A stretch of DNA of 64,000 bases. It comes from Carpediemonas membranifera BICM (taxonomy: Eukaryota; Protista; Fornicata). The notes below the pieces were generated by a model. That model saw only the letters and a list, made by a program, of their open reading frames with translations. It was not told where the DNA came from and made no database searches. Location of the stretch: positions 186,001 to 250,000 of the forward strand of contig JAHDYR010000006.1 in the NCBI GenBank assembly GCA_019828565.1. Reading direction: 5' to 3'. This document shows, one piece after another, positions 1 through 64,000 of the stretch (the stretch's first letter is position 1; the number at the start of each line of letters is the position of its first letter). A program made the translations under genes and the position numbers.

Positions 1-1085
1 TGGTCCACTCCGCCGAGGAAGGCGAAGTTCATGTCCGGCTTGGCTGGTGCAGCCTGTCGTGGCTTTGGCCTGCTCTTTGGCCGTGGCCCGAGTCTGGTCT
101 TCGATACAGCTCCGCCAGTCGTCATTGTACCCGGTTGACCCGAGACACGCGACCGACCCCGGCTTATTGGGCGGATTGCCGGAGTAACAGATGCCGGCAA
201 CGGCTTTTCACTCCCTCCGCTGCTTTGACTGAGGCCTTGATCTCTGACCTGCTCGAGACGCCGCTTCATGTGCGCTAGCTTGTCCCTCGCCTCCTCAGCA
301 GCCGACTCGGCCTCAGCCTGGCGTGACGCAGCCTTCTCAGCGGCAGCATAGGCGTCATCCCGTTCACTTTCAGCCTCCTCGGTGCGTCTAGCATACTCAG
401 CGGCTGTCTCGAGGTTGGATTGGGCCTTCGCCTCTACCTCAGCAAGGTCGGCCTGAAGTCTGGCAATCTCCGCCTTGTCTGCGGCAGTCTCCTCCATCCC
501 AGCCTTAACGTGCGCGTAAATCTGGTTCAACACTCTAGGGTCGACCTCCACGGTCTTGCCAGTGGCAATGGCGAGGTGCATCTCGCTGGCCCAGTCACCG
601 CTCATGTCCCCAACAGGCAGGGAGACGGCTAACTGCCTCCCTGCATTGTCATGGACCTCCTCCGTCTGCGTGTGGGATGTACAGGAGACGTGCTTAAGCT
701 CCTGCAGCTCGGCCTCGAGGGCTTCGAGTTTAGATGTCAGCCGGGCATTCTCTGCACTCTGTACCTGAAGGCGTGTGGCTAGCTGATCCTTGTCCCGCTT
801 CGATCGGGCTTCGGCGCCTCTGAGAGAAAGGACTAATGTCTGGAGGTCTCGGATCTGCTCTTGGTAGCTCACAAGCTCCTCACTATGCTTGCATAGTACG
901 CTCTTGAGCTCATTTTGACTATCCTCGTTGTGTTTTGCGACTTTTGCCCTGAGATTTTCGATCTCGGCGTCTTTGCTGACGAGTGCCTCATCCATTTCCT
1001 CGATTTCCTTGTCTTTGTGCCTTAATTCAACCAATAGTCTCTTGGCAAACGCATCTAAGCGCTTCACCTTCTCTCGTTCATCCAT
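1..1085 (-). CDS. Coiled-coil hypothetical protein, 3'-partial (runs off window start)
   Basis: Manual translation from ATG at 1085 (MDEREKVKRLDAFAKRLLVELRHKDKEIEEMDEAL...) stays open to position 1. It is E/K/A-rich with heptad character. It is missing from the ORF track because there is no stop in the window. Confidence 0.75.
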   Translation of the reverse strand, partial: MDEREKVKRLDAFAKRLLVELRHKDKEIEEMDEALVSKDAEIENLRAKVAKHNEDSQNELKSVLCKHSEELVSYQEQIRDLQTLVLSLRGAEARSKRDKDQLATRLQVQSAENARLTSKLEALEAELQELKHVSCTSHTQTEEVHDNAGRQLAVSLPVGDMSGDWASEMHLAIATGKTVEVDPRVLNQIYAHVKAGMEETAADKAEIARLQADLAEVEAKAQSNLETAAEYARRTEEAESERDDAYAAAEKAASRQAEAESAAEEARDKLAHMKRRLEQVRDQGLSQSSGGSEKPLPASVTPAIRPISRGRSRVSGQPGTMTTGGAVSKTRLGPRPKSRPKPRQAAPAKPDMNFAFLGGVD

Positions 1086-1224
1086 ACCGTGATCAGGAGG
1101 ACGTCGGCAAAACTGCGCCGTCGTTGACACCACTACCGCCCACATCGGCATGGAGGCGCGCTACCAGCCGCCCCAACACCACACTATCAGACGCTAAACC
1201 TGTAATAATCTGTTTATCCGATTC

Positions 1225-2361
1225 TTAGACACTGACCTTCCAGAGCAAGGCACTGCCCTTCGCCATGCCGGCCGCCAGGAATACAGACTCCGGGCTATGC
1301 TGGCTCCAGCGCATGACCGCGCACGGGTTAGTATTGCCCCCAGCAGGCCAGTTGGGGACGACGGAGTTCCGCTTGACGTCGAACACTCGCATCCCGCCCC
1401 TCGTCTTGGAGTGGAGCGCGAGGAGATTCTTACCGGCCACCAGACCCCAGGCTAGGCCTGTGATCTCGTCCACCAGTGACCGTGAGATCGACCGGGTGGG
1501 TTTGACTGAGTCGCTCGGCCGGGACTTCGCCTTGAGTTTGTCCAGAACATCAGCGGCACGATATATGTTCACCACGCCGTCCTGGGCACCCACAGCAAGC
1601 CATCCGCCGTCGATCGACCACTTGACAATGGCTCTTCCGATGTTTCCCGAGTCACTGAACTGCACCCGACTCCTTCCAGACATGATGTCGACCAGGGCAA
1701 CCTTGCCGCCCTCCCCCGCAAGGGTAATGATGCCTGGGTAGTTTGGTACTGTTTCCATGTCTGAAACGGGGAAGGAGACGCGCAGGCTCTTCACCACGGC
1801 GTTGGACTTGTAGTTGACGATGTGGACCTGACTGTCGCCACCGTGGAAGGCCACACGGACCTCCCTCTCGCTGCCGTTGCCGTTGAGGATGATGAAGTGA
1901 CCGTGGTCAGCCAGGGCGCGGGTATCTCGACCTGTTCCCGTCTTGATCCCGGCGCGGCGGGTGACCTTGTTCGTCTCGAGGGAGTACTCGTAGTAATAGG
2001 GCTTGGGGCCGCCAATGAGGAGACGCCTGCCCTTCTGGAAGAACTTGATGCACCGTATCGGGTAGTCTTCGATGAATATGGGAGGCTGGAAGAGTTTGTT
2101 GTCCTCGCCGTCAACGTGGAACAGCCTAATCGTCTGATCGTTCCCAGAAACTGCTGCTATCGGTAAATGTGGGTGGAATTCAATGATCCTGCACGTCACA
2201 TCAACCAGATCCTCGGCATTGAGGTCCTTCACGCGTTTGAGCTGTACACCAACGCGTTTCATGGGTTTCGTAGCCGCTGTGCTTGATACAGGCTCATTGG
2301 CAGTCTCTTGCCGCTGCAAAGCCCATGCGGGAACAGCAGGAGTTTCAATCGTCTCGGACAT
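1225..2361 (-). CDS. UTP18: WD40 protein, U3 snoRNP-associated UTP18-like
   Basis: Motifs 'LKRVKDLN...IEFHPHLPIAAVSGNDQTIRLFHVDGEDN', 'LAVGAQDGVVNIY' and 'VVPNWP' match the UTP18 pattern. The start is taken at MSETIE (the ORF track extends to 2376). Confidence 0.8.
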   Translation of the reverse strand: MSETIETPAVPAWALQRQETANEPVSSTAATKPMKRVGVQLKRVKDLNAEDLVDVTCRIIEFHPHLPIAAVSGNDQTIRLFHVDGEDNKLFQPPIFIEDYPIRCIKFFQKGRRLLIGGPKPYYYEYSLETNKVTRRAGIKTGTGRDTRALADHGHFIILNGNGSEREVRVAFHGGDSQVHIVNYKSNAVVKSLRVSFPVSDMETVPNYPGIITLAGEGGKVALVDIMSGRSRVQFSDSGNIGRAIVKWSIDGGWLAVGAQDGVVNIYRAADVLDKLKAKSRPSDSVKPTRSISRSLVDEITGLAWGLVAGKNLLALHSKTRGGMRVFDVKRNSVVPNWPAGGNTNPCAVMRWSQHSPESVFLAAGMAKGSALLWKVSV

Positions 2362-2558
2362 CGCCGTTCTCATCACCCGTATACATGTTACATATCAACA
2401 AGTATCACACGGCATACACGACGGCATTGCCACATTTAACGATATACACACTTATCCCATGGAGGGTGGACCCAACATCCATCGCTCGTCCGATCAAGCG
2501 AGTCTCCTCAGCCTCACAATCCACCGCTACTGCTGCGCTAATAATATGCACACCAAGC

Positions 2559-3008
2559 TCAGTGGCGACCGGGCTTGGGCATGGACAAGTGGGTCATGCG
2601 GACGGGACCCGAGGCACCGGCGACGACGGGGGAGGCGATGAACGGGTTCGGAGGGTTCGCAGGGATGGGGCGCGCCTGCTTTGGCACGATGCGGGCCACT
2701 GCTTTGCGTTGGATGGACCGTTTTTGGGGTGCAGCTGGCGGAGCTTTCCGTTTAGTGGCCTTGTTTGAAGAGCCGGTCCATTCTGCAATCATGGTGTCCC
2801 AGTGGGAGATGGTGGGAAGTATCTTAGTTGAGCCATTCGCATGTTCAGCGTCTGAAGGCGGTTCTTCCACCGTAATCATGACGTGTGAATCGTAACATGC
2901 TGAGGGCACCGCATTGGGAGTTGCTACGCCAGAAAACGAACGGTATGACTGTTCGCTACAGCCAGCAGGCCTATTGAATGATTTTGTGGGGAGAGCCTCC
3001 AAAACCAT
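2559..3008 (-). CDS. Hypothetical low-complexity protein
   Basis: Open frame of about 150 aa that fills the gap between two minus-strand genes. No recognisable domain. Confidence 0.35.
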   Translation of the reverse strand: MVLEALPTKSFNRPAGCSEQSYRSFSGVATPNAVPSACYDSHVMITVEEPPSDAEHANGSTKILPTISHWDTMIAEWTGSSNKATKRKAPPAAPQKRSIQRKAVARIVPKQARPIPANPPNPFIASPVVAGASGPVRMTHLSMPKPGRH

Positions 3009-3142
3009 TCGCGCGGTGATGTTGTTTCCAAAACTGCACACCGAGTTGCTTGTGCCACAACTCGAGGCATGATCTCAACTTCTTAACTTTGTTCCTTTAC
3101 TGAGATACCATACTTCTTCTCGTGCCGGACTCTTCTCGTTAC

Positions 3143-3556
3143 CTACTCGAGGGCCTCAAGGTTCTCGGGGCCGAAGGAGTGGGGGAGGAGCTCTTCAAGA
3201 GTGAAGACGCGGTTCACACGGCCGTCGATATAGCCGCAGATGACAATCATTTCCTTGTTGAACTCGCGCATCACCTGACGGCAAGCGGCACATGGGAGGC
3301 CGCCGTCACGCGTGACGATGGCAATAATTGAGTGGTCGCGGTGGCCCTCGCTCACAGCCTTGAACATTGTGGTGCGCTCAGCGCAATTGGAGAGGCCATA
3401 AGAAGCGTTCTCAACATTGCAACCGGTAAAGATTGTCCCATCAGCGCATTGAAGGCAAGCGCCAACCGAGTAGTTGCTATAAGGAACATAGGCATTCTTG
3501 GAAGCCTCAATTGCCTTGTCGAGGAGTTCTCTCTGAAGCTGCTGGCTCACCGACAT
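3143..3556 (-). CDS. CDA: Cytidine deaminase (homotetrameric type)
   Basis: AYVPYSNYSVGA, GCNVENASYGLSNCAERT and PCAACRQ zinc-binding motifs. Confidence 0.95.
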   Translation of the reverse strand: MSVSQQLQRELLDKAIEASKNAYVPYSNYSVGACLQCADGTIFTGCNVENASYGLSNCAERTTMFKAVSEGHRDHSIIAIVTRDGGLPCAACRQVMREFNKEMIVICGYIDGRVNRVFTLEELLPHSFGPENLEALE

Positions 3557-3783
3557 AGTAGGTCAACGATCGTCAACGTCGAACGAGATCGGAGTAAGAT
3601 TCATGATCAAATCAGCAGTTTTGATTGTTCTAAATGTGTACTGCAATGTCAAGTGACGAGGAGTGCTATGAGTCAGCACAGCTGCTTCCTCACTCCCTTT
3701 CTCACTCTGCCCCGTGTGATCCGGCCAGTGCCCTGACACAACCACTAATAGCTCGCTTTACTGGATATCCGGCCCGACTCCCG

Positions 3784-5778
3784 TCATGACACAGCCACCC
3801 ACTCGCCCGCACGGTAGAAGTCGACGGCGGCGGGTGTCTCAGACAATAGCAGCGCAACCTTCTGCAGCAATCCACTGATAAACCCACAGGCCTTGAGCAC
3901 GGGCAGCACGTGTTCATGGGCTGCCCCAATCGCCACAAGCTCGGCGCACTCCCGACGACGCTCAGGTACAAGTCCGGCGACATGAGCAAGCATGTCACAT
4001 GCCGCGGTAAACGCGGCAACCTGTGCCCTGTGGACGCTGTCGGCCCGGGCTTGCCGAGATGTGGGACCGCCCTCAGCTGCGATCACGGCCTCAGCGACGG
4101 TAGGGTCGAGGTTCTCGAGTCGGTCGATGAGCCAGGGATCAGAGTCGGATAGCACCATATCAAACCCAGATATGATTGACTCAAGCCTCTGAGCCTGGAT
4201 CTGTTGGCCCTGAGCAGATTCGCTATCGAGATCAGAAAGGAAATTCGAGAAGCAGTGGTAAGTCTCGACGAACAGGTCGATAGCGTTCAATGAGCGCACA
4301 AGGACGACTTCGACGGCAGAGTCGGAGGTGATCTTGGAGTAGCCGGCCGGGATGACGTTGAGGAGCATCTCACGAGCGAGGTGTGCCCCGCCAATGGCTA
4401 CCAGACGGCGGCAGTACCGCACCGCCCGCCCTATGGCCTGCACGCGGAGGGCGGGGTCAAAGCAGAGCCACTGGACGGCGTTCACAGCAACCCCGAGCTC
4501 ATCATCGTCGTTTGACCGGTGGTACCTGTCGAAGAGACCGTCGGCCGTAACCAGTGCCACTGCTGCGGTGTCTATGCCGTGTTCAGCCATGGCCTGGAGC
4601 GCTGTGAGTCGCCCCTCGGTGTCGGTAATCGGGCCGACCAGCTCTGCCATCAGGCGGGGGTGGGTTGTCGCGTCCAGCTTAGAGGTGAACCGGGCGTACT
4701 CGTTGAGCACATCACGGGGTCGGCCCGACCGGAGGAGGTTGTCCAGGTGGCGGATTACCACCTGATGCACTGCGTCGGCGTTCAGATCAAGACCAAAGTC
4801 GTCGCGGAGAGTGAGAACAGCCATAGCGAAGGCAGCGTCAAGGTCAGAAGGGCTGGCAGACTCGAGAACTGACAAAGCCGCGTCGTAGTCGCCCGTGATG
4901 ACGTGGGCCTCGGCGATCAGGGCCGGCGAGTGGCCCCACCCAGTTGTCGTGTGAGTAAATACGTCGCCAATGGTCAGCCCGCGGAGGGCGGGGGCCTGGG
5001 ATGGACTAGGGAGCGGTTTGATCGACTCAGAGTCCACCTTCTCCAGCAATCCGTTGAGTGTGTCGACCAGTCTCGTGTGGAGCATGCAAGTGAGGAGGGC
5101 CCAGGCCCTGTCCTCCGCAGTCTCGGCCACGGTCATCAGAGGCTCCACCTCGCCGCTGAAAACGCCGTAAACTGCGGCTTCGTAGGGGTCGGGGCAGGTT
5201 TTGGCGTGACCCGCGGCGGCCGTGAGCCACAAGTCAATGGTGTCACTGCCGGCTGCTGTGAGCTCGCGGCGGTGGTCACTCATAAACCCAGGCGCCCCGC
5301 GGAGAGTGGCTGAGACGTCAAATCGGGCGCACTGTTCTGCGAGGAGTATGGCCTCATCGTAGTGGCCGACCCGAATGTGCGTGAACATCGCATTGAACAT
5401 CTCCGAGCGGGTTGCATGGTCGCAGTCTATGCTGATGGTGATGCCCTCCTCGCTGCGGATTGACTCGTAGATAACGAGGAGGATCGAAAGCTGGCGAGTG
5501 GTGAAGTCGTGGGCTTTGATGCGCTTGCTGAGACGCTTGAGGTCAGGAAATGGCGATTCCCATCCTGAATATGTGCCCAGGAGCATCTGCCGTGTGATTG
5601 CACCGGTATCAGCCATAGGCTCCTGGCAATTGATGGAATGGCAGTTGCTTTTGACGCGGTCGGCAAGCAACCCTCCCAAAAGCATATGAAAACGAGGGTT
5701 TTCCGCCTCTAGGTCATCTAGCATCGCTTCAGGTTGCTGCATCGTCATTTGACGGCGACTAGACGAAGTCTTTAGCAT
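3784..5778 (-). CDS. NUP107: Nucleoporin Nup107/Nup84-like alpha-solenoid
   Basis: 'MFTHIRVGHYDEAILLAEQCARFDVSATLRG' and 'DPYEAAVYGVFSGEVEPL...EDRAWA' resemble conserved Nup107 blocks. The start is uncertain (the ORF is open to 5928). Confidence 0.7.
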   Translation of the reverse strand: MLKTSSSRRQMTMQQPEAMLDDLEAENPRFHMLLGGLLADRVKSNCHSINCQEPMADTGAITRQMLLGTYSGWESPFPDLKRLSKRIKAHDFTTRQLSILLVIYESIRSEEGITISIDCDHATRSEMFNAMFTHIRVGHYDEAILLAEQCARFDVSATLRGAPGFMSDHRRELTAAGSDTIDLWLTAAAGHAKTCPDPYEAAVYGVFSGEVEPLMTVAETAEDRAWALLTCMLHTRLVDTLNGLLEKVDSESIKPLPSPSQAPALRGLTIGDVFTHTTTGWGHSPALIAEAHVITGDYDAALSVLESASPSDLDAAFAMAVLTLRDDFGLDLNADAVHQVVIRHLDNLLRSGRPRDVLNEYARFTSKLDATTHPRLMAELVGPITDTEGRLTALQAMAEHGIDTAAVALVTADGLFDRYHRSNDDDELGVAVNAVQWLCFDPALRVQAIGRAVRYCRRLVAIGGAHLAREMLLNVIPAGYSKITSDSAVEVVLVRSLNAIDLFVETYHCFSNFLSDLDSESAQGQQIQAQRLESIISGFDMVLSDSDPWLIDRLENLDPTVAEAVIAAEGGPTSRQARADSVHRAQVAAFTAACDMLAHVAGLVPERRRECAELVAIGAAHEHVLPVLKACGFISGLLQKVALLLSETPAAVDFYRAGEWVAVS

Positions 5779-5946
5779 AAACTGCGAACAACAAATACCA
5801 GTCATGTAGGCAGCTTCAAGGGCTAAAAATGAGCGAGTCACACGGTAGTCTTGCCAGCTATACGGTGCATGCTTTCGATCCCGAGCTATTTCGGCCTTGG
5901 GACAGGTTATGGCACAGATTACCGACAACCGCGAATTGGTGTCAAG

Positions 5947-6675
5947 ATGAGTGCTGTGCGCCCAGAAGACGTATCAGAGCTCGTTCTATCCACATTACAA
6001 GAAGAAATTGACGAATTACAACACCATGGAGGCCTTAGCTCCTTTATTGACATCTGCAACAAGAATGACGCCCAGCAGCGCATGAACATGCCCACAAGGT
6101 ATGACGGCCTCATTTCCTCGATCAAGGACAAGATGCGTGATGCCAGTCTCATCCGCAACACCCTCAAGGACACAGCAGGCCAAGTAGATCCGTCCTTTTC
6201 AAAGGCCTGTCATGAGCGTCTTTCGCACCTGGAGGCCGTCCTTGCAGACATGGAGAAGGATGTGAACCAGAAGTATGCCGACTACAAGGCTGTTGTCGAA
6301 AAGACACTGGCTCAGAAGAAGGATGACTTGTTTGGCGATATTGAGCGGGAGCGGAAGCGCAGAGAGATCGAGAACACGATCCAAGCCCACAGCATGGTCG
6401 AGCGCGAGCAAGACGATGAGCTCGACCGCCTCGAGCCGACCCTTCAGCGGATCAAGGCCGGCCACGAGGACATTGGTGCTTACCTCCAGAAGCAGAACGA
6501 CGATATGGATGAGTTCCACATGGAGATGGACGCCACACGGCGGAGGATGAAAGCTGTCGAGAAGACTGTTGTTTCCGTGCTGAAGCATGTGAAGAAGGGA
6601 AAGGAGGCGATCATCATCATCGTCCTCGTGCTCATCATCGTGCTGCTCGTGTTGCTCAACATCTACGGCGTTTAA
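5947..6675 (+). CDS. Qc-SNARE (syntaxin-6/8/SYP7-like), tail-anchored
   Basis: SNARE heptad 'EQDDELDRLEPTLQRIK...IGAYLQKQNDDMDEF' followed by a C-terminal hydrophobic TM segment. Confidence 0.85.
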   Translation: MSAVRPEDVSELVLSTLQEEIDELQHHGGLSSFIDICNKNDAQQRMNMPTRYDGLISSIKDKMRDASLIRNTLKDTAGQVDPSFSKACHERLSHLEAVLADMEKDVNQKYADYKAVVEKTLAQKKDDLFGDIERERKRREIENTIQAHSMVEREQDDELDRLEPTLQRIKAGHEDIGAYLQKQNDDMDEFHMEMDATRRRMKAVEKTVVSVLKHVKKGKEAIIIIVLVLIIVLLVLLNIYGV

Positions 6676-6813
6676 ATAGTTTACTTCGACAAATATAATT
6701 GGGTCCATTGTCGGCTGCAAGCAGCGGGCTCGACCCCCCTTGTCTGTGAGACAGCCATCAGCAGCTGTACAACTCATGAAATGCCCAACCAAGGCTACAA
6801 TCCCATATCGCTC

Positions 6814-7830
6814 CTAGCTGAACTGTGGGGCGTCCCCGTCGGGCACCCAGTCGATGTCCGGCAGACCCCTCAACTCCGGGCCATTCCTGACGCCGCTAGA
6901 GGTGCAGCAGATGCTACTATCGGCAGACACGCCAATGGGGACAGCAATGAAGCCTGCTGCCAGGATGTTGGCGTCATTCACTAAGTCGGGCGCCCGGAAG
7001 ATGTCGCGGACAACACCCGCGCCAAAGTATCCCCCGGTAAAGGCATACTTGAGGGCAAGCCCGGGTCTACCCAGGTACCAGTGGTGTGCACCCACAGCAC
7101 CGCCGAACAGGGCGAGGAAGTAGGTTGTTAGGAGACTATACCGCCCCGTGGCGATTGAGTTGGACCCCGTGAGGCTGTCTGCACGGTGGTAAATGAATAG
7201 GAGAGAGAGGAAGACGGCCAGAGCTAGTGCTGCAAGCGGGGCCGTGATTAGGGCAGCAACCACTGCAATGGCTGCGACGCGCTCCATGACGAGGGTGATG
7301 TGGCTCTCATGGGCGCTGATGTACGACACCGCGACAGTCACAGACACCTCTCCGCTGCAGGGATGCTCTGACTTCAGCCCGTCGTTCGCACAGACGAGCA
7401 GATACTGCAACTCATCCTGCTCCGACACGGGCGTGGGTGTGAGCGCCGTGGCCTCGTATGGGACCCAGTCAGCAATGAGGGTGCCTGTATGGGACAGCAG
7501 CTCTGGTGTCACATCGTTTGTAGAGAGGCTCTCGAAGGCTTCTCGGTTGAACTTGTAGAAGAGAAACTCGGGGCTGAAGTGAAGCTGGTGAATATGGGAC
7601 GTGGCGTGAATTGCGGCCTCATTATCAACGGGAATCTGCCAGAAGTACACGTTTGTGCAGTTGAATGAATCGATCTTGCCCTCTTTGACGTAGGAGAGTG
7701 TTTTGCATTGAATGCAGGCTGTGAGTGAAAGTATGAGCAAAATGAACAGTTTTGTATGATATCTGTGGCAATGTATCAGTGGAATACAGTGACAGCTCGG
7801 TTCTAGAGCTGTTTTAGAAAAGATACGCAT
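6814..7830 (-). CDS. TM2-domain membrane protein
   Basis: 'LALFGGAVGAHHWYLGR...FTGGYFGAGVVRDIF' is the TM2 signature. There is an N-terminal hydrophobic segment and an additional TM. Confidence 0.75.
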   Translation of the reverse strand: MRIFSKTALEPSCHCIPLIHCHRYHTKLFILLILSLTACIQCKTLSYVKEGKIDSFNCTNVYFWQIPVDNEAAIHATSHIHQLHFSPEFLFYKFNREAFESLSTNDVTPELLSHTGTLIADWVPYEATALTPTPVSEQDELQYLLVCANDGLKSEHPCSGEVSVTVAVSYISAHESHITLVMERVAAIAVVAALITAPLAALALAVFLSLLFIYHRADSLTGSNSIATGRYSLLTTYFLALFGGAVGAHHWYLGRPGLALKYAFTGGYFGAGVVRDIFRAPDLVNDANILAAGFIAVPIGVSADSSICCTSSGVRNGPELRGLPDIDWVPDGDAPQFS

Positions 7831-8209
7831 CCTCCTTCATTGCCGTTGGTCGATTTACGAAATGTATACCATAAACAACATTCTTTAGCAGCCGCCCGCT
7901 GTTTTCGCTATCCGTGTTCCCGATCATATCGCCTAGTCGGGCCTGCTTCATGGATTACCCGCTCAAGTGATTCTCCAGAGCCACCCCGCTCCGGTTCCCA
8001 GAGAGGGTGTAGGGAGTCTCCGCATCCAATAACTATATGATCTGGGTCACTGAGGGCAAGACCCATCTGTGATAATCAAACCCAGGGCCGCCCAGTTGGT
8101 CGGGCCCAAATTCTGGGATGGTGAGGTCTCATCCAGCGCCATCGACCAGACCCACTCTGCGTCAGTCCCGTTGCACATAGACTATGTTTAGCTGGAAAAT
8201 GGGAAACAT

Positions 8210-9208
8210 TTATATTTCCTTCTCGAAATCTCCGAGGAACTTGCCGCACCATGTCACGATCTCAGAAGGGAACTTCCCGAAAGCAGTCTCGTCGCTGAGC
8301 ACCATGCCCGCATATCCTGCTGCCATGCACTCGTACAGATGGCACATTTCACCTCTGCTCGGGAACTTTTGCCCGACCGCCGTTTGCACGACCTCACCCG
8401 CGATAATAGTCCTCTTCCGCCGGGGGACGGTCGCGGTGAAATCATGTACGAACTTCGCCATACCCAAATGCCCGAGTTGGACGCCGAGGTCGCCCCTGCA
8501 AACCCACCATTCATCGACGACAGACTCGAGGGCAGTTAGGTCCGCGGGGGTCATGGCATGCTCGACCTTGCCCGCCACGAACACTGTGTCCTGGAGCGAG
8601 TGGGCACGAAGGGAGGCGACCTCCTCAACGGTGGAGACGAAAGAAAGGGCGAAACGGACATAGGGTTTGGCCGAAGCACGCTGGACGATGGTAGCGTCCT
8701 TGGAGGACAGCTCGGTCAGCTTGATGTTGCGGCCAGGCACGTTAATACCCTTGCGAGGCATGAGCTTGCCCGTGGCTGCCCGAACCGTACCGAGGAAACC
8801 CGTGTCCGTCGTCTCGAGCACATCGACGATGACCTTGCCGTCGTGGATCCCAATTTGCTCAGGCTGCATGCTCTGGAGTGCTCTGAGTGTGAATCCGTCG
8901 ATGAGGGCGGTCGGCGTGCCTTGTTTCGGGGCCAGGCCGATGAAGAGCTGCGTGCCCTCTTGCACAGACATGACGGGCTGCTCGCTCGTCAGACGGAACT
9001 TTCCGCCTTGGAGGTCGATATAAAGCGGTGGATGGGCACCGGCGGAGAATAGATCGTCGTAGCCGGCGACAAACTGGATAACGCTTTCAACGTCCATGTG
9101 GGAGGAGTTGATTCTGATGCAGAGTCTCGGGGACACCACTCCTTGCTCAATGAAGGTCTTTACTTGGTCCAGAGCACGGCAGGTCGCTATAATCGAGGCT
9201 TCTCCCAT
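8210..9208 (-). CDS. Pyruvate kinase, short form lacking the C-terminal domain
   Basis: RINSSH, IDLQGGKFR, KGINVPG, ALSFV, GKVE, CRGDLG, PSRGE and LSDETAFGKFP map in order onto the PK barrel/B-domain motifs. The ORF ends right after the barrel. Confidence 0.85.
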   Translation of the reverse strand: MGEASIIATCRALDQVKTFIEQGVVSPRLCIRINSSHMDVESVIQFVAGYDDLFSAGAHPPLYIDLQGGKFRLTSEQPVMSVQEGTQLFIGLAPKQGTPTALIDGFTLRALQSMQPEQIGIHDGKVIVDVLETTDTGFLGTVRAATGKLMPRKGINVPGRNIKLTELSSKDATIVQRASAKPYVRFALSFVSTVEEVASLRAHSLQDTVFVAGKVEHAMTPADLTALESVVDEWWVCRGDLGVQLGHLGMAKFVHDFTATVPRRKRTIIAGEVVQTAVGQKFPSRGEMCHLYECMAAGYAGMVLSDETAFGKFPSEIVTWCGKFLGDFEKEI

Positions 9209-9394
9209 TTCGCTTGACGAAATCGTAAAGATCTTGCGACTCCATCAGACAAAATCGGACGGGCCTGGACCATCATAGCCGTCAGCAATGCCCCGGCCGC
9301 ATCCCTCAAACCCATCTCCATCACCTTCACCTTTAGTAGTACTGATGCCAACAAGGCAAGCAAGGGAATAATACAGCTCAGCTACCGCACGTCT

Positions 9395-11143
9395 TCACCC
9401 AACTTCCACAGTCTGCGCCCGCTTACCCCGCCCCCTGCCCCGCGCCGCCTTCCGCTTCCCCGGCCGTGGGCTGGGTTCATCCACGGGCACCTCGACGGGC
9501 ACGTACTCGTCGTCGTCCCCGGGCTTGAGCGTGGGCTTCGTAGGCTTCTGCTCCGTGACCCCGCCCTCTGGCTCGAGTAGCACAACATCGTCGTCGTCCT
9601 CCGCCTCGACCTCCTCCGCTGCTGCCGCCGCAATCCGCGCCATGTCTCCAGCCGTTTCAGCCAAAAACTCGGGGGTGAGCTTGCTGATTGCGTGGGCGAT
9701 CACTGTTCGCATCCAGTACGGCTCGACGTCCGGGGAAAACCAGAGGTCCCATTTGGCCTGCTGGATGTCCTTCCTTCGCTTAATGATGTCAAGCGGGTGA
9801 TGTACGTTGCCGTAGTCGATGTCTGGACACTCGAAGTTGATGAAATAGTGGATAAAGAGCAGTACAAACAGTCCACAATCCGTCACGTTGTTCTGCTTAG
9901 GCATGGTGCTGACGTTAAAGTGCGGGAATGAATACAAGTTCATGAAGTCCACCCTAGGGTCGCCCTTAGCCATCCTCCACTCCTCCTGCAGGTACTGCCG
10001 CATTGCAGGGAAGGCCCGTGTCTTGTTGCCACCGATTGAATCCAGGTAGAGCAGGCAGGGCCCAAACTGGGATGAGTTGTCCCCAGCAACACGGCCGCCC
10101 GGGACCGGCTGGAACTCTGGCCAGGGCCCGAACATGGGGCCGGGGACATCCTCCTTCTTCTTGGCGGCAGGCTTCTTGGTCACCCGTTTGGGTCGTCCCA
10201 GGGGTGTCATCTCCTGCACCTCCTCCACTGGCGGCTCGGGCAGTGGCGCGGGCTTGGGCTTGAGTGGTTTTCCCCGCCTGGCATTGCCCTTCGGCTTGGT
10301 CTCCTCCACCGGCACAGGCTCAGGCGCTGGATCGGGTTCAGGAACTGGAACTGGGTCAGGCAGGGGCTGGGTCGTGTCCTCGTCATCGTCTCCGTCCAGG
10401 TCGAACACGGTGGCGCTCGCCTCATCCGCCTGGGCCCGCGCCTTCTCAGCCTCCGCCTCGGCTCTCATCGCCTCCTCCGCCTTCACTTCCTCGTCCGTCT
10501 TGGTGGGGGGCACGTCTCCCGGCCTGACCACGATGAGGAGGGACCAGTGGTGGGCCTGGTGCACGGGCACGATGAGGAGCTTCTTGGTGAATACATCTTC
10601 GCTCTTGGCCCATCGCTTGACAGACTCGTAGTCGAACTGAGTGCCGGATTTGTGGCTCAGCTTGGTGTAGAAGTAGGTAGAGAACATGTGGACTGACTGG
10701 CGCTCCTCCTCGGTGAGGATCGCCAGGGTCAGATACTTGATGTAGAACTCAATGAGCGAGTCATCGAGCTCCCCGCCGTTCTTGAGACGGGCAAGGTCGC
10801 CCTTGGTCAAAGATACGGCACTGCGCTTGGCGTGTAGCGGGTAGCGACAGATCCTGAAGGACTGGTCGTTGGTGAGAGCCGAATGTTTCGCACAACATGC
10901 CTCTACCTCGTTGTTGATGGCCTTGAGCTCCTGTGTGATGGTATAATGAGGTGTACAAACGCTGCCTAGGCTTCGTTGCTCCAGATCCTGGAACACCTCT
11001 TCGTATGGACGGTACGGCGGCTGATATGACGATTCGTCCACGGAAAATGGAATTTTTTGGAACGATTTGGCTAATGAGGGGTAGTAAAGAGGATCTTTGT
11101 TCGTATTTCTGGCTGTTTTGCCTCCCGCTTTGGTTTTGCCCAT
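9395..11143 (-). CDS. SUMO protease, C48 family (Ulp2/SENP6-7-like)
   Basis: 'LDDSLIEFY', 'FSTYFYTKL', His in 'HHWSL', Asp in 'LDSIG' and Cys in 'QNNVTDCGLF', with a long Pro/acidic insertion in the catalytic domain. Confidence 0.9.
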   Translation of the reverse strand: MGKTKAGGKTARNTNKDPLYYPSLAKSFQKIPFSVDESSYQPPYRPYEEVFQDLEQRSLGSVCTPHYTITQELKAINNEVEACCAKHSALTNDQSFRICRYPLHAKRSAVSLTKGDLARLKNGGELDDSLIEFYIKYLTLAILTEEERQSVHMFSTYFYTKLSHKSGTQFDYESVKRWAKSEDVFTKKLLIVPVHQAHHWSLLIVVRPGDVPPTKTDEEVKAEEAMRAEAEAEKARAQADEASATVFDLDGDDDEDTTQPLPDPVPVPEPDPAPEPVPVEETKPKGNARRGKPLKPKPAPLPEPPVEEVQEMTPLGRPKRVTKKPAAKKKEDVPGPMFGPWPEFQPVPGGRVAGDNSSQFGPCLLYLDSIGGNKTRAFPAMRQYLQEEWRMAKGDPRVDFMNLYSFPHFNVSTMPKQNNVTDCGLFVLLFIHYFINFECPDIDYGNVHHPLDIIKRRKDIQQAKWDLWFSPDVEPYWMRTVIAHAISKLTPEFLAETAGDMARIAAAAAEEVEAEDDDDVVLLEPEGGVTEQKPTKPTLKPGDDDEYVPVEVPVDEPSPRPGKRKAARGRGRGKRAQTVEVG

Positions 11144-11227
11144 CGCAGCGATTTGAAGACTTCAGCACAAAATGCACCACCACAACTCGGACAGAGTCTT
11201 AGCAGCGTTCTTTTGTTTATTTTGGGT

Positions 11228-11806
11228 TTAGAGGTACTGTCCGATCCATCTGAAGCCCTCGGCATAGCCAGTCTTGCGCAGGATAGAGCACATGAAGACC
11301 TCGATGGGGCGGGTCGTGCCGAGCTCCTCCTTGGTCGCGTGCTTGCCAGTCGTGTGGATGTTGATCATCTGCATAAACTGGGGCTCGGAGCAGGCGTCGG
11401 GCCGGTCGATCTTGTTGCCAAGGATAGCGAAGGGCACGCCAGCCAGTTCTTCGGACTCAAGCAGCTCGCGAAGAGCATCCGCAGATTCTTGCATACGCTC
11501 GTGATCAGCAGCGTCCACGATATAGATAACAGCGTCGCACTTGGCATAGTAGTCCTGCCAAATGCGACGGGCCTCCTTGTGTCCTCCGAGGTCGAAGGCA
11601 GAGAAGGTGATCTTGCCCATGCGGATCTCCTCATTAGTAGGGTGCAGGGTCGGTTGATGCTGCACAAGCTTTCCGTCCTTCAGCATATGAAGGAGAGTTG
11701 TCTTGCCTGCGTTATCAAGGCCAAGGAAGACCAGTTTCGCCTTTTTGTTGTAGAGCCCAAGATATGAAAGCATGTTGAGGAACCAGTTTGTGAAGCTGAA
11801 GACCAT
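11228..11806 (-). CDS. SAR1: Small GTPase SAR1 (COPII)
   Basis: GLDNAGKTT, PTLHPT, DLGGH, GNKID and RPIEVFMCS motifs. Confidence 0.97.
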   Translation of the reverse strand: MVFSFTNWFLNMLSYLGLYNKKAKLVFLGLDNAGKTTLLHMLKDGKLVQHQPTLHPTNEEIRMGKITFSAFDLGGHKEARRIWQDYYAKCDAVIYIVDAADHERMQESADALRELLESEELAGVPFAILGNKIDRPDACSEPQFMQMINIHTTGKHATKEELGTTRPIEVFMCSILRKTGYAEGFRWIGQYL

Positions 11807-12272
11807 CTGTCAAGTATTCAACAAAGACCCTGCCTGCACATAAAATGCTCGACATCAATTGATTACCGCGGCTCAGGTGATGGAGTTCTTCATTGATTAA
11901 CCAATCAACAATCTGAATGCGTCTCGAGAGTTCTTCTATTCCGGTCCTGCGTCATGCACTTAGTCAACCACGTCGAGGAGTACTCTGCGAGTGAGAGGGC
12001 GCGTAGTTGCGCCGACACGACTCCGGCGCGAGAAGCGCGGACCCAAAATTCGGTCGCTCGATTTTGGCGCGGAGTCGCCAAGTCAAGAACAGAAGCTCGA
12101 AAACACGAGTTTACTTCATGCGTACCAGCACGGCCCGGTCCGGACCCGAACCGAGCGAACATTCGATCAGTTTGAGCCTCAAACGGCCAGTAAATGTTCT
12201 ACCCCTCATTGGTTTTACCTGCATGCAGGGTTAGAAGGGATGCCGTTGGCATCGGGAAAAACGAGATGGAAT

Positions 12273-14351
12273 TTACTCCTTGCGGCCGTCAGGGATGAGA
12301 TGAAGCACAGGGCCAACCTCAGTCACCTCGTCCACGTAACAGAAGCCCTTGCGCTCGATCTGGATGATGTCACCCTTCTTCACACCGGCAAACTGCTTGG
12401 GATCAATGAAGATGGTGCGCGCCACCTTCGACTCGGGGTTAAGGAAGTCAGCGGGATCATCGCCGTCTTCGGGGATCTTCTTGGTCACGAGATGACCGAA
12501 CTTGATCATGGTGGCCGGCTGGGTGGCAGCTTCCTTGGCCAGCCAGGTGATCTTAGCAGTGCCCTTGAAGTCGGTGTCCTCCAGCGTCAGCCGGGCCTTC
12601 ACGCCGGTCTCGGAGATCTCCTCGATGACGATGTTTCCCCAATCCATCAAGGTGACCTTCTCGCCAACCTTGAATGAGGTGGCATCCGCCTTGTCAATGA
12701 CGACAGTTGGGCCCATGAGCACGGACTTCTCGCCCACAGCGGGGTTCTTCTTGTGAAGGGGGCGGGACTCGGTCACAGTCGAGTCAACGTTGGTCAAAGT
12801 CAAATCTACCATATCCGACTCAATTCCGACGAATCTAGGGGCGATGGGGTCGATGATCTTCTTGTTGAGCACCCACAGTTTCTCCCACTCCATGTAGTTG
12901 GAGTTGCGACTCTGGCCCTGTGAGACAACGAACTCGCGAAGGGCCTGCACCGTGAGACCGCGTCTGATGATGCCCTGGACGGTGGGGAATCGAGGGTCCC
13001 ACCAACCGTCGACGATCCCGTCATCTACAAACTTCTGGAGCTTGCGCTTTGACAGGACAGTGTTGACGAGGTTCATGCGGCTGAACTCAACGACCTTGGC
13101 GCATCTGAGGCCGAGTGCCTGGGCGATCCACTGGTACTGCTCGTTCCTGTCCTGGAACTCAAGTGTCCTCAGGGCGTGTGTGACTCCCTCGATGGAGTCA
13201 ACAATAGGCACGGCGAGGTCGTACGTCGGGTAGATCAGGTACTTGGTGCCGGTGCGGTGATGGGCCTGGCCGGAGTAGCGGTAGAGGACGGGATCGCGCA
13301 TGGTGCCGTTGGGGGACTTCATGTCGATCTTGGCGCGGAGGACGCAGGTTTGGTCGGCGCCCGTCTTCATGGCCTCCCACATCTCGAGGTTCTTCTCGAC
13401 ACTGTTGGCACGGCAAGCAGACTCGATGCCCTCGAGACGCTGGTCGCGCATGGTGTTAACGTCCGAGTTATCGACGTACGCGTTGCCTTCGCGGATCATT
13501 TTCTCCGCGCACTGCATGATGTAATCAAAGTGGTCAGACGTGTAGGACATCGAGGACCATGTAATACCGAGCGTCTTGAGGTCACGCTGGATGTTATCGA
13601 CGAACTCGATGTTCTCCTTCGTCGGGTTGGTGTCATCGAGACGGAAGAGCATCTTCCCCTTGTAAATCTCGGCAACATAGTGGTTAAGCATGGCCGCCTT
13701 GACGTGGCCGATGTGAAGATAGCCCGACGGCTCGGGTGGGAAGCGGGTGACGACCTCGCCCATCTTGCCGTCGGCCAGGCCGAAGGAAGCGGCGGTGCCC
13801 TGGACGCCAGTCTTCTTACCGACCTTAGCCTGCGCCTTCTTGGCCGACTCAGAGACGGGCTTGGTCATGCCGCTGCGCTTGAACGTGGCAATGCCCTGGG
13901 AGATGAGCTTGGTGCCCTTGACGAGCTCAGTCTGGGTGGCCATGAAGGCGAGGTAGCGCGAAATATTGGGGAACGCGGCATCGGCGGTGAGACTGGAGGC
14001 AAGGATGACATCAGCGATGGTCATGCGGCCGTCGAGGAGGAACGGGCGGAAGAGAAGGTGGCCGTCGATGATCTTGGCGTGCTCAGCGGGGTTGCCGAGA
14101 GCGAGAGCAATCCAGCGCTCGCAAAGAGCCTTGGAAGTGGCATCGGTGGGCATGAGAGCGCACTTGAATGTGGTGAGGAGGTATGTGATGATGTCCTTCT
14201 CGCCAATGAGGGTGAGGTCGTCGGAAACCTTGAGAGAGACTTCCTTGACGTCCTTGGAGACAACAGCCTCGCACTTGGGGGCCTTGGTGATGGCCTGGAG
14301 AACAGCAGCCACAGCGAGGGGCTTTTGAGTATCAGCAAAGGAGAGCTGCAT
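12273..14351 (-). CDS. EARS: Cytosolic glutamyl-tRNA synthetase with N-terminal GST-like domain
   Basis: RFPPEPSGYLHIGH, LSKRKL, WDPRFPTVQG and QIERKG motifs. The start is taken at MQLSFAD, where strong codon bias begins (the ORF track extends to 14477). Confidence 0.95.
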   Translation of the reverse strand: MQLSFADTQKPLAVAAVLQAITKAPKCEAVVSKDVKEVSLKVSDDLTLIGEKDIITYLLTTFKCALMPTDATSKALCERWIALALGNPAEHAKIIDGHLLFRPFLLDGRMTIADVILASSLTADAAFPNISRYLAFMATQTELVKGTKLISQGIATFKRSGMTKPVSESAKKAQAKVGKKTGVQGTAASFGLADGKMGEVVTRFPPEPSGYLHIGHVKAAMLNHYVAEIYKGKMLFRLDDTNPTKENIEFVDNIQRDLKTLGITWSSMSYTSDHFDYIMQCAEKMIREGNAYVDNSDVNTMRDQRLEGIESACRANSVEKNLEMWEAMKTGADQTCVLRAKIDMKSPNGTMRDPVLYRYSGQAHHRTGTKYLIYPTYDLAVPIVDSIEGVTHALRTLEFQDRNEQYQWIAQALGLRCAKVVEFSRMNLVNTVLSKRKLQKFVDDGIVDGWWDPRFPTVQGIIRRGLTVQALREFVVSQGQSRNSNYMEWEKLWVLNKKIIDPIAPRFVGIESDMVDLTLTNVDSTVTESRPLHKKNPAVGEKSVLMGPTVVIDKADATSFKVGEKVTLMDWGNIVIEEISETGVKARLTLEDTDFKGTAKITWLAKEAATQPATMIKFGHLVTKKIPEDGDDPADFLNPESKVARTIFIDPKQFAGVKKGDIIQIERKGFCYVDEVTEVGPVLHLIPDGRKE

Positions 14352-14623
14352 GCCGAATGGGCACAGTCGATTCGGAGTCGATCCAGCAACACTGGAGAAT
14401 GGAGCTGGTTGAGCACCTAATGGCATAACCGTACCACTGCAGCGGCCAATGACCTTCCTGTGCATCCTAGCGCTCAATACTGAGCCCGACCCCGTTCGTA
14501 AAACTCAGCCACTCAGAGCTGCTGTAAGCACTTGAACAGCGTCACTACCCAGCACTACCAGCAGTGCCAGTTGCTTTCGAAGCACAGCCGACTCGGACAA
14601 TTCTGCGCAATGATCACAACGAC

Positions 14624-17600
14624 ATGCCTGGTGCTGTACTAAGCATAGCTATTGGCCAATGTGGCATCCAAGTAGGCACAATGTACATGCGGTACATACT
14701 GAAACATCTTAGTGGCGATCTGCGCGAGAAGCACATTTTTATGCAGAAGGAGCCGTCCACAGGCTCAATGTGCGCTCGATTCATGCTTATTGACACCGAA
14801 CCAAACGTTATAGCGCAAGTAGACGCAGATGAGGAGCTATCACAGCTCATTCCCCGAAGAAATCGCTTTGCCCTCAGCGATGACGGCGCGGGCAACAACT
14901 GGGCCATCGGCTTCCAGCGCTACGGCACCGAATACGCCAAGACGCACAACAACACCCACCCAGTCATCAAGCGCGTCCGCACGCTCGCCATGGATGGCGT
15001 GGCCGCCGTAGTCGTCTTCACATCCCTGTCGGGCGGAACGGGCAGTGGGCTCGGGTCATACCTCGTGGCCGCGATCAAGACAGAGATCCTAGCATCCCTC
15101 CTAGGGGTCAGGCTGGTCTCTGTGGCCGTCCGGGGAGAGGAGGTGGTGACAGGCCCGATCAATCAGTTGATGGCCGCTGCTACCATTGCCCAGCATGTAG
15201 ATACGTGTATACTATGCGATAACGCCTCCATACAGGCCCAGCTGACCCACGTCCAGGGTCATGGTCTCGACCGCACCTCTGAGGCAGGCAGGGGCTATGA
15301 CGAGGAGAACGGACTGATCGCCCAAGCGGTGGGTGAGATCGCACTCGCCAGTGCCCAACCAGGGAGCGCCTGCATGGATTGGGGCGACCTCCTCGTCCAC
15401 CGCATCGTCTCGGTCGGGTCCGTCGCTATTGACACCAGAGTCGACGCGAGCAGAGCTGTCGCGGCAGAGCTGGCCGGGCTGTGGCGCCACCACTCGTTCG
15501 AACTGGGGTCCGGTGGCCAGCACACCATCCACTCGGGCGTGGTCGTTTGCCGTGGCCCGGTCCCGCTGTTTAACTCGGTGGAAGAAGCCATCGCAAAACC
15601 TCCCACCACGCTCAGGCGCAGGTTCGACTCAGCAGCTCGACTCCCCATTCGAGTTTTTCACGTCGAGTCGGCCGAGTCATCAAGAAATGTGCTCACCCAT
15701 GTGACAAACTACGCGTCACTCGGCGAATACATCGAATCTAGTCTTATCGCCCAAGTTGACAGGTACCAGCGCGGCCCAAAGATTGGTGGCTGTTCACCAA
15801 TGATATCAAACTATGTACGCGAGAAAGAGGACTTCGAGGCAGACATCGAGGAGGCCAAACGCGCCCTCCGCCGCATCACCCACATTGCAGACAAGACATC
15901 ACTGCCCCAGACCACTCCGCCCGAGCTGACCGACGCCATGCCACCGCACCCGCGACCTGTGGCCCAACCTGGGTCGCCCGTGCAGTATTTCGTGCTCATC
16001 GGGCAGTGCGGAAACCAGCTTGGGCGATCAATCTTGTCGACACTGTTTGCCTCGCATTTCGACACGGGCGAAACAGCCCATGAATTTTTCTGGAGGACGG
16101 AGGAAGGTGAACTCCGACCCTGGGCGGTTGGCGTGGATCTAGACTCAAGAATCCAGGAATCTAGCAAATATTGTGCAGATTTCCCAGATGCTGTCCGAAT
16201 GTCTCATTTGTTCACAGTAGGTGGTGGTGCTGGTACGAATTGGCGCGACGGGTTTGATGCAATCAGCAGGGGTCCAGTCAGTGTCGCCGACTCTGTCGTC
16301 CGAGCAATCAAAGGCGACCTCGTCACGGCCGGCCGCACTCTCCGGCGTCTGGTGTTCGTCCACTCCACCGGCGGCGGCACAGGCTCAGGTGGAAGTAGTG
16401 TTCTCCTCCGCCGACTGTCGGCCGAGTTCCCCCAGGCCATGGTTCTCGACGTCGCGGTCGTCCCCGACGCTGACGAGTGGGGCGGCGCAGACCCTAGGCC
16501 GTGGGTCAACTCCCTGCTCGCACTCAGTTGTGTGGGGCGGTACAGCGACCATGCACTGGCCATGACGAACGGCGGGATCGCAGAGGAGCTGAGATTTGCT
16601 GGATCTACCGGATCTAGACTCAGTCTTGACGCAATCAACGCTGCAATGGCCCACCACGTTGTGCACGCCATCCTTTCCCTGTCTAGAATCGAGCCGGCTG
16701 TCGGTACTCCCTTTATCTCAGCCCACGACCTCGGTGGTGACGCCATCACCCCCCTCACCCCAGGCCAAGTCGTGCGGGAGCCGGGCATGAGAGGGTCGTG
16801 GCACACCCTGACGGCCTCTGCCGAGTCGATTGTCGAGACCCTCGCAGCCAGCGGCAGAAGTCTACAAGAAGCGGTACTTACACTTTGCGGCCCTCCCCCC
16901 AAGTTCGGGTGGCTCCTGGATACTCCGCCGGACGATGACATGGGCCCACGCCAGGCCCGCTTTTGTGCTGCACTGCAGGCTGTCCAACGGCGCGGGTTGA
17001 CCCCCCTGGTCTCGGGGCACAGGGTCGGGTTCGAGTTGTCAGGCCGGGTGATTGTCTCGGGCTTGTCGGAGTCGGTGGCTGCTGCTCTGAGGAAGGCATG
17101 CGAGATTGTGAGCAGCAACTGGTCGGAGCTGCTGGCGACTAAGTTTGACTCTGAAGCAGTCGCTGCCGCCCTTGCAACAGTCAGCCTGATTTTGAGTAAT
17201 TCAACGTTCGACCAGACGGAGAACATTCGATGGAGGATCATGACCTCACTAAAGCTCGATGCCCTCCAGGGAATCAAGCCAAGTGACCCGGACACCGTGA
17301 CTGCCACCTGGGACAGCCTACCAAACCTAGAGCCTGACGCGGCAGAGAAGCTCGCAAGTATACTAGACGGGGCAATCCAGCGCAGTTTAGAGCGATGGGA
17401 TGGCCGGCATGCACTCACGATCCAGCCCCCCCGCGCCCCGCCAGACCCCGAGGAGCCAACGGACGTCTATGTCCGGTGTACGGCGAGCGATGCTGAAGTC
17501 AGCTTCACCATGGAGATGTTCGACACGGGCCTCGTACCGCTGGTTAAGGCCTACCGCCTAGCCCCGCAGAATAATCCGATGGCGCTCAGAGAGAAGTTGG

Positions 17601-17704
17601 GGTGGACGTTCTTGACGAAGGAGGGCTTTGAATGGATGAAGGCGGCGTACTGCGAGAGCAGAGAGTCGGTGGGTTCGTACTACGTCGAGGAGAAGAGGCA
17701 GTAA
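14624..17704 (+). CDS. Divergent protein with two tandem tubulin-like GTPase domains plus a C-terminal extension
   Basis: Domain 1 has IGQCGIQVG, IDTEP, GAGNNWAIG, SLSGGTGSG and CDN. Domain 2 has IGQCGNQLG, VDLD, GAGTNWRDG, HSTGGGTGSG and MTN. Both lie in one uninterrupted ORF. Confidence 0.85.
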   Translation: MPGAVLSIAIGQCGIQVGTMYMRYILKHLSGDLREKHIFMQKEPSTGSMCARFMLIDTEPNVIAQVDADEELSQLIPRRNRFALSDDGAGNNWAIGFQRYGTEYAKTHNNTHPVIKRVRTLAMDGVAAVVVFTSLSGGTGSGLGSYLVAAIKTEILASLLGVRLVSVAVRGEEVVTGPINQLMAAATIAQHVDTCILCDNASIQAQLTHVQGHGLDRTSEAGRGYDEENGLIAQAVGEIALASAQPGSACMDWGDLLVHRIVSVGSVAIDTRVDASRAVAAELAGLWRHHSFELGSGGQHTIHSGVVVCRGPVPLFNSVEEAIAKPPTTLRRRFDSAARLPIRVFHVESAESSRNVLTHVTNYASLGEYIESSLIAQVDRYQRGPKIGGCSPMISNYVREKEDFEADIEEAKRALRRITHIADKTSLPQTTPPELTDAMPPHPRPVAQPGSPVQYFVLIGQCGNQLGRSILSTLFASHFDTGETAHEFFWRTEEGELRPWAVGVDLDSRIQESSKYCADFPDAVRMSHLFTVGGGAGTNWRDGFDAISRGPVSVADSVVRAIKGDLVTAGRTLRRLVFVHSTGGGTGSGGSSVLLRRLSAEFPQAMVLDVAVVPDADEWGGADPRPWVNSLLALSCVGRYSDHALAMTNGGIAEELRFAGSTGSRLSLDAINAAMAHHVVHAILSLSRIEPAVGTPFISAHDLGGDAITPLTPGQVVREPGMRGSWHTLTASAESIVETLAASGRSLQEAVLTLCGPPPKFGWLLDTPPDDDMGPRQARFCAALQAVQRRGLTPLVSGHRVGFELSGRVIVSGLSESVAAALRKACEIVSSNWSELLATKFDSEAVAAALATVSLILSNSTFDQTENIRWRIMTSLKLDALQGIKPSDPDTVTATWDSLPNLEPDAAEKLASILDGAIQRSLERWDGRHALTIQPPRAPPDPEEPTDVYVRCTASDAEVSFTMEMFDTGLVPLVKAYRLAPQNNPMALREKLGWTFLTKEGFEWMKAAYCESRESVGSYYVEEKRQ

Positions 17705-17994
17705 ACGTTCAGCACTGTTTTAAACCTTTATTCCGCACTCTGACTGACTGTGATTCGGCAGCATACCCGGCTTGCTTGATTGACTGACGCGGGGAGGATC
17801 CATCAGGACTTGAATCCACGACCGCCCGCTGGGTTGGGGCGTGGGCGCACTCTCAATGAAAATGAAAACGAGCGAGCTTCTGGAGCGCCGCCGAGTCGAT
17901 CCTGAATCGAATCAGGTGAATTGACTACGTCATTTCCACTGATTTCCAATGGTCCACGGGAGGCCGGCATCGGCGGATATTAGGGTAACACCGT

Positions 17995-18081
17995 AAACTC
18001 AATTTATATACGCTCCCGTAAACAGCAGCAAAACCGCGCCCCGCGCGCCATGAAGTGACTTGTTAAGCCTGGTTAGATGGC
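17995..18081 (-). repeat. Dispersed 87-bp repeat, copy A
   Basis: Its reverse complement matches 36267-36353 with 3 mismatches. Confidence 0.9.
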
Positions 18082-18572
18082 TTTTCGTAAACTGCGCGAC
18101 CCAACTGTCACGACGGATGCTGCTTGGCGATCGCACGCGTTGAGTCATCACGCCATCAAGCGGCCAAGGTTCAACCTGATCCTGCCTCTCGACCTTGAAG
18201 GTGGGCATCACAGTCGGTCTCTGGGCCGGGATTCAAAGCTATTGACTCCCGTGCTGATGGTAATTTGGACCGAGTCGGGCTGGGACTACTGATTCTCACT
18301 CAGTATCGATATGGATGACAATTACATGGCGGAACGGGTTCTGGAAAAAAAGAAGACGCTTCCGTACTTTCTGTTGTGCAATAAACATGGCTGCCTCTCG
18401 TCATGACCAGCTCGGCCCTACCCGTGACCAGCCGTGTCTTCACGCTCGATATGCTTCATGGCCCCTGGCTCTCCCTGCATTCTCAGCTCGGGCGATGTCA
18501 ACTGATTTATGTGGGCGGCATAGGGCATGACGGCTGTGGCCTGATTCTGCGCAAATTATTCTGCACAAAACG

Positions 18573-18882
18573 ATGCAGCAGTCGGATTGTGCGATCAACT
18601 TTGCGTCCTACGTGGACAAGGCGGTGCTTATCAAGTGCTCTGGTGGCCGAAAGAGTTCGTTCAGTCTTTATTTCTCACCTAGTTTCAGGCGTTGTGAAGT
18701 CATTCGATGATTTGTCTAATGTCGTCCTCCAGGACGCTGATGAGCTCATTGACACCACGAGTGCTGATGGTGAGGTCTCTACCAGACACCGAAAGCTCGG
18801 CGTTGTCGTCATCCGCGGCCAAACTATCACGGACGTCTGCCCCGCCCACCTCAAGCCCGTAGCCGGCTGGCCCACAGGTTAG
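18573..18882 (+). CDS. LSM7: U6 snRNA-associated Sm-like protein LSm7 (2 exons)
   Basis: Removing intron 18655-18682 gives MQQSDCAINFASYVDKAVLIKCSGGRKISGVVKSFDDLSNVVLQD...RKLGVVVIRGQTITDVCP, with Sm1 and Sm2 motifs of Lsm7 type. Confidence 0.85.
18655..18682 (+). other. Spliceosomal intron, 28 nt
   Basis: GTTCGT...CTCACCTAG. Removal restores the Sm1 motif. Confidence 0.85.
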
Positions 18883-19249
18883 ATGCCGACATGCCACTGT
18901 ACACTCTCCGCATGTAAATATACCACGGTTTCTTCTTTGCTAACTGTCGGCTCAAAGGGTGCATCGCCGAGAATTGTATAGTATTGCCGTCCTAGCCTGT
19001 CATCATCTCACACGGCCTGCGGTTCCACAACCTGCCCTATCTGCAATGATTCCATTCAAAGCCATCGCGATCCGGGAAGGTAGACCTTGGGTCTGTACCC
19101 TAGCACCGAGACGGTATGACAGACACAGTTGCCTGGCACAACACCGAGTCCGCGAATGAATTGAATTTACCCATAAGCTGGTGTCTCTGGCCCAGTATTC
19201 ATCCCGTTGGTAGTTTAATAGCATCGTTGTGGGCGGTTCGTCAGCCGTG

Positions 19250-19603
19250 TCATGGATGTCTGTGTGCCTCAGCCACCTTGCCGTCACACCGCCGCCTGAT
19301 GACGGTGGTCTTGGGTAGATGAGCCATAAGGCCATCGCTGGGCCCCGGTAGATGGGCCTTGAGGGCGTATTTGGTGGGCTTGGGACGGGGGATGTAGTCA
19401 ATTGGCTTCCTATAGTGCGCTGCACTCTGTAGACAGTATTCAGAGACATTATCAAGCATCTTTGTTCTATTTTGAGGGTCTGGCGCTGCCGATATTAGCC
19501 ATGTCATAGGCTGTTTCGTCGTTTTCAGGTATTCTAGACGATCAGGGAAAGCTACTGCGGGATATGGCACTGGTTGTCCTTGTGATGGTGGTATTCCTTG
19601 CAT
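19250..19603 (-). CDS. Hypothetical protein
   Basis: 117-aa ATG-initiated ORF in an otherwise unexplained gap. No domain recognised. Confidence 0.35.
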   Translation of the reverse strand: MQGIPPSQGQPVPYPAVAFPDRLEYLKTTKQPMTWLISAAPDPQNRTKMLDNVSEYCLQSAAHYRKPIDYIPRPKPTKYALKAHLPGPSDGLMAHLPKTTVIRRRCDGKVAEAHRHP

Positions 19604-19769
19604 TTTGTATTCAAAACTTGTCTGAAGCGATTCTCGTCCGGCGAGAATTTTGTCGATTTTCGCACTTTATCGATCGGTCACGGGACACGAGGTGCAACGC
19701 TGTAGCCACCCCATATGATACAAGCAGACCAAAGACTCTCCCACTCAGAATTACGCCCACCAAGGTCTC

Positions 19770-20564
19770 TCACCGGCCCGGCTTGCTCTCTTCCAGGATC
19801 CTGTAGTACTTCAGCCAGTTGGTAGTGCACAGCCTCTCAGCGACTGCCTTCCGGCCGTCCGCAGTCGCCACGTCCTCCGGCTTGACCACCCTCAGCTCCG
19901 ATTCCCCGTGGAAGACGAGCACGTACGGCGGCAGACAGTGCAGACTCATTCGACGTGACTTGGCTTGATCGAACCAGGCCTTGTACTCCTCTGTGTCACC
20001 AATGACGGGGTGCGGCGGGCCCCAGTCTGCCCCGGGCGGGATCGGCCCCGTCACCCCGGGGATGAGGAAGCCGGGCAGAGGCTCGAGCTCAATAGCCTCC
20101 CCGTCTATGATAACAGTGTCCTGTTCGTCCCCACTGTACGCTGGGGGAGGTCCGTGCTGTCTCATCCGCCACACGAACTCGGGCGGGGCCCTGGGGCCGA
20201 CACGGAGGGCACGGATGAGGGCCTCGGACATCTCACCGGGTGTGTGGTCGCTCACGTTCCAGAACCGGGCGAACTTACCGCCGTGGAAGTGCGAGGTGCG
20301 GTGGAATACAGCCTTGCCGTCATCGCCGGACCCACGGGGGATGTAGGTGCCCCAGTCTGCATCAACCAAGCCGCTGCTGTGTATAATCATCGTATGAGCC
20401 TTCTCGGTCTGTTCGTTCGCTGCATTAGTGTCTTGGTCTTCGTCGAGCCGGTTGTCGAGGCCTCGAAGGCGGTTAACAACGAAGCTGGTAATATCATCGC
20501 GTATATCCTGTGGAATGCTGCTTGAGAGGGAGATTTGCGCAAGAATCCGGTCTTGTGCGCTCAT
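19770..20564 (-). CDS. PSP-domain protein (ZCCHC8/SF3B2-type proline-rich spliceosome domain)
   Basis: 'PGEMSEALIRALRVGPRAPPEFVWRMRQHGPPPAY' matches the PSP consensus. The start is taken at MSAQDR. Confidence 0.7.
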   Translation of the reverse strand: MSAQDRILAQISLSSSIPQDIRDDITSFVVNRLRGLDNRLDEDQDTNAANEQTEKAHTMIIHSSGLVDADWGTYIPRGSGDDGKAVFHRTSHFHGGKFARFWNVSDHTPGEMSEALIRALRVGPRAPPEFVWRMRQHGPPPAYSGDEQDTVIIDGEAIELEPLPGFLIPGVTGPIPPGADWGPPHPVIGDTEEYKAWFDQAKSRRMSLHCLPPYVLVFHGESELRVVKPEDVATADGRKAVAERLCTTNWLKYYRILEESKPGR

Positions 20565-20745
20565 TATTGTATCATGCAGTTGCGCGAGACAGTCGAACAA
20601 GTCAGCCTACACGCGGTGAGAGGCCTTGCTGTGTAACACAAGGCAAGGCTATGGTGCTGAGTGATGGAGCCGTCCCTTCTTCAATAGCCGTTCCAGACAA
20701 GGCAGCATTCGCAATAATAAGATCAAGTTTAGGTTCAAATATATC

Positions 20746-22679
20746 TTACATTGCCTCCTGACGGTCGGTAAGCTGACCCCGAGTGAATCGGGTCGACCTC
20801 CGGATCGTATCAGTCAGCGTGTCGTCCTCGAAGATGCTCTGCGGCGACCCGGGACTGCCATACTCTCGACCGTCGAGACCAGCAGTGTTGTTCATGATAA
20901 ACGACTGCCGCAGGGCCTCATCATCGCCTCCAAAGTCGAGTCGGGAGGTCATTGGGTCGACACCGCTCGGACTCGGGCTTCCCGCCCTACTAGCGGGCCT
21001 GCTGCCTGCCATGCTGCTCGCCCTGCTCATCGCCTGGGCGGGGGTCAGCAGCGTAAAGGCACCCTGCTCCTCTGCCTCGGACTCCGTCTCTGACTCGCCC
21101 GACTCTGCTCCCCGGGTCGACCTCAGGCCTGGGGGAGAGTCACTGTCATCAACAGCCGACTCGGGCTCAGAGCCGTCATCGTCGACGAACGCGAGGAACT
21201 TGCCGAGTGCGGGGTGGCTTGCGAGTGTGTAGGCGAGCTCGCGCCACTGCCTCCTGTGTTCCTGCTCGCGGCGAGACGCCTCGGTCCTTTGTTTGCGGAT
21301 CTCGGCCTGCATGCGGACGATGACCTCGCTGAACCTGTGCATCACCTCCTTCTCCTTGCCGCCGAACGGAGCTCCGGCCACGACTCCCGCCCCGGTCTCG
21401 AGAGCAGCCAGCCTTGCTTCGAGCGCCTCGTTCTTAGCCCGGAGCCCGCTGTTCGAGTCGACCGCCTGTGCCAGCTGCTGCTGGAGTGTCAGATTCAGTG
21501 TTTTGAAGTCCGACACTTCATTAATGGTCGCGTGGGTCCGGACATTCATGCACCTTGAGGCAAAAAGAAGAGTTGAGTAAGTCTCGTCGTAGTTGCACTC
21601 GGCAGGGCCCACAGTGGCACATATCACCGTCTTAGTGTTACCGCCAAGGGAATCAGTGAGAAGTCGAGTCAACTTCGAGTCGCGGAGGGGAACATGACCT
21701 GACCCACTCGAGAGGGCTGCAACGCAGTTCCCCAGGGCGGAGAGGGATTGGTTGATCTTCTTCGCCTCATCGAGTCTGCTGCCCTCAGACATGGTCTTGG
21801 AAACTCTCTCGGATCCCGCGAGGTCTACAATGGCGAGAACACCCCTCCTGACCGGATCTGGGGCCATGGGGTCCGTCTGCTTGGGCCTCTGCTCCACAGT
21901 GATGAACATGATGACATGGGAGCGGGAGGACAGCTGGTTCATCGACGTTCCTGCCATAACCCTGCGCTTGGAGGCGACGGACACGATGTCCAGGAGATGA
22001 GTGCCCGACGTCACAGCCAAGGCAGTGAGGCCATCGACGTAGACACCGGTGCGGGAGCTCTCGCGGAGATGAAGGATCTTCCCGGACCTATCCTCATCCA
22101 GGAGGTCGTAAATATTCTCCTTGTACAGCTGGGTGTAGGACAGTGTCACTTGGAACTCAGTCTCTTCCTGATTCTGCTCGATATGGTCGAAGATCTGCTG
22201 TACTGCGCGTGGAATCACGCCTGCCTTGGCGCTAACTGAGTCGACTCTGCCTGACGCGTTGATGCCTTGGAAGTTGCCAATGTCTCCAAAGATGGTGTGG
22301 GTCTTGCCTGTGTGAGCGGTATGGGGGTGAAAGGGGACGTACCTGTGCCAGTTTGGCCATAGGCCATCACTGTGCCGTTGAAACCCTGCAGGACGTCGTT
22401 GACGATGTCTTCAGCGACGACGCCGTACATTGAGGACTGCTGGATGTCCGAGCCGAGAACGAGATCGAACATGAAGTCACGCTCATCGGTGTGTGAACGC
22501 GTTAGAGTGAGAAATTTGGATGGATTGTCGCCTGTATGGGGGATGACGTTGACGCACTCTTCGTACGCCTCGAAAGAATGGTCGTAGTCCTCCTGGATCG
22601 GCGGACGAACACGAACTACTACTCTGATACGGCTATGCTCATCAGATGACGCGGAGTTTGGCCTGGATGAGCGAACCAT
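20746..22679 (-). CDS. Kinesin motor protein, N-terminal motor domain (2 exons)
   Basis: RVVVRVRP, a P-loop GQTGTGKT rebuilt across intron 22308-22342, NQLSSRSH, DLAGSER and HVPLRDSKLTRLL, followed by a coiled coil. Confidence 0.92.
22308..22342 (-). other. Spliceosomal intron, 35 nt
   Basis: GTACGT...CTCACACAG. Removal joins GQTGT-G-KTHT in frame. Confidence 0.9.
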
Positions 22680-22862
22680 GCAAGCTGTTCGAAACTTTGA
22701 GAAGTCGAAGACGAGATGATTTTCCGTATCAGTGTCTATTAATCCCTAATACACGCTTAACACGCTCCCACAGTGGAGTTTAGGTCTTGGCCGCCATCTA
22801 CTCATCTTTATTTGGCCCGAGACTGGGCCGATAATTCGGGAACAAGACTAGCTGCCTCACCT

Positions 22863-23351
22863 CTACAAGTGCAAGGGCATATCGCCATCCTTAATCACTG
22901 CCCTGAAGTCTTCAAGGCCGACCCGCCCATCCCCGTCAACATCAAGCGCGTCAATGAGCAGGGCAATGTCCTTGGCGGTGAACGTGGCACCGCTCAGCGT
23001 CATGACCTCCTCGATACGTTCAGTCGTCAGGTACTCCTCCCCGTTAGTGTAGATCGAGAAGGCCTCTTTGACGGGGTCGTAGTTCAGCTCCTCAACAGTT
23101 TGGATCGCTGGGAGGTTAAGAATTTCGGAGAAGCGGTCAAAAGTGAATGCCGTGGACATCTTATCGATTTTTGAGGCGTTTGGCTCTGTTGGAATGACAT
23201 GAAGGTACTTCTCGGCCTCGCTTATGCTGATCGGCTTGATCGGCGCCATCGCAGAGGTCAAGTCTTCAACTGTGATTACCTTTTTGTTCTTTGCGTCCCG
23301 TGTTATGTATTTGAACGCCAGGTCGGCTTCTGTTGACGAGATTTTGGACAT
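22863..23351 (-). CDS. EF-hand (calmodulin/centrin-like) protein
   Basis: Canonical C-terminal EF loop 'DVDGDGRVGLEDF', 'VKEAFSIY', and degenerate N-terminal hands. Confidence 0.8.
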   Translation of the reverse strand: MSKISSTEADLAFKYITRDAKNKKVITVEDLTSAMAPIKPISISEAEKYLHVIPTEPNASKIDKMSTAFTFDRFSEILNLPAIQTVEELNYDPVKEAFSIYTNGEEYLTTERIEEVMTLSGATFTAKDIALLIDALDVDGDGRVGLEDFRAVIKDGDMPLHL

Positions 23352-23509
23352 TTTCGTTTCACTGACATAAAGTGCACATTTAAGAAGGGGCCGTAATGAG
23401 TCTGAACCGAAGGAATCCAGATGATATGCGGGCCAATGTGTTTTACTCCTCTATAGCACATTGGCGGTAGCCTTATCCTGCGAATATGTGAGCGCGCCAA
23501 TACGCGCGA

Positions 23510-24184
23510 ATGACCGAGTTTCAAGCAGGGGCAATGGAGCCCACATACGCGCATCTGTGCTTTGATTCACATGGCGCGAAAATTCGGTACAAGGACGGGA
23601 ACTATCCCGTCTACACGAACGATCCACCGTCCATGGTCTGTCCGGTCGTTGCGAACACTGCAATGGCGGCAGGCACGACTATGCGTTACCAGTGCGATGT
23701 GTATCATCCCGCTATCCGCTCCGGCCCCTATCTCCAGAGCATCCGACACGTCCGAGCCCATGAGAACTTCTCCCCACTGGAAATGAACGTCATGCACCTC
23801 ATTCTGTACCGGTTCACGACACTCCGCCCCCGCCCCGAGTTGCTAACAGACATATTTATCGAGCTCGACACGAACTCAAGCTGGAATCCTCTCCAGTCCC
23901 CCCTCAAGACAGCAACCGTCCGTGTCTCGTTCGAGTCAACACCGAGAGGCAAGTCTGTCCGCATAGGCGTCGTGGGGATCCCGTATATCCAGGCGAACGG
24001 CGTCAAGGCCGCTGACCGAATGCGCCTCAGCTTCCCCGAGAGCTTCACCGAGGTCCACCGGGTTGTGCGAGGCGACCGCGAGACAGGTCAGAAGAACACA
24101 TGGAAACTGCGGCTGTGGTGGCACTCGCTGGCGGTAGTCCTTGGGTGTGTGAACAGCGTCGTCATAGAGTCTTGCTGCGGATGA
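23510..24184 (+). CDS. Hypothetical protein
   Basis: 224-aa ORF with codon usage like that of its neighbours. No domain recognised. Confidence 0.55.
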   Translation: MTEFQAGAMEPTYAHLCFDSHGAKIRYKDGNYPVYTNDPPSMVCPVVANTAMAAGTTMRYQCDVYHPAIRSGPYLQSIRHVRAHENFSPLEMNVMHLILYRFTTLRPRPELLTDIFIELDTNSSWNPLQSPLKTATVRVSFESTPRGKSVRIGVVGIPYIQANGVKAADRMRLSFPESFTEVHRVVRGDRETGQKNTWKLRLWWHSLAVVLGCVNSVVIESCCG

Positions 24185-24466
24185 GCATGCAAAAGGGTGG
24201 GGAGCGATGATCACAGGGGTGGGGGATACCCTGATATTTATACGATATTCAGATGATATGCAGTGGCCTAGTGTCTGGTCAAACCGGCGCCGTAGCCCAC
24301 ACATAAACTTGTTACACTCGCGTGGGTAATTGTAGTATGCCCGTCAGGATCCATGTTCGAGGGCTGGACATGTCCTGAAGCCTGTAGCGGTTCGATGTGG
24401 TGTGCATTTGTGCTGGACACAACGTGAGTATGCAAACTACGCAAAGTCCGTGAGACAAAGTGGCAA

Positions 24467-26521
24467 ATGGAAGACGTTAAGCCGTCTACAACGTCCATGA
24501 GGAGTCTCAACATAGTCATTTTAGCGGCAATTTTCATTCTTGCCTTTGGTGTGCGTCTCTTTGCCGTCATTCGGTATGAAAGCGTGATTCATGAGTTTGA
24601 TCCCTATTTCAACTACCGTGCGACCATCTACCTCATCGAAAACGGGTTTGAGAAGTTCCAGAACTGGTTCGATGACCGTACTTGGTACCCCATCGGCCGT
24701 ATCGTCGGTGGCACGCTCTTCCCGGGCCTGATGACGACAGCGGCCATCCTCTTCAAGGTCCTCAACTACTTCCACATCTTCATCAGCATCCGCGACACCT
24801 GCGTGTTCCTGGCGCCTTTCATGGCCGGCCTCACCGCCATCACTGCCTACTTCTTCGGCAAGGACATGCGTGACGACCGCACCGGCCTCCTCGCGGCCCT
24901 GCTGATGGCGCTTGTCCCCGCCTACATCTCCCGTTCCGTGGCCGGCTCCTATGACAACGAGGCGGTGAGTATCTTCGCGCTGCTCTTCGCCTACCTCCTC
25001 TGGATCAAGGCCGTCCGCCACGGCTCCGTCCTCCTCGCCGCACTCACTGCCGCGGCATATTTCTACATGGCCGCGAGCTGGGGCGCCTATGTGTTCATCA
25101 TCAACCTCGTGCCCCTCTACACGCTCGTCTCTGTGCTCGTTGGCCGCTACAGCGTTAGACTGCACGTAGCCTACACGACGTTCTACGTCCTCGGCATCGT
25201 CATGACCATGCAGATCCCCTTCATCAACTACCAGCCCGTCCAGTCTGCCGAGCACCTCGCTGCAGCCGGCATCTTCGTCTTCATGCAGGGTATCGGCGTC
25301 CTCCGCTACCTCAGCTCCCGCCTGCCCGAACACGACCTCCGCCGCGTCTTTCGCAACGTCGGGCTGACTGCAGTGATTGGTTTCTTCGCCGTCACGGTCG
25401 CCCTGGAGCTGAGCGGTTTCGTCACGCCCTGGTCGGGCCGTTTCAAGTCCTTCCTCGATCCTACGTACGCCAAGGCCCACATCCCCATCATAGCGTCAGT
25501 CTCTGAGCACCAGCCGACCACATGGGGCTCTTTCTTCTTCGATCTCCACATCCTCGCCTTCCTCGTGCCCGCGGGCGTCTACTTTGCCCTGGACGGCCTC
25601 ACGGACACGAACCTCTTCGTACTGCTCTACGGTGTGTGCGCTGTGTACTTCTCTGGCGTTATGATCCGTATGATGCTCATCCTCGCGCCCGTCTCCTGCC
25701 TCCTCGGCGCCTTAGCGCTCTCCAGGGTTCTTGACAGCCTCACGACCGCCGTCCGGAGCCGAATCAACGCCAAGGACGTGAAGGCGGTGGTCGGCGCGGC
25801 CGCAGCTCTCGTCTTCCTCGTCGGCCTGCTCGTTTCCTTCACCCGCCACTCTGTATGGGCCACCTCTGAGGCGTATTCCTCCCCTTCCGTCGTTTTGATG
25901 GCAAACACGCCCACGGGCCGCGTAGTGTTCGACGACTTCCGCGAGGCGTACTCCTGGCTGGACCACAACACCGCCGAGGACGCCAAGGTGATGTCCTGGT
26001 GGGACTATGGCTACCAGCTCGCTCAGATGAGCAACCGCACCACCATCGTGGACAACAACACCTGGAATAACACCCATATAGCTATGGTCGGCCGTGCTTT
26101 CGCCCAAAACGAGGATGACGCCATCGTTACGATCCGTCTGCTCGACGTCGACTACGTTCTCGTCGTGTTCGGCGGTCTGGTGGGCTATAGCAGTGACGAC
26201 ATCAACAAGTTCCTGTGGATGGTACGTATCGGCGGCGGTGAGTTCGGTGACGTCCACGAGCAGGATTACTTCAACAGTCGCGGGCAGTACACCGTCGATA
26301 AGTCCGTCTCGAAGACGATGCGCGACAGCTTGATGTACCGCCTCTGCTTCCATCGCTTCGGGGAGGTTGTTACTGACCGCCGCTTCCCAGGGGGCTTTGA
26401 TCGCGTGAGAAACGTCGAGATTGGGGACAAGGACATCAAGCTCAAGAACTTTGAAGAGGTCTTCACGTCCCAGCATTGGATGGTGAGGATTTATAAGGTG
26501 AAGCCGGAGAACAACTGGTGA
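24467..26521 (+). CDS. STT3: Oligosaccharyltransferase catalytic subunit STT3
   Basis: IHEFDPYFNYR, SVSEHQPT, WWDYGYQ, DNNTWNN and DINKFLWM motifs, with many TM segments. Confidence 0.98.
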   Translation: MEDVKPSTTSMRSLNIVILAAIFILAFGVRLFAVIRYESVIHEFDPYFNYRATIYLIENGFEKFQNWFDDRTWYPIGRIVGGTLFPGLMTTAAILFKVLNYFHIFISIRDTCVFLAPFMAGLTAITAYFFGKDMRDDRTGLLAALLMALVPAYISRSVAGSYDNEAVSIFALLFAYLLWIKAVRHGSVLLAALTAAAYFYMAASWGAYVFIINLVPLYTLVSVLVGRYSVRLHVAYTTFYVLGIVMTMQIPFINYQPVQSAEHLAAAGIFVFMQGIGVLRYLSSRLPEHDLRRVFRNVGLTAVIGFFAVTVALELSGFVTPWSGRFKSFLDPTYAKAHIPIIASVSEHQPTTWGSFFFDLHILAFLVPAGVYFALDGLTDTNLFVLLYGVCAVYFSGVMIRMMLILAPVSCLLGALALSRVLDSLTTAVRSRINAKDVKAVVGAAAALVFLVGLLVSFTRHSVWATSEAYSSPSVVLMANTPTGRVVFDDFREAYSWLDHNTAEDAKVMSWWDYGYQLAQMSNRTTIVDNNTWNNTHIAMVGRAFAQNEDDAIVTIRLLDVDYVLVVFGGLVGYSSDDINKFLWMVRIGGGEFGDVHEQDYFNSRGQYTVDKSVSKTMRDSLMYRLCFHRFGEVVTDRRFPGGFDRVRNVEIGDKDIKLKNFEEVFTSQHWMVRIYKVKPENNW

Positions 26522-26740
26522 TTTACTAGACTGTTTTCTCAATGTAAATAGATATATGGCTTGATCTGTCGTGAGGTTGGGGTGACATGACCTCGACTAA
26601 ATTGATTAGTTCTGCGCGCCTGGTCGATTAGTCGTAATGCGTGGTTGTCAGTCGGTAGAGTGGTCTGTAAGGTTGTACCTTGTTGCATACATCTGCTGTC
26701 ACACTGAGCGACATGTTAACGGCATGAGACAACGTAAACG

Positions 26741-27265
26741 ATGGTGCAGTTTAGCCCCAAATCGAAGGGCAAAATGACCAAGAAGGCAAATCACAAGAAG
26801 AAAAAGCTTGTTTTGAAGCCGTTCTGCTGGTATTGTGACCGTGAGTTCGTTGATGAGCGCACACTGCTGTTCCATCAACGCGCTGTGCATTTCCGTTGCC
26901 AATCAAGATCCTGCCACAAGACTTTTGCGTCAGTTTCGGCTTTGAAGACCCACATGCTTCAGACCCACAAAACGACGATCAAGTACATCTCGAGAGCCAT
27001 GAGATCTCGTGCAAACCCAGACATCAACCCATTCATCAGCGGAATGGCTTGCGTTTCCATCGCAGACCTCAAAGAGCGAGCTGCTCGCGTTGCCGCCCAG
27101 CACCCTGGCCGTCACGTCATCGTCCCCAAGCCGATGATCCAAATGGCCGACGCCGTGACCGACGACGTGAACAAGGCCAACCCTAGTACGTTGGCAAGAG
27201 CTGTGCCGAACCCGCTGTACGGCGGTCTGTCGCTGGCAGAGGTCGTACAGCTCAACAAGGCTTAA
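26741..27265 (+). CDS. ZNF207: BuGZ/ZNF207-like C2H2 zinc-finger protein
   Basis: 'KPFCWYCDREFVDERTLLFHQRAVHFRC...CHK...LKTHMLQTHK' followed by 'R.NPDI...I.GM' matches the ZNF207 N-terminus. Confidence 0.8.
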   Translation: MVQFSPKSKGKMTKKANHKKKKLVLKPFCWYCDREFVDERTLLFHQRAVHFRCQSRSCHKTFASVSALKTHMLQTHKTTIKYISRAMRSRANPDINPFISGMACVSIADLKERAARVAAQHPGRHVIVPKPMIQMADAVTDDVNKANPSTLARAVPNPLYGGLSLAEVVQLNKA

Positions 27266-27312
27266 CTTTAGTGCACTTTCAGACTCTGAGCGTCGGATTC
27301 CAGCTGAATCCA

Positions 27313-27760
27313 ATGGACCTTCTCATCAATCTCATCTGGGTTGTTTTCTGCTGTCTTCTGATATATGCTCTGTTGGCGGTTCTGTTCCCATCGCCTGCAA
27401 TCAAGATCAAGCACATCTCCCTCGATCAGCTCTTTCTGCACATGAATCTCTTCGCTGCCGGTGTATTCATCGGCGGCGGCTTCCTCCACCTTCTCCCTGA
27501 CTGCGCCGATGACTGACCCATCGGCATCATCATCGGGACCCTGCGCCACACAGTCGCCGAGGGGACGCTCAAGGACGGCAATGTCATGGTCCGAACCGCT
27601 GCCAGCGCTGGTACCTTCGTCTGTGGGCGTGGTCGAGATGCTCGCTGAGAGCATCCATAAGGGGGTGGGGGCGCCCTTGTGGGGCAAGCTGCTGCACCTC
27701 CTATTTGTGCTTGTCGGGTTTGGAATCATGTCAGCAGTGCTTCTGTTGCCAGTTCATTAG
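27313..27760 (+). pseudogene. ZIP (SLC39) metal transporter pseudogene, internally deleted
   Basis: TM2 'FAAGVFIGGGFLHLLPD' is followed by a TGA, then directly by TM6 'PIGIIIG' and TM7 'AGTFV'. A frameshift leads to 'GVVEML' and TM8 'GFGIMSAVLL'. TM3-TM5 are absent. Confidence 0.75.
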
Positions 27761-27909
27761 ATCGGATAGATCCAGTGTCAGTAAACTGACCTTTAAGTCG
27801 GCGAGTGTCCGTGATTGAAGATTGAGTGATTTATGTGATATCTTACGTAACATGTAACTCTGACTGTTACCGACGCACGTGGATCTGCCAAGCGGATTGA
27901 CGGCAGTTG

Positions 27910-28689
27910 ATGTCCGATAACAACACTGAAAAGCGACTTATATCTTTACTAGGGCAGCTTACACGCGCTCTTGATGACTTTGGCCAGTCGTCGGCTTCAA
28001 AAGCACGGTTTGTTCATCCCAGGACGTTCTCTTGACACAGGAAGAAGTCTAAGACCATTAGCCAACTTTTTGAGGACACGGAACGTGTAATCAATGTAAT
28101 AGACGCTGAGAATAGACAGCTGCCAGCCCTAGAGCGCTCCAAGCGCATCGCCGAGACTCGCGAGAAGCGAAACCTCCTCCGCCAACTGAAGAGACGCTTC
28201 CGCGATATGCAATACGAGATGAAGCACGGCAAGAAGATGGCTGAGCTTCAGGATAAGTCCAAGAAGCAGCGCAACCAGCTCCTCAAGAACCAGAACGACC
28301 TTGAAGCAGCCGACGAATCCCTGGACAACACACTCCGCATGGCCCAGGACGCCAAGCAGGTCGGCACAGGCATCCTTGCCGAGGTCCGGCGCCAGAACGA
28401 CGTGATGACCGACACGAACAACAAGGTCTCGGGCATCAACAGCAAACGCAAGCGGGGGGTGAAGATGGTGAAGGAGATGAGTCGTCGGGAGCGGTACATC
28501 CGGTCATGCCAGTGCTGTTGCTTCGTTGTCCAGCTAGTGATCATCCTGTTCCTCGTCTGGCTCCGCTTAGTCAACCCCCTGGTCAAGTGCATCCCCGTCA
28601 TCGGGACCTACGCCTCGACGTACGCTCTTATGGTGTTCGTAACCAACGGCAAGGACTTTATTAGTCCGGACTGCCTCTCGCACCCTTAG
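27910..28689 (+). CDS. Qb-SNARE, NPSN/VTI1-like (2 exons)
   Basis: ATG at 27910 and an in-frame, stop-containing intron at 28008-28040. SNARE motif 'LDNTLRMAQDAKQVGTGILAEVRRQND' and TM 'FVVQLVIILFLVWLRLVNP'. Confidence 0.8.
28008..28040 (+). other. Spliceosomal intron, 33 nt
   Basis: GTTTGT...TTGACACAG. It contains the in-frame TGA that breaks the ORF. Confidence 0.75.
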
Positions 28690-29022
28690 TTTTTTTAATA
28701 AATGTTTCAATAGAGGATTTGGCAGCTGGATTGCTCAAGCGTCGGCAGTGTTGTGGTTGTAGGTGCGGCCCTCAGCCTCCCAGCTTCGAACCGACCCACG
28801 CTCTCGGTTCATTGTTTCCTTCACTTGAATGCTCAATGAAAGCATCCCATCATTTGATGATGCGCGCCACAAAAGCTCTCTTTGAATGGTAGCTGGGGTC
28901 GCTAGGACTTTAGCAGTCGTATCCAAGCATTTCGCAGGGTATGAAGCCTAGAATCGGCGGATTTATGTGTCACGTAAATGTGATCTCTTGAGATCTCTTC
29001 AGCACCTTGCGCTTGAGCACAA

Positions 29023-30198
29023 ATGGCTGAGACGGACAAGAAAGAGCAGGTTGTTACTCCCTGGGACGTATCTGCCGAGGACCAGATTGATTACAACAAG
29101 CTGATCAACGACTTCGGCTCCCAGCGCATCGATGCCGCTCTCCTGGAGAAGTTCGCCGGAGCTATCGATGTTCCGCTCCACCAGTTCCTCACTCGCGGCA
29201 TCTTCTTCTCCCACAGGGACATGAACCAGTTCTTGACGAACTACATCGCCACCAAGGCCGGTGAGGCTAAGAACGCCTTCTACCTCTACACTGGCCGCGG
29301 CCCTTCGAGCGGCAGCCTCCACATGGGTCACCTGGTCCCCATGCGCTTCACCAAGTGGCTCCAGGATGCCTTGGACATTCCCCTTGTTATCCAGCTCACG
29401 GACGATGAGAAGTTCCTCTGGCGCGACATCGAGTTCGACACGGTGCGCCAGCTGGCCATCGACAACGCCAAGGACATCATCGCCTGTGGTTTCAACCCCG
29501 AGAGGACGTTTATCTTCCGGGACTCGGATTACTACCAGGATATGTATGAAACTATCCTCTCATGCCAGAGAGCCACCACCATGGGCACTTCCAAGGCCGC
29601 CTTCGGGTTCACTGAGGAGAGCAACATCGGCAAGGCCTCGTTCCCTCCTGTCCAAGCCGCCCCTTCCTTCCCCACGGCGTTCCCCCACATCTTTGGCAAG
29701 GACCTCAGCAAGAAGGCCAAGGGCGCGATAACCTGCCTCATCCCCTGCGCGATTGACCAGGACCCCTACTTCCGCCTGTCCAGAGACTATGCGAGCAAGT
29801 TGGGCTGCAACAAGCCGGCCCTGCTCCACTCCGTCTTCCTCCCCTCCCTCGCCGGGGCCGGAACTAAGATGTCAGCCTCGGCCACGGACGGGTCCATCTT
29901 TGTGACGGACTCCATGGACACGATTAAGGCGAAGATCGAGAAGGTCGTGCCTGTCGCCGAGACGGTGGCCGAGGCGGGCGACGACGTGTCGCTCGAGTGG
30001 CTCAAGTTCTTCCTCGAGGACGACGCTGAGTTCAACAAGCTGTGCGAGGACAGGCTGGCTGGTGCTGTCAGCGGTGTGGCCATCAGGGATAGACTCGTCG
30101 CCGTGCTGCAGGACATGGCCGCTGAGTTCCAGGCCAGGCGGGCGGCGGTCACTGACGAGGATGTGGAGAAGTTCTTCAGCAAGAGGAGCCTGTATTGA
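29023..30198 (+). CDS. WARS: Cytosolic tryptophanyl-tRNA synthetase
   Basis: VTPWDV, YTGRGPSS, HMGH, QLTDDEK, AIDQDPYFR and KMSAS motifs. Confidence 0.97.
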   Translation: MAETDKKEQVVTPWDVSAEDQIDYNKLINDFGSQRIDAALLEKFAGAIDVPLHQFLTRGIFFSHRDMNQFLTNYIATKAGEAKNAFYLYTGRGPSSGSLHMGHLVPMRFTKWLQDALDIPLVIQLTDDEKFLWRDIEFDTVRQLAIDNAKDIIACGFNPERTFIFRDSDYYQDMYETILSCQRATTMGTSKAAFGFTEESNIGKASFPPVQAAPSFPTAFPHIFGKDLSKKAKGAITCLIPCAIDQDPYFRLSRDYASKLGCNKPALLHSVFLPSLAGAGTKMSASATDGSIFVTDSMDTIKAKIEKVVPVAETVAEAGDDVSLEWLKFFLEDDAEFNKLCEDRLAGAVSGVAIRDRLVAVLQDMAAEFQARRAAVTDEDVEKFFSKRSLY

Positions 30199-30401
30199 GT
30201 CTCCTGCGGATTAAATGTTTCCTCTTGTGGTGTCGATGTTGTCTGCCCAGGCGTCTCACTACGATCGCCAGTATGCGGGAAATGGATAATAAGTCTTTCG
30301 CACTGCCATGATTCGTGTCGTATACGCTGCTTGATGGTCCAGATAGGCTGAGTAATCAAATTGTCTTTTTGATCGATCGAAATCGAGCCTCGGGGTCAAG
30401 C

Positions 30402-33400
30402 ATGGCGTCTAACACCACAATCACCATAGAGATTGTGGCAAAGACCGTCAAAGAGGTCTTAAGCTCGCTTAACAAGGATAGGTTGCTCGATGAGCACCGT
30501 GTGCGGCAGCAGTTGATAGATGTTGCCGAATCCTACATCCAGAGCTCTATTGCAGGCTCTGACCCGACAGCAGTACTTGATGTACTCTTTCAGATGCCTG
30601 CGTCAAGCAGAACTGCGCACGAGGCTCTTCCTATCATTGCTTGCGCCTTTCTCTACACCATGCCAGTTGTCGACGAGCTGATCACCGACAACGGCGACGC
30701 ATCCGCGCCAGTACCGCTCACACCTACAGCACGGACAACAATAGAGTCGCTCTCGAAGTATGTCAGCACAGCTAAGCGGGCAGCATCCGCCCTGGATGCC
30801 CCGCATACGCCCCTCATTCTTCTGCTCCTCGGGATCATCCTCATGTCCGCAGAGCAGCGCGACGATACTCTCAGCCTTGTAACTAGCGGCTATGACCTCC
30901 TCGAGATCGCTATTGCTGCTGGTGCGTTGAAAATACTGCTCCCCGCTGCCTCGAACTCAGGCCCCGTCGCTCCCCAGTTCCTCCGCTTCCTCCGCCTCGC
31001 CCTGCTCTCTTTCGACATCGAGTCTATCCCCCAGTGGCCAGTGTGGGTGGCGTCTTTTGCTGCAGTCGTCCCAGCCGACCCCACCGGCACTGTCGCGACC
31101 TCATCGCTGTTCTCTGATACCATGAACGTCTGCTGGTCGGTCTACCCGCAAGACCCCGCCCCTGTGTGCCGCATGGTGGCTGCCGCACTCAGCGCTGCCG
31201 CCACTGCCGCCGACGTGGAGGCTCTCTTGACCCGACTCGACGCAGTCGAGACTCTGACTGTGCAGTTTACGCCATCATCACCCGCCCGGCCTGTAATCTC
31301 CACTGCCTCCGAGTCCGAGGTCGTCTCCGGAGCAGAGCAGCGCATCGCCGGCATCGACGTGCCAGAGGGCTGTGTCGGCGTCGTGTCGGACGGCAGCGCG
31401 GACTTCGACCACGACCAGGCGAAGAACATCACGTGGCATGTGCCCCACTCATTCTGGTCCGCGCTGGCCTCGAGCTGGGCAGCCCACCCCGTGCCTGTGG
31501 CCATCGTCCTGCACGCACTGGCATCGTCACAGCTTGCCCGCCGCTCCCTGCTCTACCGCGTGGCTGATAAGCTGACCGGTCACCCCGACGTCGGGATTGT
31601 CATGACCCGGCTGGCATCACAGGCAGCGGAGTCCTCGGACAACGAGCTTCGCGCCGCTGCACTCAACGCGCTTGCCTCGCTTGCTCAACGGGAGCCGCTC
31701 GTCGCCCACAACCGACTCAGCCAGACAGCGTACATGCGGTCACTCTCAGCTGCCTTCAGAGACCACCGCTGCCCCGCCTCCGTCCGCCAGTCGTTCGTCC
31801 GTCTTGTGGGGGCCGTCATCCCGTATACCGCGGTCTCCCCAGCCTCACAGGCCCCGTCTCTGTCCGTTAGCGCACGCGTGATGAGCCAGACAGTGCTCGG
31901 TAGCTTCCACCAGCGCCAGACTATGCGAGAGACTCAGTCTCGACTCGGGGCACAGTCTGGTGTCAATTCAACTCTGCGGCGGAGTCAATCCGTCATTCTC
32001 GGCAACTCATCGGCGAACGACCACTGGATCCCAGCCATGCGAGCCATGCTCGGCATGCTCGTAGACTTCGGCAAGGCCATCACTGCCATCGCGCCCCCAC
32101 CGGCTCAGGTGAAGGTTCTCAAGGCAATCGTGGATCTGATACGCCAGTCGACCACACACGTGGGTGACATGCCGAGCCCCCAGTCCCGTCTGACGTCGAC
32201 CATGCTCACCGACCCCGGTTTGATTATCTCACTGATCCACCTCAGCCTGCTCACCCCCACGACCTCCGAGGACACCGCATTTATCGTGTCCTGCCTCGAT
32301 TTACTTACCGCCCTTGCCTGGTGCAGCGAGGGCTCTCCCGTGCCCGCCGTAGTCGGCACCCACTCCTTCCAGGTCGGCCACGCCAAGGGCCCCGTTACAG
32401 CCGTAGTCGCGCTCCTCGAGACGGCATACGCCACGCCATCCCAGGAGATCGCCCAGAGTGTGCTCGGTCTCCTCAACGCATGTGTGAGCACGGGATCGGG
32501 GCTGCAGGGCATCACAAGAGCCGCCTGTCTCACGCTGTCGATGCTGCTCGAGTCCCTCGTGGAGAAGGGCTCGCCGCTCATTGCCGACGCCTTGGCCCTC
32601 ATAGCAAGACTCACAGCGCACGCACCGGCCGTCACAGCCAACCTCTTGCTCGTGACAGGCCCCATTCCGGATCACCACAAGGAGACGTTCGGGACTGGGG
32701 CGATGAGTAAGTCTATGCCGGTCGTCGTAGCGTCGGTGTATACGGTTTTGGCAAAGGCTGACCAGTTTGTGCTCGACAGCTCCGAGGACCGCACTGCTCT
32801 GGCCGCCGCCTTCGCCTTGGCGCTTGCCCTGCGGTTCCTCGACACGATCCAGGGTCGGCCGAAGCTCTCGAAATTGGGTGATATCCTTGTGAAATTGATC
32901 AAGACTCATGCCGACCACAAACCGTCAGATTCCGGCATTGTATCAGATTCCATCCTCCGGGCAGACATGTCTGTGTCCGCGGCGGTCACACTCCGCTCGG
33001 CCATGCTCTTTGTGATCAAGGCAAGACAGGCGAACCACGACGCCTCCGCCGTTATTACGGCCCTCGCCACCTCGCACCGGATTGTCGAGAATCTCAAGCC
33101 GGGCAACCCAGACCCTACCGCCAACCTCTTTGCAGCCCTGTGTCTCCAGAAGGGGGTCGCCCCCGCCGTGTTTCGGACCCACCCGGCCACAGCGACGGGG
33201 TTGCTGTCCGAGGAGTATCTCGACGGTGTTATCCACCTGCCCAGCGCTGCTATGGCCTTCAGCCTCGAATCCGACGGCGAGCTTGACTCCGGCAGCGCCT
33301 TCCCCCCCGGAGACATCCCCGACGAGTTCGACATGACCGTCGAGGACTACCTGGACGCCGCCCTCGACGTCAGAGGGATGTTCGCGCCAAGAGATACTGA

Positions 33401-34634
33401 CCTGCTCGCATCTAAGACCCTCGCCCAGAGCGCCATGACATTTGCCGCGGTCAACGGCATCGACCCAACTCACGCGGCGCGGCTCCTGACCTATGTGGCC
33501 TCATTTACTAACCTTAGGCGGTACACTGCTGTCGCATACGCGGACCTCGTCTCCTCGGTCAGCTCCGCTATGCATATGGCCGTGGTGAGCTCACCGTCTT
33601 CAGTTGATGAGCAGGCCGCCGCGTCTCTGGTCGCTGCGTCGTGCAGGTTTGCCCAGTATATCGCCCAATCGCGGCCAGACGTCTCTGCCGACTCCAGACT
33701 CGCCGCGCTCGATTTTGGCCCCGCCTGGGTCGAGTCATCCGGAGTCGCCTCCCTGGTGGGAACGATCCAGCCCATCTCTGCGGCCATATGCGCCACGACT
33801 AAACGGGCCACCGCACCCGAGGCGGCAGATCCTCTCGTATCTACTGCCAGATCTATTGTATCTATTTCGCTCGACCACATCACGTCTGCTCTTGTGGAGA
33901 TGCTTCTCTTCCCCGCCTCTTCGATCGCCGCACAGCTCAAGAAGCTCAAGAAGACCATACCCGACTCCACCGCAGAGTCGATCGTCGTCGTCCTGCGCAC
34001 TTTAGTCGAGGCCATCGGCGAGGTGGATGAGGTCGACCGCGTTGTCCTCATGTCCGCATCCCAGAACGCCCTGGCGATCGCCCACGCAGGTGTCGTCAGT
34101 CCCGATCTTCTCGGGCCAATATCAAATTTGATTGCACTTCAGCCAGAATCAAAGATCGTCTCGCTTGCGTTGAGTCTGTTGTATGAACTTGTCGCCCCAT
34201 CCCGCATGGGAGTCATCGTAGCATGTCTGGAGGCTATTAGCGCACAGCATCTCGAGGCCGACAAGCTCGACATCGCTGCCCAGTCGCTTCTTATCATCGA
34301 AAGGGCGCGACAGACCGGGCATGAGCTCGACGAGGCTAGTGTCCGCGTGATTGTCTCGATCGCCGCAGATCTCACGGCCGAGATGGCCAAGGGCCCCTCC
34401 ACGCGGGCCTCCAAGAGTCTCCGCACTGCAATCAGCCTTCTGCTGCCGCTGCTCGCCGTCCTCTCGAACCAAGTCGTTCAGTCAGTCTACTCCACTGAGA
34501 TGCGGCGTAGCGTCGACTCTCTCTACAACGCGGTCCTGAAGGCAGTGCTTGGTGACCCCGGCAAGTGGCTCGGCGACCGGGGTGAGGCGCTTGAACTCGT
34601 CAAAACCTGGTGCAAGGGTCAGTCGGAGTCATGA
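30402..34634 (+). CDS. Large alpha-solenoid, probable nucleoporin Nup188-like
   Basis: Helical Ala/Leu-rich protein of about 1410 aa. 'IDVPEGCVGVV...ITWHVPHSFW' resembles the SH3-like insertion of Nup188. The ORF is certain, the identity is tentative. Confidence 0.6.
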   Translation: MASNTTITIEIVAKTVKEVLSSLNKDRLLDEHRVRQQLIDVAESYIQSSIAGSDPTAVLDVLFQMPASSRTAHEALPIIACAFLYTMPVVDELITDNGDASAPVPLTPTARTTIESLSKYVSTAKRAASALDAPHTPLILLLLGIILMSAEQRDDTLSLVTSGYDLLEIAIAAGALKILLPAASNSGPVAPQFLRFLRLALLSFDIESIPQWPVWVASFAAVVPADPTGTVATSSLFSDTMNVCWSVYPQDPAPVCRMVAAALSAAATAADVEALLTRLDAVETLTVQFTPSSPARPVISTASESEVVSGAEQRIAGIDVPEGCVGVVSDGSADFDHDQAKNITWHVPHSFWSALASSWAAHPVPVAIVLHALASSQLARRSLLYRVADKLTGHPDVGIVMTRLASQAAESSDNELRAAALNALASLAQREPLVAHNRLSQTAYMRSLSAAFRDHRCPASVRQSFVRLVGAVIPYTAVSPASQAPSLSVSARVMSQTVLGSFHQRQTMRETQSRLGAQSGVNSTLRRSQSVILGNSSANDHWIPAMRAMLGMLVDFGKAITAIAPPPAQVKVLKAIVDLIRQSTTHVGDMPSPQSRLTSTMLTDPGLIISLIHLSLLTPTTSEDTAFIVSCLDLLTALAWCSEGSPVPAVVGTHSFQVGHAKGPVTAVVALLETAYATPSQEIAQSVLGLLNACVSTGSGLQGITRAACLTLSMLLESLVEKGSPLIADALALIARLTAHAPAVTANLLLVTGPIPDHHKETFGTGAMSKSMPVVVASVYTVLAKADQFVLDSSEDRTALAAAFALALALRFLDTIQGRPKLSKLGDILVKLIKTHADHKPSDSGIVSDSILRADMSVSAAVTLRSAMLFVIKARQANHDASAVITALATSHRIVENLKPGNPDPTANLFAALCLQKGVAPAVFRTHPATATGLLSEEYLDGVIHLPSAAMAFSLESDGELDSGSAFPPGDIPDEFDMTVEDYLDAALDVRGMFAPRDTDLLASKTLAQSAMTFAAVNGIDPTHAARLLTYVASFTNLRRYTAVAYADLVSSVSSAMHMAVVSSPSSVDEQAAASLVAASCRFAQYIAQSRPDVSADSRLAALDFGPAWVESSGVASLVGTIQPISAAICATTKRATAPEAADPLVSTARSIVSISLDHITSALVEMLLFPASSIAAQLKKLKKTIPDSTAESIVVVLRTLVEAIGEVDEVDRVVLMSASQNALAIAHAGVVSPDLLGPISNLIALQPESKIVSLALSLLYELVAPSRMGVIVACLEAISAQHLEADKLDIAAQSLLIIERARQTGHELDEASVRVIVSIAADLTAEMAKGPSTRASKSLRTAISLLLPLLAVLSNQVVQSVYSTEMRRSVDSLYNAVLKAVLGDPGKWLGDRGEALELVKTWCKGQSES

Positions 34635-34710
34635 AAGTCCGGCGGTCCAGAATAAAGCTTGGCTTAGTGTTGAGAGACTAGTTTACATCATCATCGTCAT
34701 CGTTGTCATC

Positions 34711-35970
34711 CTAGAGTGCGTTAAACCCGTCATGGATCAGATTCACCGACACCAGCAGCTTGCCGTCGACACACCACTCATTCATGTCGTCGAGATCAAG
34801 GACAACGCGGCCGACAGCACTGGAGAGCCCCTCTGTACCGACAAAGTCCGTCCTTGACCCGAATGTAAACCCGTGATCGCACTTCAGACGCCAGAAGCCG
34901 TGGATGCCGCCGGGAACTGAGATAGAGACGCCCATCTGGTGGACGCCGGCCATCGACAGCGGGGCGAGCACGGAGTGGGCCCGGGCTTCGGCGGGGGGCA
35001 GCCGGACGAGGGCCAGACCAAGCTGGCGGGCCCTGGTGAGGGTGACCGAGAGCTGGAGGAGGGAGCCGGCGAATACGAAGGGCTCGAGAGACTCCTGCTG
35101 GCCGGCACTGAGCATGTGGAGCTTGGAGAAGGCGAACGACCGGCGCATGTTGTCTCTCGAGGCACGGCCGCCTGCCAGGACGATGGCATGGCTGCGGTAG
35201 GCTGTGAATATGTCCTCCTCGTTGATCACGGCGTCTCTGGCGACGAGCTCGAGCTCTTCTGGAGTCATCCAGTCGAGTCGGACGGACAAGAAGGCCTTTG
35301 TCAGCATCTCCCGGAGAGTGGAAGGTCCACGTCCACCAAGATAGTTGCGGAGCTCAGAAATGGACTCGCCGCAGCCTATCTGGCCCTGGGCGTATGAAAT
35401 GAGGAAGGAATACCGGTCGAACTCGGTCGGGACGTAGCAGTCGTCGCTCGTGATCGCCTCGAGGACTACGGCGAATGGGAGCGCGTCCACCACCTCGTCA
35501 GGAAGGTTATAGAGGGTCTGAAGTACGAAATATGCGGCGAATTGCTTGAGAGTGCTGCCGATCGTTAGTTCGGTTTCTTCAACGAAATTGAGCCCATCGC
35601 TGATCGTCGAAGACGTCAGTGAGTTGTAGAAGTCAGAGACGCAGAGCTGGACGAGATCGTCGACTCCAAAGAAGTCTGCGGTGGAAATAACTTCGAGGAG
35701 TATGGAAAACGTGGCGAGACAATCTGTCCGTGTCCTGAAGTGAAAATCGTCGTGCATGTACTCGATAAGGTGATATAGGCTTGTGGCGGTGATATATTTC
35801 TCCTTCAAAACGAGCAAACCGCGGGAAACCTCGGGCTCACCGGGGCTGGAGGACCATGTGGAGTTGAATTTGCTGATAAAGAAGGGATAACGTTGCAGTA
35901 TGCGCTTATTCGCATAAAACTCGCGGGCAAACGCTACAAGCGTGAAGTCGCGCTGAATCACACCGGTCAT
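34711..35970 (-). CDS. BTB/POZ-BACK domain protein
   Basis: 'DFTLVAFAREFYANKRIL..YPFF', 'LIEYMH', 'ADFFGVDDLVQLC' and BACK-like 'ITSDDCYVPTEFDRY'. The start is taken at MTGVIQ. Confidence 0.8.
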   Translation of the reverse strand: MTGVIQRDFTLVAFAREFYANKRILQRYPFFISKFNSTWSSSPGEPEVSRGLLVLKEKYITATSLYHLIEYMHDDFHFRTRTDCLATFSILLEVISTADFFGVDDLVQLCVSDFYNSLTSSTISDGLNFVEETELTIGSTLKQFAAYFVLQTLYNLPDEVVDALPFAVVLEAITSDDCYVPTEFDRYSFLISYAQGQIGCGESISELRNYLGGRGPSTLREMLTKAFLSVRLDWMTPEELELVARDAVINEEDIFTAYRSHAIVLAGGRASRDNMRRSFAFSKLHMLSAGQQESLEPFVFAGSLLQLSVTLTRARQLGLALVRLPPAEARAHSVLAPLSMAGVHQMGVSISVPGGIHGFWRLKCDHGFTFGSRTDFVGTEGLSSAVGRVVLDLDDMNEWCVDGKLLVSVNLIHDGFNAL

Positions 35971-35997
35971 GAATGCCGAATTGTGCAGTTTTAGCAG

Positions 35998-36071
35998 TGT
36001 TGCGCAGTATAAACACATTGATCGTCGATGTGCTATTGAAGGGTCCAACAATGTGTTTATACTGCGCAACA
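35998..36071. repeat. Perfect 23-bp inverted repeat with 28-nt spacer
   Basis: tgttgcgcagtataaacacattg (35998-36020) and caatgtgtttatactgcgcaaca (36049-36071). Confidence 0.95.
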
Positions 36072-36266
36072 GTGGTTATCTCGAATGCTGGAGAATACAG
36101 GATGGACGGATTCGGACGCCTGCTCCAGATCCTCAAGCGTCATAATGAGGATGTGAACGGCAAGTGGGCCCGAGACCGCATGCTGGGAGACATCGCGGCG
36201 TCTCTCATCCGGGACAACTACACCATCTTCAACGTCTACCGGGGCCAGGTGGGGGCTGCTTCGGCG

Positions 36267-36353
36267 GCCATCTAACCAGGCTTAACAAGTCACCTCATGC
36301 CGCGCGGGGCGCGGTTTTGCTGCTGTTTACGGGAGCGTGTATAAATTGAGTTT
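36267..36353 (+). repeat. Dispersed 87-bp repeat, copy B (preceded by an orphan coding-like fragment ending at TAA 36275)
   Basis: 84/87 identity to the reverse complement of 17995-18081. Confidence 0.9.
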
Positions 36354-36450
36354 TAGCGTCTAAGGCTACAACGCTCGTCACGACCGCCGGGGAATCCCAA
36401 CTCCAGGTCCCCACATGCCCCAGTCCCTCAATCGTCAAAATAATAATACT

Positions 36451-37494
36451 TTACTGAGTTGCCGTGTGCTCAGGCCTGAGCGGCTGTAGGAAGATCTCCC
36501 CGACCTTAGCCTGCGGCGCGTACTCGTATCCCTTGTGCCAGTCATACCCCTGGGCGTACGCCAGGATGTTCCCCTGAGCATTGATCGCCATGGCCGTGAT
36601 GGGCTGCCGGTTAGGGGTCTGGAACGAGTGGATCGACTTTGGCTGGTAAATGTCCCAGCTAGCCCAGCGCCCATCTGACCCGGCCGTGAACATCGTCTTG
36701 TGCTGGGTCGGGTGCGCGGCGACACAGTTCACCTGGTACGTGATGGAGGCTTGCATGTCGCGGTGGGATTTGAACGTGAAGCTCTCCTTCTTACCCTGCG
36801 GCTTTCTGGTGAAGTAGCTAGTCGTCTGCTTGGTCGTCTGAACGTCCTGAACTCCACACCGGCCAGTCGAGTTGCCGTAGCAGATCTTTTCAGTGTTCGC
36901 GTTGATTCCTATGCACGTGATCATCTCGGTCATGGCGCTCTCGAAGTCCTGGAACGGCGTGTTTGGGTTCCTGATGTCGTACACCATGAAGCGCGACTTG
37001 ATGTTCACGGCGCGCGGCTCGAGGGCAGCGACGACGTAGTTACCCTTCTGATCAAGGTCCACAACTCGCTGGGCCAGGGTCGTTTTAAGTTGCTGGCGGG
37101 GTGCGCGCCAGTCCCAGAAGGCGAGGCTGCGGTCCCAGGAGCCGGACACCAGCATGTTGAACTCCTTGACGTACTTGATGCCGATGACACCGTCTCCGTG
37201 CTGGCCGACGTCGCGGGACTGCTGGGAGGCGAGGTCCCAGACCTTGATGGACTTGTCTGTCGAGCATGTGAAAACTTGGGCGCCGTCCACAGCGTTGAAG
37301 CAGACGTCCATGATGGGCTCGGGATGCCTCATTTCAAGCTTGGAGGATGCTTGGCCGGAGCCATCAACCATGAAGCAGCGCCCAACGGTGTCCCACGATC
37401 CTACTGCAAATATATTCTGAGATGGATGCCAATCAATGGAAGTGACGGTATCGGCTGATGACTGCTGTACTTTGATTGCTGGATCCGTCTGCAT
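36451..37494 (-). CDS. RAE1: mRNA export factor RAE1/Gle2 (WD40)
   Basis: GSWD repeats, 'FTFKSHR', 'TAGSDG' and 'AYAQGYDWHKGYE'. The YDW.KG motif favours Rae1 over Bub3. Confidence 0.9.
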   Translation of the reverse strand: MQTDPAIKVQQSSADTVTSIDWHPSQNIFAVGSWDTVGRCFMVDGSGQASSKLEMRHPEPIMDVCFNAVDGAQVFTCSTDKSIKVWDLASQQSRDVGQHGDGVIGIKYVKEFNMLVSGSWDRSLAFWDWRAPRQQLKTTLAQRVVDLDQKGNYVVAALEPRAVNIKSRFMVYDIRNPNTPFQDFESAMTEMITCIGINANTEKICYGNSTGRCGVQDVQTTKQTTSYFTRKPQGKKESFTFKSHRDMQASITYQVNCVAAHPTQHKTMFTAGSDGRWASWDIYQPKSIHSFQTPNRQPITAMAINAQGNILAYAQGYDWHKGYEYAPQAKVGEIFLQPLRPEHTATQ

Positions 37495-37806
37495 TATGTC
37501 CTTGCGAAGCGCAGTTACCTCGTTTCAGCGATGCAGCCTCGTACAGCGGTGCAGTTTTGCCCTGGTTTGCTATCTGGATCATGCCTTGGCCTTCTCGAGC
37601 TCGCATGTCTGACCACAGCCCGCTGATCGTCATCCACTTCCAGCTGCCTTTGAGACTTAGCATTCTCTGCCTCGAAGCCCCAAGATTTGATGTGAATAGT
37701 AAACGGACACAGTCTGCCCCAATCCGGTGTCTTGGGGATGGACCTGCTGCCTCGTTGACCCAGGGTGACCGACTGTGCAGGTTTGGGCCACGAAAGTTGA
37801 CAACGG

Positions 37807-39711
37807 ATGAATCAGCTCCGGGGGATAGAACGAGAGCTAGGAGTGGAGGAAGAAGAAGTTATACAGCAGTATGTTCGCAATCGAGGCAATATCGTGGAGC
37901 TCAGTGGCTCCATCGACGAGTGCGACGGTGTGCTTGAAATCATCGAGAACACGATCGCACAGTTTCAATCCAACCTCTATGGACTATCTGGTCGCATTAC
38001 TGAGCTCCAAGATGAGACAAACTATCTCTATACCCAGCTCCAAAACCGCAAGAGAGTGGAGAAGCCCATCTCTGACTACATTCGCCGAATTCACTTCACC
38101 CCTGATGACATGCGGAAGATAACCGAGTGCCCCGTGGACACTGGGTACATCCCAGTTGTCAAGCTCCTTGAATCGAGGCTTGAGTTCTCACTGACGGCCA
38201 AGGTCGACCATATTGTTGCCACCACCGATGTTGTCGCCTCTCTCCAGGAAGCAAAGCGGACTGCCGAGCAGCGGATCAGGACCACGATGGTGAAGCTCAT
38301 TAACCAGTCCCGACGGGCTGACGAGACGACGAGGTCGACACTTCTCTCACTGAAGCCCCTCTTCGAGTTCTTGAGGAACCAGTGTCACGATACCGCAGTG
38401 ACACAGCATTACATCGATTTCACAGGCAAGTTGATCGCCCAGAATGTGAAGCAGCACCTCAACACCCACTTGCCGAAGAAGGACGGACGGCAAACCCCCG
38501 ACACGCTCGTCTCCCCGCCCAGCACGGCCAAGAAGGGAAGGGCGAGTGTGGAGACGGTCATATCACTCGGAGAGCTCGGCAGACACTTGCATGAGCTGGG
38601 GACCCCGGACGCGATCATCGCCACGACCCCCAGTGCGACGACGACCTTTGCCACAGGATGGGTGTCTGCCCTCCATGTGCTCGCCTCCCTCCTCCGTACT
38701 GAAGGCACATTTGCCACCCAGTTCTTCTCCCCTTCCTCCCGGCCGGTGCTCGAGGCAGTTGTCGAGACCGCCACGAGACAGCTCGCCAAGACACTCAAGA
38801 GCTGGATCACGCAGGCGAGTGATATCGCCGGGATCCTGACTGTCCTGGCCAGTGTGAGCGCGGTGCAGAGGATGCTGTTCCAGTGGAAGATCCCTGGGGC
38901 GGATCCTGTGCTCGATGACTTCAAGATGATTTGCTGGCCACGGTTCAAGGCAGTTTTTGACACTCACTTGGACGGTTTAAGATCTACTGTATCTACTATA
39001 GATCCGACCCGAATCCACCCAGTGGTAATTAGATACGCGATGCTGCAGCACACCATCAATTCGACGCAAGTGAGTTGCAATGAACCGTTTTTGACTGACG
39101 CGATCGTTTCTCTCAGAGATGCGATGGACGCTCATCTGCATGCTTCGGTGCAAGCGGTTCAGGACGCGAGGTCGCGGTCGGCATTCTTCATGACAACCTA
39201 CAGTCATATCATATCTGTCTTGGAGGATGTTCCGGAGATTCAAGATACGAAGGATCTAGTCGAATATTGCCGTACCCGTCTCGATGCAGTCACTGAAGCG
39301 TACACGAAGCTCGTGCTCGCTGAGGAGATCGAGCCGATGGTGTCGTTTGTCGACGGCATCAGCGCCCTCCATGCGGCAGATCTCTTTGAATTCATTGCCA
39401 GACGAGCCGAGCTCGACGGAGAGGCACCTGAGGCTGTCCGAGCGTCCGTCTTCAACACGCTGGAGCATGTCTGCGTGGAGTTCATGGCGTCATGGCGTGG
39501 CGTCATGGCCAACATCGGGGCGGCGACCAAGGCGTCGTTCTCTGACCGTGTATTCGTAGACGCGGCCACCAAGGCTGTGGTGGGCAAGCTGCTTCAGTAC
39601 TACACCAAGACGCTGACGTATGCCGCGCAGTCGCGACTGCCCCAGCTGCAAGGACGGGGAATGCTGTCGGCCGCTGACATCGTCTCCTTCTCAAAGCAGA
39701 TTATCGGGTGA
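37807..39711 (+). CDS. VPS52: GARP/EARP subunit VPS52
   Basis: 'IDECDGVLEIIENTIAQFQSNL..LSGRITELQ....L...LQNRK', 'WPRFKAVFDTHLDGLR' and 'HPVVIRYA'. Confidence 0.85.
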   Translation: MNQLRGIERELGVEEEEVIQQYVRNRGNIVELSGSIDECDGVLEIIENTIAQFQSNLYGLSGRITELQDETNYLYTQLQNRKRVEKPISDYIRRIHFTPDDMRKITECPVDTGYIPVVKLLESRLEFSLTAKVDHIVATTDVVASLQEAKRTAEQRIRTTMVKLINQSRRADETTRSTLLSLKPLFEFLRNQCHDTAVTQHYIDFTGKLIAQNVKQHLNTHLPKKDGRQTPDTLVSPPSTAKKGRASVETVISLGELGRHLHELGTPDAIIATTPSATTTFATGWVSALHVLASLLRTEGTFATQFFSPSSRPVLEAVVETATRQLAKTLKSWITQASDIAGILTVLASVSAVQRMLFQWKIPGADPVLDDFKMICWPRFKAVFDTHLDGLRSTVSTIDPTRIHPVVIRYAMLQHTINSTQVSCNEPFLTDAIVSLRDAMDAHLHASVQAVQDARSRSAFFMTTYSHIISVLEDVPEIQDTKDLVEYCRTRLDAVTEAYTKLVLAEEIEPMVSFVDGISALHAADLFEFIARRAELDGEAPEAVRASVFNTLEHVCVEFMASWRGVMANIGAATKASFSDRVFVDAATKAVVGKLLQYYTKTLTYAAQSRLPQLQGRGMLSAADIVSFSKQIIG

Positions 39712-39959
39712 GCTTGGAGGTTGTTTTTATACACTAAATCTTATGTTTGGTTTGCAGCGTCTCACTCTGGCCGTTGCCAACTCCAGCGGCAGGTGGCTCA
39801 AGGCCCCGCTCAGCTGAGGCCAACCAGATACGAGATGACCGCATAAATGGGACACTAGACACAACATATGATATAGACAACTCGGGGATACATCCTACTA
39901 CAGGATGGGGCGAGGGTTGGCCGTGAATCCGTGGTGCAGAGTAAGGCACCAACGCTGGA

Positions 39960-41558
39960 ATGGAAAACGAAAAGAACTACCGAAACTACATTGAAACTCA
40001 CAAACTGGAGGAAATTCTGCAAGAAATGGTGAATGAAGCCCTCACCAGCGACAGCAAGTACCCTCGGGCTGTGTTTAACGACTATTTGAAGAGAGTCACA
40101 GGTAATGACGCCAAGGTACATGCTTTTGAGGTCGTTAGCATGCCGCTCGGCCAACAGCTGCTGCGTCTTTCCATAGACATGGCTGGTTCCACCCGTGTAC
40201 TTACTGAATTGCCTGTTGATTTTGAAATTGAGGACGCTGAGTCGGTTTCCGCGAAGATCACGGACGTTCTCGGCGAGAATGTCATCCAGGACATCGTAGA
40301 GCTGAGGAAGAAGCTGAGGAAGGCCCTTTTAGTCAACCCCGAGCCTACCGTCACGGATTCTGCCAACGACGATGCCCCAGCCGACTTAGACGCGCCCCCA
40401 GCGGAATCCCAGCCTGACGAGGAGAAAGCAAAGGGTGAGATCACGGAGCCTCCCACTGAGGAGCAGCTCCCCATCATAGATGCCGCGACGACCCTTGTAT
40501 TTGACGGTATCTGCAGGCTCCTATGCGAGGCACCCCGTTACTACGTCAGGAAGCTCATCCAGGGCCCTAGCAGCGGCATAAGGCCGGTTCAGTGGCCTCG
40601 CACCTTTATCCTTCTGTTCACGGTCGCCCGACACGACCTTCCCATCGCAGAGATCGGCCTTGAACCTGACCCCAAGCAATTTGCTGAGCAGTGTGGTGCT
40701 GTTGTTGCTAGGATGCAGCAGATCGCCCAGGAGGAGGGCTTTGCCGAAGGTACGCCTGCTATGCCGATCCAGCTTCCCGAATCCGTCGCACAGGAAGCAG
40801 AGTCGATTTCGCAGTTTTGGGATAGTTTCCTGACGTGGTTTGCTGTTGATGATGTCAAGTTCTTTATCCGGTGGCAGACAGGCAGCAGCGGTGCCGACTC
40901 CCCCACGCCTGCGAAGGATGCCAGACCGAGCTCCAAGCAAGCCCCGAAGAAAGTTGAGAAGGGCAAGCCCAAGAGTGCCAGCAAGAGTGCCAAAGACAAG
41001 AAGAAGGCAGACGCTACCCCCATCCAGGTTCACGAGGCCGAGCCCTACGTTGACTCGACGACTCGACTCAATCAAAAGATGTACGGGGAGATGCCGGCGA
41101 CGGAGCTGATCTCCCAATACGTTGATGTATTGAAGACATGCAGAGTGGGCACAATGGTCAACTGCACCGACGAGGGTGACCTCATCTCCATCAACTCGAT
41201 CGCCAATGCCGTCGCTGACCTCGGATCAATCCATGTCACTTTACCCTTCGAGAAACCCCTCGCTGAGTCGGAGACCATCATGGACGGCGAGGCTGAGGTG
41301 ACCTTTACCGCGCCCGACTCCACCAAGGTCACTGTGGTCTCCAGAGACGTCGTTTCCATGGGGTCCAACGTGGCGGACGTGCTCGAGATTGACAGGACAA
41401 CCAAGCATGTCTTTATCCTGCACGCGGGCTCAGCTGAGCTGGCGATCGCGACGGATCTGGAAACTTGCCGTGTGGACGGCGACGCCGCGCTGAGGGAGGT
41501 CATGCTGGCGTATTCACGGCTACAGGTGGAGGGTATGCTGGAGCTTCCTATTATGTAA
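39960..41558 (+). CDS. Hypothetical protein with an N-terminal RIIa/Dpy-30-like docking helix pair; possible ENO4-like degenerate enolase
   Basis: 'YIETHKLEEILQEMVNEAL....YPRAVFNDYL', a Lys-rich insertion, 'ATELISQYVDVL' and C-terminal 'EVMLAYSRLQVEGML'. Confidence 0.5.
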   Translation: MENEKNYRNYIETHKLEEILQEMVNEALTSDSKYPRAVFNDYLKRVTGNDAKVHAFEVVSMPLGQQLLRLSIDMAGSTRVLTELPVDFEIEDAESVSAKITDVLGENVIQDIVELRKKLRKALLVNPEPTVTDSANDDAPADLDAPPAESQPDEEKAKGEITEPPTEEQLPIIDAATTLVFDGICRLLCEAPRYYVRKLIQGPSSGIRPVQWPRTFILLFTVARHDLPIAEIGLEPDPKQFAEQCGAVVARMQQIAQEEGFAEGTPAMPIQLPESVAQEAESISQFWDSFLTWFAVDDVKFFIRWQTGSSGADSPTPAKDARPSSKQAPKKVEKGKPKSASKSAKDKKKADATPIQVHEAEPYVDSTTRLNQKMYGEMPATELISQYVDVLKTCRVGTMVNCTDEGDLISINSIANAVADLGSIHVTLPFEKPLAESETIMDGEAEVTFTAPDSTKVTVVSRDVVSMGSNVADVLEIDRTTKHVFILHAGSAELAIATDLETCRVDGDAALREVMLAYSRLQVEGMLELPIM

Positions 41559-41774
41559 GTGTATGTACGTGTATAAATTTGTGGCTATGTATTGATGGAG
41601 CGGGCTGATGAGCCAGCTGATTGGTATCAGGCAAGAGGCCGGCTGGCCGCTGTCATGTCAAGAACATTGGTCACGCTGTAGCATGTTGGGGCTTCTCGAG
41701 CAAGGTTAGGCGATTTATGTGATTTATGGTTGGTCGCATATACCATTTTTTTTCTTGAGCAGCCGAGAAGCCGA

Positions 41775-42239
41775 ATGCAGTTCACCCCTGAGCGTGTCCG
41801 CCGCCCTCTTGTGTCCTACAAGAACAACAAGACCACCAACAAGACCGTTCTGAAGAACAACCTCGTTCCTGGCTCCATCGTGATCCTCCTCGCTGGTCGC
41901 TATGCTGGTTCCCGCGCTGTGTTCCTCAAGCAGCTCGAATCTGGTCTTATTCTTGTGACTGGCCCCCACAAGGTCAACGGTGTTCCTCTTCGCCGCGTTA
42001 ACCAGCGCTACGTCATCGGCACCCAGACCAAGATCGACGTTTCCAAGGTTGATCTGTCCAACGTCTCCGAGGAGTGGTTCAAGCACTCCGAGACCGTCCT
42101 CCCCGCTCTCGCCGAGACCCAGAAGACCCTCGATGCCACCCTCCTTGCCGAGATCAAGAAGGTCGAGACCATGACCTCCTACATGAAGGCGAAGTTCTCC
42201 CTCAAGAAGGGCGACCGCCCCCACGACATGATCTTCTAA
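41775..42239 (+). CDS. RPL6: 60S ribosomal protein L6 (eL6)
   Basis: 'PGSIVILLAGRYAGSRAVFLKQLESG..LVTGPHKVNGVPLRRVNQRYVIGTQTKID' and 'FSLKKGDRPHDMIF', with strong codon bias. Confidence 0.95.
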   Translation: MQFTPERVRRPLVSYKNNKTTNKTVLKNNLVPGSIVILLAGRYAGSRAVFLKQLESGLILVTGPHKVNGVPLRRVNQRYVIGTQTKIDVSKVDLSNVSEEWFKHSETVLPALAETQKTLDATLLAEIKKVETMTSYMKAKFSLKKGDRPHDMIF

Positions 42240-42635
42240 ATACCTCGTTATTTGCCCACTGTTTACCATGGATTTATCTGTGCCTCAAAGATCGAAAGCC
42301 TGGTCGTTGAAGGCCGAGAGAAATGACAGCACGCTGAAGGGATGTCGGACAAGGTTGTCAAGCAGCGAAAGGTATCAGCCACCCGTCTCGACATTCAGAG
42401 GAGACCAATCATTTGATCTCGTGGGATGTCCGCGGCCCAGAACATCATTACTCTTGGTCGCAATCCAGCTGCCTTCAGCGATCCTCCATTTCCAGACAGC
42501 AGGACGCGTCTCCCGGGCTTCAGCCCTCTTTCTCACTTGCCGGCCTAATACGCCATCAAATTCATATTCAGGTGATCTTTGCTGCTTCGGCGGCTGAGCA
42601 CCCAAATTGTGTCGGAGGTGGCTGTGGCTCCGACC

Positions 42636-42666
42636 TTGAAGTATCATAGAGTGCACAGTGCAAGCA
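42636..42666 (-). mobile_element. Isolated 31-bp copy of the putative Fanzor-element right end
   Basis: ttgaagtatcatagagtgcacagtgcaagca is identical to 57909-57939, and the flanks differ on both sides. Confidence 0.75.
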
Positions 42667-42738
42667 GTAAAGTAACTCTCAATCGTCCATAGCAGACTTC
42701 AGACATGGCCACCGCACTTTAAGGACGCAGCGGCGAGC

Positions 42739-45339
42739 ATGGTTGGACTATTTGCCGAGGTTCCTAGCAACATACTAGCAACATATACTAGTGGAGGGAA
42801 CATCCTGTTCCACGGGGACCTTCTCCTGACGCCAGTCGCCAACAGAGTCCGCGTTCTCAACACCAAAACGAACAAGTCGCGCATTCTCTCGTTCGAGACT
42901 CGTAAGAACGTTCAGCGACTCGCTGTGTCCCCCGATGGAACGCTCCTCTACGCTGTGGACATCGATGGCCACTGCGTTGTCGCGAATCTCATCAGCGACG
43001 TTGAGATCCACAAGCACAACTTCAAAGCCCCCGTCAACGCCATCGCCACCTCTCCCGACGGCCAGTACGTGGCCGTAACCCACAAATTCCTGGTGGAGAT
43101 CTGGAAAGCCCCCGGTCTTGTTCCGACGCTCGCCCCCTTCGAGCTCCACCACCGGCACAACACCGCACAGCAGCCCGCATGCCTCGCATGGAGCTCTGAC
43201 AGCAGGACCCTTGCCGTCGGCTCGGGCGCCTTGGTGTACGTCTTCACGATGGACTCCGAGGAGGGCGATAAGGCGATCCTCACCGGCCACCGCGACCATA
43301 TTGTCACAGTGGCGTTCACACCCGACCCTTCAGGGTCCCCATCCGACACTGAGGAGCTGATCTACTCCATCTCCCGCGACGGTGCGCTCCACCAGTGGGA
43401 ACCGGCGCCCGACGGCGGGTTGAACCAGTGGTCGAGCATCGGGTCCCATTTCTTCAAACACGCCGTAGATCTGACCTCCGCAGCTGTTGTGGGCACCCTT
43501 GTAGTAGCAGGGTTCGACGACGGCGAGTTCCGGATCCATGAGATGCCCGACTTCGACAACATCCACACCCTCTCCATGGGGTCTGGCGCGTCGATCACGG
43601 CGTCCGCCATGCTCGTCAGCCAGGGAAGGGCGGACCAGATCGCCCTCGCCTCTGACCGCAGCAAGCAGGTGGTCGTCTGGGACTGGCAGAGTGAGAACTA
43701 CGTCGTGCGGCAGGGTGGCCACCAGGGCAACCCTCTGGCCGTCGCATACAACCCCAAGGGCACACGCGTCGCCACGGCGGGCGAGGACGGCCGTGTGATC
43801 GTCTGGGACACCCGCACAGGCATGTCTGTGGCAACCTTCGCCGACCATACCGCTCCTGTCGTCGCCCTCGCCTTCACTCCCACTGACGCGCTCGTCTCCG
43901 TCTCGCTGGACCGGGCAATGTATGCGTACGACACTACCAAGGCGAAGAGGTTCAGGACCTTTGACCTGGGAGAGGTACGGCCCTCCAGCCTCACCATCGA
44001 CAACGGCGGGGGGCTGCTCGCAGTGGGCACCGAGGACGGCCCCATTCTAGTCTTCAACTTCCAGACGGGCAGCCTGACTGACACACTCTCCCAGCACGAC
44101 GCCCGCGTCTCGGGCCTGGCCTTCCTCCCGGACGCCAACACCATGGTCAGTGGCTCCTGGGATGGCACTGTGGTCGTGTGGGATATCTTCGACTGCCAGG
44201 GGGCGGTGGAGACTCTCAAACACGAGCACGACGTCACAGCTGTCGACGCGAGTCCCATCGGGAAGGAGATCGTCGCTGCCACATCGGACGGCGGCCTCAC
44301 GTTCTGGGACACGGAGAGCGCGGAGCCGACTGGGTTCATCGACGGCAAGCGCGATATCGCCGGCGGTCGGTCTGTTCATGACCGTCGCACGGTGACAACA
44401 TCCGAACAGGGCCGGTACTTTACGACAGTCAGATACACCCCGGACGGCCTCCACGTGGTTGCTGGCGGCGACAGCAAATGGCTCTGTGTCTACCACCGGC
44501 AGACACGGGCGCTGGTCAAAAAGATTCAGATCTCGTCAAACAGATCTCTGGATGGTGTGTTAGATTTCCTCAATTCGAAGGAGATGACCGAGGTCGGCAA
44601 CCGCTCTCTGTTCGACCTCGATGCCGAGAACGCCCCCCGGATGGCCGCCAAGAAGGCCGACCGAGGCTACGAGATGTCTTCCCGGAAAACCATGCCCAGT
44701 GCCCGCGTCATCGCCATCGCCATCGCACCGAGCGGAACAGAGTGGGTGACATGCACGGAGGAAGGCCCGATTGTGTGGTCCCAGAGTGTGTCTGTTGATT
44801 TCGACCCGCTCGACCTCAGCGAGGAGATCACGGCCGAGCGATGCCGCCAGTTGCTCAAGCAGGGCCAGGTTGAGACAGCCGTCATGGCCGCTATTAAGCT
44901 CGGCAACGTCGAGCTGATGAAGACCGCAGTCCTCGGCGTGCCCGTTGATTCCATCAAATCTGTTTCCCGGGAGATCGCACCCGTCTACCTTGGCCGGCTG
45001 GCTAATGTCGTTGCCTGGCTCCTCGAGTCGTCGTCCGCCTTTGAGAAGATGATCCGCTGGGCCGAGTCGCTCGTCTTCGTCCATGGTCGCACGATGCGGG
45101 CAAGGAGTGAGTGCATCGAGCCTCTCCGCAGGCTCCAGAAGGCTGTCGTCGAGAGGACCGCGCAGCTCACCCAGGTGGCCGATGAGAACAGACACAGGCT
45201 CATTTATCTGCTGCGGGCGGGGACAGAGGCCGTTGGCGAGGAGGAGGAGATGGATGGCTTCGATGAGATCGAGGATGTTTTGGTCCCGATCCGGGATGAG
45301 GAGGAGGAAGAAGAGGAGAGTGAAGAGGAGTTGTTGTAA
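42739..45339 (+). CDS. PWP2: Periodic tryptophan protein 2 (UTP1)
   Basis: 'YTSGGNILF...LLTPVANRV', 'VWDWQSENYVVRQGGH', 'IDGKRDIAGGR', 'NRSLDGVLDFLNSKEMTE' and 'FDPLDL'. Confidence 0.95.
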   Translation: MVGLFAEVPSNILATYTSGGNILFHGDLLLTPVANRVRVLNTKTNKSRILSFETRKNVQRLAVSPDGTLLYAVDIDGHCVVANLISDVEIHKHNFKAPVNAIATSPDGQYVAVTHKFLVEIWKAPGLVPTLAPFELHHRHNTAQQPACLAWSSDSRTLAVGSGALVYVFTMDSEEGDKAILTGHRDHIVTVAFTPDPSGSPSDTEELIYSISRDGALHQWEPAPDGGLNQWSSIGSHFFKHAVDLTSAAVVGTLVVAGFDDGEFRIHEMPDFDNIHTLSMGSGASITASAMLVSQGRADQIALASDRSKQVVVWDWQSENYVVRQGGHQGNPLAVAYNPKGTRVATAGEDGRVIVWDTRTGMSVATFADHTAPVVALAFTPTDALVSVSLDRAMYAYDTTKAKRFRTFDLGEVRPSSLTIDNGGGLLAVGTEDGPILVFNFQTGSLTDTLSQHDARVSGLAFLPDANTMVSGSWDGTVVVWDIFDCQGAVETLKHEHDVTAVDASPIGKEIVAATSDGGLTFWDTESAEPTGFIDGKRDIAGGRSVHDRRTVTTSEQGRYFTTVRYTPDGLHVVAGGDSKWLCVYHRQTRALVKKIQISSNRSLDGVLDFLNSKEMTEVGNRSLFDLDAENAPRMAAKKADRGYEMSSRKTMPSARVIAIAIAPSGTEWVTCTEEGPIVWSQSVSVDFDPLDLSEEITAERCRQLLKQGQVETAVMAAIKLGNVELMKTAVLGVPVDSIKSVSREIAPVYLGRLANVVAWLLESSSAFEKMIRWAESLVFVHGRTMRARSECIEPLRRLQKAVVERTAQLTQVADENRHRLIYLLRAGTEAVGEEEEMDGFDEIEDVLVPIRDEEEEEEESEEELL

Positions 45340-45567
45340 AGATTTGCGGATACACGGACGGACGGCTGAGTGCTGAGGGGAATTTCCTGACCAGAAGCCT
45401 GTCGGATAGTTTTGTCAGATTTGCGCCATGTGGCCGGATGAAAAGACGATGACTACGGTCTAGTTACACCCTCAGGGCCCAGTTCTAGGCCTCAGTTGGG
45501 GCGTAGCTCACATGTGAATCGTCATTGTTTTTCTCCGCACAACACCGAACGAACTTAAAGCCCGCAC

Positions 45568-46767
45568 ATGTCCGATCTACCGGCCGTAATTTGTGATAAT
45601 GGGACTGGTTTCGTCAAATGCGGTTTCGCTGGCGACGATTTCCCCACCTCCACCTTCCCCGCCCTCCTGGGCCGCCCCACTCTTCGTTTCAAGGAAGAGC
45701 TCCTTGATGTTGAGCTCAAGGACGTCATGTTTGTAATACACAGCCTCTCCACATAACACAGGATCGGCGATGAGTGCACGCCCGTCCGCTCGATGCTTGA
45801 ATTGCGGCACCCGCTCGAGCACGGTGTCATCAAGGATTGGGACGATATGAAGCTTCTCTGGGACTATACCTTCAACGAGAAGCTCAAGGTTGATCCCACC
45901 GAGCGCCGCATCGTGCTTACCGAGGCCCCGATGAACCCGAAGAAGAACCGCGAGCGCATGGTCGAGACAATGCTCGAGGACTATCAGTTCCAGGGCTGCT
46001 TTGTAGAATACCAGGCCAAGCTGTGCCTATACGCCCAGGGCCTGACGTCCGGCGTCGTCATTGACTCTGGCGACGGTGTAACCCACATTGTCCCCGTGTC
46101 GGAGGGCTACGTCCTCCACCACCTCATCAAGCGCATCGACGTCGCCGGCCGCGACATTACGCGCTATCTGATCAAGCTCCTTCTCGCCCGCGGCTATGCC
46201 TTCAACTCCACCGCTGACTTTGAAGTCATACGCGAGCTTAAGGAGAAGCTCTGCTACACCGCTTCCGACTGGGAGATGGAGAAGCGTCTCGCCCTCGAGA
46301 CCACCTCCCTCGTCGAGACCTACAACCTCCCTGACGGCCGCACCATCAAGTGTGCCCAAGAGCGTTTCCAGGCGCCCGAAGTCCTCTTCCAGCCGGACCT
46401 CATCGACGTTGAGTCCGTCGGCATGGCTGAGGCTCTCTTCAACGTCATCCAGAACTCCGACATTGATGTCCGCTCCTCCTTCTACGAGCACATCGTCCTG
46501 TCTGGCGGCAGCTCGATGTTCCCGGGGCTCCCATATCGTCTGGGGGTTGATCTCAAGGAGCTGTACATCCGTAAGGTGCTCAAGGGCCGCGACGACCTCT
46601 TCAGCCAGGTGCCATTCAAGATCAACATCGAGGATCCTCCCAGGCGCAAGCACTTTGTGTTCATCGGCGCAGCTGTGCTCGGTCAGGTGATGGCGAGCAA
46701 CAACGACGCGTGGATCACCAAGCAGGAGTGGGAAGAGGTTGGCCCCAACATCGTATGGCAGAAGTAA
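45568..46767 (+). CDS. ARP2: Actin-related protein 2 (2 exons)
   Basis: [11 protein letters not shown], '[18 protein letters not shown]', '[12 protein letters not shown]' and 'IEDPPRRKH', with an intron at 45729-45761. Confidence 0.95.
45729..45761 (+). other. Spliceosomal intron, 33 nt
   Basis: GTTTGT...ATAACACAG with an in-frame TAA. Removal restores 'KDVMIGDE'. Confidence 0.9.
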
Positions 46768-47064
46768 AGTGGGATGGTCAGAGGATGTCGTGTGTTGTTG
46801 TCAGTTCGCCATTGCCGTCACGATTGTGAGCATAAAGTGCACCATGCTAAAGTCCATGTTCCGCCTTCGTGAAGCTGCTAAGAAAGAGCAGTCGACTGGA
46901 AGGTCCCAATTCGGCCAGTTCCGACGTCGACCCATGGTCAACTGTCCGATGGAAAAACGAGATATACTGTCCGGTGTGTCCGCCCGAGTGCAGCATCGCC
47001 CTGCCCGCTGGCGCTCCAAGGTCCCCCTTTCGTCGGTGCACTCTATGGCGCGAAGACGCGCGAG

Positions 47065-47931
47065 ATGGCGGATGACAGTGTGAACTATGTTGTGGGCATT
47101 GATGAGGCCGGGAGAGGTCCAGTTATCGGCCCCATGGTCTACGGGATCTGCTGGTGCCCTGAGGAGCACCATCAGTATCTCCGCGAGGTGGGCATGAACG
47201 ATTCGAAGCAACTGGACCACGCCAAGCGCAGTGAGCTCGTCAAGAAGCTTTCCGAGCTTGAAGAAACACATGGCGTTGGCTTCAAGGTCACGCATCTCAC
47301 TCCCGAGTTCCTGAGCGAGAAGATGCTCGCCATCCCCCGAACCGCCAACCTCAACAGCGTCTCCCACGAGGCCGCCGCCTCCCTGATCAACCACGTAGTA
47401 TCCCTCGGCCACCACGTGACCCACGCCTACATCGACACTGTCGGGGACCCTGGTCGGTACGCCGAGTTCCTTAGGCAGCGCATTCCTCAGCACATCAAGC
47501 TCACAGTCGAGCCTAAGGCCGACGGGACATACCCGGTCACCGCAGCAGCCTCTATTGCAGCCAAGACTTCCCGAGACTCGGCCGTTGAGGAGCTGTGCGA
47601 GGGCGAGGCCATCGGGCCCGACTGGGTCGCCAAGGCGTCTGAGAGCATGGGCACAGCAGACCCAGGCCCCGTTGTGACCGGCAGCGGCTATCCGGGCGAC
47701 CCCAAGACCAAGGCGTTCCTGAGGACGTACCACGACAGGGTCTTCGGGTTCCCGCCGTGTGTTAGATTCAGCTGGAAGACGGCGGAGAGGGTCCATGGGG
47801 AGATGCATGGCGTGGTGTTCGACTTCGGGGACGAGGACGACGCTACGGGGCCTGGCATGGGGGCGATCATGCAGAACAGGCCGCTGCTGTTCAGGAGGAA
47901 GCGGGTCAACCGGCTGAAGCGGGTGACTTGA
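47065..47931 (+). CDS. RNASEH2A: Ribonuclease H2 subunit A
   Basis: GIDEAGRGPVIGPMVY, DSK, IDTVG, KAD, AASIAAK, GSGYPGDP and RFSW motifs. Confidence 0.97.
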   Translation: MADDSVNYVVGIDEAGRGPVIGPMVYGICWCPEEHHQYLREVGMNDSKQLDHAKRSELVKKLSELEETHGVGFKVTHLTPEFLSEKMLAIPRTANLNSVSHEAAASLINHVVSLGHHVTHAYIDTVGDPGRYAEFLRQRIPQHIKLTVEPKADGTYPVTAAASIAAKTSRDSAVEELCEGEAIGPDWVAKASESMGTADPGPVVTGSGYPGDPKTKAFLRTYHDRVFGFPPCVRFSWKTAERVHGEMHGVVFDFGDEDDATGPGMGAIMQNRPLLFRRKRVNRLKRVT

Positions 47932-48112
47932 GGCCCAGGGGTGGTAAAATACGGCGTGTCGAGTTTGTGGGCAGCGGTGAGAGGCGCGGGCTCGGGACAG
48001 ACGGACATAGAAGATGGCCGTGTGGCGCCAAGTGCTGCCCGGCATGGATGATTGGAGGCCGCTGATCGACACTGTGCAGGGCATGTGCAGTTTTGGACCA
48101 AGATTGGACATC

Positions 48113-49504
48113 ATGTCGCAAATCAGGACACTGATCTGCCTGTTCTTCTTCTATCTTCGTCTACTCGTCATCGATGTTCCATTTCGTCGTTTTGTTTTCA
48201 AACCTATACCCAGGGAGTCAGGAGAGCGTGTCATCGGCCTCTTCCATCCCAATGCAGCCGACGGAGGCGGTGGGGAGCGGGTTCTCTGGACAATCGTGCA
48301 ATATCTTCAGCGTTACCGTCCACAGTTCTCCCTAGTACTCTACGCTGACACCGACTGCTCCGTTGAAACCCTCACCAGCGATGCTTCTGCCCATTTCGGC
48401 CTGTCCATCAACGCATCTGCCCTACGCCTTGTTCGGATCACAGGCCTAGACGCTCTCCGACCATCCCGCTACCGAATCTTTACCCTCCTGTTCCAGCTGG
48501 CCGTCGGTGGTGCCCTCGCCCGCCAGGCCCTGGCATCTGGCAGGCCAGACGTCTTCTTGGACACCCACGGGATACCCATGGCATATCCCGTTGCTAAGAT
48601 GGCAGGAAGCCGTGTAGGTACGTACACGCATCACCCCTTTGTCAGCTCGGATATGATTTGGTTGGTCGAGAGTCGAGTGAGTCAGTTCAACAACTCCAAG
48701 GTCATATCCAAGTCGGCCGTACTCACCAGAGTTAAGGTGTTCTACTACAAGCTCGTGACAACTGCTTACCGGTTTTGCGGCGGAGCGGTCGACGTATCCA
48801 TGGCAAATTCGCAGTGGACCAGGGCCCATGTGAAAGCCGCCTGGGGCCTTGACCCGACAGTGGTGTACCCGCTGTGTACCATTGATGATCTCCTCGATAT
48901 GCCGCTCGAGGGGAGGGTTTCCGGACAAATAGTCTCCGTCGGTCAATTCCGGCAAGAGAAGAACCACGAACTCATTGTTAGAGCATTCGCCAGTGCTGTG
49001 AACGGCATGACCAAGGCTGACCTGGCCCGAACCAGCCCCAGCCTGGTCCTCGTCGGCTCAGTTCGTAACGACGGCGACAAGGCCGTGCTGGACTCAGTCA
49101 ATCAATTGATCACTGATCTCAAGATCGAGACGATGGTCAGTATTGAAGCCAACGCCCCCTACCCTCGTGTCCTGGCCCTCTTGGCCTCTTCCCAAGCCGC
49201 CGTGCACGCCATGCGGGACGAGCACTTCGGCCTTGTTGTCATCGAAGCCATGGCCGCGGGCTGCCTGATGATCGCCCACAACAGCGGCGGGCCCCGTGAG
49301 GACATCATTGCTGACAGCGGGGCCGGGCTGCTGGCTGAGACGGAGGCTGAGTACGCCGCGGCCATGCGGCAGGTCTGGACTGACAGGCTGGACGGTATGC
49401 GGGCGCAGGGACGGGTGCGGGTTCAGACAGTGTTTACCGCGGAGTTGTTCAAGACGGGTCTGCTGGGTGCCGTGGATGACATGGTCAGGGTCTGTCAGAG
49501 ATGA
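48113..49504 (+). CDS. ALG11: Alpha-1,2-mannosyltransferase ALG11
   Basis: 'GLFHPNAADGGGGERVLW', 'YTHHP', 'GQFRQEKNH', 'EHFGLVVIEAMAAG' and 'HNSGGP'. The start is taken at MSQIRT (the ORF is open from 48014). Confidence 0.93.
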   Translation: MSQIRTLICLFFFYLRLLVIDVPFRRFVFKPIPRESGERVIGLFHPNAADGGGGERVLWTIVQYLQRYRPQFSLVLYADTDCSVETLTSDASAHFGLSINASALRLVRITGLDALRPSRYRIFTLLFQLAVGGALARQALASGRPDVFLDTHGIPMAYPVAKMAGSRVGTYTHHPFVSSDMIWLVESRVSQFNNSKVISKSAVLTRVKVFYYKLVTTAYRFCGGAVDVSMANSQWTRAHVKAAWGLDPTVVYPLCTIDDLLDMPLEGRVSGQIVSVGQFRQEKNHELIVRAFASAVNGMTKADLARTSPSLVLVGSVRNDGDKAVLDSVNQLITDLKIETMVSIEANAPYPRVLALLASSQAAVHAMRDEHFGLVVIEAMAAGCLMIAHNSGGPREDIIADSGAGLLAETEAEYAAAMRQVWTDRLDGMRAQGRVRVQTVFTAELFKTGLLGAVDDMVRVCQR

Positions 49505-49783
49505 GTGGTCGTGGTTGGATGATAGGTAGGCGTTATTGTAAACTTCGTTGTTTGTTAGTTTATGGATGTGTGGAGCTTTGACCTTGTAACCAGCACCGAT
49601 TGGACTATGGGGTCAAGATGAATTGGCCGAGTCAGCAAAGAATTGGAAAAGTGATTTTGAATGTACATACTGGATGTGGCATGCATACACGCGCCCACAG
49701 CGGCACTGCATCGGAGTTTTTTCTCCCATCCCCGTTTCGACTCGGTCAGCAGTCATACACACAACGACGCGCTTCCCAGGGCC

Positions 49784-50356
49784 ATGTCGGAAGATAACCG
49801 CGAATTGGAGATAGCACGTGTTCAAATCAAGAACAAAGACTATACTGGGGCATGGAATACCATCGCTTCTCTCTCAGACGCCAGTGCATTTGATCTTCGC
49901 ATCCAAATATGCATTCACCTCAACCAATTCGCCATGGCTTCAGAGGTTTTTGAAAAGATGAAGCAGAAGTATGCTAATGAGCCTCTCACAACCGTTGCAG
50001 CCATCCGTGATTCGTTTTTGACAGTTTCCTCCACCGCCGACTACGCCGCCATCGCTGACACCATTGATTCAGACATTAGCCGCCTCCGCCGCTGGGACGG
50101 CTCCGGGGACCTGATCCAGCAGCTCACCTCCTACAAAGCCGCGGCTCTCATCGGCCAGGGGCTGTATGAAGAGGCAATTGATCTCTTGGCAGATCCCTTT
50201 GAAAACATGACCGAAGACGACCTCGCCAACCTTATAGTATGTTACAGCCACGTCGGCAACAGTGTTGAGATGGAACGCGCCGTGGCTCACCTGAAAAAGA
50301 CAGCTCCAAGCCACCAGATCATCCGAAACCTGGCCGCGCTGTCGGACTGCCAGTGA
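49784..50356 (+). CDS. COPE: Coatomer epsilon-like TPR protein (short)
   Basis: 'IQICIHLNQFAMASEVFEKMKQ...EPLTTVA', 'KAAALIGQGLYEEAIDLL' and 'LANLIVCYSHVG...LKKTAPSH' parallel the C-terminal half of epsilon-COP. Confidence 0.65.
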   Translation: MSEDNRELEIARVQIKNKDYTGAWNTIASLSDASAFDLRIQICIHLNQFAMASEVFEKMKQKYANEPLTTVAAIRDSFLTVSSTADYAAIADTIDSDISRLRRWDGSGDLIQQLTSYKAAALIGQGLYEEAIDLLADPFENMTEDDLANLIVCYSHVGNSVEMERAVAHLKKTAPSHQIIRNLAALSDCQ

Positions 50357-51004
50357 TGACGCCGGAGCTAGCATAAATAGCGTGTGTGGTTTGTATGGGG
50401 GATGGTCAGGGGATGCGCGGATGATGGGAGTTTGATGGGCGGGCTCGGATCTCATCAGATTGTCGATACGACATGTGATGGTATGTTACTGAATAGAGAT
50501 GCTCTATAGAGGCTTACCATTTCAATGACATAATCTGCACGAAAAGATCTGATCGACAAAGATTCATCCCCGTCCACGCGTTAGGGGAAGTCAGTGGGAC
50601 AAGGCCCGCATGCCCCACGGACCCAGCCCAAGCCCATATCCCTGCATGGCTCCCCTCCCAATGCCCGGATCCGGTCCAAGTGTGCCAGGTTTCAAGGCAG
50701 TATCGGACGCGCCAAACCGAGAGAATGGCGTTGTCATTCGGCACTCAATGCGCCCTCGGGAATAATAGGTATGCGCTGATGCCACAGTTCATCTTTCGTC
50801 CCCGATCTCTCCACTGTTCATTCGATTGTCGATTCGCTTCCGCGCAACGTCAGGTCGACTCAAAAACGAGAGGTTCTGGCGTGATATGACCTACCGGGCA
50901 CATCCATCAGGGATCTGAGTGATTCGATTACGATCTGCTCAACCTCGAAGATATGCTTTGACTTCTGACGAATTCTTCTTCGCCATTCCCAACCAACACC
51001 GAAA

Positions 51005-52247
51005 ATGTCTTCGCCTGCCTGGGAAACCAAAGTCATTCACGCTGGTCACACCAACTACTCTAACGCTCTGACGACTCCGATCTTCATGACGAGCACGTTC
51101 AGCTTCGATTCCGCTGAGCAATGTCGCGATCGCTTCATGGGTACTGATCCCGGCTACATCTACAGCCGCCTGGGCAACCCCACGGTCACTGCTCTTGAGC
51201 AGAAGCTCGCCATCATGGAGGGAGCCGAAGACGCCGTTGCCGTTGGCTCTGGCATCGGCGCACTCACAACGGTATGCACCGCCTCAGCATCCTCACCCAG
51301 CTCGTCTACGCCGCCGTCAAGGGTGGCGACCACATCGTCATCTCCAAGTCTCTCTACGGGTGTTCTTGGGCTTTCTTCACTCGCGGCATCGCGGCCTTCA
51401 ACGTCGAGGTAACACCGGTGTGCATGGACAACCTCGACGAGCTTCGTCAGGCCATCCGCCCTAACACCAAGCTCGTCTTCTTCGAGACGCCCGCGAACCC
51501 CACCAACTGCATCATCGACATTGCCGAGGTCACCAAGATTGTCCGCGAATCTGACGCCAAGGAGGCCATTGTCGCCGTCGACAACACCTTCTGCTCCCCC
51601 GTCATCTGCAACCCCATTGCCCACGGTGCCGACGCGGTCATGCACTCTGGCACCAAGTAGTTCGTACCCACTCCCCGCACTAACCCAGTCTGTCCGGCCA
51701 CGGCGATGTTATTGCCGGCGCTGTCTGCGGCTCCCGTGCCTTTATCGAGCGGTGCAAGCTCCACGCTCTCAAGGACATGAACGGCGCTGTGATGTGCCCC
51801 ATGACGGCCTTCCTCCTCATCCGCGGCATCAAGACAATACACCTCCGTCTGCCCCGCCACGCCGAGAACGCCCTTGCCCTGGCCACCTTCCTTGAGAAGC
51901 ACCCCAAGGTGAAGTCCGTCGAGTACCCCTTCCTCCCCTCCCACCCCCGCCACGAGATCGCCAAGAAACAAATGAGCATGGGCAACGGCATCGTCCCTTT
52001 CATCCTGGATGGCGGGAGGGAGGCTGGCATGCTGTTCCTCAACAGCCTCAAGCTTGCCACTATCGCCGTGTCTCTTGGTGACGCCGAGACCCTCGCCACC
52101 CACCCCGCCTCGTCAACGCACTCCCCCTACACTGAGAACGAGCTGGAGTTCGCTGGGATTGACCCCGGTCTCGTGCGTATGTCCGTCGGCCTCGAGGCCG
52201 CGGCTGACATCATCGCGGATGTTGAGCAGGCGCTTGAGCATATCTAA
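51005..52247 (+). CDS. MGL: Methionine gamma-lyase (PLP-dependent, 3 exons)
   Basis: YIYSRLGNPT, LYGC (Tyr/Cys pair typical of MGL), ETPANP, VDNTF, the PLP-lysine motif SGTKYLSGHGD rebuilt across intron 2, and AVSLGDAETL. Confidence 0.88.
51272..51300 (+). other. Spliceosomal intron, 29 nt
   Basis: GTATGC...CTCACCCAG. It joins two frames of the MGL gene. Confidence 0.9.
51660..51688 (+). other. Spliceosomal intron, 29 nt
   Basis: GTTCGT...ACTAACCCAG. Removal restores TKY-LSGHGD. Confidence 0.92.
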
Positions 52248-52385
52248 ACTTTATAACAATAAATCGGCATACTAGATGTTGATCGGGTTGATGGAGGTCA
52301 TCTGAGGAGTCGCCAGAGGTCTGCTCATCGTCAAGTGCAGATTATGGTAGGCAGCACGAGCCACCGTACAAAACTTCGATTAGCG

Positions 52386-52814
52386 ATGGATCAACCCATG
52401 GATCAACGTATTACAGCGTTTGCAGACCGGCTAGCTCGTGATATTGACCAGTTTGACTTCCTCGGTCACGACTCTGAAGCCGTAGCGAAGAACGTTGACG
52501 CCATTCTTGCGAGATTCGACGAAATTGAGGCTCTAGCTAACTTCCAGGATGCCTCCGATATCCCTAAAGTACTAGACACCCTCATAGATGCCATTCCGAA
52601 CCTCGAGAAGACCTTTTCTTTCCTCGACGCCCTCGAAGAAGCCCTCAGACAGCTCACAGCCCATGTTAACTTCCTCGAACACAAGACCAGAGACGCTGAA
52701 CGTCAGCGGAAGAGCAGGATGGCGCGGCTGCTCAATAGGTCCTCGGATGGCGCCGCGGGGCCAGCGTTGGAGGCGAGGCCGAGTCTCGAGGGCCTGCTGA
52801 ACATGGTCAGGTGA
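52386..52814 (+). CDS. Small coiled-coil protein, BLOC1S4/cappuccino-like
   Basis: 'LEKTFSFLDALEEALRQLTAHVNFLEHKTRDAE' resembles the BLOC-1 subunit 4 coiled coil. The identity is tentative. Confidence 0.5.
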   Translation: MDQPMDQRITAFADRLARDIDQFDFLGHDSEAVAKNVDAILARFDEIEALANFQDASDIPKVLDTLIDAIPNLEKTFSFLDALEEALRQLTAHVNFLEHKTRDAERQRKSRMARLLNRSSDGAAGPALEARPSLEGLLNMVR

Positions 52815-52922
52815 GAGTGCGGCTGGTGCGCAGGTAGTGATGATAAATAGCGTGTGAGGCACCAAGAAAGGCAAGGTGCCATGATGTGCAGTTTATGGCA
52901 AGAAGCAGTGGCTGTGACATTC

Positions 52923-54242
52923 ATGACCGAGTTGTCGACGGTGCCACTCTCACCAAGTGCTGGGAAGAAAACTTTCTTCTTCTACCGCCCAATTGATGAG
53001 CAAGCGCCTGTCTCCGTGCTTTTCTCGCCGAAGGAGCTTTCACAAGCTTCCATGCTCCTCGCATCCCGCAACTTTGGTCCCGGTCTCATCATCTGGACAC
53101 TCTACTACTTTCTAACCTGGGTATTCTTTATCCTAGGCCTCTCGATCACGCAGCTCATCTTCCTCCCCCTTCTTCCAGTAACAGTGGCCATACTGCCGTG
53201 GGCCTTCACCGTCTTCTGGACATCCGCACTGTTCTTCTTCCAGGGCAGGCTGAAGACAACCATGTACGCCCTGGGAGAGGGTGAAAAGGTGCCCTGGTAC
53301 AAGTACTTCAGCGGGCCCCCGTGCTCGGCAGAGGAGGCCGGTGGTGTCCGTTGGAAGGGATATCTCCTCAACGGAATCATCGGGGTCGTCAAGTTCTTCC
53401 TCAACCTCGCCATTGCCCTGGTTCCCGTGGCCTACGCCGTCTCCCTCCTCCTCCAGCCCTTCCTTGGCTTCCTATCGTCGTTCCACATGAAGCGGCTGGG
53501 GATGTTCAGAGTCATCCGACTCCACTTTATCGGTGTGGCGTACAATCTGTTCTACCACGCCCTCCTGGCCGTGCTGATCACCCCCCTGCTGCTCTTCGAG
53601 GTCTCCACACTCTTCCTTGCAACGGTAATCACCCGGCCGGTCATCAACGCACTATTCTGCGTGTACTACGCCCACGCCTACGGTCTTGCGAACAATCCCA
53701 CCGCCATCGTCGACCACACCCCGGCCAAGCCGATCGCCCCACGTCTTGCCATGTTCGCGGGATTCATCCCCCTTATATCATTCATGGGCCCAATGCTCAA
53801 CGGCCAGATGGCGAAGGCAGTACGGATCCTGCTCATCCAGTTCCTACTGGCTGTCCCGCCTCTGCTGCCGTTCATGCCCATGCTCCTGTCTCTCGTTCTC
53901 TCTGCCTTGCTCAGCATCTTTGAAATGATCAATATTTCCGAGTCCTTCTACTTCATCTCCGCGATCAGGGCGACATACGGCTTTCTTCTCGCCCTCGTCG
54001 CCCTTCTCCTCCCATATACCAGCGTCCTGCTGGTGTTAGTCATAGTTGTATACCTGGCCTGGATCTGTGTGAACGGTGCCGACAACTTCCTAGTCACGCG
54101 CGCGCATCTGTCCCATCAGACAGTCTACCATGCAGAGTATTTCGTCAAATACCTCAGTGTCCTGCACTTCCCCCCAGTGCCTGGGGCGTTTTACACTAAG
54201 GACTCGGAGTCACCCAAGGCTGAGCCCAAGGACGCGGTGTAG
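52923..54242 (+). CDS. Multi-pass membrane protein of unknown function
   Basis: Long ORF with about 8-9 hydrophobic segments. Confidence 0.7.
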   Translation: MTELSTVPLSPSAGKKTFFFYRPIDEQAPVSVLFSPKELSQASMLLASRNFGPGLIIWTLYYFLTWVFFILGLSITQLIFLPLLPVTVAILPWAFTVFWTSALFFFQGRLKTTMYALGEGEKVPWYKYFSGPPCSAEEAGGVRWKGYLLNGIIGVVKFFLNLAIALVPVAYAVSLLLQPFLGFLSSFHMKRLGMFRVIRLHFIGVAYNLFYHALLAVLITPLLLFEVSTLFLATVITRPVINALFCVYYAHAYGLANNPTAIVDHTPAKPIAPRLAMFAGFIPLISFMGPMLNGQMAKAVRILLIQFLLAVPPLLPFMPMLLSLVLSALLSIFEMINISESFYFISAIRATYGFLLALVALLLPYTSVLLVLVIVVYLAWICVNGADNFLVTRAHLSHQTVYHAEYFVKYLSVLHFPPVPGAFYTKDSESPKAEPKDAV

Positions 54243-54422
54243 GCGTGGGTTGTAGCTTCGTAACTTGAGATTTATAAAGCACGGTCAGAGGCGGGTGTTG
54301 TTGCTGGCGAAGTTGGGCGTAGAGCTGGTTGAACCCAGGAATAGCTATGCACAGCTGATGATGGGCCAGCGCTACAGTTCTAAGAGTCGAATCCTAACCT
54401 GCGTGGACAACCCATCACCATT

Positions 54423-56495
54423 ATGGAGGGCGGTGAAAGCGCAACTAGCAGCGCAAATCAATGGCACCAAGAGAGAATTCAGATGTGGCTTGCAAATAAT
54501 GTGTCGAAACGCCAGGAAGAGTACGTGCGATGGAATGAGCTTACTGTTTTCTGTGGCTCCTGGAACGTCAACAATAAGAAGCCGCCAACAGCAGCAGAGA
54601 TGGCCCCTTGGCTTCTTCCGTCATCGCCATCCAACAACCAGCCCGATGTTTACGTTGTAGGGCTACAAGAAGTTGACCTCACAGTCGCAGGCGTCCTCAC
54701 TCAGCAGACTGATAAGGCGCTTCCCTGGCTCGAGACCGTGGAAGCCACCATCAACAGCAGTGGTACGAAGTTCTTACCCCTCTCCCACCGCCAGCTGGCG
54801 GGCATCATGGTCGGGGTGTGGGTCCGCGAAAGCCTGTTCCCCCTCTGCTCGGCCCCACACACCCTGGACGTGGCTACGGGTATTCTAGGTATGCTGGGTA
54901 ACAAGGGCGGTGTGGCGCTCTCCTTCCGCATTCAGTGCTCGACCGTCTGCGTCGTCTGCGCTCATCTCGCCGCAGACATCGCCCAAGTTGTGCGCCGCAA
55001 CCAGGACTTCAACGACATCATCAAGCGCATGCGTTTCCCCGTCCCCGACCAGATCCACTCACACAGCGGCGTCCTGAGCCAGAAGTCATCAATTGATGGG
55101 AAGTTTGGGGTCTATGACCACGACTACGTGTTCTGGGTCGGCGATCTCAACTACAGACTCACAACCACCGACTATCAGTTCGTCCACGGCCAGATTGCCG
55201 CTGCGAAGAACGCCGAGGACCCAATCGAGGGCTTCAAGGAGCTCATGAAGCACGACCAGCTCCAGATCCAGCGGGACAACGGTGAGGTCTTCCCCCACTT
55301 CAACGAGTGCCCCATAGCGTTCCCCCCGACGTACAAGTTTGTCCCGGACACCCAGGAGTACGTGGCCGAGGCACAGGACAAGCCCCGCATCCCTGCCTGG
55401 TGCGACAGGGTGTTGTACAGGGTAAAGGACGCCAGCGCGGGCTCAGTCACCCCGCACAAGTACAGCTGGCACCCTGAGCTGACTATCTCCGACCACAAGC
55501 CTGTGAGTCTGACACTCACGGCCCGCACCAAGGACATCGACCACTCCAAGTACCAGCAAATCCTGCGGGAAATCGCCCGGGATCTCGACAGGCTGGAGAA
55601 CGAGTACATGCCCGACGCCAGCATCTCCACGAACGCCTTGTCGTACGGTACGGTGGCGTTCGGGGACACCGTGCGGCGGTCGTTCGTACTGACGAACACG
55701 GGCGTCGTGCCCGTGCAATACTCTTTCAAGTCGGCCCCCGGTGCGGCGTCGACCCTTCCATTCTGGATTACGGCACCAGCCCCGACGGGAGTCATCATGC
55801 CGTCCTCCGAGGCCGTTATCGAGTTGAACTTCCAGACATCACCCCGGGACCTCGAGGCCCTGAACGCCGGCCCCGAGGAGCTCGAGACTGTCGTTATCCT
55901 GCACCTCCACCAGAGCAAGGACCACTTCCTCACACTCAGCGCACGGTGGCGCAGGACGGTGTTCGGGGTCTCACTCACCACGCCGACCCTGCCCAAGCCG
56001 CTGTGGGTGCTGGCAGACGCGCTCTATCAGCACGGGGCGGCGGCCGCGGGGTCTTTACTCGAGGGCCCGATTCCCGACGACCTGGTGCTCATCCGGGACT
56101 CCCTGACTGAGCTGGGCACCGTCACCGTCGGCCGGGAGCCTGGAGACCCGGACACAGCGTACATCTCGTCTGTGGCGGACGCTTTCTTTGTCTATCTCGA
56201 CTGCATCAGCCCCGCTGTCGTCCCAGAGGAGCTCTTCCCCGCCATCATGGCCGCCAGCACTGAGAGCGAGATGAGGGCCATACCTGCGGGCCTGCCACAC
56301 GCCCACTACCTCGTCTTCATTTACGTCATGTCATTTGTCCGCTACATGATCTCTTTCGAGCCCGATGACCATTTTGTGAAGGGCGCGGCTACGTTGTTGG
56401 CGCGAGTGATTTGCCGCAAGCCATCGAGAGCATCAGTCACGCAGAGCGAGCTGAGGTCAGCGGCCAAGTTTGTCGAGTTCTTCCTGCGGTCATGA
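54423..56495 (+). CDS. OCRL: Inositol polyphosphate 5-phosphatase OCRL/INPP5B-like (5-phosphatase, ASH, RhoGAP-like)
   Basis: GSWNVN, GLQEVD, GNKGGV, FWVGDLNYR, PPTYK, PAWCDRVL, SDHKPV and 'DRLENEYMP', followed by ASH and degenerate RhoGAP regions. Confidence 0.92.
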   Translation: MEGGESATSSANQWHQERIQMWLANNVSKRQEEYVRWNELTVFCGSWNVNNKKPPTAAEMAPWLLPSSPSNNQPDVYVVGLQEVDLTVAGVLTQQTDKALPWLETVEATINSSGTKFLPLSHRQLAGIMVGVWVRESLFPLCSAPHTLDVATGILGMLGNKGGVALSFRIQCSTVCVVCAHLAADIAQVVRRNQDFNDIIKRMRFPVPDQIHSHSGVLSQKSSIDGKFGVYDHDYVFWVGDLNYRLTTTDYQFVHGQIAAAKNAEDPIEGFKELMKHDQLQIQRDNGEVFPHFNECPIAFPPTYKFVPDTQEYVAEAQDKPRIPAWCDRVLYRVKDASAGSVTPHKYSWHPELTISDHKPVSLTLTARTKDIDHSKYQQILREIARDLDRLENEYMPDASISTNALSYGTVAFGDTVRRSFVLTNTGVVPVQYSFKSAPGAASTLPFWITAPAPTGVIMPSSEAVIELNFQTSPRDLEALNAGPEELETVVILHLHQSKDHFLTLSARWRRTVFGVSLTTPTLPKPLWVLADALYQHGAAAAGSLLEGPIPDDLVLIRDSLTELGTVTVGREPGDPDTAYISSVADAFFVYLDCISPAVVPEELFPAIMAASTESEMRAIPAGLPHAHYLVFIYVMSFVRYMISFEPDDHFVKGAATLLARVICRKPSRASVTQSELRSAAKFVEFFLRS

Positions 56496-56674
56496 GCTCT
56501 GTTGTTAAATAATAGTGAAACAGTTGCTGGTTTTTATTGGCGGGCAAGACGACGAGTCACCACCGCATATAGCTATGTGCTCTGTGCAGCAACGCCCATG
56601 CAGTGCCCTCGAGCCTCCATTGGCTCCGAACAATTGTGCTGTTGATCTCGTCATTCAGGATCAGGCCGAGTTCG

Positions 56675-57361
56675 ATGGCCGGCGTTGATAGAGGGACTGA
56701 TGCCAGACAGACGCTGCTAGAGATTAGAAAGAAGAACAGGAACGTATGTTTCGAGTGTGGATCGCTCAATCCGCTGTTTGCGTCGAGAACTTTTGGAATC
56801 TTCATCTGTGACTCATGTGCTGGCATTCACAGGGGCCTTGGCGTCCATATTTCCTTTGTGAAGTCTATTACTCTCGATCTCTGGACCCCGACTGAGATTC
56901 TCTTCATGCAGCATGGCGGCCACCGCCGTCTGACGACTCACCTCAAGAACGGCGGTGTCCCACTCGGCCTGGCTACCATCCAGAGCCGCTATGCGACGGG
57001 GTCCGCGATGACCTACAAGGCCGAGCTCGAGAAGGCCGTGGCGAACGATGCGCCAACCCCCGAGCCCGAGCCCGAGATGGTTTCTCCGCCCACTAACATC
57101 CCAACGCCGCCATCAGAGCCCACCAACGAGGAGCTCCTGGCCCGCTCGGCCAACCTTGAGCCTGTCGACCAGCCTCGTCTGGCCCGTACCGAGCCGAGCT
57201 CCGCAGACGACCTCCCGTCACTGGCGTCATCTGTGAACGTCGTGGCGCGCAGTGAGACTGCCAGCCCAGCCATGAACTGCATGTCTATCCCTTCCTCGAG
57301 AGGTATTGGCCGCCGCAGGAAGCTTGGCGCAGTTCAGATGAGCTATGAAGTTGGAATGTAA
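56675..57361 (+). CDS. ArfGAP (ArfGAP1/2/3-like)
   Basis: CFEC-x16-CDSC zinc finger with '[20 protein letters not shown]'. The C-terminal 'KLGA' is Glo3-like. Confidence 0.9.
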
Positions 57362-57459
57362 GAAAGCACGGCAATCCGTCGTTTTGATGTAAATTTGAGG
57401 TGAAAACGGCAAACTATGTCATTTAAAGCACCAATAATACCACAGCGCCAGTATTGACC

Positions 57460-57873
57460 TCACTTGAAGGCGAGGCGGCCGGTGATAACGGCGACGATCG
57501 AGACAACAGGGACGGCCTGGAGAAGCCACTTGAGGTCCATGCTGACCCAGTAGAGGATGAAGGCGACCACGATGGAGCTAATAGACACAATAAAGAGGCC
57601 GCTGAAGGCCTTGCGGAGGACACTGTGGGGGAATCCCTTGAGGTTGAAGAAGCGCGTCATGGTGAGGAGCGCGATGGAGAAAAGAACAATCACACAAACA
57701 GCAACGATGAGAGAAATCTTCTCATTGACCATAGTTGTCGGATCGCTGAAGGTGTGGGCTTGGTGTTGCTTGAGAGCATACTTGGGGGCCTCGGCAGCAA
57801 TGTGCTCGTCAACAGTCATCTTGCAAGATGCAACAGCAATGAGAAGTGCGAGAAGAAGAATAGGAGCGTTCAT
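57460..57873 (-). CDS. Small secretory-pathway membrane protein (signal peptide plus about 3 TM)
   Basis: MNAPILLLALLIAVASC signal peptide and three hydrophobic segments, with biased codon usage. Confidence 0.7.
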   Translation of the reverse strand: MNAPILLLALLIAVASCKMTVDEHIAAEAPKYALKQHQAHTFSDPTTMVNEKISLIVAVCVIVLFSIALLTMTRFFNLKGFPHSVLRKAFSGLFIVSISSIVVAFILYWVSMDLKWLLQAVPVVSIVAVITGRLAFK

Positions 57874-57908
57874 AGCTGATATTGCACGAGATTTTTCGAG
57901 TTGTCCCT

Positions 57909-57958
57909 TTGAAGTATCATAGAGTGCACAGTGCAAGCACTGCGTCTCTCCACTTCAA
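57909..57958 (-). ncRNA. Putative omega-RNA 3' scaffold / transposon right-end hairpin of the Fanzor remnant
   Basis: Minus strand reads UUGAAGU-GG-AGAG-AC-GCAGUG-CUUG-CACUGU-GCA-CUCU-AUGAU-ACUUCAA, which folds into one long stem-loop. It overlaps the nuclease stop codon and ends at the boundary of the repeated 31-mer. Confidence 0.5.
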
Positions 57959-58646
57959 TTAGCTTGCCCGGAGGCGAAAACTAGCGGCTGGTTAGCCGTA
58001 ATTGGTGTATTGGGGTTATAGTTGGGAAGACGGGCTGGATTTCTGAAAGCACTGGCTTGATACTGTGCATCCGTCATGAGGCCGCAATCCAAGATGTTCT
58101 GTGCAGCAGTCTTGTCTCTGTGGGAGATATTGAGCCAAGTGGATGTAGGATCGGAATTGAGGCGTTGCTGTCTGTACCATGGAGCACCTTGACAATTTGG
58201 GTTGTGGCATCGCATCGTGCGCCTCGTGTAGCGAGTTCTACGGAACCTCGCGCGGCAGAAGGGGCAGACGAGTGAGGTTCGGAACTCGTTAGTCATCCGC
58301 ACTTCAGCAGTGATGTTGAAAGCTCTCATGATGGTAGTAAGGTAGCAAAGCGACCATACGGCGCGCATGGATGCACCCGACGGGGCGTCTTGAATCTAGC
58401 GCTTCCGTAGAAGACACCCCCACAAATTTTGCATCATGTCTGAGAGTGGTGCAGCTCTCTTGTTGATACAATCGGGAACGTCGAGTGTGCTGGGTCGAGT
58501 GTCAATTGACGCGACTCCACTCGATCGATGGAGTTTATGATTGCATGGTGAAGGATGTGGTGACGTGGGTCATCGATAGTCTGACATGAGCTGATGTATC
58601 GGCGTAACTCATGTTCAATCTCACACATGAGCAAGCGAAAGACCAT
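57955..58646 (-). pseudogene. Fanzor (TnpB-family) RNA-guided nuclease remnant, 5'-truncated and frameshifted
   Basis: 'NEFRTSLVCPFC...MRCHNPNC...HRDKTAAQNILDCG' corresponds to RuvC-II Glu, the zinc ribbon and RuvC-III Asp. Upstream, in a shifted frame, is 'VFYGSARFKTPRRVHPCAPYGRF'. The extent beyond about 58430 is uncertain. Confidence 0.8.
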
Positions 58647-58974
58647 TCATTCATCACCCACCCAGAGCTCTAGCAGGATAAGACACCGTAATTCCGCGGA
58701 CAACTGCAACTCCAGCCTGAGGTGACCAACCCGCACCCACACCCATCTCGCATGTCCCAGTGCCATGTCATGTCATGGGTGAAGACGAACTGCCACCGGA
58801 TGCGCGAGACACAAGATACCTCTCCTAAGTTTCCGAGCAATTGAGTTTCTGGGTAGTATTTAAATGGTGGTTTAGGTGAAGGTCGGGAGGGCAACGAACT
58901 TCATGTCTCAGAATGGAGATATCATGTCTCGAAACAGCGCTCGGCTTTACACAATGCTTCAATCGGTCTGTGAG

Positions 58975-61900
58975 CTATGGCCCGAGACTGGACACGTGGA
59001 ATGACCGCTGTCGGGTGAACCAGAAGTTGCCGTACTTCCCCTGCCACACCCGTTCAGAGTTGTCATCGACCGCCTCGTCTGAGTCGATGCTATGATCGAC
59101 AAACACATGATCCTGTTCTGACCCCGGTCTGTGCCACCCGGCGGGGCGAGGCACGTCTGCTGTGGGGTAGACGTTGAAGTAGTGGCCGTGGGAGAACCCG
59201 ACGCCCTCGGCGAATGCGATGAAGCGCGAGGAGACGACGCGCTCTGGATGCTCGCAGCGGAGAGCCAAAGTGTCGTCGTCGGTCATCTCGAGGTGGAAGC
59301 GCTCAATAGACCGGTGCACGCTGCTGCTGGCCGAGACACAAGCATACTGGATCAGCTCGAACTGGCCGACGGTCTCTGCTCTGACCCGCCCCGACAGGTA
59401 CAGCTGGATCGCCCAGAGTGCGGGCAGGTTGACGAAGTTCTTGTCCTCGAACATCCCGCGGAGCTCCTCGTGGGTGTACCCCGTCTCGTTCAGGTCGATA
59501 GGGGCGCTGTAGCTCCCCAGCAGTGCCCGGGCGGCGGCGCGGGTCCATTCCCGATTGCGGCTGAAGAGGGTCGGGTCGAGATTGTGGAGGGCGAAGAAGG
59601 CGCAGTCACCCCCACCAGCGTTGTTGCGGTAGCTTGCGTTGCCGAGTGCGAAACCTTGGTGCAACTCCGAGTCGTGCCCTGCGATGACAGGGAAGGGGCT
59701 GGGGTCCAACGGCGGGGCAGGAGGGGGAACTCTCACAGCCGCATCGACCAGGTGCGGGTGCATGCCGTGGGCTCGGCAGAGGAGCCCCTTGGCCACGACT
59801 GTGTCGGGGAAGGCTCGAATGGCATGCATCGCGTTGACTCCGTCGGCTGGGAGGAGCGGGTCGGCCCCGTGGGAGAGCAGCTTTCGGGCAGAGTCCACGT
59901 GGCCGCCCTGGATGGCTGCAACGAGCGCGGTGGTGCCTCGGCTGGTGGCATTGACGTCGACCTTCGCCCTCAGCATCTCGTCCAGTATCGCGGGCTTGGT
60001 GATGACGGCCAGCAGTGGGTGGCCGTCCGGGAAGGCGTCGTCGAGTAGGCACTCGGCCTTGAGCAGAGCAGCGAAGGCATGCGGCTGGTTATGAACGAAC
60101 GCACTATACAGGGGCGACCGGCCCTCCCGGTCGAGGCAGTTGAGGACTACGGGGCCGAACTTGCCACTCCGGAGCAGTTTTCTCGACCTCATCCGACGGA
60201 CATCCCCGCGGACGACGAAGCTGTGCAGGGTGTCGCTTCTCTCCAGTGCCTCCCGGACCCGTCCCCCGAGGAGGGGCATCGGGTCCATGTGAAGCGAGGA
60301 GACCGGACTGAGTCGGGCAAGGTCGGCTTCAAGTAGCCGGGCGCTTTGGTTTGCCTCCAGTGCTTTGGTGGTTGAGGTCGACTTGAACTCGCCTAAGAGG
60401 CGGCGGGCTCGGCGTAGGTTGGCCTCGACATACAGTGCACGCTTCGATTTCAACAACAGGACAGCCTGAGAATCATCAACGGCCTCCTCTTCATCAGATT
60501 CGGTCCCGACTGGGCGCTGGGCCCTTGGACATATAACTAGCGAGCCCGGCTTGATGTCGACTGGGAACTGACCGGGGTTGTCGAGCAGGTAAACGCAGTC
60601 GCCGTGACCATTAGATCGGGCGACGTCGCGGGGCTTGCCACGACGCGGTATGGTGATGTCCGCGCCGGCTCCAATAAGCAGCCTGAGGATGTTGAAATGG
60701 CCCTTCTCTGCCGCGAACAGGGCGGCGGTTGACCCCAACCGACTGCGGGCGTTGACGTCGCACCCGGCCTGCAACAAGAGACGAACGCACGAAGCTCGGC
60801 CTGCCTGGGCGGCGCAATGCAAGGCAGTCTTCCCGGATCTTTCCGGTGCGTCTACTTTTGCGCCGTATTGCAAGAGCAACAGGATGAGGTCGGCGTGACC
60901 AAAATGAGCCGCGTAAGTCAAACATGTGCCGGATTTGGAGCTGTTGTTTGGGTTTGCACCAGCGTCAAGGAGCAACTGGGTTGCTTTAGCGTGGCCGAAC
61001 GCGCAGGAATAGTCGAGGGCGGTCTTGTCGTACGAGTCCACCACGTCAACCAGCGTGGGTTCATTTCTCAGCAACCGTTCTGTGATGGTGGTGAAGCCAT
61101 GCTGGGCAGCAACATGCAGGGCGCTGCGACCGTTGGTAAGAACGTTGGTGGGGTCTGCCCCGCCGACGAGGAGGACTCGCACAACGTCTGAAAACCCTTC
61201 AACCGTCGCAGCGATGAGAGGGGTCCAGCCATCCTTGGCTTGCACATCAGGATCAGAACCGTGGTCGAGGAGGAGCTTGACGCAGTTCGTGTGTCCAAAT
61301 GCGGCTGCGAAGAACAACGCAGACCGGCCATTGCCGTCCACTGTGCCGATTAAAACGGGAGATGTGGCGAGATACTTCAGGTATTCGAAGTTGCCATCTC
61401 GGGCTGCCGCGTGAAACCCATTAAACCCATTAAATCCATCAAAGGACCAGTCCATAAATGAAATAAGTATCGAAAAGGGTGGCATAGATCTCATTTTCTC
61501 CAGAATATCCAACATCTCATCTCTTCCCATCGCTTGGAGCGAGAGATGCCAAAAGAACCAACGCAGATAGCTTCCTGGTGTAATACTTCTAGAGTACGAA
61601 AAATCTCTCGTAAGCTGCATGACACCCGCCGCTGTGGCCTTGAGCATGGCTAAGGATGGCTCGGGCCGGATAGACTGAAACTGGGGTGAGCCCACCTCGA
61701 AGTCGAGCGGGCCGCACTGGTCCGGATGGTCGAGTAGGAAGACGCAACGCTCGTGGCCCTTGGCCTGGGCGATTGCCCTAGGACGTCTCGGCCGACTGAG
61801 TAGGCTCGTTCGACCGGGGATGGCCACGTCCGCGCCTGCTGCGATGAGCATACTGAGGGCCTCGCAATTGCCATTCTCGGCAGCAAATAGTGCAGCAGTG

Positions 61901-64000
61901 CACCCAAGTGTGCTGCGGGCATTGATGTTACAGCCAGCTTTAAGCAGCACGCGGATACAAGAAGTGCGATTACCAGCCGAGGCAGAGTGCAATGCAGTTA
62001 GCCTTGCGGCGCTAAACCGTCCGTTAACGTCAGCGCCGAATTCAAGGAGTAGAAGAATGAGGTCGTCAAATCCATTAAAAGCAGCAGTTGTCAAGGGCGA
62101 GCCATATTCGCAGTTGTAAGCTGTATACGCCCCTCCGTCGAGCAGCACACCGGCAGCGCTGAGGTTCCCCTGGATGCAGGTCATCATGAGGGCCGTGCGG
62201 CAATCTTTGTCACGCAGGTCGAGGGTCGCCCCGGCATCGATGAGCAACTTGAGTATCTCGACGTGGTTATTGGTCGCAGCGGCAATGAGCGGGGTCCAGC
62301 CATTGTTGTCTCGGTGGTCTGGATCAGCACGGTGCTCGAGGAGGAGGCTGACCATGTCAGCGTGGCCTCCGAAGGCGGCACGTAAGAGGGGGGACCAGCT
62401 GTCGTTGTCGGCGATGTCAATCATAGACTTATTGGTGTCCAACAAAAGAGTTGCTATTTCGACAAACCCCTTCTCGGCTGCAATAAACAGTGCGCTGCTG
62501 CCACTCGAGTGGACCTTGGTGCAGTCCGCCCCGGCAGCAAGCAGTGATCTGGTGCACTCGGCGTGACCCCGTAAACACGTCAGCATGAGAGCCGTGAATC
62601 CTTCGTCGTTCTGCAGGTCGAGGGTCGCCCCGGCATCGATGAGCAACTTGAGTATCTCGACGTGGTTATTGGTCGCAGCGGCAATGAGCGGCGTCCGACC
62701 ATTGTTGTTACGCTGGTCGAGGGTCGCCCCGCGCTCGATGAGGAGACGGACGACGTCGTCATGACCCTTGGCTGATGCGGCGAACAGAGGTGACGAGCCA
62801 TCGTTATTGGCGACGTTGATCATGGACTGATTGGCGTCCAGCAGTAGCTTGACGATGCCAGCAAAGCCAAAGTATGCAGCGAGAAACAGAGCACTGGCGC
62901 CCGTGGAAGAAACCTTGGTGCAGTCTGCGCCGGCACTTAGCAGAAAGCCAGCGCTGTCCGCGTGTCCGTTGACGCAGGCTACCATGAGCGCAGTCCTGCC
63001 ATCTTTCTCCTGCAGGTCGAGGGTCGCCCCGGCATCGATGAGCAACTTGAGTATCTCGACGTGGTTATTGGTCGCAGCGGCAATGAGCGGGGTCCAGCCA
63101 TTGTTGTCTCGGTGGTCTGGATCAGCACGGTGCTCGAGGAGGAGGCTGACCATGTCAGCGTGGCCTCCGAAGGCGGCACGTAAGAGGGGGGACCAGCTGT
63201 CGTTGTCGGCGATGTCAATCATAGACTTATTGGTGTCCAACAAAAGAGTTGCTATTTCGACAAACCCCTTCTCGGCTGCAATAAACAGTGCGCTGCTGCC
63301 ACTCGAGTGGACCTTGGTGCAGTCCGCCCCGGCAGCAAGCAGTGATCTGGTGCACTCGGCGTGACCCCGTAAACACGTCAGCATGAGAGCCGTGAATCCT
63401 TCGTCGTTCTGCAGGTCGAGGGTCGCCCCGGCATCGATGAGCAACTTGAGTATCTCGACGTGGTTATTGGTCGCAGCGGCAATGAGCGGCGTCCGACCAT
63501 TGTTGTTACGCTGGTCGAGGGTCGCCCCGCGCTCGATGAGGAGACGGACGACGTCGTCATGACCCTTGGCTGATGCGGCGAACAGAGGTGACGAGCCATC
63601 GTTATTGGCGACGTTGATCATGGACTGATTGGCGTCCAGCAGTAGCTTGACGATGCCAGCAAAGCCAAAGTATGCAGCGAGAAACAGAGCACTGGCGCCC
63701 GTGGAAGAAACCTTGGTGCAGTCTGCGCCGGCACTTAGCAGAAAGCCAGCGCTGTCCGCGTGTCCGTTGACGCAGGCTACCATGAGCGCAGTCCTGCCAT
63801 CTTTCTCCTGCAGGTCGAGGGTCGCCCCGGCATCGATGAGCAACTTGAGTATCTCGACGTGGTTATTGGTCGCAGCGGCAATGAGCGGGGTCCAGCCATT
63901 GTTGTCTCGGTGGTCTGGATCAGCACGGTGCTCGAGGAGGAGGCTGACCATGTCAGCGTGGCCTCCGAAGGCGGCACGTAAGAGGGGGGACCAGCTGTCG
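58975..64000 (-). CDS. Giant ankyrin-repeat protein with C-terminal OTU-like cysteine-protease motif, 5'-partial
   Basis: More than 1650 aa with over 30 ankyrin repeats (G.TPL..AA..G/N...V.LL...GA). The C-terminus has 'NNAGGGDCAFFAL' and 'HGHYFNV'. The frame is open beyond the window end. Confidence 0.88.
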   Translation of the reverse strand, partial: DSWSPLLRAAFGGHADMVSLLLEHRADPDHRDNNGWTPLIAAATNNHVEILKLLIDAGATLDLQEKDGRTALMVACVNGHADSAGFLLSAGADCTKVSSTGASALFLAAYFGFAGIVKLLLDANQSMINVANNDGSSPLFAASAKGHDDVVRLLIERGATLDQRNNNGRTPLIAAATNNHVEILKLLIDAGATLDLQNDEGFTALMLTCLRGHAECTRSLLAAGADCTKVHSSGSSALFIAAEKGFVEIATLLLDTNKSMIDIADNDSWSPLLRAAFGGHADMVSLLLEHRADPDHRDNNGWTPLIAAATNNHVEILKLLIDAGATLDLQEKDGRTALMVACVNGHADSAGFLLSAGADCTKVSSTGASALFLAAYFGFAGIVKLLLDANQSMINVANNDGSSPLFAASAKGHDDVVRLLIERGATLDQRNNNGRTPLIAAATNNHVEILKLLIDAGATLDLQNDEGFTALMLTCLRGHAECTRSLLAAGADCTKVHSSGSSALFIAAEKGFVEIATLLLDTNKSMIDIADNDSWSPLLRAAFGGHADMVSLLLEHRADPDHRDNNGWTPLIAAATNNHVEILKLLIDAGATLDLRDKDCRTALMMTCIQGNLSAAGVLLDGGAYTAYNCEYGSPLTTAAFNGFDDLILLLLEFGADVNGRFSAARLTALHSASAGNRTSCIRVLLKAGCNINARSTLGCTAALFAAENGNCEALSMLIAAGADVAIPGRTSLLSRPRRPRAIAQAKGHERCVFLLDHPDQCGPLDFEVGSPQFQSIRPEPSLAMLKATAAGVMQLTRDFSYSRSITPGSYLRWFFWHLSLQAMGRDEMLDILEKMRSMPPFSILISFMDWSFDGFNGFNGFHAAARDGNFEYLKYLATSPVLIGTVDGNGRSALFFAAAFGHTNCVKLLLDHGSDPDVQAKDGWTPLIAATVEGFSDVVRVLLVGGADPTNVLTNGRSALHVAAQHGFTTITERLLRNEPTLVDVVDSYDKTALDYSCAFGHAKATQLLLDAGANPNNSSKSGTCLTYAAHFGHADLILLLLQYGAKVDAPERSGKTALHCAAQAGRASCVRLLLQAGCDVNARSRLGSTAALFAAEKGHFNILRLLIGAGADITIPRRGKPRDVARSNGHGDCVYLLDNPGQFPVDIKPGSLVICPRAQRPVGTESDEEEAVDDSQAVLLLKSKRALYVEANLRRARRLLGEFKSTSTTKALEANQSARLLEADLARLSPVSSLHMDPMPLLGGRVREALERSDTLHSFVVRGDVRRMRSRKLLRSGKFGPVVLNCLDREGRSPLYSAFVHNQPHAFAALLKAECLLDDAFPDGHPLLAVITKPAILDEMLRAKVDVNATSRGTTALVAAIQGGHVDSARKLLSHGADPLLPADGVNAMHAIRAFPDTVVAKGLLCRAHGMHPHLVDAAVRVPPPAPPLDPSPFPVIAGHDSELHQGFALGNASYRNNAGGGDCAFFALHNLDPTLFSRNREWTRAAARALLGSYSAPIDLNETGYTHEELRGMFEDKNFVNLPALWAIQLYLSGRVRAETVGQFELIQYACVSASSSVHRSIERFHLEMTDDDTLALRCEHPERVVSSRFIAFAEGVGFSHGHYFNVYPTADVPRPAGWHRPGSEQDHVFVDHSIDSDEAVDDNSERVWQGKYGNFWFTRQRSFHVSSLGP
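62214..64000. repeat. Intragenic tandem array, 798-bp unit (two related 399-bp subunits)
   Basis: The anchor gcaggtcgagggtcgccccggcatcgatgagc recurs at 62214, 62613, 63012, 63411 and 63810. Sequence 798 bp apart appears identical. Confidence 0.95.

What the first reader, a model, noticed from the sequence alone, without database searches (positions are those of the whole stretch)
14624..17704. Single-chain 'double tubulin': two full divergent tubulin GTPase domains fused in one ORF
Seen in sequence: every tubulin nucleotide-binding loop occurs twice and in order within one uninterrupted ORF. T1 is GQCGIQVG / GQCGNQLG, T2 is DTEP / DLD, T3 is GAGNNWA / GAGTNWR, T4 is SGGTGSG (about 15029) / GGGTGSG (about 16370), and T6 is DN / TN. 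A Pro-rich linker (about 15890-15980) joins the domains, and an unrecognised tail of about 170 aa follows. Domain 1 keeps a T7-like 'PGSACMDWGDL' with an acidic residue near the alpha-tubulin catalytic Glu position, plus a C-terminal helix 'EADIEEAKRAL'. T7 in domain 2 looks degenerate. Established: alpha to zeta tubulins, BtubA/B and FtsZ are single-domain subunits that dimerise or polymerise non-covalently. I know of no characterised natural tandem tubulin. Inference: a covalent pseudo-heterodimer that could seed, cap or template a microtubule or basal-body structure, or a new tubulin class. The two halves are very different from each other, so the fusion is not a recent duplication.
Basis: partly seen in the sequence, partly recalled or inferred. 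Interest (0 to 1): 0.82.

Follow-up and report, generated by a model that had tools for sequence, protein, structure and literature searches.

The report
Natural two-tubulin fusion protein in Carpediemonas
One uninterrupted gene of the anaerobic flagellate Carpediemonas membranifera encodes two very different tubulins joined by a short proline-rich linker; its sister species encodes the same two tubulins as separate, unlinked genes, which argues they work as a pair, and I found no paper describing a natural tandem tubulin.

Summary
Window 14624-17704 (+) is one 1026-codon ORF with two Pfam Tubulin GTPase domains (E 1e-28 and 6e-17).

- **Domain 1 (res 1-424):** folds confidently as a complete tubulin (pLDDT 87; TM about 0.8 to solved tubulins).
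- **The "unrecognised tail":** it is not an extra domain. It holds domain 2's own S10, H11 and H12 motifs behind large low-confidence insertions.
- **Relatives:** an exhaustive search of 1.84 billion proteins found only two close relatives, a 465-aa match to domain 1 and a 704-aa match to domain 2. Both come from a sister Carpediemonas assembly (probably C. frisia), on different contigs, and both are reciprocal best hits. This is a Rosetta-stone fusion.
- **Family of each half:** domain 1 carries epsilon-tubulin signatures. Domain 2 sits on the delta/zeta side of the tree, and the genome has no other delta or zeta. AU tests do not make either placement secure.

Best reading: a covalent epsilon-like plus delta/zeta-like heterodimer, analogous to the delta-epsilon pair of centrioles.

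Not shown: transcript continuity (no RNA run was served) and head-to-tail packing (the complex prediction gave no answer).

The scan had not reported this before on other DNA.

The parts
14624..17704 (+). Whole coding sequence: 1026 codons plus TAA stop. Tandem tubulin (domain 1, linker, domain 2).
   Evidence: The ATG at 14624 is supported by the sister-species orthologue P0005, which starts MPGNVIAVHVGQGGNQIG against MPGAVLSIAIGQCGIQVG here. The public model P0001 (1007 aa) starts at Met20 and so cuts off strand S1 and the T1 loop.
14624..15895 (+). Tubulin domain 1 (res 1-424): a complete tubulin with GTPase domain, intermediate domain and helices H11/H12. Epsilon-tubulin-like.
   Evidence: Pfam Tubulin E 1.3e-28. 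AF2 pLDDT 86.7, pTM 0.89, H12 = res 401-426. Foldseek E 3e-24, TM 0.77-0.82 to alpha, beta and gamma tubulins over about 460 columns. Epsilon signatures in T5 and T7.
15359..15391 (+). T7 loop of domain 1, PGSACMDWGDL. Asp252 and Asp255 align with alpha-tubulin Asp251 and the catalytic Glu254.
   Evidence: Alignment: epsilon NVDLNE, domain 1 CMDWGD, sister-species orthologue NLDWSD.
15896..15979 (+). 28-residue Pro-rich linker (res 425-452). It has no stop in frame and contains one in-frame ATG (Met439, 15938-15940).
   Evidence: pLDDT is below 50 from residue 434 to the end of the domain-1 model, and over the first residues of the domain-2 model. GC 0.73.
15980..16690 (+). Tubulin domain 2, GTPase domain (res 453-689). 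Its first codon, GTG (Val453), aligns with the start Met of the separate sister-species gene P0006.
   Evidence: Pfam Tubulin E 6e-17. AF2 pLDDT is about 75-96 over most of this part. PDB phmmer best hit is gamma-tubulin, E 1e-15. Alignment.
16691..17485 (+). Domain 2 T7 region, intermediate domain and insertions (res 690-954). Low-confidence structure. Includes the S10 motif LILSNST (17186-17206).
   Evidence: AF2 pLDDT is mostly 35-65. Alignment to tubulins. VIA-align covers the model from 12 to 587 against tubulin 1-439.
17486..17701 (+). Domain 2 C-terminal helices H11-H12 (res 955-1026). FTMEMF corresponds to tubulin F-T-A-M-F. TKEGFEWM corresponds to tubulin TGEGMDEM.
   Evidence: The same motifs are present in the sister-species protein P0006 (LGSMTLLLESG and LSRTGYADLEM).

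Best explanation
The window comes from Carpediemonas membranifera. Its gene at 14624-17704 encodes a single 1026-residue chain made of two complete but very different tubulins.

**What it is**
- Domain 1 is an epsilon-tubulin-derived paralogue. It has an intact GTP pocket and a T7 loop that keeps acidic residues at the two catalytic-loop positions.
- Domain 2 is a fast-evolving delta/zeta-like tubulin. It has an intact GGGTGSG loop, several non-canonical pocket residues and large insertions in its C-terminal half.

**How it arose (shown)**
- In the sister species the two are separate genes at unlinked loci.
- So the C. membranifera gene is a fusion of two partners, or less likely the sister species split it.

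**How it works (inferred)**
- The halves pack head-to-tail into an intramolecular heterodimer like alpha-beta tubulin and like the proposed delta-epsilon dimer.
- The covalent link enforces 1:1 stoichiometry and assembly at low concentration.
- The unit acts at basal bodies, in the role that delta/zeta and epsilon tubulins play in building or stabilising triplet microtubules.
- It is probably not a lattice-forming microtubule subunit, because domain 1 has shortened M and H1-S2 loops.
For: **Architecture**
- One ORF with two Tubulin domains.
- Domain 1 is a confident full tubulin fold.
- The domain 2 model aligns to tubulins at Z 32, with 355-385 of about 430 residues at 3.0-3.3 A, spanning to the last residue. 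It has recognisable S10, H11 and H12 motifs.

**Organism**
- 24.24 Mb in 69 contigs, matching PMC8516963 Table 1.
- Paralogues carry C. membranifera accessions.

**Rosetta stone**
- phmmer against 1.84e9 representatives finds only P0005 (465 aa, E 1e-50, covering res 1-382) and P0006 (704 aa, E 3e-29, covering res 455-814).
- Both are in GCA_002919055.1, on different contigs with unrelated neighbours. Stops lie after P0005 and before P0006.
- Their neighbours are 50-60% identical to C. membranifera proteins.
- Reciprocal best hits: E 1.7e-55 against 2.4e-21 for the next locus, and 4.6e-34 against 1.5e-15.

**Family placement**
- Careful ML tree: domain 1 lies inside the epsilon group (support 91/95). 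Domain 2 is sister to zeta (84/80), within a delta+zeta split (99/100).
- Family HMM scores: domain 1 and P0005 score best on epsilon. Domain 2 and P0006 score best on zeta or delta.
- The epsilon T5 signature V-[IV]-T-[SA]-P-Y-N occurs in 13 of 13 epsilon sequences. Domain 1 has VVTGPIN and P0005 has VTTAPYN. The epsilon T2 signature D-[MT]-E-E appears in P0005.
- The genome has no canonical delta or zeta, so domain 2 is the only candidate.

**Literature**
- Delta and epsilon tubulin co-immunoprecipitate (PMC5653238).
- AlphaFold-Multimer predicts them to form an alpha/beta-like heterodimer with delta at the minus end (PMC11896610).

**Selection**
- GTP-loop motifs of both halves are conserved between two species that are only 31-35% identical here.
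Against: - **No transcript or read evidence across the linker.** No RNA run was listed, and no independent assembly carries the protein.
- **The family assignments are not statistically secure.** Forcing domains 1 and 2 into one clade costs only 10 lnL (AU p 0.24). Placing domain 2 just outside delta+zeta costs 0.8 lnL. Domain 2 lacks the delta/zeta T5 signature. The epsilon HMM is also the most generic one, since alpha and beta score high on it.
- **A better epsilon exists elsewhere in the genome.** L015 scores 272 bits on the epsilon HMM, so domain 1 is a paralogue, not the epsilon orthologue.
- **The second half of domain 2 is modelled at low confidence** (pLDDT below 50 for 239 of 587 residues). 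Its tubulin-like arrangement could be partly imposed by the alignment.
- **Fusion versus fission cannot be polarised** without an outgroup.
- **Basal-body function is pure inference.**
Confidence: 0.55

Rival explanations
1. Artefact. The locus really holds two adjacent tubulin genes, and an assembly error (a hidden stop or indel in the GC-rich linker) merged them into one ORF.
For: - The assembly is Nanopore-based with Illumina data (PMC8516963).
- The linker is 73% GC.
- The +1 frame has a TGA at 15927, eight bases before an in-frame ATG at 15938, so a single 1-nt indel error could in principle create TGA...ATG.
- The sister species has two genes.
- No reads could be examined.
Against: - Both halves are in the same frame with no stop over 3078 nt.
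- The sister-species genes are not adjacent, so 'two neighbouring genes' is not the ancestral layout.
- An 8-nt spacer between two eukaryotic genes is implausible.
- The deposited gene model also spans both halves.
- The stand-alone domain-1 orthologue has an acidic tail that is replaced here by a Pro-rich linker.
Confidence: 0.07
2. The fusion is real, but the halves do not form an intramolecular dimer. Domain 2 is a degenerate pseudo-tubulin scaffold. Alternatively, the chain works as a bivalent adaptor or cap: each half binds a different partner, for example alpha/beta or gamma tubulin or the conventional epsilon L015, or chains polymerise by inter-chain contacts.
For: - Domain 2 has non-canonical pocket residues. 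In T3 the Asn is Thr (Cys in P0006). In T2 the Glu is Asp. In T6 the Asp is Thr (Ser in P0006). It also has a T5 insertion and an ill-defined T7.
- Its intermediate domain is low-confidence with large insertions.
- A 28-residue flexible linker permits many geometries.
- The genome has three extra gamma-like paralogues and a separate epsilon as possible partners.
Against: - The odd pocket residues are conserved in kind between the two species, and GGGTGSG is intact. This argues for a maintained nucleotide site.
- Gene fusion of two family members whose relatives (delta and epsilon) are known to bind each other is most simply explained by mutual binding.
Confidence: 0.2
3. Domains 1 and 2 are a Carpediemonas-specific tubulin pair. 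They arose by lineage-specific duplication and rapid divergence, making them effectively a new class, and their function is unrelated to the delta/epsilon/zeta module.
For: - No orthologue outside the genus among 1.84e9 representatives. The next hits are E 1e-17, against 1e-50 and 3e-29.
- The stems are very long (1.46 and 1.79 changes per site).
- AU does not reject domains 1 and 2 as sisters (p 0.24).
- A true epsilon already exists (L015).
- Language-model neighbours are a mix of divergent tubulins.
Against: - The free ML tree separates them with a 99/100 split.
- Domain 1 and its orthologue share epsilon-only T5 and T2 signatures.
- Domain 2 and P0006 are the only sequences tested that score at least as high on the delta or zeta HMM as on epsilon and gamma.
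- The genome otherwise lacks delta and zeta, although epsilon is reported to be co-conserved with them (ZED module, PMC5653238).
Confidence: 0.15

Closest known systems
Delta-tubulin / epsilon-tubulin pair (TUBD1-TUBE1, with TEDC1/TEDC2) of centrioles
   Same: - Two non-canonical tubulins of different families that act together.
- Delta and epsilon co-immunoprecipitate (PMC5653238).
- They are predicted to form an alpha/beta-like heterodimer (PMC11896610).
- Domain 1 shows epsilon signatures and domain 2 groups with delta/zeta.
   Different: - Here the two are one polypeptide.
- Both halves are far more divergent than ordinary delta, zeta or epsilon tubulins.
- Domain 1 is a paralogue beside a conventional epsilon (L015).
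- Domain 2 is nearer zeta than delta and carries large insertions.
- TEDC partners were not looked for.
Alpha/beta-tubulin heterodimer
   Same: - Both have two paralogous full tubulin folds.
- Domain 1 keeps an acidic residue at the alpha Glu254 position of T7, as alpha does.
- Both have one canonical and one altered nucleotide pocket.
   Different: - Alpha and beta are non-covalent and are assembled by cofactors.
- Alpha and beta are about 40% identical, whereas the halves here give no BLAST hit to each other.
- The M loop and H1-S2 loop are shortened in domain 1, so a microtubule lattice is unlikely.
Zeta-tubulin (ZED module)
   Same: - Domain 2 is sister to zeta in the tree (84/80).
- It scores best on the zeta HMM.
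- A Trichoplax zeta query hits domain 2 at E 8e-18, against 3e-5 for human delta.
   Different: - It lacks the zeta T5 motif P-L-Q-H-Y-N.
- It has 150-200 extra residues.
- The placement is not secured by the AU test.
Bacterial BtubA/BtubB
   Same: - A dedicated pair of divergent tubulins that co-occur and heterodimerise.
- BtubA and BtubB are among the PDB and fold hits.
   Different: - BtubA/B are separate proteins from adjacent genes and form mini-microtubules.
- There is no specific sequence affinity here.
Misato/DML1 tubulin-like proteins
   Same: Long, divergent eukaryotic members of the tubulin superfamily.
   Different: - No match to Misat_Tub_SegII or Tubulin_3.
- Misato has one tubulin-like unit, not two.

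Membership tests
Tubulin/FtsZ superfamily | GTPase domain matching Pfam PF00091 above its curated cut-off | tested here: met
   Two matches, 101 and 63 bits against a cut-off of 33.
Tubulin/FtsZ superfamily | Signature T4 loop (G/A/S)GGTGSG and T1 GQxG | tested here: met
   Domain 1 has SGGTGSG and GQCG. Domain 2 has GGGTGSG and GQCG.
Eukaryotic-type tubulin (full fold) | N-terminal GTPase domain, intermediate domain and outer helices H11/H12 - domain 1 | tested here: met
   AF2 pLDDT 86.7, pTM 0.89. TM 0.77-0.82 to alpha, beta and gamma tubulin over the whole length.
Eukaryotic-type tubulin (full fold) | Same three parts - domain 2 | tested here: inconclusive
   VIA-align Z 32 with 355-385 residues aligned, spanning to the C-terminus. 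S10, H11 and H12 motifs are present. However, pLDDT is below 50 for much of residues 690-980.
Epsilon-tubulin (for domain 1) | Falls inside the epsilon clade | tested here: inconclusive
   Inside the epsilon group at 91/95. AU does not reject a domain 1 + domain 2 clade (p 0.24).
Epsilon-tubulin (for domain 1) | Epsilon-specific loop signatures: T5 V-[IV]-T-[SA]-P-Y-N, T2 D-[MT]-E-E, T7 N-x-D-x-x-E | tested here: met
   - T5: VVTGPIN in domain 1 and VTTAPYN in P0005, against 13 of 13 epsilon sequences and none of the delta, zeta or gamma sequences.
- T2: VDTEE in P0005, but IDTEP in domain 1.
- T7: CMDWGD in domain 1 and NLDWSD in P0005.
Epsilon-tubulin (for domain 1) | Being the genome's epsilon orthologue | tested here: not met
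   L015 scores 272 bits on the epsilon HMM, against 119 for domain 1. Domain 1 is at best an epsilon-derived paralogue.
Delta/zeta-tubulin (for domain 2) | Falls on the delta/zeta side of the tubulin tree | tested here: inconclusive
   Split 99/100, sister to zeta at 84/80. Exclusion from delta+zeta costs only 0.8 lnL. HMM preference for zeta or delta is 7-15 bits.
Delta/zeta-tubulin (for domain 2) | Family loop signature in T5 (delta V-I-V-Q-N-Y-N, zeta P-L-Q-H-Y-N) | tested here: not met
   Domain 2 has ADPRPWVN and P0006 has GKLRSLYN.
Rosetta-stone (partner) gene fusion | The two parts exist as separate genes in another genome, and each is the reciprocal best hit of its part | tested here: met
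Alpha/beta-like tubulin heterodimer (works-like claim) | Head-to-tail contact, with the T7 face of one half on the nucleotide face of the other | tested here: inconclusive
   Complex prediction returned 'no answer'. There is no full-length model.
Misato/DML1 | Pfam Misat_Tub_SegII (PF10644) and Tubulin_3 (PF14881) | tested here: not met
   Neither was reported at E up to 1.

The most novel reading that the evidence does not exclude
The tandem tubulin is a self-contained polymerising unit that builds a Carpediemonas-specific, non-microtubule tubulin structure. Because this genus lacks Ndc80 and most structural kinetochore proteins as well as ORC and Cdc6 (PMC8516963), the genus-restricted, fast-evolving tubulin pair could be part of the unknown alternative chromosome-segregation apparatus rather than of basal bodies.
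Probability: 0.07. Interest if true: 0.92.

Novelty: new variant of a known kind. Interest (0 to 1): 0.72.

Why it matters
All characterised tubulins (alpha to zeta, BtubA/B, archaeal tubulins) are single-domain subunits that associate non-covalently. A natural single-chain pair would be a new architecture for the superfamily.

- **Genomic evidence for pairing.** The same two proteins are separate genes in the sister species. The fusion is therefore independent genomic evidence that an epsilon-type and a delta/zeta-type tubulin form a dedicated pair.
- **Relevance to centriole biology.** How delta, epsilon and zeta tubulins assemble and act is still open (PMC11896610).
- **A practical reagent.** A naturally fused, obligately 1:1 pair could be expressed as one chain for structure determination and for GTPase and assembly assays.
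- **The organism.** It adds to the picture of C. membranifera as a free-living eukaryote with heavily remodelled cell-cycle and cytoskeletal machinery.

Tried and rejected
1. **Word-indexed protein searches.** The search for homologous proteins with the full protein and with domain 1 alone returned only the protein itself and a few generic tubulins. The index is swamped or blind at this divergence. The exhaustive phmmer search was what found the orthologues.
2. **Reads.** The look-up of sequencing runs (kind rna) listed none. The paper names RNA-seq run SRR15678499. The tool did not offer it, so I did not submit it.
3. **Complex prediction.** Complex prediction on domain 1 (1-430) plus domain 2 (453-1022) gave 'no answer'. 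The score was 0.00, ESMFold2 did not use my alignments, and the partner folded poorly. This is not evidence either way.
4. **Protein atlas.** The protein-atlas search on each half returned nearest clusters that are assorted divergent tubulins (archaeal, 'delta chain family') at 0.86-0.94. That does not discriminate.
5. **Synteny.** None of the C. frisia neighbours of P0005 or P0006 lies in this 64-kb window, so synteny gives no clue to how the fusion arose.
6. **Independent assemblies.** The look-up of encoding contigs for the 1026-aa and 1007-aa forms found nothing on record.
7. **AU tests.** They reject neither 'domain 1 + domain 2 sisters' nor 'domain 2 just outside delta+zeta'.
8. **Misato, and an extra C-terminal domain.** Both were considered and rejected.
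9. **Earlier ARL2-TBCD note.** I tried to check the earlier scan note of an ARL2-TBCD fusion in this genome with Pfam TFCD_C. There was no match anywhere, controls included, so the check was uninformative.
10. **Identity of GCA_002919055.1.** No paper names the accession. I assign it to C. frisia from the 50-60% identity of neighbouring genes, a GC content of about 58% and the study context. It is not proven.


Full report
**1. Observation**

The region holds one open frame on the + strand, 14564-17704. From the ATG at 14624 it encodes 1026 residues and ends in TAA at 17702-17704. Pfam reports the Tubulin/FtsZ GTPase domain twice. The first match covers residues 5-205 (E 1.3e-28). The second covers residues 18-213 of the second-half segment, about residues 457-652 of the protein (E 6e-17). 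Both are far above the 33-bit cut-off. The two halves give no BLASTP hit to each other.

**2. Organism and tubulin repertoire**

The assembly has 24.24 Mb in 69 contigs, which matches Carpediemonas membranifera in Table 1 of PMC8516963. Two paralogues are exact matches to C. membranifera GenBank proteins. A Pfam scan of the whole genome, plus family HMMs and a tree, give this repertoire:
- seven beta loci and six alpha loci;
- gamma (L014) and three gamma-like paralogues (L016, L017, L018);
- one conventional epsilon (L015, 272 bits on an epsilon HMM);
- the double tubulin.

Human delta and Trichoplax zeta queries find no dedicated orthologue. Their best hits are beta-tubulin.

**3. Structure**

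Domain 1 (residues 1-454, with a 50-sequence alignment) folds with pLDDT 86.7 and pTM 0.89. It is a complete tubulin ending in H12 at residues 401-426. Foldseek gives E about 1e-23 and TM 0.77-0.82 to alpha, beta and gamma tubulins and BtubB.

The second half (residues 440-1026) folds with a confident GTPase domain, but confidence is low beyond about residue 690 (mean pLDDT 61). Even so, VIA-align matches it to solved tubulins at Z 32. It aligns 355-385 of about 430 residues, from model residue 12 to 587 against chain 1-439.

The sequence alignment explains this. The supposed tail contains three tubulin motifs:
- S10: LILSNST, against beta's FIGNSTA;
- H11: FTMEMF, against beta's FTAMF;
- H11'-H12: TKEGFEWM, against beta's TGEGMDEM.

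So there is no extra C-terminal domain. Domain 2 is a whole tubulin with roughly 150-200 inserted residues around S9-S10 and before H11. This part rests on a low-confidence model and on short motifs, and the alignment may partly impose the fold.

**4. Relatives**

Word-indexed searches were uninformative. An exhaustive phmmer search of 1.84 billion representative proteins found 1145 tubulin-like hits but only two close ones:
- P0005: 465 aa, E 1e-50, 37% identity, matching residues 1-382.
- P0006: 704 aa, E 2.7e-29, 36% identity, matching residues 455-814.

Everything else is at E 1e-17 or worse.

Both come from assembly GCA_002919055.1, and independently from Logan contigs of SRR4018424. They lie on different contigs, 4.6 kb and 17.5 kb, with unrelated neighbours. 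P0005 is followed by several stops, and P0006 is preceded by several in-frame stops. Genes flanking P0006 are 50-60% identical to C. membranifera proteins, and the GC content is about 58%. The source is therefore a close relative, most likely the C. frisia metagenomic assembly discussed in PMC5437931 and PMC8516963. That assignment is inferred.

Searched back against the C. membranifera genome, P0005 hits domain 1 at E 1.7e-55 (next locus 2.4e-21). P0006 hits domain 2 at E 4.6e-34 (next locus 1.5e-15). These are reciprocal best hits. The gene is thus a Rosetta-stone fusion of two proteins that are separately encoded in the sister species.

Three details hint that separate genes are ancestral:
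- The stand-alone domain-1 orthologue ends in an acidic tubulin-like tail (…EMEFREEY…), which the Pro-rich linker replaces here.
- The stand-alone domain-2 orthologue starts directly at strand S1.
- Its start Met aligns with a GTG Val codon (15980) here.

Without an outgroup this polarity is not established.

**5. Which tubulins are the halves?**

With named delta, zeta, epsilon and gamma references, I built a careful ML tree (LG+C20, 45 rows).
- Domain 1 plus P0005 (support 100/99) sits inside the epsilon group (91/95), next to the Carpediemonas epsilon L015 plus P0017 (82/75).
- Domain 2 plus P0006 (100/99) is sister to zeta (84/80), within a delta+zeta split (99/100).

Family HMM scores agree:
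- Domain 1: epsilon 119, delta 106, zeta 96, gamma 90.
- P0005: epsilon 157.
- Domain 2: zeta 87, delta 72, gamma 67, epsilon 62.
- P0006: delta 93, zeta 87.

Domain 2 and P0006 are the only sequences tested that do not prefer epsilon or gamma.

Loop signatures support the epsilon affinity of domain 1. The T5 motif V-[IV]-T-[SA]-P-Y-N is present in 13 of 13 epsilon sequences and in no delta, zeta or gamma sequence. Domain 1 has VVTGPIN, P0005 has VTTAPYN and L015 has VITAPYN. P0005 also has the epsilon T2 motif VDTEE.

Caveats:
- All four sequences sit on very long branches.
- AU tests reject neither a domain 1 + domain 2 clade (delta lnL 10.2, p 0.24) nor domain 2 just outside delta+zeta (delta lnL 0.8).
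- Domain 2 lacks the delta/zeta T5 signature.

I therefore call domain 1 an epsilon-derived paralogue with fair confidence, and domain 2 delta/zeta-like tentatively. Domain 2 is the only delta/zeta candidate in a genome that has epsilon. Epsilon is reported to be co-conserved with delta and zeta (the ZED module; PMC5653238).

**6. Mechanism**

Shown:
- There are two tubulin units in one ORF, joined by a 28-residue low-complexity linker.
- Domain 1 has a near-canonical GTP pocket. Its T7 loop has acidic residues aligned with alpha Asp251 and the catalytic Glu254 (CMDWGD here, NLDWSD in the sister species, NVDLNE in epsilon). The conventional epsilon L015 has lost these residues (PVTLPG).
- Domain 2 keeps GGGTGSG. 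It has substitutions shared in kind by both species: the T3 Asn is Thr or Cys, the T2 Glu is Asp, and the T6 Asp is Thr or Ser. Its T7 is ill-defined but contains a conserved D-L-x-x-D.
- Domain 1 has shortened H1-S2 and M loops.

Inferred:
- The halves pack head-to-tail as an intramolecular heterodimer.
- By analogy with the predicted delta-epsilon dimer, where delta is at the minus end (PMC11896610), domain 1's T7 would sit on domain 2's nucleotide. I could not test the orientation.
- The short lateral loops argue against a microtubule-lattice role.
- The likeliest site of action is the basal body, where delta and epsilon are needed for triplet microtubules (PMC5653238).
- The covalent link would guarantee stoichiometry and dimer formation.

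**7. What could not be shown**

No RNA run was served, and no independent assembly of the locus is on record. Continuity of the transcript therefore rests on three things: the assembly itself, the deposited gene model that spans both halves, and the authors' statement that the predicted proteome agrees with the transcripts.

An assembly artefact would need a specific indel in the linker. A TGA lies in the +1 frame at 15927, eight bases before an ATG. I rate this at about 7%. The complex prediction returned no answer.

**8. Novelty and verdict**

Four literature searches on tubulin fusions and the non-canonical tubulins found no natural tandem tubulin. Long hits in the protein search are single tubulins with insertions, not doubles. 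The finding is a new architectural variant of a known family, and its evolutionary logic bears directly on how non-canonical tubulins pair.

My confidence by claim:
- Two-tubulin single ORF in the assembly: about 0.95.
- Real fused gene: about 0.9.
- Fusion of interacting partners forming an intramolecular dimer: about 0.55.
- Epsilon plus delta/zeta identity: about 0.5.
- Basal-body role: about 0.35.

Noticed in passing
window 14624-14683: The public gene model (P0001, 1007 aa, in NCBI, UniRef and EukProt) starts at Met20. It therefore omits strand S1 and the GQCG T1 loop of domain 1. The upstream ATG at 14624 is supported by the sister-species orthologue.
   Followed up: yes
G000 loci L016 (C68), L018 (C15), L017 (C17), L014 (C65): C. 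membranifera has, beside gamma-tubulin (L014), three further divergent gamma-like paralogues. L016 and L018 are sisters. L017 has a C. frisia orthologue, P0021, at only 37% identity. An earlier scan note mentions a divergent gamma-tubulin next to a GCP gene.
   Followed up: partly
L015 (G000 C58:28112-29340): The conventional epsilon-tubulin of C. membranifera has lost the T7 Asn, Asp and Glu residues (PVTLPG against NVDLNE in epsilon). The epsilon-like domain 1 keeps acidic residues there, so the catalytic-loop role may have moved to the fused paralogue.
   Followed up: partly
G000 whole genome: No canonical delta- or zeta-tubulin gene was found. Human delta and Trichoplax zeta queries hit beta-tubulin best.
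   Followed up: yes
L005 (G000 C63:341609-342235) and G000 C2:438055-438198: One of the seven beta-tubulin loci has only a 369-aa open frame (truncated copy). A 56-aa tubulin fragment lies on contig 2. These are probably pseudogene remnants, and earlier scan notes mention decayed beta-tubulin fragments.
   Followed up: no
L021:1854-3251 (P0005, sister species): The stand-alone domain-1 orthologue ends in an acidic tail containing EMEFREEY, reminiscent of the alpha-tubulin EEY end. The fused C. membranifera protein lacks this tail.
   Followed up: partly
window 12273-14477 (-): A divergently transcribed glutamyl/glutaminyl-tRNA-synthetase-like ORF with a long N-terminal extension lies about 150 bp upstream of the tubulin start. 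The two genes share a very short intergenic region.
   Followed up: no
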